Part shown: in pieces, positions 1-37,662 of the stretch
Layout of the letters: each line of letters opens with the position of its first letter
Position numbering within the stretch: the first letter of the stretch is position 1
Virus record (IMG/VR): IMGVR_UViG_3300047157_000191
Location: 1 to 37,662 of that record
Reading direction: 5' to 3' (one strand)
DNA from: a virus
Lineage: Duplodnaviria; Caudoviricetes
DNA length: 37,662 nt
Notes under the pieces: generated by a model
Database searches by the model: none
What the model was told of the DNA's origin: nothing
What the model saw: only the letters and a program-made list of their open reading frames with translations
Program-made: the position numbers and the translations under genes

Positions 1-1
1 T

Positions 2-160
2 ACTGGCATATTAATCGACAAAGTCGAACAGCTGCTCGGTAAACCTTCCACAACTATTAGACATGAGACCGTAAATTTGTCAGGACCTGCACTAGAAGAG
101 CTGATCAAGCAGTGCAAGCCTAAGGAAGTCATTGAAGCAGAGGTAGTTGAGAGTAAGTAG
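2..160 (+). CDS. 3' end of probable terminase small subunit (partial)
   Basis: Frame 2 is open from the window edge: TGILIDKVEQLLGKPSTTIRHETV...VIEAEVVESK*. It lies two genes upstream of terL; the assignment is mainly positional. Confidence 0.5.
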   Translation, partial: TGILIDKVEQLLGKPSTTIRHETVNLSGPALEELIKQCKPKEVIEAEVVESK

Positions 161-280
161 GTATATCCTCTCTATTAAACACAAGGTATATTGTGCGAAG
201 AAACAGCACAAGATGGGGGGAGGGGGTCAACGGTTTCGGTTTTTAGCGGCAATCGTTGCGGATCCCCCCTCGCAAATTAA

Positions 281-565
281 ATGAACAAAACAGATACTCC
301 ACACAGACGCACCAGAGGCAAGAAGGCCCGCAGGAGGACTATGCTGGACACGCAGGACCTGCGCTGGAAGGCTGGCAAGGAACCTCGAGAAGCCACTGTC
401 ACAGGCCGCCCTATGAATCCGAGGCTACTAAGCACTGATCTCGGTCTTGTCAGAGTGACTGACAGCAGGCCGTTCCAGAAAGGGTTGAAGATACCTGTCT
501 GGATAGAGCCAGACTCTGGTCACATGTTCTGCAAGGGCCGCCCAAAGCAACTGGATAGATACTAG
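281..565 (+). CDS. hypothetical protein
   Basis: 94-aa ATG ORF ending 1 nt before the terL start. Confidence 0.6.
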   Translation: MNKTDTPHRRTRGKKARRRTMLDTQDLRWKAGKEPREATVTGRPMNPRLLSTDLGLVRVTDSRPFQKGLKIPVWIEPDSGHMFCKGRPKQLDRY

Positions 566-566
566 C

Positions 567-2231
567 ATGAACTGGACGCCACATCCTGTATACCCCATTC
601 CAAATAGGGAAGAAGCTCAGGCAATGGCTGCCGAGGGAGCTCTTGAGGATTTCTATTTGAAGAGGGAGGAGCTGATCAATCTCGAGAAGAACGATCCCTT
701 CAATTACGGCTCTGACTGGCATAATACCAAAGGGCTGTTCACCCACTGGAAAGACGCAGACAAGGTTCTGGAAGACCCAAAGGTAGACATAGTCTATATT
801 TTTGGAGGAAACAGGGGAGGGAAGTCAAGGTATATGGCCTCGAGAGTAGTCAGGACTTTGGCTAACAAGGCTAGGTCTGCGGTCTGGTGCTGTCACTCCA
901 CGCATGACTCTTCGGTGCAGGTTCAGCAGCCTTACGTGCATGAGTATTTACCTGTGCCGTGGAAGGAGCAGAGGAAAGGGCAGAGGGCTGTGGTAAACAT
1001 AGGCTTCTCCCAGAAGAACGGTTTCAGTAATAAGACTTTCGTGGCCCCTAACGGGAGCCAGTGCTGGTTTAAGAATTACTCTCAGGAACTTTCGGCGATG
1101 GAGGGGACTGAGCTTGATTTGATCTGGTGCGACGAGCTGGTCCCGCTGGCGTGGATCCAGACTCTTAAATACCGCCTGATCTCGCGTAAAGGCAAGCTAG
1201 TCGTAACTTTCACACCAATCGAGGGATTTACAAGCACTGTCAAGGATGCGATGGACGGTGCCATTATTGAAGAGACCCGGGACGCAAAGCTTATAGGCAA
1301 AGATGATAGCCCTATTGACGGAGTGCCTCGAGGTCATATGCCATACACTGCGAGGACTAGAAGCGGGACTGGAAAGCTGTTCTGGTTTTTCAGTGAGTGG
1401 AATCCCTACAGCCCTTTTGAGCGGATGGAGCAGACGCTGCAGGGCAGGACAAGGGAGGAGAGAGAGATCAGAGCCTACGGTTATGTCAGCAACCCTGTTG
1501 TTGGCAAGTTTCCGAGGTTTACTGACAGGAATATTTGCAGGAAAGATCAGATTCCAAAGGACGGCACTAATTATATGGTGGTGGATCCTACACCCGGGGA
1601 CAGGAACTGGTATATGCTGTGGGCGAAAGTGGACGATCTAGGCAGGATCTTTGTCTACAGAGACTGGCCCGATATGGCCAATTACGGAGAATGGGCGGTA
1701 GCAAGTGAGAAGCTTGACGGCAAGAAAGGCCCCGCACAGACTGCTGACTGTGGCCGGAATATCATACAGTATAAGCAGCTCATAAGAGAGCTGGAAGCCA
1801 CTGACGGTGGTATACATGAGCGATACATAGATCCTAGAGCAGGAAGAACGGCTATTGTAAGCCAGCGAGAGCATAACCAAAACCTGATTGACCTTCTTGC
1901 GAATCCTGACAGGGGAGCTGGGGGAGAAATCACGAAGGAAGGGCTCCTGTTCGTGCCTTCAGCGATGGCGCATATTGATGAGAGCTGTGCGTTGGTAAAT
2001 AATCTGTTTGCCTATGACATGAGCCGGGAGGTTAGCATACTCAACGAACCTAAACTGTATGTATCGGAGGAGTGCCAGAATTTAATTTACAGTCTAAAAA
2101 CGTGGACCGGTAGCGATGGCGATAAAGGAGCGAGCAAGGATCCAGTAGATGCTTTGAGGTATCTCATATTAATGGATCCGATTTATGTTTCGAGGCAGAC
2201 AAATTATTCAACTGAAAGTTTAAGCTATTAA
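567..2231 (+). CDS. terL: terminase large subunit
   Basis: Walker A GGNRGGKS, Walker B LIWCDE, coupling motif TFTP, RNase H-like nuclease motifs VVDP and DPVDALRY. Confidence 0.95.
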   Translation: MNWTPHPVYPIPNREEAQAMAAEGALEDFYLKREELINLEKNDPFNYGSDWHNTKGLFTHWKDADKVLEDPKVDIVYIFGGNRGGKSRYMASRVVRTLANKARSAVWCCHSTHDSSVQVQQPYVHEYLPVPWKEQRKGQRAVVNIGFSQKNGFSNKTFVAPNGSQCWFKNYSQELSAMEGTELDLIWCDELVPLAWIQTLKYRLISRKGKLVVTFTPIEGFTSTVKDAMDGAIIEETRDAKLIGKDDSPIDGVPRGHMPYTARTRSGTGKLFWFFSEWNPYSPFERMEQTLQGRTREEREIRAYGYVSNPVVGKFPRFTDRNICRKDQIPKDGTNYMVVDPTPGDRNWYMLWAKVDDLGRIFVYRDWPDMANYGEWAVASEKLDGKKGPAQTADCGRNIIQYKQLIRELEATDGGIHERYIDPRAGRTAIVSQREHNQNLIDLLANPDRGAGGEITKEGLLFVPSAMAHIDESCALVNNLFAYDMSREVSILNEPKLYVSEECQNLIYSLKTWTGSDGDKGASKDPVDALRYLILMDPIYVSRQTNYSTESLSY

Positions 2232-4315
2232 TGAACACCATCGATGACCAATTACAGGCCAATACTGACCCTAATATAAACCAGCTCTGCACCGAATACC
2301 GCAGGGCTTACTCGGATGAACGCATGACCTACAGGGTCAGAGAGTCTGATGAGACTCGGTTCGCTACGTGGAACGGCCAGAGCCGAGACGGGAAGAAACA
2401 CGCAAAGGATCTGGGCAGACAACCGTTCCCGTGGGAGGGAGCAAGTGACACCAGAATACGGCTGGCAGACGAGGTCTGCAGCTTTATGGTAAACCTGTCA
2501 ACCTCTGCCATTGGCAGGGCCGCACTTAATGTAGCGGGAGTAGAGGCATCAGACCATAAGGCAGCATCTGCCGTGGCCCTCTACTTGAGATGGCAGCTAT
2601 CAACTTTAATGCAGCCGGGTTGGGAAGAGGAGCTTGAGCTGCACGCAGAATACGCGGCGCAGTATGGTTGGAGCGTCCTTCACGTAATCTGGGATCGTTG
2701 CTACGCGCAGACCCCACGAACTATAAACCTCCAATCCCTCTCCGGCTTCTTAGGAGTCAATGCCCCCCAACAGCTCGATGCTCTAACCGCTGCGCTTGAG
2801 GATGAAGAAGAATACATTGCTGACCTTCTGGTAGCCAGTAATGACGGACTGACAAGAACCAAAGCACTGAAACATATCAGGGAGATAGTCAAGAATGGTG
2901 AGACTACGTTCGAGCTGCCAGATATGGCACGTAATCAGGCAAAGATTGTGGCGCTCAGACCTTACCACGAGATCCTGTTCCCGCCTGAGACAAACGATCT
3001 GCAGAGAGCGAGAGCGATCTTCCGCAGAGAGTATTACACAGTCGCAGAGCTGGAAGAGAAAGCAACGAACGGAGAGTGGGACAAGGACTGGGTAGACGAG
3101 GTTAAGAGGACTGCTGGCCACAGCTCTCAGGTATGGGATCAGGGACTTAGTCCAGTCTTGGGAAGCTCTGAAAGAGTTGACGAGAAGACTAATCTGATAG
3201 AAGTCATACACGCCTACAGTCGCAGGGTAACTGACAGCGGCAACCCGGGCATATACATGACTGTATTCTCGCCTTACCTAGAGAAAGATCCCAGAGGCAA
3301 CGAGATCTACGCAGAACACAAGCTGGTCACTGAAGCGGGAGACACTTATCCGTTCGAGACATTTACTCGGGAGAAAGTAAGAAGAAGCCCCATTGAATCT
3401 CGCGGAGTCTCCGAGATTGTCAAAACGTGGCAGGCAGAATACAAGGCCCAATCGGATATGGTCTTCGACAGATCATCTTTCGACACACTGCCGCCGCTTA
3501 AAGTGCCTCTCAGGTATGGCCAAAGAATTAAGGTTGGCCCCGGCGTTCAGGTTTCTGAGCAGAGACCCGGCGACATTGGCTGGATGGAGTCACCCAGACG
3601 AGGAGCTGAACTTGCGTTCACGCTTATGGATCACATTCAGCTACGGACTGACCGTTACTTCGGCAGGCCTAACGCAGGGATCCCTCCAGTAGAGACTCAG
3701 CTCAGGCAGCAGGCATACGTGCATCGCTGGCTGCGCCACATGAGCAGTGTCATTGGCAGAATCTGGGACCTGACACAGGTCTTTGATACGGACGAACGCT
3801 TTGCAATGGTAACAGGCACTGACATGCCACTGCCTCGAGATCCGAAGAAATACAACTTCACACTACACTTCGATGTCAGAGAGCTCGACAATGAGTTCGT
3901 CGAGAAGAAACTTCAGGCGATTTCCCAGTTTGTCTTGCCAGAAGATACGATGGGTATTGTTGACAGGACTAAGCTGATCAGGAAGAAGCTGCAGGTAATC
4001 GATCCTACACTGGCAGACGAGCTGGTCATTGAGCAGGCAGAAGCCTCACAGCAGATGTTCGATGAGATGAACAGTCAAGTGGCCCTGATGTCACTGGGCA
4101 ACCAGCCTAACTTCGTGGAGAGCGATCCTTCGGCAGGAATTAAGATGCAGTTTGTGCAGCAGATAATTCAGAACAATCCGAAGTATCAAAAACAAATGCA
4201 GGAAGATGAACAATTTGCACAACTGGTTCAGCAGTTCGCGCAGAACCTGCAGATGTCAATTACACAACAACAGAACGCGCAGATTGGTAGAATAGGAGTT
4301 AACCCGAATGCCTAA
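2231..4315 (+). CDS. portal protein
   Basis: 694 aa directly after terL (TAATG overlap); PFPWEGASD motif and Gln-rich helical C-terminus typical of podovirus-type portals. Confidence 0.88.
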   Translation: MNTIDDQLQANTDPNINQLCTEYRRAYSDERMTYRVRESDETRFATWNGQSRDGKKHAKDLGRQPFPWEGASDTRIRLADEVCSFMVNLSTSAIGRAALNVAGVEASDHKAASAVALYLRWQLSTLMQPGWEEELELHAEYAAQYGWSVLHVIWDRCYAQTPRTINLQSLSGFLGVNAPQQLDALTAALEDEEEYIADLLVASNDGLTRTKALKHIREIVKNGETTFELPDMARNQAKIVALRPYHEILFPPETNDLQRARAIFRREYYTVAELEEKATNGEWDKDWVDEVKRTAGHSSQVWDQGLSPVLGSSERVDEKTNLIEVIHAYSRRVTDSGNPGIYMTVFSPYLEKDPRGNEIYAEHKLVTEAGDTYPFETFTREKVRRSPIESRGVSEIVKTWQAEYKAQSDMVFDRSSFDTLPPLKVPLRYGQRIKVGPGVQVSEQRPGDIGWMESPRRGAELAFTLMDHIQLRTDRYFGRPNAGIPPVETQLRQQAYVHRWLRHMSSVIGRIWDLTQVFDTDERFAMVTGTDMPLPRDPKKYNFTLHFDVRELDNEFVEKKLQAISQFVLPEDTMGIVDRTKLIRKKLQVIDPTLADELVIEQAEASQQMFDEMNSQVALMSLGNQPNFVESDPSAGIKMQFVQQIIQNNPKYQKQMQEDEQFAQLVQQFAQNLQMSITQQQNAQIGRIGVNPNA

Positions 4316-4583
4316 CGAATACAAATTCTCAGGATACGAGCAGTGGATGCTGGACGCTTTCAGTCTGGCAGAAGAGCACCCAGTCAGGAAGGGACTTGAT
4401 GAAATACTCAATGAACTAATAAAAGCCGAATCCAGCAACGTGTCTGGACCCGGCCTGAGCTCCGAGGAGCGGCATTACTTTGCAGGCAGATTATCTGCTC
4501 TGCAGGATATGTATTTTGCTATGCAGAACCTGTATGCAGATGCGCTGAAGGAGAGGTCTCCCGACTCGGATCCAGAGATCTGA
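4308..4583 (+). CDS. small helical protein following the portal
   Basis: 91 aa overlapping the portal stop; ERHYFAGRLSAL resembles the small proteins commonly encoded after podovirus portals. Confidence 0.65.
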   Translation: MPNEYKFSGYEQWMLDAFSLAEEHPVRKGLDEILNELIKAESSNVSGPGLSSEERHYFAGRLSALQDMYFAMQNLYADALKERSPDSDPEI

Positions 4584-4833
4584 GAAACTTGTAGATCTTC
4601 AACTTGCAGACAGCAGAGGATGACTTGCCTGAGCGCCAGCCCTCTGCTGTTCTCTTTGACACCTTGACCTTCTCGGCAAACTCCTTCGTGGTCAGGTTTA
4701 ACGTGTCGCAAATTAGGGACACGATATACATTGTAGACACCTCATCCAGATCGTAGGTAAATGCTATGCGATCCCTGTCTTCATCGCAGTCGAGCAAATC
4801 AACTCCGATTGCTTTTAGCTTATCAGTAATCAT
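4519..4833 (-). CDS. XRE-family helix-turn-helix regulator
   Basis: LNLTTKEFAEKVKVSKRTAEGWRSGK matches the XRE HTH pattern; ATG at 4833 (MITDKLK) preferred over the track start 4857. Confidence 0.8.
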   Translation of the reverse strand: MITDKLKAIGVDLLDCDEDRDRIAFTYDLDEVSTMYIVSLICDTLNLTTKEFAEKVKVSKRTAEGWRSGKSSSAVCKLKIYKFLRSLDPSRETSPSAHLHTGSA

Positions 4834-5014
4834 AAATTCCGAACTCCACCACTTCACTTATATATTTCTCGAAGTCTTCCAGAGTAAACTCAGTCCCGTT
4901 CCACCACTTTGGGTGAGACTCCGCAAACTCTTTCCACAATTCAAACTCTTCACTCGGGTTTGCGTCACTGGGGATAGTGCCTCCAATGTCCCAATCTTTC
5001 TCGATGGTTTTCAT
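4823..5014 (-). CDS. small acidic hypothetical protein
   Basis: MKTIEKDWDIGG...; ATG at 5014 overlaps the upstream TGA (ATGA coupling). Confidence 0.7.
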   Translation of the reverse strand: MKTIEKDWDIGGTIPSDANPSEEFELWKEFAESHPKWWNGTEFTLEDFEKYISEVVEFGIYDY

Positions 5015-5316
5015 CGATACCATACGCGGCCTTTCCAGAACTTCTCTAAATTCGCTGGCTCATAAACAACGCTCAGGTACTCCATTAGCTCCACAGACAC
5101 TGCAGCCATATCGCTTTTATCGCTTGCGTATTTTTCGCGATCTTCCGTCCACGGGCCGTTCATCGATTCTAGCGCATAATTTGAGCGGTTGCTTTTTGTG
5201 TCGAGTCTCCGAAATATAACTATAGCTTGAGTTGGCCAGTCAGGATGACTGAAGTTTGCAGATGCGTATCCCTTGCCTAGTATCAAAAGATCTTCGTGTT
5301 TTATTTTATCGTTCAT
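5011..5316 (-). CDS. hypothetical protein (MNDKI start)
   Basis: 101-aa ORF in the coupled minus-strand chain. Confidence 0.75.
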   Translation of the reverse strand: MNDKIKHEDLLILGKGYASANFSHPDWPTQAIVIFRRLDTKSNRSNYALESMNGPWTEDREKYASDKSDMAAVSVELMEYLSVVYEPANLEKFWKGRVWYR

Positions 5317-5322
5317 AGCTTT

Positions 5323-5356
5323 AAAAAAGAGTGGGGAGGACCGTCAGCCCCTCCCC
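5323..5356 (-). terminator. intrinsic terminator-like hairpin
   Basis: Minus strand GGGGAGG-ggctgacggt-CCTCCCC followed by ACTCTTTTTT. Confidence 0.6.
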
Positions 5357-5425
5357 GACATATCTCAGAGATTTGACGGATCTTCTACTTTTGGTTTTCA
5401 AGTCCCGCACTCGCGGGTTGAAAGT

Positions 5426-5572
5426 CTAGCGGCGCTTAGGCCTTGTGTAATTGCTTCCTCGTTTACGTTTCTTGCTATTGGAGTATTCAAACGTCATTTC
5501 ATCTGATCGTTGCTGATTAGTCTCTATGACGGGAAGTCTTTTGGAGACTCCTTTTGGGGCTGCTTTTATCAT
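5426..5572 (-). CDS. 48-aa basic hypothetical protein (not in ORF track)
   Basis: MIKAAPKGVSKRLPVIETNQQRSDEMTFEYSNSKKRKRGSNYTRPKRR*; ATGA-coupled to the upstream gene. Confidence 0.5.
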   Translation of the reverse strand: MIKAAPKGVSKRLPVIETNQQRSDEMTFEYSNSKKRKRGSNYTRPKRR

Positions 5573-5715
5573 TTGTGTTTAATATGTTTACCGTAGTTAT
5601 CTTCTTTGCGACAGGACTTGCAGTACGGCTGTAGTCCGTCTTTGCTTAATGTCCGCTTGTGAAAGCTTCGGGTCTGCCTGATCTTACCGCACAGGCCGCA
5701 TGTTTTTTTAGGCAC
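5569..5715 (-). CDS. 48-aa C4 zinc-finger protein (not in ORF track)
   Basis: GTG start: MPKKTCGLCGKIRQTRSFHKRTLSKDGLQPYCKSCRKEDNYGKHIKHK*; two CxxC pairs. Confidence 0.7.
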   Translation of the reverse strand: MPKKTCGLCGKIRQTRSFHKRTLSKDGLQPYCKSCRKEDNYGKHIKHK

Positions 5716-5878
5716 TTTTAATTGGGTCTTCAGGTTTTATTTTATTATCAAGAAAACTTTCCACATCTTTGATGGCCGCCTCCAGCTCGCCGTGCGGCCC
5801 GTCATTTTCGTAAGCCCTCGGCACATAGCATAACACTCTACGTGCAATTTTAATAAGCTGCTTGACGCTACCCTCCAT
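5708..5878 (-). CDS. 56-aa hypothetical protein (not in ORF track)
   Basis: MEGSVKQLIKIARRVLCYVPRAYENDGPHGELEAAIKDVESFLDNKIKPEDPIKSA*; short overlaps with both neighbours and GGAGGG upstream. Confidence 0.65.
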   Translation of the reverse strand: MEGSVKQLIKIARRVLCYVPRAYENDGPHGELEAAIKDVESFLDNKIKPEDPIKSA

Positions 5879-7022
5879 ATAATCCCTCCCCTGCTTTGTG
5901 AGTTCCCATAGTCTCTGTAGCTACCGTTGCAGAGCGTGGGTAGGTGTGGACAGGAGCTCCCCATATTTCTGCATGCTCTGTGCCTTCCTTGAACTGATTG
6001 ATCAGGGCTCCCAAACAAAGATGACTTGGGAATGGCTTCCTGCCGTCTGCCGTGTGGCTGGTGTGAATCTGTCCTTGAACATAGCGGTTTGCACCGCCGT
6101 GCAGGTAGACTCCCTGCATGTAGCCATACATGTTAAGACCTCTTATATGTATGTTATTACCTGAGGCGAAGATGGCCGCCTGAGGAGACATAGCGTTGTG
6201 AGGCCCCTCCATCTGCAAATCAATAAACCTAGGATCTGCAAGATAGCAGTTACCCCACTCAGGCTGATCGATGACATCAGTCTTTACTGGCGGCCCGTGC
6301 TTGATCCCAACCTGAGCCCCTTGATGATTCATGATGTTACAATCGCGGATCCAGAACCTGTCTTGATTCTGCGCTAGGTAGATTGGCAGCGTCCCGTTTT
6401 GAGCAACGATCAAACAGTTCTCAATTGACTGCTCAAACGGTCTCACCCGAAAGTTACTGTCAACGTCCACGGTAGGCTCTACATATATACCGATAGGCGC
6501 ATCAGTCTTGAAGCCGTAAGGAATACCAGAGTCCGTTGTCCAGTTATCGTGGAAGGTTGGCCCGTTGTCGCAATGAAATCTCAGGGCGCTTCCCCATCGA
6601 GCAGGAGACCAGAGCCGAAACCTGCCCGGGAGTCTTCTGGTGCTCCTGAAATTATACTCGGGAGCAGTGGCAACAATAGTGATGACAGGCATCGACACTG
6701 AGCCATACCAGCCTCTTCCAGAGGGACTGTCTCCTAGTTCAGACTGCCACCTCTCCTCACCCTGAGTGTAGTAGGCGTGCTGTATAGCCTGACCCTCTTG
6801 AATGATGCGATCCCAGCTTGCGTCTGGGTCCAGAGGGTTGAGCTCGTAATGATAGCGAGGCAGAGTGAGCCGCTTGTCTATGGCCGCAGTGGCCGCATCG
6901 ATTTTGAGGCTGTCGATGTCAGCCTTGAGCTTATGGTGCTCTCTGTTTCTCTCGGCTACTTGTTCAGGAAGTTTAAGCAGATCCTCTGCTACTCTCAGTA
7001 TGTCTTGCGCGGTCTTATTCAT
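5868..7022 (-). CDS. probable right-handed beta-helix (pectin-lyase-like) protein
   Basis: N-terminal coiled coil, then beta-helix-like strands SIENCLI, FWIRDCNI, RFIDLQMEG, IHIRGLNMYG, GVYLHGG. Confidence 0.55.
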   Translation of the reverse strand: MNKTAQDILRVAEDLLKLPEQVAERNREHHKLKADIDSLKIDAATAAIDKRLTLPRYHYELNPLDPDASWDRIIQEGQAIQHAYYTQGEERWQSELGDSPSGRGWYGSVSMPVITIVATAPEYNFRSTRRLPGRFRLWSPARWGSALRFHCDNGPTFHDNWTTDSGIPYGFKTDAPIGIYVEPTVDVDSNFRVRPFEQSIENCLIVAQNGTLPIYLAQNQDRFWIRDCNIMNHQGAQVGIKHGPPVKTDVIDQPEWGNCYLADPRFIDLQMEGPHNAMSPQAAIFASGNNIHIRGLNMYGYMQGVYLHGGANRYVQGQIHTSHTADGRKPFPSHLCLGALINQFKEGTEHAEIWGAPVHTYPRSATVATETMGTHKAGEGLYGG

Positions 7023-7143
7023 CGTTTTTTATCTTTCTAAGCCCTAATCGGCTATCGTAGCTGGCCTCCATCCCCCTCTTACGCCAGAAGGCGTCGAAGG
7101 CATTTCCCCATTCCTCGTGCGTTCCTATTTTTGAGGAGCACAT
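7015..7143 (-). CDS. 42-aa hypothetical protein (not in ORF track)
   Basis: MCSSKIGTHEEWGNAFDAFWRKRGMEASYDSRLGLRKIKNDE*; GAGGA upstream, overlaps the next start. Confidence 0.5.
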   Translation of the reverse strand: MCSSKIGTHEEWGNAFDAFWRKRGMEASYDSRLGLRKIKNDE

Positions 7144-7169
7144 GTGTCCTCGAGGGTTTTCCTCGGTTA

Positions 7170-7592
7170 TTATTGTTTCTTTTTCCATAACAAGTAAAAA
7201 ATGTGTCTTCCAATTCGTGCTACAGGCTTGCGACCCTTAGCCCAGTATGGGGCCTTGATGTAGTCTGCGTAGTAGTGGTCTGCGTAGTTAATCTTAGACC
7301 TGTCGATGCGGTCAATGTTTTCTTCTAGGTAAAATGCGAAGGCTGCCATAGGTGACCTGTAGAGGTGCTGCAGGTCCTGCTCAGTCTTACCATTCCAGCA
7401 AGAGAACTGATAGGGCTGCAGGCACACCTCACGAGCCGTTAGGCTTCTATTGATGGCTCTCTGGGAGATTACGGCGGCGACAGCCCCTAAGCCGTCCCTG
7501 CCCTCTCCACGGGCCTCTGCGAGTAGCGTGAGAGCGACTACCCCAGCATTAAGCTGGAGAGAGGCGCATAGCATTAGGATATATTTAATCAC
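7170..7592 (-). CDS. cell wall hydrolase, SleB/Hydrolase_2 family
   Basis: LLAEARGE, AVAAVISQR, QPYQFSCWN, PYWA and IGRHIFY; hydrophobic N-terminus. Confidence 0.9.
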   Translation of the reverse strand: MIKYILMLCASLQLNAGVVALTLLAEARGEGRDGLGAVAAVISQRAINRSLTAREVCLQPYQFSCWNGKTEQDLQHLYRSPMAAFAFYLEENIDRIDRSKINYADHYYADYIKAPYWAKGRKPVARIGRHIFYLLWKKKQ

Positions 7593-7882
7593 CAGATTTT
7601 CTTCTTTCTAAACATTCTGCGAGCGCATAAAGCCAATTTGATCATGTCCTCATCCCATCCGCTTAGATCATTGACCTTAATATCTGGAGGAGTATCCAGA
7701 TATTGCTCTATAAAATCAGATACTGTTTCGGTAGATTCGGGATAGATTACTTTAGGTATATCCCTCTTCTCAATGCAATCATCCAGCCAGCCCTGCGGGT
7801 AGAAGTCTGCCATCTCTCTGTAGTGCCAGTTGTTAGCGTAAAACATAATAGTATAATGTAGCCCCCTGTTGGTAAGCTTCAC
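7589..7882 (-). CDS. hypothetical protein
   Basis: 97 aa; GTGA and ATGA coupling at the two ends. Confidence 0.7.
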   Translation of the reverse strand: MKLTNRGLHYTIMFYANNWHYREMADFYPQGWLDDCIEKRDIPKVIYPESTETVSDFIEQYLDTPPDIKVNDLSGWDEDMIKLALCARRMFRKKKIW

Positions 7883-8037
7883 TCGCCTCTCAACTCATCT
7901 ATTCTCTCTAGTCCAGCATCGGATCGTAGCTTTATGTCCGTTGCCTTAATTACGAGAGATGGCAGAATACTGTTGGCGATGGAGGTTAACTTTGTGGCAA
8001 TATGATTTAAAACTCTTTTGATTATTTTATCGTTCAT
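7879..8037 (-). CDS. 52-aa paralogue of 8086..8319 (not in ORF track)
   Basis: MNDKIIKRVLNHIATKLTSIANSILPSLVIKATDIKLRSDAGLERIDELRGE*. Confidence 0.7.
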   Translation of the reverse strand: MNDKIIKRVLNHIATKLTSIANSILPSLVIKATDIKLRSDAGLERIDELRGE

Positions 8038-8085
8038 ATTTATTCTTTCGTTAGTTAGTTGATAGGGGTCCCCCGGTTGTAAGCT

Positions 8086-8319
8086 TTACTCGTCTCTCAA
8101 CCAAACTGGGTTTCTCTCGGTCTGCATATCAGAACCGAGTTTGGCGATGGAGTTTAATTTTGATACAATTTTTGACCAACCTTGAACCCCGTCCAATAAG
8201 TATTCGACATCTGATTTGCCAGTGGTTTCGTATAACTCAACCCATCCATAATGACTTGGGTTCGCTTCCGCTTTTTCAGATATATAATTTAAAACTTTTT
8301 TGATTATTTGATCGTTCAT
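8086..8319 (-). CDS. hypothetical protein (MNDQI start)
   Basis: 77-aa ORF with A-rich leader. Confidence 0.75.
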   Translation of the reverse strand: MNDQIIKKVLNYISEKAEANPSHYGWVELYETTGKSDVEYLLDGVQGWSKIVSKLNSIAKLGSDMQTERNPVWLRDE

Positions 8320-8351
8320 AATTTTTCTTTCGTTTGTCGTTAGTAGTTGCT

Positions 8352-8367
8352 GGGGGCCGAAGCCCCC
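8352..8367 (-). repeat. intergenic GGGGGC-UUCG-GCCCCC hairpin, copy 1
   Basis: Plus strand GGGGGCCGAAGCCCCC; identical at 10227 and 10557. Confidence 0.9.
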
Positions 8368-8376
8368 GATTAACAG

Positions 8377-9276
8377 TTACTCAGCGACTATGCTCGCCTT
8401 GCTTGGCCGCGAGAAAAAACCGAATCCTCTTTCTTTCGGTGCCACGGTCGCAGTGAACTCTACAACTTGATTCACTGCTGCCTTTGTTATGGATGATGGA
8501 AGGGTTCCCCAGAGCTTGTTATTGTCGCAAGTTCTTATAAGGATCTTCCAGTTGGCCCCATACTCTGACTCTACAAGCTTTTTGCTCAAAATAGAACCGG
8601 ATACCTTGTATCGGCCCTCCTGAATTTCTGCTACTGGCTCTGGCCCTCTTAGCTTTTTAACTTCGCTGTCGAAATCAAAATTCTTGAAGTAATTCTCGAG
8701 GCTTTTCGCAAACTTTAACTGCCTTTCAGACCAGCTACCGTAAGCGTTAAGATTTGCGATAAGATCGCTCGCTACATGCCTGTTGTTATCGTGTCTTATA
8801 GCCACCTTTAAAGCTACTGGATCACTGAAGTTAGACCCTAGCAAGTCAACCCCACGCGTGATGATTGTAATATCATGCTCTTTCAGTAGCAGCTCTGCTT
8901 TTCTGATGTTAGCGGCGTAATCTTTTGCGTGTTTCACAGACCTCTTTAGCCGCGCGATGTCAGACCGGAACTCAGGCGATGACATGTTAAGCTTGTCTGT
9001 GCATTGATGGCCGAACTCTACCAGCTTTTTAGTTGGGATGTGCAAGAAGACGCCGTGATACTGAGCGCGAGCCCCACACAGGTAGCAGCTACCCGATGTG
9101 GATTTCTTGTCCCACTGGAAATTTTTCGTGGCCTCGTTGAAAATCTTTTCCTGAGGCAAGTCTAATCCCCAGCCAGTCCTGTTGCCTTTGCGGTCAGTGT
9201 GATTGAATCTCATGCAGAGGTATTTGTAGTCTGAGCTTTTAAAATTACTTGGGGCGTGTATGTCTGTTCTTGGCAT
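8377..9276 (-). CDS. hypothetical protein with Zn-finger-like N-terminus and OB-fold-like C-terminus
   Basis: CYLC...H...GHQC motif; C-terminal beta-rich region RYKVSGSILSKK...VEFTATV...FFSRP. Confidence 0.6.
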   Translation of the reverse strand: MPRTDIHAPSNFKSSDYKYLCMRFNHTDRKGNRTGWGLDLPQEKIFNEATKNFQWDKKSTSGSCYLCGARAQYHGVFLHIPTKKLVEFGHQCTDKLNMSSPEFRSDIARLKRSVKHAKDYAANIRKAELLLKEHDITIITRGVDLLGSNFSDPVALKVAIRHDNNRHVASDLIANLNAYGSWSERQLKFAKSLENYFKNFDFDSEVKKLRGPEPVAEIQEGRYKVSGSILSKKLVESEYGANWKILIRTCDNNKLWGTLPSSITKAAVNQVVEFTATVAPKERGFGFFSRPSKASIVAE

Positions 9277-9380
9277 TTTACTTTTCTTTCTATTCTTCAG
9301 TCAGGGGAGTTTATTCCCCCCTGACACAAGTAGAATACGCTACTTTGAGTATAGTGCAAGTATTATTTAATCTTTTCTTT
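9277..9380 (-). promoter_or_regulatory. sigma70-like promoter/operator/leader element, copy 1
   Basis: TTGCAC (9359-9354)-16 nt-TATTCT (9337-9332); hairpin 9300-9325; homologous to 10823-10925. Confidence 0.7.
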
Positions 9381-10106
9381 CACATGACTCAAGAAGCGAT
9401 CAACTTCTCGAAGGGCTTCATCCCAGTTCCAGAACCCCTCCACCCTTTCATCATCAATGTAGTCTGCGACACAGCCCCATACCTCGGAAACATCCCCGGT
9501 GGTATCCACTTCGAGGTAACCGGGCTCCTCCCACGATTTATCCCATTTGACAAGCTTGACGCCTAGCTTCTCGAGCTCCGAGAACTTCTTAGTGCAGGCG
9601 ATCCTAGATTGCCTGAACGTGTCCCTTGTCGGGGGCTTCTTCGCGAACCACGGAGTCCTGACGCCTTTATCATCGAATGTCCTGAGTTCGTATACGTGCG
9701 CGACTCTCGCCCTGCGCTTGACCTTGGGGTCCTTGATTGAAACGATCTCTTTAGTGAGACCGCACACATACCTGCGACCCTGAATCACTTGGTAGTGATT
9801 GCCAGCCACAACGAGCCACACCTTCTTTGAGTCGCGGTAAGGGCGGCTGAACTTCAGCCACTGCGTCAGCGTGGGCTTTTCTTTAGGCAGCCTCGTTGGA
9901 GCGGCGAAGATGCCGCAGTATTCAAGAGCCATCCTCATGTCTGACACGTAGACACCCTTGACGCACCTTGACTCAGTCAGATGCCGAATAATCCTCGCAG
10001 CCTCTCCCCCTGACATGCCCGTGACGGCAGAGATCGCAGATGGTCCGCAATAGGAGTTGTAGTCTCCTGCGACCTGTTTCACAGGCCTGATCTTGACGAT
10101 TCTCAT
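9363..10106 (-). CDS. papain-fold (C39-like) cysteine peptidase domain protein
   Basis: NSYCGPSAISAVTG (Cys at helix start) and WLVVAGNHYQVIQG (His after a beta strand). Confidence 0.6.
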   Translation of the reverse strand: MRIVKIRPVKQVAGDYNSYCGPSAISAVTGMSGGEAARIIRHLTESRCVKGVYVSDMRMALEYCGIFAAPTRLPKEKPTLTQWLKFSRPYRDSKKVWLVVAGNHYQVIQGRRYVCGLTKEIVSIKDPKVKRRARVAHVYELRTFDDKGVRTPWFAKKPPTRDTFRQSRIACTKKFSELEKLGVKLVKWDKSWEEPGYLEVDTTGDVSEVWGCVADYIDDERVEGFWNWDEALREVDRFLSHVKEKIK

Positions 10107-10204
10107 TTCGCCTCCTTGTCTGCTACTAGGACGAGCTTCGTGTAGTCGCCGTAGTTGATTCTGACCTGCTTGAATTTGAGTGGTTTGTTTTTCTTATTTT
10201 TCAT
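10103..10204 (-). CDS. 33-aa basic peptide (not in ORF track)
   Basis: MKNKKNKPLKFKQVRINYGDYTKLVLVADKEAK*; contains AAGGAGG and ATGA coupling to the next gene. Confidence 0.6.
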   Translation of the reverse strand: MKNKKNKPLKFKQVRINYGDYTKLVLVADKEAK

Positions 10205-10226
10205 AGTTATTTTGTTTTTAAGGCTG

Positions 10227-10242
10227 GGGGGCCGAAGCCCCC
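10227..10242 (-). repeat. UUCG hairpin, copy 2
   Basis: Identical 16-mer just after the stop of 10251..10526. Confidence 0.9.
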
Positions 10243-10250
10243 ATATTTAT

Positions 10251-10526
10251 TCAAATCAAATTACCCGCTTTTCCAGTCAACGGATTCAAAACTTTTTTGT
10301 GACCGAATTCCTGAATGCCTTCAAGGGTGCCTAGCTCATGTGTTATGTCCCATTGCTGTGTTTCTTCGTTATAATCATATCTTTCTGCCGCTTTAATTTT
10401 AAGGTTCCCCTTAATTGTAGCTCTGCAAAAAAGGTTGACCCGGCTGTCTCCGTTGCTAAATAAAATGGTCCTCTGACCGCCTTTAATTTCAACGCCTTGT
10501 GGTAGTTGCTCTGGTGTAAAAATCAT
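10251..10526 (-). CDS. hypothetical protein
   Basis: 91-aa ORF flanked by two hairpin copies. Confidence 0.75.
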   Translation of the reverse strand: MIFTPEQLPQGVEIKGGQRTILFSNGDSRVNLFCRATIKGNLKIKAAERYDYNEETQQWDITHELGTLEGIQEFGHKKVLNPLTGKAGNLI

Positions 10527-10556
10527 GTCTTTTTCTTTCTGTTATTTGTTTTAAGT

Positions 10557-10572
10557 GGGGGCCGAAGCCCCC
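10557..10572 (-). repeat. UUCG hairpin, copy 3
   Basis: Identical 16-mer just after the stop of 10580..10822. Confidence 0.9.
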
Positions 10573-10579
10573 GATTTTA

Positions 10580-10822
10580 TTAGTAATTAATAACGCTTTT
10601 TGGCGAGAATACCTTGATCTTTCCCTTATACAGCGGAAGAAGATTGATGTAGAAAAGTTCTTTTCCATTGCGGATCATTGTTCCAACCTCGGGGTTTTCC
10701 CTGAGATATTCACCGCGAGCTTTACAGTAAGCTTTTTCTTCCTTTGCTTTTAAGTAGTCTTTAGCTGCTTCATAAGCTTCTTCTGCACCAACGTCTGATA
10801 CCATTATAATTTTATCATTCAT
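10580..10822 (-). CDS. hypothetical protein (MNDKI start), first gene of the inverted block
   Basis: ATG at 10822 follows the same leader as the ATG at 9276; preferred over the TTG at 10846. Confidence 0.75.
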   Translation of the reverse strand: MNDKIIMVSDVGAEEAYEAAKDYLKAKEEKAYCKARGEYLRENPEVGTMIRNGKELFYINLLPLYKGKIKVFSPKSVINY

Positions 10823-10925
10823 GTTATTTTTCTTTCTATTCTTCAATCAGAGGGTTGATTCCCGCCTGACACTTATACTTATACGCTACGCTGCGTATCA
10901 TTGCAACAACTATTTTCAATTATTT
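10823..10925 (-). promoter_or_regulatory. sigma70-like promoter/operator/leader element, copy 2
   Basis: TTGCAA (10906-10901)-17 nt-TATAAG (10883-10878); AT-rich upstream; ATACGC-N6-GCGTAT inverted repeat; hairpin 10846-10870. Confidence 0.7.
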
Positions 10926-11061
10926 TCTCCCACCTCCGCTTAACAGCTAAGGCGTCCGCTTAACTGTCAATAAAATTCGTGTAGCCCCCTCAGATACTTG
11001 AGGGGTCCACAAAATAAGCCGCTGTCACTTTTTGTGGCCTAGGCTTATTTGTTTGTTAGGG

Positions 11062-11091
11062 TTGACAGAGAATGTTAGACGAGTCTAACTT
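11062..11091 (+). promoter_or_regulatory. candidate promoter of the head operon with a palindrome
   Basis: TTGACA-18 nt-TAACTT, overlapped by GTTAGAC-GA-GTCTAAC (11074-11089). Confidence 0.5.
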
Positions 11092-11158
11092 AATTGAATC
11101 CTACTGGGCGGGATTACTACAGCCCTGATTACGGCCACTTGCAGCCGTCAAAAACAGC

Positions 11159-12136
11159 ATGTCTAAATCCGAAACTACAGCCGAGGCCAGCCAGCCCTCG
11201 GAGGAAGCAATAGAAGTTGGCGGGATGGAAGCACTGCGTGATGCACTCAAGGACAGCTTGAGTCCCCAAACGGAGACTGCACCTGTAAATGAGGAACCAC
11301 CCGTTCCTGAGCCTGAACCTGAGCCAGAGCAGCAGCCTGAGCCAGAGCAGACACAGGACGATACGGAGCCTCCTGAGCACATTGGATTCCAGAAACGCAT
11401 AAACCGTTTGACAGCCCAAAAGAAGGAGCTGGAAGAACGAATGCAGGAGCTCGAGGAAACTACGAGTCAACTTAAACTGGAAACAAAGAAAACTCAGCAA
11501 ACGGACACTGATAGCAACATATCAGAGCTAGTCCAGAAAGCTCAGTCAGAGTCAGATCTCGAGAATCTCGAGGACGAAGCACTGGCCGCAGAGCGTTGGG
11601 CTAAAAGAGCGCTCGCCAGATACAGGCGAGATCCAGATCAGGTAGAGCGAGAGATTGAGAACCGTATACAGAGTCTTCCAGAAGACCCTGAAGCGTGGCT
11701 CGAAGACCTCGCGCTTAATGCCGAGTGGAGTAGGGAATCAGACATCCCGAAACGGCGAAAACAGATCACACAGAACGCTCAAAGCTTTGAATTCGCTGCA
11801 CAGAAGTACCCGTGGCTGAGAGAGGATAAAAGCCCTGCACGGGCGTGGGTTGAACAGGTTAAGGAAGCTAACCCCGGTATACAGAATCTACCAGACGTAG
11901 ACCTGTATCTAGCGAGAGCATTGGTTGGTTTTTACATAGAGCAGGAGCAGTCACAAAAGAAGCCTGCAAAAGCTAAGACTCCTGATCCTACACCACAACC
12001 CGGCGCACCAGCAGCCCAGAAGGCCTCGGTCTCTGATGCTGTTAAAAGAGCTGAATCCGCAAAGTCTCAGGTATTTAAAACCGGATCGAGGGATGGTCTT
12101 AAAGATTTTATCAAAGCTGCTATGACAACAAACTAG
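11159..12136 (+). CDS. capsid scaffolding protein
   Basis: Acidic, PE-repeat N-terminus, FQKRINRLTAQKKELEE coiled coil; immediately before the major capsid gene. Confidence 0.8.
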   Translation: MSKSETTAEASQPSEEAIEVGGMEALRDALKDSLSPQTETAPVNEEPPVPEPEPEPEQQPEPEQTQDDTEPPEHIGFQKRINRLTAQKKELEERMQELEETTSQLKLETKKTQQTDTDSNISELVQKAQSESDLENLEDEALAAERWAKRALARYRRDPDQVEREIENRIQSLPEDPEAWLEDLALNAEWSRESDIPKRRKQITQNAQSFEFAAQKYPWLREDKSPARAWVEQVKEANPGIQNLPDVDLYLARALVGFYIEQEQSQKKPAKAKTPDPTPQPGAPAAQKASVSDAVKRAESAKSQVFKTGSRDGLKDFIKAAMTTN

Positions 12137-12146
12137 GATATAGATT

Positions 12147-13148
12147 ATGGCTGGATTATTTGAAATTAATCAGGTTGCAAAGCGAGAAGATTTGCTCGAC
12201 TTGCTGACACGGGTAGACGAGAAGGCAACCCCTTTCATGTCGCTCTGTAACAAGGGGACTACTCCACGTAACACATACATTGAGTGGCCCGTCGATAACT
12301 ACGATGCTCCTCAATTGGGTGGCGTTGTTGATGGAACAGACGTTAGCACCTACGGCAACCCTGCAGAAAACAGGGCTCTCTTGAGCTCCTACCTGCAGAC
12401 CTTCCGCAAAACTGCTAAGGTCTCGAGACTTGCTCAAGACGTTTCAGACGTTGCGGGTGTATCAGATGAGATTGCAGAAGCTATCGCTAAAGTTGGCGTT
12501 GAATTGCTGCGTAACATCGAATCAACCTGCCTGAGCGATCAGGAGCATCAGGCTGATGACGGGACCAACCCTTACCTCTTGCGAGGACTCGGCGTTTGGA
12601 TCCGCGACACTGCTAATATCACTGGAGTGCAGACAAGTCATCAGGTTCCTGCTGACTACCGCCCTGCCGCAGGTCAATACATAGCAACTGCTACAGGATC
12701 TCTCACAGAGACCAGCATTCAGTCAGTCCTCCAGAGCATCTGGTCTAGCACTGGCATGATGGGCGACTACAAGTTGTTCTGCGATGCCACATTGCGTAGA
12801 GCTTTCACGGACTTTACTCGCACAATCGCAACCGCAGGCTACAGCTCACGCAATTTTGATTTTGCGGGAGACGCTAAGAAAGTCAGCAACAGCACCACCA
12901 TTTTCGAGGGAGACTTCGGAACAGTTGAGGTCATCGCTGATAACTTCATCGGTTACAATTCCGCTGGCACAAGTCAAACTGCTGGAAGAGGTTACCTACT
13001 CGATATGGATAAGATCGATATGCGTATGAATAAGAACCCAACCGTGGAACGCTTTGAAGATCAGGGCGGCGGCGAGCGGTTCATGATCGAAGCTCGAACA
13101 GCGCTTCAGGTTCGCAACCCAATCGGGTTGGCCCAGTTCAACCCTTAA
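12147..13148 (+). CDS. major capsid protein (DUF5309/SU10-like)
   Basis: REDLLD..TPFMS, EWPVD, YLQTFRKTAKVS and GDFGTVEVI motifs; 333 aa after the scaffold gene. Confidence 0.88.
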   Translation: MAGLFEINQVAKREDLLDLLTRVDEKATPFMSLCNKGTTPRNTYIEWPVDNYDAPQLGGVVDGTDVSTYGNPAENRALLSSYLQTFRKTAKVSRLAQDVSDVAGVSDEIAEAIAKVGVELLRNIESTCLSDQEHQADDGTNPYLLRGLGVWIRDTANITGVQTSHQVPADYRPAAGQYIATATGSLTETSIQSVLQSIWSSTGMMGDYKLFCDATLRRAFTDFTRTIATAGYSSRNFDFAGDAKKVSNSTTIFEGDFGTVEVIADNFIGYNSAGTSQTAGRGYLLDMDKIDMRMNKNPTVERFEDQGGGERFMIEARTALQVRNPIGLAQFNP

Positions 13149-13166
13149 TTTGAGAAAGGAATTATA

Positions 13167-13625
13167 ATGCAAGTTAACGTATTACCCACTGAAACTCAGG
13201 CCCTACTTGGGGCTACTCACGAGGCGATCATCACTTATGAAGACCTTACTGCAGCAGCCACCACGCAAATCCTTGCTGGTATCAACATTCCTGTTGGTAG
13301 CTGGGTCAAGGGAGGGCCTCATATTCTTGAGCAGGATTTTGATAGCCCTGCATCATCCAGCCTGACTTATTCGGCTGGTGACGGATCAGACGCGGACCTG
13401 TTCATGACAGCAACTGAAATTGATGTTGCTGCCACTGAAGTTGACTACAAGGCCCCTACCCCGGGCTCTGGAGCTCCAGCAGTTGGAACAGGTAAAGCCT
13501 ATGTTGGGCCTAGCGCGGACACCCTTGATATTGCCTTCACTTCTACCGGAGACAACCTCTCCGATTTTACGCAAGGCAAAATCCGATACTTCTTCAGCTT
13601 GGTCGATCTCGACACGCTGAAATAA
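13167..13625 (+). CDS. probable capsid decoration protein
   Basis: Small beta-rich protein after the MCP; AAAGGA RBS. Confidence 0.6.
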   Translation: MQVNVLPTETQALLGATHEAIITYEDLTAAATTQILAGINIPVGSWVKGGPHILEQDFDSPASSSLTYSAGDGSDADLFMTATEIDVAATEVDYKAPTPGSGAPAVGTGKAYVGPSADTLDIAFTSTGDNLSDFTQGKIRYFFSLVDLDTLK

Positions 13626-13629
13626 ACCT

Positions 13630-13700
13630 TTACTGGCTCGCACCAGTAATCGCACACCTCGGGACCGAGGGGGCCGCTTATGTGGCTCCCTCAACCGAGG
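13630..13700 (+). promoter_or_regulatory. tandem intergenic hairpins
   Basis: TTACTGG/CCAGTAA (13630-13649) and a long GC-rich stem (13657-13700). Confidence 0.55.
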
Positions 13701-13715
13701 AACACTTTACAAATT

Positions 13716-14027
13716 ATGTCAGATTATACCGAGGCAATGAAAGAAGCTCTGGCCCGTAAATATAACGGGTCACATGAAGAGCGACTAGCAAGTGCGACTG
13801 AGCGACAGAAAGAGATCGCTCGTCAGAACCGAAACCGTAAAAGTATGAACGGAATCGGGCGAGCCACTATGGAAGTAGACAACAAGGTTTACCAAGAATG
13901 GGTCAAAAAGGAAGGCAAAGAAATCTGGAAGGACCCTAAATTCCGCAAATACATTTCCGATAAAAACCCAGAGCTGAAAGTTAACAGTAAAGGCACTGGC
14001 AAGATACAAGTTGGTTATGGCTCTTAG
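13716..14027 (+). CDS. hypothetical basic protein
   Basis: MSDYTEAMK...; ATG at 13716 preferred because the track start lies inside the hairpin. Confidence 0.7.
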   Translation: MSDYTEAMKEALARKYNGSHEERLASATERQKEIARQNRNRKSMNGIGRATMEVDNKVYQEWVKKEGKEIWKDPKFRKYISDKNPELKVNSKGTGKIQVGYGS

Positions 14028-14745
14028 TCCTGCAAATTACAACCAGATCCTGACTCAGGTTACGAACCTAGCAGGAATGGATAGAGATACTCTTCCCACT
14101 ATTGAGTGGAAGTTGTTTCGAGACCTTGCAAGCCGCAGGTTGAAGTTTGCGTGGCAGGCCGCCAAGTGGCCAGAGGTCACAGTGACTGAAGCTCGAACAG
14201 TGACTCAGTCAGGAGGCGACGAGGGTAACTACATTGAGTTCAACCAGCCAACAAAAACCGAGATAGGCGAAGTGTTCGCAGTCTGGAACAAGAGCCCTAA
14301 GTCCAATAAGGATCAAGTGTCACTTACTTGGTATCTTTCGGAGAACGGGATCCAGATCGCTGAGAGCAATACAACCGCTTACATTTGGTTCCGTAAAACT
14401 GCCCCAGTCATCACAGGAGATCTATACAGCACAAGCACAGTCTATGCTGCTGGAGATCAGGTTTACGATAACACTGCTGGACAGTTTTACGTTGCCAATC
14501 AGTCTGTGGCCGCAGGGTCAAACAGCCCCACGGATCAACCTAGTTACTGGGACCTGACTTCTATACCTATGATCTTCTTTGATTACCTAGTCAGGGGAAC
14601 TTACAGCGACTACCTGAGGCACAACGGAGAGCTCGATAGAGCGAGAGTCGCAGAGTCAGACGCACGAGACGTTATCGATCACGAGCTTCTTAAGCTGCAC
14701 ACGCAGCAAGGACAGACAACTCAAATCGAGGTAGCAGGATATTAA
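14017..14745 (+). CDS. head-tail adaptor (tail tubular protein A-like)
   Basis: Position and size; helical termini; internal YSTSTVYAAGDQVY...PSYW carbohydrate-binding-like insert. Confidence 0.6.
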   Translation: MALSPANYNQILTQVTNLAGMDRDTLPTIEWKLFRDLASRRLKFAWQAAKWPEVTVTEARTVTQSGGDEGNYIEFNQPTKTEIGEVFAVWNKSPKSNKDQVSLTWYLSENGIQIAESNTTAYIWFRKTAPVITGDLYSTSTVYAAGDQVYDNTAGQFYVANQSVAAGSNSPTDQPSYWDLTSIPMIFFDYLVRGTYSDYLRHNGELDRARVAESDARDVIDHELLKLHTQQGQTTQIEVAGY

Positions 14746-14752
14746 TTAAATT

Positions 14753-15049
14753 ATGAGCAGAGCATCTTTAATAACGGGCGTTGACCAGAACGATCAATAC
14801 CGGACAGTGCGTGTAGGCGAGGACGGGACCCTAGGGTCTGACAGTGGAACCTACCAAAGCGGCGCGGGAACTATTACTGGAAACTTTAGTTGGATCTACG
14901 CTCACGCAGCGACAGTCCTTGGGAGTGTCTCCTCAGGAGGACTAGGAACAATCACGAATGTGAACATGCAGGCTGGGTCCTACTGGCGATGCTGCAGAGC
15001 AACGTCGATCACAGTGACAACTGGAGAAATCACAGCCTACGATGTCTGA
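14753..15049 (+). CDS. small virion-associated protein
   Basis: 98 aa, Gly/Thr-rich, beta-type. Confidence 0.65.
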   Translation: MSRASLITGVDQNDQYRTVRVGEDGTLGSDSGTYQSGAGTITGNFSWIYAHAATVLGSVSSGGLGTITNVNMQAGSYWRCCRATSITVTTGEITAYDV

Positions 15050-15207
15050 TGATTGGATTTGGTCTAGGCTTGCCAACAGTTGTTACTGCTGGAGGAGACA
15101 ACGTCACGGAAGCGACACTGCTTGTCGATGACAGCGGCAACCTCTTGTTCACAGACGATAACGAATACATTTTAACGCTTCAGCTTGAAGCCCCTGACCC
15201 TGAATAA
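15049..15207 (+). CDS. 52-aa acidic virion-associated peptide
   Basis: MIGFGLGLP...LLVDDSGNLLFTDDNEYIL; TGATG coupling at 15047-15051. Confidence 0.65.
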   Translation: MIGFGLGLPTVVTAGGDNVTEATLLVDDSGNLLFTDDNEYILTLQLEAPDPE

Positions 15208-15209
15208 AT

Positions 15210-17258
15210 ATGGCCACCACAAGAATTAAAGATCTCTCAAAAACAGCAACAACTGTTGCGAGTGACGCAAACATAGTTATAGACGGCTCCTCAAACGGGA
15301 CTCAGAAGATTGCCCGTGACAACTTCCGTCAAGACACTGCAGACGCTTACGTAGCAGCTCCGTCAACCTACAAGCTGACTCCTTTGAACGGAGTCAATAA
15401 AATTGACGCTGCTTACCTGCCTACATCTGGAGACACTCCAAAGGGGGAGTGGAACGCCAGCACGAACAGCCCCACTCTGGCAGATGGGACTGGTACGGCT
15501 GGTGACTACTATGACGTAACAACAGCAGGGACAGCTAACCTAGGAAGTGGTGCGATAACATACACTGTAGGTGACGTTGTAAAATACAACGGAGCAACGT
15601 GGTTTAAGATTGATTCAGTCGCAAACATTCTTGATGGAGCTTCCACCGCTGAACAGGGACGAACAACTTTAGAGGTCAACTCCATCGCTCAAGACGCAGA
15701 AGCAGACGGCACCAAATTGGTCGGCCCATCGATGCACTTTGACGGGAGTGCCTTTGTGACCATCACGAGCGATTCCAAATTAAGCTTTGAAGGCTCAGGC
15801 AATGACCTGCCTTTCACTTTCTCGTGCTGGACAAAGCTGCCTGCAAGTTCACCAGCAGGCACCGTGTTTTTCAGTAAATGGGTTTCTGCTGCTGAATACA
15901 GTTTTCAAACAACCAGTGCTGGAAATTTAATTTTGTACCTATCCGATGGCAGCAACACACCGTTCGTAAAAGCATCAACCGCTTTACCGACTGAACAATG
16001 GGTGCATGTCTGTGGCACTTATTCTGGAACCTCGGGCGGTGGATATAGTTCTGCTGCAAACGGTTTGACACTGTATGTTGACGGGGAGGCGGTAACCGCA
16101 ACCCAAACCAACAAGCCAGCATACACTGGCATGACTGCTGGCAGTGATGCCTTACAAATTTCCAGACTTGGAACGACAAATTACGAGCAGACAATTCGTG
16201 ACGCTCGTATTTTCAACAAGGCGCTTTCAGCCAGCGAAGTAAAGAGTCTTTGCCTTTCTGGTGAGTTGCCAAAATCGTATCTGGAGGCCAAAGGTAACGC
16301 AATATACCGTAGCGACTTTAGTGCTGGAGCTAATGGATGGATTGCGTTTACGGGAACCAGCGTTGCTGGTAATATTGACGGTATTGGTGGCAAAGATGAC
16401 AATTTGAGGTTAATGCCAGACACATCTACTGGCTTAAAGCGCATGTATAAAACTGGCCTAGCATTTGGTCAAAATAACCGTTTGTCATTTGAGTATTATA
16501 TACCCTCCTCTAACAGCAATATAGACGGCTTTGACACGCAACTGGGCAACGCTGGTGACGCGAAACCAGAAACAGTTGCAACGCTAGATGCGTGGACTTA
16601 TTACGAGCATGAAGGCACCTGCGATGTAGCCAACGGGTCAGTTTATTTTTACGCGACTGACGGGGGTGCTAAGACATTCACGGATGCTGGGGGTAACGAT
16701 GTCCTATACATTCGCAATGTTTACATTGACCAGATAGGACCAGTACTCGACGCACGGGCTGAGCAATTCGACACCAGCACGGGCAAGCTATACGACTTGT
16801 CTGGCAACGACTTTGTAGGCACCCAGAGCGGTGGAGTGCAGATTCTTGGGAGGCAGTCACCAATATACGAAACTGGAACTTGGACTGGTTCAATCCAATT
16901 TGGTGGAGCTTCGGCTGGTCAGACCTACAGCACAAATAATTGCAACTACACTAGGAATGGCAACATCGTACATGTGCAAGGGATACTTTCATTAACTGCT
17001 AAAGGCTCAAGCACCGGAACAGCTCGGATAGCCGGCCTACCGTATACTAGTTCTAGCGACACCTCACAAGCTGGGTTAAGCATAAATTATGGGACGGGAT
17101 TTGCCAGTTTGACCAGCTTACCGTCAGCGTTGGTTTCTGGTTCCACAACAACTGCACTACTCAGCAATTGGGGAGCATCGGGGATAACCGCTCTGAGTGA
17201 TGCAAACTTCACAGACAACACTTCAATTAGGTTTTCTGGGAGCTACAAAATATCTTAA
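15210..17258 (+). CDS. tail fibre with LamG/concanavalin A-like domain
   Basis: FTFSCW, WVHVCGTY, LYVDG and RIFNKALSASEV (LamG); C-terminal YETGTWT...YTRNGNIVHV fibre domain. Confidence 0.85.
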   Translation: MATTRIKDLSKTATTVASDANIVIDGSSNGTQKIARDNFRQDTADAYVAAPSTYKLTPLNGVNKIDAAYLPTSGDTPKGEWNASTNSPTLADGTGTAGDYYDVTTAGTANLGSGAITYTVGDVVKYNGATWFKIDSVANILDGASTAEQGRTTLEVNSIAQDAEADGTKLVGPSMHFDGSAFVTITSDSKLSFEGSGNDLPFTFSCWTKLPASSPAGTVFFSKWVSAAEYSFQTTSAGNLILYLSDGSNTPFVKASTALPTEQWVHVCGTYSGTSGGGYSSAANGLTLYVDGEAVTATQTNKPAYTGMTAGSDALQISRLGTTNYEQTIRDARIFNKALSASEVKSLCLSGELPKSYLEAKGNAIYRSDFSAGANGWIAFTGTSVAGNIDGIGGKDDNLRLMPDTSTGLKRMYKTGLAFGQNNRLSFEYYIPSSNSNIDGFDTQLGNAGDAKPETVATLDAWTYYEHEGTCDVANGSVYFYATDGGAKTFTDAGGNDVLYIRNVYIDQIGPVLDARAEQFDTSTGKLYDLSGNDFVGTQSGGVQILGRQSPIYETGTWTGSIQFGGASAGQTYSTNNCNYTRNGNIVHVQGILSLTAKGSSTGTARIAGLPYTSSSDTSQAGLSINYGTGFASLTSLPSALVSGSTTTALLSNWGASGITALSDANFTDNTSIRFSGSYKIS

Positions 17259-17266
17259 ACAAAATT

Positions 17267-17569
17267 ATGGACTCTAAAATTCAATATCTTCGCGGTCAAA
17301 TCAGTGGCCTCAACTCACAGCTTGCAGCAGATTTCGGAAAGTCCGAAGTCCTCAAGCTAATCGGAAAAGCCAATAGCTTGCTAGATGCTAGGGTTGAGCT
17401 GGACGAACCAACCAATCGCGACAATGTGTTGGCGTTGGTCACTCAGCTACACGCTGCCGTGGACAGCTACAACTCAGCTAACCAAATCAACATCGAAACC
17501 GTTGAAGAGATTATGACGGGCTACGATGATGCTGTGAACGATCCTATTGACCCTGATGCTGGGGTGTAA
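17267..17569 (+). CDS. hypothetical protein
   Basis: 100-aa helical ORF in the operon. Confidence 0.7.
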   Translation: MDSKIQYLRGQISGLNSQLAADFGKSEVLKLIGKANSLLDARVELDEPTNRDNVLALVTQLHAAVDSYNSANQINIETVEEIMTGYDDAVNDPIDPDAGV

Positions 17570-17572
17570 ACT

Positions 17573-17845
17573 ATGCCAGTCGAGAAAAACGGTGAGAAGT
17601 TTTCTGGCTACAACAAGCCAAAGAGAACTCCAAAGCACGCTAAAAAATCACACGCTGTCCTAGCTAAAGAGGGAGATAAGGTTCGCCTGATTCGCTTTGG
17701 TCAACAGGGTGTATCGGGAGCAGGCAAAAACCCAAAGTCTGCCAGCGAGAAAGCACGGCGCAAAAGTTTCAAAGCTCGTCACGCGAAGAACATTGCTAAA
17801 GGGAAGATGTCCGCAGCTTACTGGTCAAACAAATCAAAGTGGTAG
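17573..17845 (+). CDS. basic conserved phage protein (DUF6321-like)
   Basis: LIRFGQQG...RRKSFKARH...SAAYWS pattern. Confidence 0.7.
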   Translation: MPVEKNGEKFSGYNKPKRTPKHAKKSHAVLAKEGDKVRLIRFGQQGVSGAGKNPKSASEKARRKSFKARHAKNIAKGKMSAAYWSNKSKW

Positions 17846-17855
17846 GAAGATACAT

Positions 17856-17966
17856 ATGCCAAAAGTAGGAAAGAAACATTACGCATACACTAAGGCTGGT
17901 AAGGCAGCAGCAACTAAAGCTAAAGCTAGAATGAAGAAGAAAAAATCCAAAGGAAGCAAACGATGA
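17856..17966 (+). CDS. 36-aa Lys/Ala-rich peptide
   Basis: MPKVGKKHYAYTKAGKAAATKAKARMKKKKSKGSKR*; ATGA-coupled downstream. Confidence 0.7.
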   Translation: MPKVGKKHYAYTKAGKAAATKAKARMKKKKSKGSKR

Positions 17967-18175
17967 CCAGCACGGATCTCGCTGAATACGGCAGGGTATT
18001 TGCGGCTGCCTTCTTAGGCATCGCTGTAACCAACGAGACTTCCATTCTAAGGCTTCTTATAGCATTTGCTACGCTAACTTATATGGTAGGTAAAGCAGCT
18101 CTTGTCTGGCACCACTACGTCAATGCCAGAAAGGGAAAGTGCAATGATAACAAAAACACCGAAGCAGATATTTAA
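17963..18175 (+). CDS. holin-like small membrane protein
   Basis: Two hydrophobic segments and a charged C-terminal tail. Confidence 0.5.
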   Translation: MTSTDLAEYGRVFAAAFLGIAVTNETSILRLLIAFATLTYMVGKAALVWHHYVNARKGKCNDNKNTEADI

Positions 18176-18671
18176 AGAGGCCGCTGTCATTGCTGGTGCC
18201 GCTGCATGCCTCTTTACCGGGTGTGTAGGAATGCCTGAAATGCAAAGGCAGACAAATGCTACGACAGAAGTTAGTGAAAAGTGGTCGAGAGACCAGAACG
18301 AAAGGATCACTGCTCTGTTCTCTGCGGCGCAGGGACACGATGGTCAGACTCGCGTTGACTGGACTGTTGACAATAGCGAGCGCGGCAATGGCGACCAGTT
18401 TTCTTTATCTGCTCTCGAGAACAGCCTTCCCGGGGGCATTAGTCTGGTTTACTACGCAGTAGGAATACTACTGTTGTTTTGGGTTGCCAAAAGAATTGTT
18501 AACTCGAGCAATGCTGTTAAGCTGACCCTATCGGCTGCTGACAATGCGATTGCTAAACAGATCAAGAAACTGGAAGGCAAATTGAACAGCAGAATCTCTG
18601 AGTCAGAAAGACTGGATGTTGTGAGTATGCTCAGAGATCTGGAACACGAACGAGGTAAACTGCGAGGTTAA
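18144..18671 (+). CDS. lipoprotein with a transmembrane helix (spanin-like)
   Basis: Signal ending FTG-C27; second hydrophobic helix ISLVYYAVGILLLFWVA; C-terminal coiled coil. Confidence 0.55.
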   Translation: MITKTPKQIFKEAAVIAGAAACLFTGCVGMPEMQRQTNATTEVSEKWSRDQNERITALFSAAQGHDGQTRVDWTVDNSERGNGDQFSLSALENSLPGGISLVYYAVGILLLFWVAKRIVNSSNAVKLTLSAADNAIAKQIKKLEGKLNSRISESERLDVVSMLRDLEHERGKLRG

Positions 18672-18674
18672 TAT

Positions 18675-19706
18675 TTGAAAACAAAACGAGGTGTGGTGCG
18701 AGGAGTAGTGGATGGCTATAGCAGCTATTCATTGCATTTAATAAGAGTCATTGAGGGGCTCACTGAATTAGACCGGGACATACACTGTTGGCCAGTCCGA
18801 AGCGAGGCAGGTAAGGCTCCTATACCGAGAGTGGTGATGGAGTCTGTTGTGCATAAGGAGCAGCAAGATGACTGGGAGATGATTGTTCATTGCCCGTCAT
18901 TCAGTCCTACAGGCAAAAAGCAGCTTGTGTATAACACAATGTGGGAGAGCACGAGACTTCATAAGGAGGCAGTGCTGAACTTGAATCAGGCAGACCTGAT
19001 TGTTGTGCCGAGCGACTTTAATTTGTGTTTGTTTAATGCACAGGGAATCAGGAAGACAATGGTCAAGGTCCCTATGGGAATAGACACGGATGTCTTCCAC
19101 TACAGGCCACAGAAACAGGGTTCTGAGTTTGTTTTTGGTGTGGCTGGGAGAACAGCGGCAGGAGGCTGCAGGAAAGGCTTTGAGGACGTTCTCAGAGCGT
19201 GGAAGAAAGCGTTCCCTAAAAGGGTGAAAGATGTCAGGTTAAGCATTAAGTGTTTCCCCGATGACCCTGTAATAGATGTCGATGATGACAGGGTAAGTTT
19301 TACTCGTCAGTTCTGGACAAGGAAAGATCTGGCTAACTGGTATGCGGGGCTTGATTGCTTTGTGAGTGCGTCGAAAGGTGAGGGATGGGGTCTCATGCAG
19401 CATGAGGCTATGGCCACAGGAAGGCCAGTCATTGCAGTTCCCTTCGGGGGAATTACAGAGTTTTTTGATGAGTCAGTGGGTTACCCTGTTGACTTTGACT
19501 TGAGAGAGTCTGAGGCGCATTACTCTAATGGCGGCCTCTGGGCAGCCCCTAAACAGGACAGCTTGATAGACCGAATGCGGGAGGTCCAAAACGAGAGAGG
19601 TGTAGCAAAAGCGTTGAGAGCTTCAGAGCGAGGAATGAAGCTCAACTGGGAGAGCAGCAATAAAAAGCTAGACTCAGTCTTAAGTAAAATTGGATTTTAT
19701 ACATGA
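18675..19706 (+). CDS. glycosyltransferase, GT-B/GT4-like
   Basis: VPMGIDTDVF, RKGFEDVLRAW and SKGEGWGLMQHEAMATGRPVI (EX7E). Confidence 0.92.
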   Translation: MKTKRGVVRGVVDGYSSYSLHLIRVIEGLTELDRDIHCWPVRSEAGKAPIPRVVMESVVHKEQQDDWEMIVHCPSFSPTGKKQLVYNTMWESTRLHKEAVLNLNQADLIVVPSDFNLCLFNAQGIRKTMVKVPMGIDTDVFHYRPQKQGSEFVFGVAGRTAAGGCRKGFEDVLRAWKKAFPKRVKDVRLSIKCFPDDPVIDVDDDRVSFTRQFWTRKDLANWYAGLDCFVSASKGEGWGLMQHEAMATGRPVIAVPFGGITEFFDESVGYPVDFDLRESEAHYSNGGLWAAPKQDSLIDRMREVQNERGVAKALRASERGMKLNWESSNKKLDSVLSKIGFYT

Positions 19707-21943
19707 GAGAAGACAGAAACTACACCGCCAACGATGACCCGCCAATTACGGCAGGGGACAACGGATTTGTAGGTGTAGACATGAGGCAGCAGCCTCATAT
19801 GCTTCCCGCTGGATTAGTTTCAGAAGCTGTCAATGCTCGCTTCCGCTACGGAGTAGCAGAGCCCCGCAAGGGAGTCATGCCGCTTACGTGGTTTAACCGT
19901 TACGGCTTTGAGTGGCCTATCGAATGGGGAGAGGGCGATATAAACTGGTCAAGACAGATCAGCACAACTCTAGGTCAAGTCTACGGGGTAGGAGTCTGGA
20001 ATGATCCCAATGGTAATGATTGGATCTTGATCGCGGCCTCGCTTGAAGGAACCACAATCTCTCTCTATCGAGCACGATACGGGAACAATATTGAGCCTAT
20101 CCCCTGCAGCGTTGGGTTAACTGTCCCTACATCAGACTTCGCTAGTGATAACACAGTATCGAAATACTGGTTTACTCAGGCATTTGATAAAGTCATTCTC
20201 TCCCGGGGTCCAGATGAAAAGCATCTTGTATTGTCCTCGTTTGAGGAAGGGTTTGTAGAGGCTCCTGACGCAGATGACGGCACTGACTCAATACCTAATT
20301 CAGATACTACTTTATTCTTCAAGAACAGACTCCTTGTCCCGCATAGACCCGGCGCAGGATACAAGGCCGATCACGTAGCTGTTTCGGATATTCTTTCTTA
20401 CACGAACTACGATCCTGTCTACTCGTCATTCAAGATCAATCAAGGCGACAGCGACAATATTCGGAGGATCTTTAAGTTCAATGACACAACAGTTGTTATC
20501 TTCAAAGATACCAGCATCTACACCGTCTCAAATCTCGTAGGAGACAACTGGGGAACAAGTGCTGTCCTTGATCAAATCACAACAGAATACGGACTTGTAG
20601 GGACAAGGTCTGTAGCAAGCGCAGGGAACGACCTGTGGTTCCTTTCCCAGCGTGGCGTGGTTAGTTTGATACTGACAGAGCAAAACAAGCTGCAGGGTGT
20701 ATCAGAGCCACAGAGCACAGCTATACAGCCGATCATTGACAGGATTGATTTCAGGGTTGCCAAAGAGACAGCCTCTGCAGCTTACTGGCGCAACAGATAC
20801 TACTTAAGTGTCCCCATTGACGGCGGCCAGCAGAACAATGCAGTGCTTGTCTATGATTTCATTAATCAAGCGTGGTCAGGCTACGACACGGGAGACGCAA
20901 TAAAGATTAAGTATCTGTTCGTGGCAGACTTTCAGGGATCGGAGCACCTCTACTACGTAGACTATGACGGCATCGTTGGCCTCTATGAATACGCGGAACA
21001 GGAAGGCAGGCCGATTGTTCAAGGCACTTACACATGTGACCTTGTAGTCAAGGGTCATGTTCAAGACGGAACTAAAGTCACAGTCAATAACGGCACAACA
21101 GTTCGTGCTACCCGTCAGCGAGAAGTAGTTGATGATGCTGACGCAGAAATAACTGATGACAGCGGGCTGGAGATTATCGAGCCACTTACAGTTAACACAA
21201 ACGATCCTGAGGACGGTTGGCTGTGGGGAGTTGGTGATGAGCAACAGGCAGATCACTGCGAGGTCGCGGGAGCAAACCTGTTCACAGGATTCACGCAGGA
21301 CGGCTGGTATTCGGGGAACACAACAGACACAGACAATGGCTGCGGAGTTCATTTCGAGAGCACTTCACCGATTCTTGTGAGCATCAAGGATCCCTTTGGC
21401 AATGTAGATCCCTACCTGCAGGCTATATGCTCTGACACAATTAAGATCGAGGACAGGCCGATAGCTTTCATGATTAAAACTCGAGGCTATGGGTTTGAGG
21501 CAGGCAACAGGAGGCGCTTCCAACAGGCGCAAGTATTCATCTCAACGTGGGACCCAGAATACAAGGTCACAGGAATTGTTGACGGTGTAAAAGAGGAATC
21601 TGTCATAGTTAACAATGCCAGCTACACCAGAACTAAATACATGACTTTTGCAATGAGTGACTGGGACATCCAGAATCTGGATGACTCTCACGAAGCCCCG
21701 GGCAAGGAGGACTACTCCGTCATTCTCGACACAGAGAACGCAGACCCGGGGACAGTGCTGGGAACAGCAGGCACTCAGCTTGACCTTTACCAATACTGGA
21801 CTCACAAAATGCGAGTTGACAGGAGAGGCGCTTACTTTCAAGTCAAGATTGAAGGAATCAGCGGGAGAGTCAGGCTTCACAGCGTGACATCAGGAGCAAC
21901 GCCGGGACAGAGGCGAGAAGGAACACACGCAGGACTTTGGTAA
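19703..21943 (+). CDS. tail nozzle (tail tubular protein B-like)
   Basis: 746 aa with beta-propeller-like repeats (VVIFKDTSIY, DLWFLSQRGV, RYYLSVP, VLVYDF..QAWS). Confidence 0.75.
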   Translation: MREDRNYTANDDPPITAGDNGFVGVDMRQQPHMLPAGLVSEAVNARFRYGVAEPRKGVMPLTWFNRYGFEWPIEWGEGDINWSRQISTTLGQVYGVGVWNDPNGNDWILIAASLEGTTISLYRARYGNNIEPIPCSVGLTVPTSDFASDNTVSKYWFTQAFDKVILSRGPDEKHLVLSSFEEGFVEAPDADDGTDSIPNSDTTLFFKNRLLVPHRPGAGYKADHVAVSDILSYTNYDPVYSSFKINQGDSDNIRRIFKFNDTTVVIFKDTSIYTVSNLVGDNWGTSAVLDQITTEYGLVGTRSVASAGNDLWFLSQRGVVSLILTEQNKLQGVSEPQSTAIQPIIDRIDFRVAKETASAAYWRNRYYLSVPIDGGQQNNAVLVYDFINQAWSGYDTGDAIKIKYLFVADFQGSEHLYYVDYDGIVGLYEYAEQEGRPIVQGTYTCDLVVKGHVQDGTKVTVNNGTTVRATRQREVVDDADAEITDDSGLEIIEPLTVNTNDPEDGWLWGVGDEQQADHCEVAGANLFTGFTQDGWYSGNTTDTDNGCGVHFESTSPILVSIKDPFGNVDPYLQAICSDTIKIEDRPIAFMIKTRGYGFEAGNRRRFQQAQVFISTWDPEYKVTGIVDGVKEESVIVNNASYTRTKYMTFAMSDWDIQNLDDSHEAPGKEDYSVILDTENADPGTVLGTAGTQLDLYQYWTHKMRVDRRGAYFQVKIEGISGRVRLHSVTSGATPGQRREGTHAGLW

Positions 21944-21949
21944 AAGATT

Positions 21950-22969
21950 ATGCCAGATAGCACATCAAACTTTGTAGTGGACGCAGTCAATGGGCCGATA
22001 CCTTCGGACTCAGTTACTCGCGCAGAATTCATCACTGCTCTTGAGCAGCTTAACTATGCGAATGGTAACATTCGTTCAATCGATAACTTGAGTGGGACTG
22101 CAGGACTTGTGTCAATTGACGGCAGCGGGGCCGCCAACGTCAGGAGTGTTACAGGGGCTACAGGGCTCACAGTCGCAAACGGAGACGGGAGCGGAAATCC
22201 TGAGGTATCGCTCAATGCTCCGCACACTTTCAGGCAGACATACAATGACACCAGTAGTAATACTGTCAGCGACACTAAGCTGTATAACATAATAAGCACA
22301 GGCACTGCTTACACGCTTACGCAGCCAGTATCAGGATACGTTACTGTTAAGAATATAGTAAACGCATCTGCGGCTGTAGTAGTGATAAGCAGTGGTGACT
22401 GGGGGCCAGCAGGGATCAGCACTGTCAGCATTAGCCCCGGCGAAACTCTGACAGTAATTAGTAATGTCGCCCAGAAATGGTATCCGCAGAATGCGTTATC
22501 TGAGGTAAATCCCTTCGGAGCAATTTACAGAACTTCAGCTTCTGCCACTACCGTTGGAGCGGGTTACACTAACTTAAGCGTGACCACATCGACTGATTCT
22601 AACATGATCGATTTTGAACAGGCATCCAATGGTCAATTAAAATACACAGGTTTAACCCCTATCAACGCAGAGGTAACCATTAGTATCACAGGAAAAGTCT
22701 CAAACAATTCAGTCACGGAGCTTACGTTCACAATAGCAAAGAAAGATGCATCAGCTAATACGACCACTTACATTCCTCAACCTGAGCAAACGATTCGCTT
22801 AATAAATAATTCAGACATTAGTAATATAAGCATTGTATCACATGTAGAACTGCATCAGAACGATTACGTTTTTGTTGGGATAAGAGAAACTAACACAACA
22901 ACCTTAAACACTTTTACTCCCTCTAAGTTTTATATGGCCGCATCTGGTCACAAAATAATAACAGCTTAA
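21950..22969 (+). CDS. tail fibre/spike-like protein
   Basis: G/T/S/N-rich beta sequence; GLTVANGDGSGNPEVS shaft motif. Confidence 0.6.
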   Translation: MPDSTSNFVVDAVNGPIPSDSVTRAEFITALEQLNYANGNIRSIDNLSGTAGLVSIDGSGAANVRSVTGATGLTVANGDGSGNPEVSLNAPHTFRQTYNDTSSNTVSDTKLYNIISTGTAYTLTQPVSGYVTVKNIVNASAAVVVISSGDWGPAGISTVSISPGETLTVISNVAQKWYPQNALSEVNPFGAIYRTSASATTVGAGYTNLSVTTSTDSNMIDFEQASNGQLKYTGLTPINAEVTISITGKVSNNSVTELTFTIAKKDASANTTTYIPQPEQTIRLINNSDISNISIVSHVELHQNDYVFVGIRETNTTTLNTFTPSKFYMAASGHKIITA

Positions 22970-22973
22970 TATT

Positions 22974-24251
22974 ATGCCACTATCAGTTAACGTAGGCGTG
23001 GGATACAATTTCTCAGCCGGGGAAAAAGTCACCTACACTAAGCTCAACAGGCTTGGGGCTCCCTCAATAACATTCACAGGATCGATTGATTCTAATCAGA
23101 TCACAGACGGTGCTGTTCTTACGTCCAAACTGGAGCAAGGAATCGACATCAATAGTAAGATCAGTGATCACAACTTGTCCTTAGCTAAGCTCGAGGCTGG
23201 GACTCAGGGGCAGCTACTGTATTACAACGCTGACGGCGACCTTGTTAAGTTGCCCCCGGGCAGTGACGGTCAATTCCTCAGAACTAAAGGATCATCTGCT
23301 GCTCCGGAATGGGCAGCTCAAGGAGGATTATCGACGCTTAGTTACGAGGATCTTACTACAGACGGAAATGACAAATACCTAACCACAGATTCCACTGGGA
23401 GTGTGGTGTGGATAAACAAACCAGTCACAACGTCAGTTTCTTCTTACACTTCCTCAAATATTGACGCAATAAGATCCGCTGGTTTTGAGACGATCTCTGT
23501 AGGATTTGTTCCAGAGCACATCCGAGTTACGATGTTTTGCCAGACAACTGACGCATCCACTGGCTATCAGCAAAACGATGAGTTTGAGATAGGTCATAAC
23601 TTTTGGAGTCAGACAGGCGAAAACCGCAACGGCGTTAATGTCATATTCGATTTCTCAAGCAACAGTGTTAGGCTTCAGCTAGAGTCTGCATTTGCGAGTG
23701 CTTCAAACTTCCGCATAATGCATAAGACTAGCGGGGCTTCCGTAGATTGCGATGCAAGCATTCTTAAGCGCTTCGTATTTAAAGTTCGCGCGTGGGAGTC
23801 CGGTTTTTCTAGCTCGGGAAATAGCGGAGGAGCACTAACGAGTGAGCCCGGTTACTATTTCTCAGCGACATCTCCGCAAGCTTCAAGTTACTATATTTTT
23901 GGGACAACCGCATCAGAAAGATCTGTCGCATTCGACCATCAACTAGGAAGTGTTCCCAAACTTGTGCGAGCAGTATTTGTGGCTACAGAAGAGATCAGCG
24001 AGTTAGGCCTTTCGGCTCAGGATGAAGTTGATGTATCACAATTTTTGATTTCATTTGGGGGGGGTTCTCAATGGCATCCACTGCAAATAAAATCGACATC
24101 CTCGCAGGTCTCTCTTGTTAACTCGCTAGGCGTCCCGGGAAGACTTTTGCCTGAATACTCTTATTTAACAAATAGCATCAATGGTCAGCTTACGATTTTA
24201 ACAGATGCTATAGCCAGCAAAATGAAACTGAAAATTTACGCTTGGAAGTAA
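22974..24251 (+). CDS. tail fibre-like protein
   Basis: ITDGAVLTSKL and GQLLYY..G...LPPGSDGQFL fibre repeats; two similar C-terminal domains (VPEHIRV / VPKLVRA, each ending AW). Confidence 0.7.
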   Translation: MPLSVNVGVGYNFSAGEKVTYTKLNRLGAPSITFTGSIDSNQITDGAVLTSKLEQGIDINSKISDHNLSLAKLEAGTQGQLLYYNADGDLVKLPPGSDGQFLRTKGSSAAPEWAAQGGLSTLSYEDLTTDGNDKYLTTDSTGSVVWINKPVTTSVSSYTSSNIDAIRSAGFETISVGFVPEHIRVTMFCQTTDASTGYQQNDEFEIGHNFWSQTGENRNGVNVIFDFSSNSVRLQLESAFASASNFRIMHKTSGASVDCDASILKRFVFKVRAWESGFSSSGNSGGALTSEPGYYFSATSPQASSYYIFGTTASERSVAFDHQLGSVPKLVRAVFVATEEISELGLSAQDEVDVSQFLISFGGGSQWHPLQIKSTSSQVSLVNSLGVPGRLLPEYSYLTNSINGQLTILTDAIASKMKLKIYAWK

Positions 24252-24254
24252 GTA

Positions 24255-24692
24255 ATGCACTTCGACCACTCCATAAAAGAAGACTTCATGCGTCTGACTC
24301 ATAACAATGAGCAGGCGTGGTTATTCGTGGAGACATTCGCCACAAGGTCTCATGACATTGATGACTTCATTGATGGCGATAAGAAGGTCAATGACGAGGA
24401 TGTGATCAAGGCTGAAATGGACTGGATGGTCACACTCACAAGCAATCAATTCTACATAGCAAACAGCAGCTTTCTTCTCCCCCTAATCATAATGAGCTGC
24501 AACGCGTGGCTTGACGCAAATAAGTGGGAGCAGTCAGACGTAGAAGTAAAGAGAGCGCACTCCGATGTGCTCAAGAGTCAATATCACGAGGTTATATTTG
24601 CAACCGTTTACCTGTGCGGCGGCTGGAAGGCGATGAGAGAATTCACAAAACTACACAGGCAATACCAGACAGACAATTATGGGACTATATAG
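24255..24692 (+). CDS. DDxxD isoprenoid-synthase/prenyltransferase-like protein
   Basis: Helical-looking 145 aa with HDIDDFIDGD at residues 33-42. The ORF is secure; the function is inferred. Confidence 0.55.
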   Translation: MHFDHSIKEDFMRLTHNNEQAWLFVETFATRSHDIDDFIDGDKKVNDEDVIKAEMDWMVTLTSNQFYIANSSFLLPLIIMSCNAWLDANKWEQSDVEVKRAHSDVLKSQYHEVIFATVYLCGGWKAMREFTKLHRQYQTDNYGTI

Positions 24693-25722
24693 CGCAGACG
24701 CTCCTCCCCCACGGGATTACGCGAAAGAAACAAGAGACACTTTGCAGGCGCAGGTAGACCTCGCACCAGAGCTCTACGCTGCAGAGGCTAGTCAAGAATA
24801 CGGCAGGCCAGCAGAGGCAAGGCTGAACCTTGAGATCCTTAGGGATGTCATGAGAGGTAGTCAAGGGACTCCCGGGCTGCTTGAGCTCTATGAGCAGGAC
24901 GTAATGCCCGGGCTCGCCAGAGCCGATGTGGCTGGTCTTGATGTCTCAAGGGAAGGCGACATAGCAGCAGTCGAAAGACTAGGCCCTAGAGCCACTGAGG
25001 CCTTCAGGCAAGCCAACCCAGAGCAGGCCGCATTAATGGCAGAGCTCAACAGGCAGGCTCAGTCTGATCTGTCTGCAGGAGCAGGGCTACCACCGTCATT
25101 GTCTCGTGAGCTTGATCAGTTCATTCGTGGGGGCCAGTCTGACCGTGGTATGGGCTACGGTATGGCAGACCTAGGTCAGGAAGCTCTTATTAAAGGAATG
25201 AATGCAGAGCAACTTCAGCGCAACCGTCGATCATTCGCTTCTCAGGTGGTAGGTCTTAATGCTGCTACTTCAGCAGATCCGTTTATGGCTATTCTTGGTA
25301 AGCCCGGTGTAGGTATGGGGGCAGCTCAAGGGTTTGCGGCGCAAGGTCAAGGTATGGTCCCACAGCAATCGTTTAACCCTGAATCAGCATACGCGGGAAG
25401 TCTTGCCGCTGGTAACTACAATGCAGAGCTCAATGCGAACATTGCATCTGCCAATGCGCGCGCTGCCGTTGCCAGTGGAGCTATGAAGTCTATGGGGTCA
25501 ATAGGATCAGCTATGATAACCAAATGCTGGGTGGCTCGAGAAGTCTATGGAGCGAATAACCCAATGTGGCTACTGTTCAGGAACTGGCTTGAAACGCAAT
25601 CACCAGTCTGGTTCCACGATCTCTACGTCAAATACGGCCAACGATTCGCTGGCTGGCTATCTAAGAATGAATGGTTGAAGCCTTCCATCAAGAAGTGGAT
25701 GGACTCACGCATTAAAAACTGA
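24679..25722 (+). CDS. internal virion/ejection protein with C-terminal CFI-box-CTERM-like domain
   Basis: MG...APPPRDY start, A/Q/G-rich helical body, then CWVAREVYG...FRNWL...LYVKYG from C283. Confidence 0.7.
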   Translation: MGLYSADAPPPRDYAKETRDTLQAQVDLAPELYAAEASQEYGRPAEARLNLEILRDVMRGSQGTPGLLELYEQDVMPGLARADVAGLDVSREGDIAAVERLGPRATEAFRQANPEQAALMAELNRQAQSDLSAGAGLPPSLSRELDQFIRGGQSDRGMGYGMADLGQEALIKGMNAEQLQRNRRSFASQVVGLNAATSADPFMAILGKPGVGMGAAQGFAAQGQGMVPQQSFNPESAYAGSLAAGNYNAELNANIASANARAAVASGAMKSMGSIGSAMITKCWVAREVYGANNPMWLLFRNWLETQSPVWFHDLYVKYGQRFAGWLSKNEWLKPSIKKWMDSRIKN

Positions 25723-25734
25723 TCGCATAATACT

Positions 25735-27171
25735 ATGGCATTTTCACAACAATCATATACAGGACAGGGAATCGTTCAGCCTACCGAGAGATCTCGTGTA
25801 GGTGAGTTTCTCGGTGAAGGACTTGCAGGGCTGGGGGCAGGTATCGGTCAAGGGATAGAAAAGTTCGCTCAAAGAAAAGAAGAGATGAAGAAGCGGGAGC
25901 AGTTCAAGAAAGGAACTATCACAGCTCTGACTGCTCTCGGTGCAGATGCAGATCTTCTTAAAGGAATGGAGGCTACAGAACTTGCGGCCTACGCTCAGAT
26001 GTATCCTCAAATTTCTGAAGGTAAGTTTTACTCAGAACTTACAGAAGCAAGGCAGAAACGAGATGTTCCTGTTGACTTTGCATCTCAAATTGATGCAGCG
26101 GAAGCGCGGCTACAGAGAGCTCAAGAGAGCGCAGGCTTTCGTCCTGAGATCACATATGCAAGTGATCAATTTCAAGCTATGCCTGATTCAGCTCAATCAT
26201 TTGCAGGGCAACCAGTCATAAGAAAACCCTTAGAAGATCGAGCTTTAAACATTTTTCTTAGAGGGAAAGAAAGCGAGGCTGCAGTTCAAGACAGGAGCAT
26301 ATACGACATGCTGCAGGAATCTAAGAATATACCAGCAGACTTTAATCCTACAGGTATACAAGGATTCGCTCCTACGAGACCGGAACCAGTAGCTGAACAA
26401 GTCTACAGGACAGCCCCAGTAAGAGGTGCTACGGAAGGCCCTGAAGCTATGCCCGGGCCTTCTGAGGCTGTAGTAAAAGCAGCCAGAGATCTTGACGCTA
26501 TCAGGATTCAAGCAGCCGAGGGTGATACTAGGTCTGAGACTTATCAGGAAATGATGAGACGAGTCTCTGAAACCATTCCTGAACTGGCAGAGAAATACCC
26601 CACGCAAGCTAAGAACCTGTATGAGATGCTTTACCCTAAGCAAGACAAGCTGACACCATCAGAGCAGATTTCAATGATGAAGCTGCAGCGCGAGGTTCAG
26701 GCAAGCGAGGTTGCTGGCTATGGTGTAGCACCATCTGTGCAGATTGCTCAGGACTTTCGTGAGTTTGCTATCCCAACAGGCGAAGGCATTGAAAAGATTC
26801 AAGAACTTATCGACATTGCGAAACAGGGCCTTGCAGGTAAGCTAAGTCCTGAAAACAGGCAGAGAGCAACTAGTATTCAGAAACGCCTTATGGGCGAGCT
26901 TAAAGAGCAAATTGTTGGTGCTGGAGCTGTTTCAGAAGGTGAATGGCAGATATTGGCAGCCGTTATACCGGATGTCACAAAGATAATGTCATTCAGCGAT
27001 GTGAACATCAAGGTTCTCAAAGAGCTTCAGAGCGACCTAAAGGGCAAACTGGAAAACAGAGCCAATGCAATTAGCTGGTCTCCACTGCAGGGAGGATCTG
27101 TAGCTGGCCAGCAGAGGCCCTCAGGAAAAAGAGTGTCATACGGAATGTCGGGTCAACCTGAATTACAGTAA
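25735..27171 (+). CDS. internal virion/ejection protein
   Basis: Gly-rich amphipathic N-terminus (GEGLAGLGAGIGQGI), helical; lies between the other ejection genes. Confidence 0.65.
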   Translation: MAFSQQSYTGQGIVQPTERSRVGEFLGEGLAGLGAGIGQGIEKFAQRKEEMKKREQFKKGTITALTALGADADLLKGMEATELAAYAQMYPQISEGKFYSELTEARQKRDVPVDFASQIDAAEARLQRAQESAGFRPEITYASDQFQAMPDSAQSFAGQPVIRKPLEDRALNIFLRGKESEAAVQDRSIYDMLQESKNIPADFNPTGIQGFAPTRPEPVAEQVYRTAPVRGATEGPEAMPGPSEAVVKAARDLDAIRIQAAEGDTRSETYQEMMRRVSETIPELAEKYPTQAKNLYEMLYPKQDKLTPSEQISMMKLQREVQASEVAGYGVAPSVQIAQDFREFAIPTGEGIEKIQELIDIAKQGLAGKLSPENRQRATSIQKRLMGELKEQIVGAGAVSEGEWQILAAVIPDVTKIMSFSDVNIKVLKELQSDLKGKLENRANAISWSPLQGGSVAGQQRPSGKRVSYGMSGQPELQ

Positions 27172-30100
27172 TGCAAGAACTCTACCTTGAAGATTACGAT
27201 GTCAACTTAGAGTTCCCGGACGAAATGTCTGAGGACAAGATCAAAGACATCATTAAGCGGGATTACCCTGAACCAGACGAAAAACTGGTAGCTCGATTCG
27301 AGAACCCAGAAACGCCATCGTCCTCTCTTACACGGGAGGACTTTGTCCGTTATAAGGCTGTGAAGCCTGAGATGCAGTGGTCAGAGTTTCCCGGTCTTAT
27401 AGCTCAAGCCGCTGGTGTAACTGTTCAGAGAATCGCAGAGAATCTCCCTGCGGCCATAGGCACATACCTCAACATATTTGATCCCGGCACTTCTGCTCGC
27501 ACCTTTATGGAGGGAGCTGCCAGAGGAGCCTATGACACAGAGATCCTCGGCAGGATGGCTAATGACTATCTGGGATCGAAGCTGGATTCATTCGGGGGAA
27601 CAAGCGAGAACGAGACTACTGATCAGTTCAACAACTTTCTCAAACTCAAAGAACTTCAGAATGTCAGGGGTGGTATCGAGCGAGGTGAGGAGTCTGCGTG
27701 GAATGAATACGCAGAGTTTGCTGGACTGGACGCAGCAAAGATTGACCTCGAGAAAGTAGATACCAAGGCCGCAGAGCTCACGGGTGAATTTATTGACCCC
27801 AGTCTTTTAGTCCCTGCAGGCAAGGTAGGGTCAATTGCCGCTAAAGGTATTACTAAGGGGCTATCTGCCCCGACAATTGCAATGGGTAAAGGGCTGTCAA
27901 GAGCGGCAGACCTGAGCAGAGACGCAATTGAACGAGGCAAGAACATTGTCAAGGGAGCTTCAGAAACAATCGATGAAGCAACAGGCGGCCTAGGAAACTT
28001 GGCAGTTCCCGGCGGGGTAGCTGCAGCGGTAGCAGGCGGCATTGTTGGAGCAGGCACAGCTAAGACTTTTGGCACAGTGCTGGCAGCTCCTACTATCCTT
28101 GATGTCTCAGGAGGACTTCTGCGCGGCTTCGGAGAGGCAATGTCCAGCAGTCCTACAAGGACAGGTGGTCTGGGCAGACTAGCTTTACATCAGCCTGACA
28201 CAGTCGCAGGTAAACTTGCAGGAAGACTGAAGTGGCTGGATAAACCTGTTGAGTATGCAGGCAGAGCTACCGCTGGTGCTGCAGTAGGTGCAGGAATTGG
28301 CGGCGCTATAGGATTGGCCTCAGGAGGCCTCGAGGGCCTCGCGCAGGGTATTGGGTCTGGCGGCGTTCTCGGTGCCTTTGGTGGTGGCGTAGGGAGGGCC
28401 GCAGAGGGCCTGACAGGGTCAGCACTCCGCAGAGCTCAAGACAATGATTTTAATCAGTGGATCGAGACCAAAACCCCAGAAGACAGAGTGAGGCTTGAGA
28501 AACTTTCCAGAGAAGACAAGATTGCTCGAATGGACGCAGAGCAGATCTTGTTGCAGTCATCTGTCGAAGTCAGGCATGTGGATCCTGACTTTGTTGTGGA
28601 TGAAAAAGGCACCAAGATGGGCGAGGCAAGCGGCATGATGCGTATCGAGGCAGGCAAGCCAGTTGTGTTCCTGAACACGAACGCAGGCACACGCACAATG
28701 ATTCATGAGACTCTGCACGCTCTAGGCAGGCTCGACGGATTTGACACGCTCGTCTCAAACGTGAAGAACACTTTCCAAAGAATGTATTCTGCTGAAGAAA
28801 TGAACAATTTCATTCAGCAATATGAGAAGCGTCTGGATTCAGAGATTGGCGTTGATCCTCAAAGAGCTCAGAAACTAAAGGACGCAGGATCCACTGACGC
28901 AAAGGTGGACTACATTCTTGAGGAGCTGGCCGCAGAATATTTTGCAAACTACATCACAGGAAAGAACAGCAACTACATCTTTTCAGGTAACAGCTTTTCA
29001 GAATCACTGAAAGGTGCTTTCTCTCGGTTCACCAAAGGTAAACTTGACCGAGTCTATGACGCATTCCAGAGCCCTATCTTCGATCAACAGATCAAGCAGT
29101 CTCGACAGCTCGACAGAGCTATGAAGGATCTGGTCAGGGCTCGAAAGAAAGCAGGCAGGGACGTTGAGACATCGCTGGACGAGCCTGTAAAAGTTTACTC
29201 GGATGCTGACCTTGCAGATGACGCTACCTTCGCAGAGCTCGAGGCGATGGGAGTCGCAAAGACTGATGCTAAAGGCAAGCGGTTCATCATGAAGGATGCT
29301 GAACAGAAGCGTGTGGCCAAAGAGAGAGCTACAACTATCGGTGGCATCCTAGACAACGTAAGCGACTCTGAAGGCGGCCTCATCAAACAGCCAGACGGCA
29401 GCTACAAGGGGACTAGGTTTAGTGCGGGACAGCTCAAGGCATTGCTGGATTCCCCGCTGATCAATGACACTATCAAGGAAGCCTTGAGGCAGCTTGATAA
29501 AGTTTCTCAGTCAGATCAATACGCCAACTTTACTTACGGCGCTTCCACGATGAAGACTAAGCTAGGCAAGACCCGCGCAAGGAACTTGCCTATCAGCAAT
29601 CGTAACGGCCTGATGTATGACATTGTCATCAGCCCCAAAACAGGAACTATTGCTGGTAGGATTCTTGACATGAGCACTACTGAAACCAGAGCCAGTAGAC
29701 TCTACAGGGAGAGCGCAGAGATGCAGAAGGTCTTCGGGTCCGAGGCTAACATGTTTGCAGACCTGCACACATACATCAACGCCCTGACTGCTGGTGAAAA
29801 GCGCACAGCAGAAATTCTAGACAGTCAACGCAAGAGCGACTTTCTTAACAAGATTCTAGCTATTAGAAACGTCAAGGGTAACCCTGAGATACCGCAGGTA
29901 GAGCTTACACCCAGACAGAGAAGACTACAGGAAGGCAAGCAGGATCACCCGTGGAGATCGTTCCGTCTTGATCGTATTGTTGCTATGCAGCAGAAGGAAG
30001 GAAGGCCAGTCATGTCATTCTCTGAGGCTGCCTACCAGAGAGGTCAGGGACATTTCCAGCCTTCCCCTAATTCTGTCAGCGTATCTTCTACTCCTTACAC

Positions 30101-33100
30101 ACCAGCTACAAACGGCGGCGTAACTAGAGAGCCCGGGATCATACGGTTCATCCCTGCATACCACGGAACTCCCCATAAGTTTGATGAGTTTAGTATGTCA
30201 AGAATAGGAACGGGTGAGGGTGCATCTGCTTTCGGGTATGGACTGTATTTTACAGAAACCAGAAAAATAGCTGAACATTACAGAGATAATTTGACTCCTG
30301 ACTTAATCGTGAACGGTGAGATGATGCCAGTATACAGTCTGGTATACGGGGACCCCTTAGGGGCAGACGTTCATGTCATGATTAGAAACTACTTTGAGAG
30401 TGTTAAATCAGGTAGGTACAGGAAGGAGCGTCTTGACGAGATGAAGCGAGACATACAAATGAAACTCATCAAAATAAAGGAAGGAAGAGCCTTTGTAAGC
30501 AGTGGAGTCGAAAAACTTGATGACTTCTTCTACAGGAATAACCGAGCGAGCAGAGGTGACATTGAAGACCCTAAAGGGTATTTGTATGAGGTTGATTTTG
30601 ACGTAGATGATGTAAGCCTCTTGCGATGGGATGACAATTACGACAGTCAGCCCGATTACGTAAAGGAATCTATTAAGCGCATAGGGGATTCAAACGGCAT
30701 CACGAGCGAGAACTATAGACAGGTTATTGATAGGGGAGTGGAGCTTGTGAGTTATACAAGAAATCAAGAAAGTTCTAATACTCCAGAGCACGCTGTTTTT
30801 TTAGATTATTACAACTCAACGAAACACAAGCTGGCAAAACTTTACAAAGAGATACACGGTCTTGGCTTTGGGAGCAGGCCTTTGAGGCAAAAACTTACTG
30901 GAAAAAGAATTTATGAAATGCTTGAGCCAAACGATTTATTTAAAACTGACCGTCAACTCGGCGCTACAAATGTGCTAAAGAACTTTGGCATTAAGGGCAT
31001 AAAATACAAAGACGGTTTCTCAAGAAAACCCAGAGGCAAAGAACAGGTTGCATTCAATTACGTAGCTTTCGATGGTGCAGACATCAAGGTCAAATATAGG
31101 AACGGCAAAGAGGTTCGCCTTTCTCCTAAGGAGGAAATTAAATCTTCACCTGCAGACATCAGGTTCTCTCCTGAGCCTGACAGCCCCGCAGAGGTCAGGA
31201 AACAGATGCAGGAGCCCGTTGAGTCTGGCACTCCTATGAATGGAGTGTTCACGCTGACGCCCGATGTCATAGCCAGATTCAGTCCCGCAGTAAATGATCC
31301 CGGCGTCAACCTTGAGCAGCTAAACGGCAAAAAAGTTTTCTTCATGTTTGCTGACCGCATGCTGGTTGGTGACTACGTCACTCGGTCAGGTAGAGTATTT
31401 AAACTGAGAGGAGGGCCTGATCACCCAGACCTTGCAGACAATCAAGGTAAGCTTGCGTGGGCTGTTGAAGGAGGGGCTGTAGGACCAAGACTCGACAGGG
31501 CTATCAGGATGACTGACGGTATCGGAATTGTTGTTCTTCAAGATGAGCTGGCAGTTGCATCGAACAAAGACTACTCGGAGGTCATGATGGAAGAGCTGAA
31601 GTTTGATATGGAGAACAACCCGGCAGTCAAAAGAGACCTGAAAGAGTTGCTTGAAGACATGTCTGCCGCGATCCGTCAAACAATCAAGAAAAACAGACTC
31701 AGTAAAGACTCCAGAGAAAAGAAGGCCGCAGAAAAAGCAGGCAAAAAATTTACCGAATCAAAGCCTAAGAAATGGGAGACGATTGAAATTAAAAGCCTTA
31801 AAGATCTTGAAAGCATTTTTCCAGAAATGCCTTTCGAGGTTAGAAAGACTATGTGGCAAAAGTTTGCGTCTAAGAAATACAAAGACAAATACGGAGGCAT
31901 TTTCTGGAAGGATGTTGCCGAAGGCATGTCCGCTTACAGGGAGAAAGACGGTTACAGAACTGGTGACGTTGTGAAGGCAATTCAGTTCGATCAATCGGGG
32001 CCATCATCGATAGTTGATCCTCGTGACTTAGGGTTACCTATTCATCCTTCTTACAGGTTTGGCGTTCTTGGAAAATCAATTTCTAACATTAGAGGTAGGT
32101 TGAGCGTTTTTGATATTCTGCGAAAACAATTTGAAAGCAGGGTTGACCCAGTAACAGGAGAACCAAAGTTAGATCAAAGAATTTCTAAAGAAGGGGATGT
32201 AGGAAAATCGTCTTTCAGGACGTTGAGCATGAGAAGCTTAACTGATCCAGATTTTCAACCGAAGATTGGCCCCAAAACTCTTGACCCTCGCACGTATAAA
32301 AGCCCTGTAAAACAAAAGTTCAAAGGTGGAGTGGCTAGAGTGAAAGCAATGGAGAAAGCCCGAAAGGACGCCAATAAGTTTTCTCCTGCGATGGACCCTC
32401 TACCTGCAAGCGCGGAGACCCAAAGGTCTGACGTTACTTCTCGAAGCTACGAAAAATTCAGTGGCATGATTGACGATGAAGTCACTGTGCTCGATGCAGG
32501 CGCTGGAGAGGGCGCAGGATCGAGGATTATGAGAAAAGGTAACAGGACAGTAGACACGCTGGAACCGTTCCCTTACGGCCCCTCAGGGGATAACAGAGCT
32601 AACTGGAAGGATGACCAGTCTCCTACTTATCTGGCTATGGATGAAGTTCCATCAGACAGCTATGATGTCATATCATCTTTCTCTGTTGTCAACGTATTGA
32701 AGCCAGAGCAAAGAACTGATCTCATACAGGGAATTGGTAGAGCTCTAAAACCCGGCGGCAAGGCTCATATCAAGTCAAGGACACCGGGAGATGTGAGGGC
32801 AGCCAAGTCTAAGAAATCTGCAGGAGAGAAGAACGCTTACCTAGTAAAGCAGAAGTCCGGTGACTTCGCGTATCAGGTAGGCTTCACTCAGGGAGGATTG
32901 AAGTCAGAAATCCAGAACACACTCGGAGACGGATTCACTGTCGAGAGCGGGAAGGGACTTGCGGGATCCTACGTGGTTGTAACAAAGTCAGGAACAGGAA
33001 GCGGAGGAGCTAAGTTCTCCCCGGCAAGATCTCTCAACAACCGAGGAGGAGCCGTTTATAACACCCCAGAAGGCCACAGGGCTGTGCAGACATCCAGCCG

Positions 33101-33191
33101 CGCAGGAGTAAGGGTCTATGGCCCAACAGGACGCCGTATAGGCCCTGTGTTTGGATCCGTTGAAGCAGCCGAGCGGTATCTAAGCAAGTAA
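27171..33191 (+). CDS. large polyvalent internal virion protein (membrane region, zincin, ADP-ribosyltransferase, SAM methyltransferase)
   Basis: LEFPDEMS N-terminus; Gly/Ala hydrophobic segments; HETLH (512-516) plus E584; YHGT...GLYFT...YEV...NYVAFD; VLDAGAGEG...LKPGG. Confidence 0.85.
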   Translation: MQELYLEDYDVNLEFPDEMSEDKIKDIIKRDYPEPDEKLVARFENPETPSSSLTREDFVRYKAVKPEMQWSEFPGLIAQAAGVTVQRIAENLPAAIGTYLNIFDPGTSARTFMEGAARGAYDTEILGRMANDYLGSKLDSFGGTSENETTDQFNNFLKLKELQNVRGGIERGEESAWNEYAEFAGLDAAKIDLEKVDTKAAELTGEFIDPSLLVPAGKVGSIAAKGITKGLSAPTIAMGKGLSRAADLSRDAIERGKNIVKGASETIDEATGGLGNLAVPGGVAAAVAGGIVGAGTAKTFGTVLAAPTILDVSGGLLRGFGEAMSSSPTRTGGLGRLALHQPDTVAGKLAGRLKWLDKPVEYAGRATAGAAVGAGIGGAIGLASGGLEGLAQGIGSGGVLGAFGGGVGRAAEGLTGSALRRAQDNDFNQWIETKTPEDRVRLEKLSREDKIARMDAEQILLQSSVEVRHVDPDFVVDEKGTKMGEASGMMRIEAGKPVVFLNTNAGTRTMIHETLHALGRLDGFDTLVSNVKNTFQRMYSAEEMNNFIQQYEKRLDSEIGVDPQRAQKLKDAGSTDAKVDYILEELAAEYFANYITGKNSNYIFSGNSFSESLKGAFSRFTKGKLDRVYDAFQSPIFDQQIKQSRQLDRAMKDLVRARKKAGRDVETSLDEPVKVYSDADLADDATFAELEAMGVAKTDAKGKRFIMKDAEQKRVAKERATTIGGILDNVSDSEGGLIKQPDGSYKGTRFSAGQLKALLDSPLINDTIKEALRQLDKVSQSDQYANFTYGASTMKTKLGKTRARNLPISNRNGLMYDIVISPKTGTIAGRILDMSTTETRASRLYRESAEMQKVFGSEANMFADLHTYINALTAGEKRTAEILDSQRKSDFLNKILAIRNVKGNPEIPQVELTPRQRRLQEGKQDHPWRSFRLDRIVAMQQKEGRPVMSFSEAAYQRGQGHFQPSPNSVSVSSTPYTPATNGGVTREPGIIRFIPAYHGTPHKFDEFSMSRIGTGEGASAFGYGLYFTETRKIAEHYRDNLTPDLIVNGEMMPVYSLVYGDPLGADVHVMIRNYFESVKSGRYRKERLDEMKRDIQMKLIKIKEGRAFVSSGVEKLDDFFYRNNRASRGDIEDPKGYLYEVDFDVDDVSLLRWDDNYDSQPDYVKESIKRIGDSNGITSENYRQVIDRGVELVSYTRNQESSNTPEHAVFLDYYNSTKHKLAKLYKEIHGLGFGSRPLRQKLTGKRIYEMLEPNDLFKTDRQLGATNVLKNFGIKGIKYKDGFSRKPRGKEQVAFNYVAFDGADIKVKYRNGKEVRLSPKEEIKSSPADIRFSPEPDSPAEVRKQMQEPVESGTPMNGVFTLTPDVIARFSPAVNDPGVNLEQLNGKKVFFMFADRMLVGDYVTRSGRVFKLRGGPDHPDLADNQGKLAWAVEGGAVGPRLDRAIRMTDGIGIVVLQDELAVASNKDYSEVMMEELKFDMENNPAVKRDLKELLEDMSAAIRQTIKKNRLSKDSREKKAAEKAGKKFTESKPKKWETIEIKSLKDLESIFPEMPFEVRKTMWQKFASKKYKDKYGGIFWKDVAEGMSAYREKDGYRTGDVVKAIQFDQSGPSSIVDPRDLGLPIHPSYRFGVLGKSISNIRGRLSVFDILRKQFESRVDPVTGEPKLDQRISKEGDVGKSSFRTLSMRSLTDPDFQPKIGPKTLDPRTYKSPVKQKFKGGVARVKAMEKARKDANKFSPAMDPLPASAETQRSDVTSRSYEKFSGMIDDEVTVLDAGAGEGAGSRIMRKGNRTVDTLEPFPYGPSGDNRANWKDDQSPTYLAMDEVPSDSYDVISSFSVVNVLKPEQRTDLIQGIGRALKPGGKAHIKSRTPGDVRAAKSKKSAGEKNAYLVKQKSGDFAYQVGFTQGGLKSEIQNTLGDGFTVESGKGLAGSYVVVTKSGTGSGGAKFSPARSLNNRGGAVYNTPEGHRAVQTSSRAGVRVYGPTGRRIGPVFGSVEAAERYLSK

Positions 33192-33194
33192 CAC

Positions 33195-33227
33195 AAAAAA
33201 ACCCGCAGGGCCAATACACCCTGCGGG
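33195..33227 (-). terminator. intrinsic terminator
   Basis: 9-bp stem CCCGCAGGG/CCCTGCGGG with a T7 tract on the minus strand, between convergent genes. Confidence 0.8.
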
Positions 33228-33336
33228 AAGACATAATCCACTAACGAAGTTGCACCGCGACAAATAACCAAAAAACGCGACACAGTTCTTCTTTTAGTAG
33301 CTTTGCTTTAAGATGTCAAAACTTTTATTTCAGCAC

Positions 33337-34356
33337 TTAAGGAAGTATCTGAGACAGGAACTTCTTAGCATCTTCCGCTTCTTTCTCGTAAGAGATCAAA
33401 TCAAGAAATCTTTTACGACTGTTGATTCCCATAGCGGTAGCTACTTCAGGGTTCATCCACTTCCGTATTGCTTCGCAATTCTCGCTGTCCGTGCCTGAGT
33501 CTATGTCGATGCAGTTGTGACCGGGTTCAAATAACTTGTCTGCGAGCTCCCCCCATTTGTGATGCTCTGTCATGTTAGTTATCACTGCCCTGCCTGAATA
33601 CATCCAGCCCATATTGGAATGTCCTAGGCCGCCAAAAACTTTAGTAGTCCAGCCCAGAGTTGACTGCCTCATTTTCTCATAGACTCCATCAGTCCCGTGC
33701 AGCAATCCGTCAGGGCAATCGACTCCGTAATATTTAAAGTCAAATTCAGGAAGGAGTTTCTTATACTTATGATACAGCTCAGGGAACATGTAGCCGCTGG
33801 TTACGCTATGAATATTCTTAGAGTTGTCTGGAATATCTTCGTGCCTGTATATGCCCGTGTTAATCTCTTGATTCACCAGCACATCAATATCACTGCCGCC
33901 GGGATGAGGAACTGACCTTATGACGTTTCCTAGGACCTCTCTTCGATCAATATTTCCTACATGACACACTAGAGTTGACTTTGGTTTAACCTGAGAAACC
34001 AGATCCTTCCACGCATCGTAATGACACCAATGAGTAGGCATTACAACATCGAACTTCATGCCTTCAAACACATCAAATTCCACTGCCTTCTGATAGTATT
34101 TATGACACTTATTCCATATGTGGTGTACTCCGTCTTCCAGCTTATATTTTTCACAGAACGGGTGGTCTCCAGAATTCGGTTCTAGGTATTGCTTAAACAA
34201 TGAGTCGCAACCGTGAGCCTTATTCATTGTCCAGTAACCTTTCTCTGCCCACTTCATCCCTAGCGGCGTGTAAAGCTGCCAGCCCAGTCTCTTCTCAAAC
34301 AGGCAGTGCAGCGAATAAAGTAAGTCTCTATGATGTGTGTCTACTAGTATTTTCAT
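33337..34356 (-). CDS. glycosyltransferase-like protein (divergent GT-B)
   Basis: MKILVD start; GGLGHSNMGWMYSGRAVI in the GT-B signature position; coupled to a clearer GT gene. Confidence 0.6.
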   Translation of the reverse strand: MKILVDTHHRDLLYSLHCLFEKRLGWQLYTPLGMKWAEKGYWTMNKAHGCDSLFKQYLEPNSGDHPFCEKYKLEDGVHHIWNKCHKYYQKAVEFDVFEGMKFDVVMPTHWCHYDAWKDLVSQVKPKSTLVCHVGNIDRREVLGNVIRSVPHPGGSDIDVLVNQEINTGIYRHEDIPDNSKNIHSVTSGYMFPELYHKYKKLLPEFDFKYYGVDCPDGLLHGTDGVYEKMRQSTLGWTTKVFGGLGHSNMGWMYSGRAVITNMTEHHKWGELADKLFEPGHNCIDIDSGTDSENCEAIRKWMNPEVATAMGINSRKRFLDLISYEKEAEDAKKFLSQILP

Positions 34357-35339
34357 ATGTTAAGGAATTGCCTCCATTTTTCAGTTACGCGAACAGAGTC
34401 CCAATTACGATAAGCCATCGCCTTTTGGCACTCACTTATGTCCCTCATTTTTTGAGGTGATGAATCTAGAAATGCTGAAGCTTTATCAATCATGTCATCG
34501 TCGTTTTCCGCTAGTTGTTCAGGGAGCAAAAGATCATTTATCTCGCTAGGCCAGCCTAGGTCTTTATAAGAGACTACAGGCAATCCCGTGAACATTGCTT
34601 CCATCAGTGAAAGAGTGTAAGGCGCAGGATAAGTCCCCCCATACCAGCAAGCATTATGGTTCCTCATGTGAGTCAACATCTCAGCGTAGCTGGGTATACC
34701 TCGAGAGTTCTCGGTTCCTTCGTTTCCTGTGCCGTAAAGCCTTACAGGAATGCTCCTCTGCATATGGTGCCACCTAAGGTAATTGCAGTTCTTGTCCCTA
34801 AATTTAATAGACTGCACGGTTGTCATGAGTTCCTTAAGACCACCAGCCCACTTAGGGAAGTCTTCCCTGAATTTGCAGAAAGGAATCAGTGCGTCTTCTT
34901 TTATTTTACAATCATAATTGTTCACCTTGCTATACCGAATTAACTTTACTCCGAGCTCTTTTATGCGGTGCAAGTGTTCATCGTTCTTTTCGTTGATTTG
35001 GCCAATGTCTCTCCAAATAACATTCCTTCCCTTGAGCACTTCCTGATTCTTAATAATCCAGTCAAAATTATGCATGACGATTATTGTATCGAAGCAGTCT
35101 AGAAGCTCTTCACTTAAATGCTCCCTGTGATCTATTCCTTTCCTGTTTTCCAGAATCCGGTGGAACGCTTTAACCCACTCTGGCTTATAATCAAGCTTGA
35201 TACCGGGCCTCGTTGTTGTTGGTTTACCGCTCTCAAAGTAAGCTCCCATAGGCATTACCTTAACGCCGGGAATCGTTAGAAACATTCGTAGCTCATCAAA
35301 TTCAAGGACCTCGTGACAGGACAGATATAGTATGTTCAT
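34353..35339 (-). CDS. glycosyltransferase, GT-B/GT4-like
   Basis: MNILYLS start; PYTLSLMEAMFTGLPVV. Confidence 0.8.
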   Translation of the reverse strand: MNILYLSCHEVLEFDELRMFLTIPGVKVMPMGAYFESGKPTTTRPGIKLDYKPEWVKAFHRILENRKGIDHREHLSEELLDCFDTIIVMHNFDWIIKNQEVLKGRNVIWRDIGQINEKNDEHLHRIKELGVKLIRYSKVNNYDCKIKEDALIPFCKFREDFPKWAGGLKELMTTVQSIKFRDKNCNYLRWHHMQRSIPVRLYGTGNEGTENSRGIPSYAEMLTHMRNHNACWYGGTYPAPYTLSLMEAMFTGLPVVSYKDLGWPSEINDLLLPEQLAENDDDMIDKASAFLDSSPQKMRDISECQKAMAYRNWDSVRVTEKWRQFLNI

Positions 35340-35411
35340 CGCAACGCAACTCTACGCCGCATCTGTTTTTATTTAAACAAAAAACTTGTCAAGCCAAAGA
35401 CGTTTGCTACG

Positions 35412-35759
35412 TTGGTCACCGTGAAGCACGGAGTTGAAAGAATTAAAGAGGTGACAGGTAGCGGTAATTTGCTGGAGAGCACTCTTACCCGCAAGCTGTG
35501 CCACTACGTGTTACGGCAGGTTACTGGAAAGAGCTTTACAGATGTTGGTAAGGCCACTGGCAACGGTTACCACATAGCACGAGGCGACTGGCTGGCAATT
35601 AGCAGCTACCGCAATCAAGAGATCTGGAACTGGATACAGGCTGTTGAAGAATACGCCATTGGGTTTCACTTCAAGGCCCTGCACTGTCACAGAGCTGCCT
35701 GCAAGAACCTGTCCACCAGACCTACCTTATGTCATGACGGACTGGCTTCCAGACAATGA
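35412..35759 (+). CDS. putative DnaA C-terminal-like HTH protein
   Basis: RKLCHYVLRQVTGKSFTDVGKATGNGYH resembles the DnaA domain IV pattern; start uncertain. Confidence 0.45.
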   Translation: MVTVKHGVERIKEVTGSGNLLESTLTRKLCHYVLRQVTGKSFTDVGKATGNGYHIARGDWLAISSYRNQEIWNWIQAVEEYAIGFHFKALHCHRAACKNLSTRPTLCHDGLASRQ

Positions 35760-35946
35760 CGACAGTTTATTCAACTCTGAGTTTGGCAGGGTTACCAACC
35801 GAGAGTGGGTAATTTTTGAGGCAGACCGGATGCAGGAAACAACAGGGCTACCGCACAGGGCCTGCATGTCGAAGGGGCATGTGGCCATAGCACAGAACAA
35901 TAAGGCAGACACTCAATCACAAGGTGCATATTCAATCGATCAATAA
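35734..35946 (+). CDS. hypothetical protein
   Basis: MTDWLPDNDD...; ATG at 35734 preferred. Confidence 0.6.
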   Translation: MTDWLPDNDDSLFNSEFGRVTNREWVIFEADRMQETTGLPHRACMSKGHVAIAQNNKADTQSQGAYSIDQ

Positions 35947-36194
35947 TATGAAAACAAGCAATATTAAATTAACCACGATAGAAGATATAGAGAACCTACG
36001 ATTGCGACAGACAGTTTACGTATAGCAAGGAAGCATCATTTGTTTGTGACGCTATTGGCAGACAATATTACTGCCCGTGATGATGCTAAATTTATAGGCC
36101 TGCTACAGCACCTTTCGGGACGCAAAGACAAGTGGGGTCCCGTATTCGATCTGTGCTCGCAGTATATAGATCAAAACAGTCACAAAAAGTATTG

Positions 36195-36560
36195 ATGAAC
36201 AGTAAAGATAAAGGCAAGCGAGGCGAGAGAATGTGGGTCAAGGTCCTTCAGTTCTTTGGCTACACAGCGAAGCGCACAGGCTTCCACCAGAGCCAGCAGG
36301 GCCACGATGCACCAGACGTAACCTGCCACGATCTTCCTGTTCACTGGGAAGTTAAGAACACCGAGAAAGCCTTGATCAGAGACTGGCTGGCGCAGTCAGA
36401 GGGAGACGCAAAGGATTACGAGATTCCTTGCGTGGTATGGAAAAAAAACCACGGTAAGTGGATAGCAATTTTACAGGCAGAGCACTTGTTAACAATTTTT
36501 CAGTGCTGCGACATCAAAGCATTGGAGGAACAAATACAAACAAACAATAAAAGTATATGA
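36195..36560 (+). CDS. PD-(D/E)xK Holliday junction resolvase-like nuclease
   Basis: MNSKDKGKRGER...APDV...WEVK. Confidence 0.8.
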   Translation: MNSKDKGKRGERMWVKVLQFFGYTAKRTGFHQSQQGHDAPDVTCHDLPVHWEVKNTEKALIRDWLAQSEGDAKDYEIPCVVWKKNHGKWIAILQAEHLLTIFQCCDIKALEEQIQTNNKSI

Positions 36561-37153
36561 AGCTAGAATACAATACTGGAAGAAGAGAACGGAAAATGGT
36601 CCCCGAAGGTTCCCAAGTGGCAAGGCTCTACGGAATCGTAGACCTAGGAACACAGGACACTTTCTATGGCCCTAAAAAGCAGGTTGCTCTGATGTATGAG
36701 CTACCTGATGAGACACACGTATTCCGAGAGGAAGACGGGCCGCAGCCTATGGGCAGGTGCAAAATAGAGACAGCTTCTCTTAACGAGAAATCAAATCTAT
36801 TAAAGCAGCTCAAGGCGCTGAATGGAAAAGCGTTTACAGACAAGGAACTGGCCGCTGGTATTACTTTAGAAGACCAGCTAGGCAAGCCCTGCCTTGTGAG
36901 CGTTGTCCACCGTAAGGGTAAAGACGGGCAGATGTATGACAACATCGATTCGGTAACAGCTTTGCCCAAAGGAATGGAAGCAAAAGAGCTCACCAACGAG
37001 CCTTATAATTACGACATCTGCGAGAGCAATGCTGGCTGGGACCGAGTCCCAGAGTGGATGAAGAATAAGATCAAGGAGAGCCCTGAATACATTTCAACCT
37101 TTGGAGGACAAGATGAAGCTATCGAATCAGAAGCAACTTCTGCCCCCTTCTAA
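36557..37153 (+). CDS. putative single-stranded DNA-binding protein
   Basis: IVDLGTQ, LGKPCLVSV, acidic tail ending PF; next to the RecE-like gene. Confidence 0.65.
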   Translation: MKLEYNTGRRERKMVPEGSQVARLYGIVDLGTQDTFYGPKKQVALMYELPDETHVFREEDGPQPMGRCKIETASLNEKSNLLKQLKALNGKAFTDKELAAGITLEDQLGKPCLVSVVHRKGKDGQMYDNIDSVTALPKGMEAKELTNEPYNYDICESNAGWDRVPEWMKNKIKESPEYISTFGGQDEAIESEATSAPF

Positions 37154-37662
37154 GTTTGAGACGGGTTGTTACTACAACTTAGCGGAGTCAGTCTACCGGG
37201 CTGACCCCGCCCTCTCCACCTCTGATCTGAAGCTCATTGAAAATCCGTATGAGTTCCATCAGAAAATCAAGGGAAACGCACCTGCTATCGACTCGCCAGC
37301 AATGAGGTTTGGCAGGCTGGTCCACAGCCTGATTCTTGAGCCTGACGAGTTCGACAGCATCTACTCTGTTTGTCCTGAGGACCGTCAGAATCGCAGACTG
37401 GTCAAGAACAGGGACTGGTGGAAAGAACAAGAGCAGGCAGGCAAGGAGATTGTCAAGCAAGTCGAGGTCGATGACGCGAAGGCTATGTCGAGACAGTTCT
37501 GGCGGCTCCCTATAGTGAGAGACCTCAAGGAGTATAAGACAGAGTCATCTATCTTTGTCAGAAACTATCGAGGCATCTCCGATGTGAAGTGCCGAATAGA
37601 CATGAAGTCAGGACCTGTAGTCATTGACCTGAAAACCACGGCTCCCGGTGGAGCTCATCCTC
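37113..37662 (+). CDS. RecE/exonuclease VIII-like PD-(D/E)xK nuclease (DUF3799-like), partial
   Basis: GGAGGA RBS and ATG at 37113; YRADPALSTSDLK, AMRFGRLVHSLILEPDEF, KCRID, IDLKTT; runs off the window. Confidence 0.85.
   Translation, partial: MKLSNQKQLLPPSKFETGCYYNLAESVYRADPALSTSDLKLIENPYEFHQKIKGNAPAIDSPAMRFGRLVHSLILEPDEFDSIYSVCPEDRQNRRLVKNRDWWKEQEQAGKEIVKQVEVDDAKAMSRQFWRLPIVRDLKEYKTESSIFVRNYRGISDVKCRIDMKSGPVVIDLKTTAPGGAHP

Follow-up and report, generated by a model that had tools for sequence, protein, structure and literature searches.

A small isoprenoid-synthase-like protein encoded before a likely phage ejection gene, and its possible role in modifying the N-terminal tip of the ejection protein

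Introduction

What is the function of the small gene that stands directly before the ejection genes in podophage-like gene orders? The gene is conserved, and in the literature searched no chemistry has been demonstrated for it. The question is posed here by a virus record of 37.7 kb (37,662 nucleotides, referred to below as the window), in which a short reading frame, ORF A, runs into the start of ORF B, which likely encodes the first ejection protein. An earlier note on this DNA had proposed that ORF A is a prenyltransferase-fold enzyme that takes the place of an acyltransferase and attaches a host isoprenoid to the ejection protein, either at its N-terminal Gly or at Cys283.

The computational analysis described here leads to a related reading, to which we give about even chances: ORF A, a predicted half-size Mg-dependent prenyltransferase, attaches a host isoprenyl group to the N-terminal tip of ORF B, most probably at Tyr4 and otherwise at the amine of Gly2. 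The reasoning is that an isoprenoid-synthase-like protein swaps with acyltransferase-like genes and that the first residues of ORF B change along with it, which suggests that ORF A lipidates the start of ORF B.

Gene order and features of the window

The window encodes a terminase, the major capsid protein, a 746-aa virion protein and fibre-like genes, followed by ORF A, ORF B and two further proteins of 478 and 2006 aa (Table 1). The last three genes are of rising size (347, 478 and 2006 aa) behind the 746-aa virion protein and the fibre-like genes, and this podophage-like order of ejection genes is matched in phage CF418P1. With gene order as its sole basis, ORF B is likely to be the first ejection protein. 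The features on which the earlier note was built are present in the sequence: a 145-aa ORF A with HDIDDFIDGD at residues 33-42 and a 14-nt overlap with ORF B, whose product starts Met-Gly and has a single Cys (residue 283) opening a C-terminal domain of 65 aa. The proposed linkage of ORF A to a presumed ejection gene also holds, with ORF B as the next gene after ORF A in all 27 close loci.

ORF B has no match in Pfam, NCBIfam, PHROG, the PDB sequences or isolated phages, and the 478-aa protein has no significant family match in Pfam, NCBIfam or PHROG. Matches to phrog_4287 (DNA ejection protein) and to phrog_6121/8003 (virion proteins) were obtained for proteins encoded downstream of distant homologues of ORF A; profile comparisons of ORF B with two other families found downstream of ORF A homologues were not significant. 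A scan of the window for promoters and terminators gave results at chance level.

Several other genes of the window vary or carry recognisable domains. The C-terminal part of the 2006-aa protein (27171-33191) differs among close relatives. The fibre-like gene ahead of ORF A (22974-24251) keeps its N-terminus, while its C-terminal half (about 296-437 aa) is swapped among phages whose ORF A is 97-100% identical. One clear GT4-type glycosyltransferase lies in the tail region (18675-19706), and a weaker glycosyltransferase match, with a neighbour of similar size, is found on the minus strand (33337-35339).

Table 1. Positions of ORF A, ORF B and the genes that follow, numbered along the window
Feature	Position	Strand	Description
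ORF A	24255..24692	+	145 aa; half-size class I isoprenoid-synthase-like, phrog_21390 match; predicted prenyltransferase
ORF A motif H33-x-x-D36-D37-x-x-D40-x-D42	24351..24380	+	codons 33-42, HDIDDFIDGD; His33 at -3
ORF B (whole)	24679..25722	+	347 aa, start MGLY
ORF B N-terminal tip Met-Gly-Leu-Tyr	24679..24690	+	putative acceptor: Tyr4 or Gly2 amine
ORF B core	24679..25524	+	282 aa, Ala/Gly/Gln-rich, without Cys or Trp; by gene order, likely the first ejection protein
ORF B C-terminal CWVAREVYG (CWV) domain	25525..25722	+	Cys283 to end, 65 aa; optional, mobile appendix, weakly CFI-box-like
478-aa protein	25735..27171	+	likely second ejection protein by gene order
2006-aa polyvalent protein	27171..33191	+	ART-PolyVal PF18760 (E 2.7e-7); methyltransferase PF13489 (E 1.6e-8); likely third ejection protein

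The fold of ORF A

The AlphaFold model of ORF A (pLDDT 95.4) consists of five helices. Of the 50 highest-ranking rows in a VIA structural comparison with 48,161 chains, 47 belong to prenyl-diphosphate synthases, terpene synthases, MoeN5 or UbiA-type enzymes. The best match is a 188-aa heptaprenyl diphosphate synthase chain, which we take to be a non-catalytic subunit; its Z of 9.1 (rmsd 3.4, 133 residues aligned) is modest, as the tool cautions that helical bundles in general may reach values of up to about 13. A second structural look gave human GGPPS as the best match (Z 8.2). Matches at Z 7-9 can mirror a common helical arrangement. In profile comparisons, the DDxxD of the family aligns with each of the two Asp motifs of MoeN5 (E 0.12), and no significant match was obtained to Escherichia coli IspA (probability 0.4).

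An isoprenoid-synthase fold is accepted for the ORF A model because a single superfamily dominates the structural list and because the profile, independently, aligns DDxxD with both MoeN5 motifs. The fold proposed earlier is supported by the VIA comparison, whereas a Foldseek check of the model against the PDB yielded no match at E ≤ 0.001. A reading as an HD-domain or MazG/dUTPase protein was also considered; D34 is not conserved, and no such protein occurs in the top 50 VIA rows. A complex prediction of ORF A with residues 2-45 of ORF B and Mg scored 0.01 and is given no weight here.

Conservation within the ORF A family

ORF A matches phrog_21390, a family of unknown function, at E 5.6e-14, and a profile search at E ≤ 0.001 places it in a family of 1,028 representatives (clusters at 50% identity). 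Pfam, NCBIfam and PDB sequence searches with ORF A returned nothing significant. In the ESM Atlas it falls among 30 unnamed viral clusters, and the named neighbours (DUF2600, HEPPP_synt_1 and polyprenyl_synt) score 0.77-0.78, which is a lead only.

An alignment of 134 sequences, comprising ORF A itself, 10 close homologues and 123 of 148 further listed representatives (those left out being mostly long fusions and fragments), was used to examine the motif. Since DDxxD is found 4 times in the 10,288 aa of the 26 ORFs of the window, it is the conservation of the motif, and not its bare presence, that counts as evidence. The Asp residues picked out in the earlier note are indeed kept: D36 and D40 are invariant (134/134), and D37 is found in 132 of the 134 rows. 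D/E42 is present in 121 rows, D87 in 113, K/R107 in 130, R135 in 128 and H33 in 105. The conservation of the acidic and basic residues holds across 23-81% identity. None of the 134 members reaches PF00348 at E ≤ 0.1, and there is a single weak match to SQS_PSY (E 0.092).

In the collection searched, the sole cultured phage with a homologue of ORF A is Achromobacter phage CF418P1 (L029:5369-7031, OQ817832), where the following gene starts MGCM and ends in a C-terminal Peptidase_S74. Three family members are tandem proteins with two copies of ORF A (P0017, P0018 and P0020); because of these, ORF A probably works as a homodimer. Other fusions occur: the ORF A domain is joined to a CrtC lipocalin domain in P0101 (E 7e-12) and to an uncharacterised N-terminal domain in P0119.

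The slot upstream of ORF B and its occupants

To avoid selection on ORF A, loci were fetched by homology to ORF B. In the best 80 of 167 viral loci, the gene directly upstream of ORF B belongs to one of four classes: ORF A in 30 loci, and genes here named G1, G2 and G3 in 38, 9 and 2 loci, respectively; in one locus none was detected. The profiles of G2 and G3 were built from the same 80 loci in which they were counted. Each slot holds a single occupant (79 of these 80 loci) and never two.

G1, the commonest alternative to ORF A, has a GNAT fold in its predicted structure: the VIA list of the model (pLDDT 88) consists mostly of GNAT acyltransferases, with a best Z of 6.9 (rmsd 3.3, 102 residues aligned). 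Foldseek of the G1 model against the PDB found no match at E ≤ 0.001 and the ESM Atlas no usable match, and the G1 profile was not significant against either T7 gp13 or a phrog_610 protein. G2 and G3 appear GNAT-like by eye, with one weak Pfam match for G2 (E 0.095). Given a single occupant per slot and the GNAT fold of G1, the mutual exclusion of ORF A and a GNAT-fold gene that had been predicted passes its test, with no double occupancy in the 80 loci.

Stand-alone G3 is paired with tips that carry Cys at position 3 (MACF, MGCF and MGCG) in 3 of 3 loci (L181, L182 and L350). In three proteins (P0063, P0065 and P0086), the ORF A domain is fused to a domain that weakly matches G3 (E about 1e-4). 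Together, these fusions and the Cys3 tips beside G3 hint at a double modification. A Verrucomicrobia assembly contains, on a contig of 40 kb, a relative of ORF B together with a G1 gene (L351), a weak hint of the host of the wider phage group.

The N-terminal tip of ORF B changes with the occupant of the slot

The first residues of ORF B differ according to the gene that precedes them. Among the best 80 of 167 viral loci, all 30 with ORF A have Tyr, Trp or Cys at residue 4 and none of the 50 others does; the tips of the latter are mostly MG-S/T with a nearby Lys. A metagenome set, which overlaps the viral set, gave the same picture (55/55 with ORF A vs 0/20 without; best 80 of 426 loci, less 5 in which the start was missing). 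When distinct ORF B sequences were pooled, the counts were 62/62 for those coupled to ORF A and 0/60 for the others, and in 60 of the 62 the residue is Tyr. Gly2 is common to the ORF A loci and their GNAT-coupled relatives; it is residue 4 that separates them.

Part of this covariation could be explained by inheritance of the tip together with the cassette. In the clade of the window, the stop codon of ORF A falls in codons 4-5 of ORF B, and the tip therefore travels with ORF A. As the sole cause of the pattern, reading-frame overlap was rejected: Tyr, Trp or Cys at residue 4 is kept in five loci where the two genes do not overlap (L030/L176, L031, L035, L173 and L185). The MGLY tip also recurs beside an ORF A homologue of only 23% identity (L173). 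In a tree of 75 ORF B cores, from which the tip and the CWV domain were removed, ORF A changes 6 times, at least 5 of them forced by supported branches. The tip follows ORF A in 5 of 5 independent pairs (sign test, p=0.0625).

Does the tip receive a chemical group, or is it simply held? ORF A might be a non-catalytic or vestigial chaperone that grips the tip of ORF B, for example for loading into the procapsid, with the GNAT-fold occupants doing the same job and the tip serving as a binding epitope. The best structural match of ORF A and its single Asp motif are compatible with this, as is a second ejection family with MSGGG tips, which lack an obvious side-chain acceptor. In that family, ORF A homologues precede the ejection gene in 59 of 70 loci and another gene in 11 of 70, and the tip is unchanged by the swap, which counts against the reading preferred here; the other gene belongs to phrog_610 (function unknown) in 5 of 5 cases tested. 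However, the invariant acidic motif with K/R107 and R135, retained over the whole range of identities, is typical of a metal-diphosphate site, and the alternation of two unrelated enzyme folds in one slot is more simply explained by chemistry than by binding. We regard a chaperone as unlikely.

Under the preferred reading, in which the tip is prenylated, the acceptor residue may differ between clades. In a FastTree phylogeny of ORF A, the clade with Tyr4 lies within a group of clades whose tips read MGLC, MGCC or MGCL (support 96), and Tyr4 thus appears to replace Cys. The start of the downstream protein could be used in 107 ORF A loci, once 11 duplicates or wrongly called starts had been set aside and 6 proteins had been restarted at their second Met. 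Of these 107 tips, 61 (35 of 58 after dereplication) have neither Cys nor an aromatic residue at positions 2-4, and 106 have a small residue 2 (G, S, P or C). The first of these counts weighs against the preferred reading; together they suggest either that acceptors vary by clade or that the alpha-amine is the common acceptor. This sampling of neighbourhoods leaves out clades of three alignments (A2, A4 and A6), in which no sufficiently conserved stretch was available.

The residue three before DDxxD is His33 in ORF A of the window and Gln or Glu in other clades. Among 54 rows (4 more were set aside for uncertain starts), His occupies this position in 17 of the 18 that have a Cys or Tyr tip and in 3 of the 36 that do not; with only 2 independent pairs behind it, this link counts as a lead. 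Some proteins downstream of ORF A homologues (L112, L116, L057 and L073) have leaders of 20-28 residues ahead of a Cys or a run of Gly, which suggests cleavage before modification; L112 and L116 are paired with a His33-type ORF A.

The small residue 2 in 106 of 107 loci fits Met removal and a free amine, and so bears on a further possibility: that ORF A modifies the tip with a non-prenyl donor (another diphosphate-activated or a nucleotide-linked group), or that it always acts on the alpha-amine, residue 4 serving for recognition only. A phosphoribosyltransferase indeed stands among the UbiA-type relatives in the VIA list (row 29). Yet the top structural neighbours are prenyl-diphosphate enzymes, it is residue 4 and not Gly2 that distinguishes ORF A loci from GNAT loci, and the CrtC lipocalin fusion in P0101 speaks against another donor. 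We consider this possibility somewhat more doubtful than the chaperone.

Alternatively, ORF A might act on a small molecule or on the host isoprenoid pool (as a diphosphatase, a chain-length modifier or a partner of a host synthase), being simply carried along in a recombination cassette that includes the first codons of ORF B. The resemblance to small subunits of heteromeric synthases and the position of the ORF A stop codon, by which the tip is carried along, would be expected in such a case. The persistence of Tyr, Trp or Cys at residue 4 in the five non-overlapping loci and beside ORF A homologues of 20-42% identity would not, and neither would the place of ORF A, which throughout the family immediately precedes one class of gene; an action on small molecules is therefore improbable.

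The C-terminal domain of ORF B

Cys283 had been put forward as the second candidate acceptor. It is the only Cys of ORF B, and it is invariant in the CWV domain (20/20 rows). Among 25 complete ORF B proteins beside close ORF A homologues, 18 have the domain, while 7 end where it would begin and hold no Cys at all. In the metagenome loci, 25 of 51 complete ORF B proteins coupled to ORF A are without any Cys, and in the best 80 of 167 viral loci the domain is present in 12 of the 50 without ORF A. In the ORF B tree, the domain changes 16 times and does not follow ORF A (0.8 same vs 0.9 opposite). With its domain so often missing and uncorrelated with ORF A, Cys283 is contradicted as an obligatory target, and its prenylation by ORF A is very improbable indeed.

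Unrelated proteins also carry the domain at their end, among them the product of gene 25 of HMO-2011, a phage in which tblastn found no ORF A homologue. It has no sequence match in the PDB. Like CFI-box-CTERM (NF041770), it is a Cys-initiated, 65-aa C-terminal appendix, aligning to model positions 1-65 of 69; it differs in scoring 12-14 bits against a cut-off of 40 (12.4 bits for the domain of the window, and 11-14 bits in 5 of 18 proteins). Its place is taken by Peptidase_S74 (PF13884) in all 3 of the distant downstream proteins that were tested. The CWV domain is a separate and optional appendix, independent of ORF A and probably removable, and possibly a new self-cleaving or sorting domain. 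CWVAREVYG domains are found on both phage and bacterial-type proteins (P0186, P0194, P0198, P0204 and L352:6001-6189) and are gained and lost among near-identical phages.

Comparison with known systems

Three kinds of known protein can be compared with ORF A. Firstly, small subunits of heteromeric prenyl diphosphate synthases have no catalytic Asp motif, and the large subunit is encoded alongside them. ORF A differs from these in its invariant DDxxD, and no synthase gene was found among the window ORFs scanned. Such small subunits (5h9d_D, 9kp1_A and 3aqb_A), together with the trans-prenyl diphosphate synthases of PF00348 and MoeN5 (5b00), are the closest structures to ORF A (Z 5.6-9.1, with the whole of ORF A aligned). 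Members of PF00348 have two Asp-rich motifs in about 300 aa, whereas ORF A has one in 145 aa. It further differs from all of these structures in its low identity (8-14%), in having no second Asp motif and no Pfam match, and in that no partner subunit was found in the window.

Secondly, T7 gp13 (PF11090), which we take to be GNAT-like, and G1 resemble ORF A in occupying the same slot, in their small size and in preceding directly a protein with a small second residue; they differ in their unrelated fold and in the presumed donor. T7 gp14 begins MCW. It forms an open channel in lipid bilayers according to the accessible text of PMC8954989, in which the term 'acyl' does not occur. Acylation of ejection proteins by the GNATs of this slot was not found in the literature searched.

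Thirdly, trans-IDS-like peptide prenyltransferases exist, among them ComQ, which is without a true SARM (PMC10853753 and PMC13290415, accessible parts). ComQ (IPR033965), PalQ, the P domain of ChrPC and Ord1 share with ORF A the isoprenoid-synthase fold, an Asp-rich metal motif and an adjacent substrate gene. ORF A is unlike ComQ and PalQ in its length of 145 aa, its one motif, its putative virion-protein substrate and its putative Tyr/Cys or amine acceptor. In the accessible text of PMC13290415, every characterised enzyme of this type acts on Trp, whereas there is no Trp in residues 1-282 of ORF B. The acceptor-binding Q197 of PalQ lies three residues before D200 (PMC10853753, accessible part), which is the spacing between His33 and D36 in ORF A; the proposed equivalence is based on this spacing and on a non-significant alignment to the SARM of IspA.

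A proposed mechanism

If ORF A is a prenyltransferase of the ORF B tip, its action could proceed as follows. DDxxD, K107 and R135 would bind the Mg-diphosphate of a host prenyl diphosphate and ionise the latter. A Tyr or Cys acceptor would be oriented by His33, which stands at -3, as does the acceptor-binding Gln of PalQ. Met would be removed from ORF B and the tip alkylated ahead of packaging, and the lipid may then help the ejected protein to enter the envelope or to hold in it. The GNAT occupants would reach the same end by acylation.

It is tempting to extend this to a wider proposal, which we hold more tentatively than the reading for the window itself. Tailed phages may lipidate the tip of the first ejection protein by means of interchangeable enzyme-plus-tip cassettes, some working by GNAT acylation and others by prenylation. 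ORF A would then be a minimal, 145-residue homodimeric prenyltransferase, and its acceptor (Cys, Tyr or a Ser/Pro terminus) would be set by the residue three before DDxxD.

Implications

The literature searched yielded neither a phage prenyltransferase nor a phage virion protein that is prenylated, and the words 'phage' and 'virus' are absent from the accessible text of PMC13290415 on peptide prenyltransferases. If the proposal is true, it would amount to phage-encoded protein prenylation, by an enzyme directed at Tyr or Cys whose fold has until now been known, in peptides, for the prenylation of Trp only. A very small prenyltransferase with a new acceptor chemistry would, if confirmed, be useful for peptide lipidation. 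As two unrelated transferase folds appear to alternate in the slot, each with its own tip, the model of a lipid tag is testable. The question that the gene of this slot addresses is that of the first contact of ejected podophage proteins with the host envelope.
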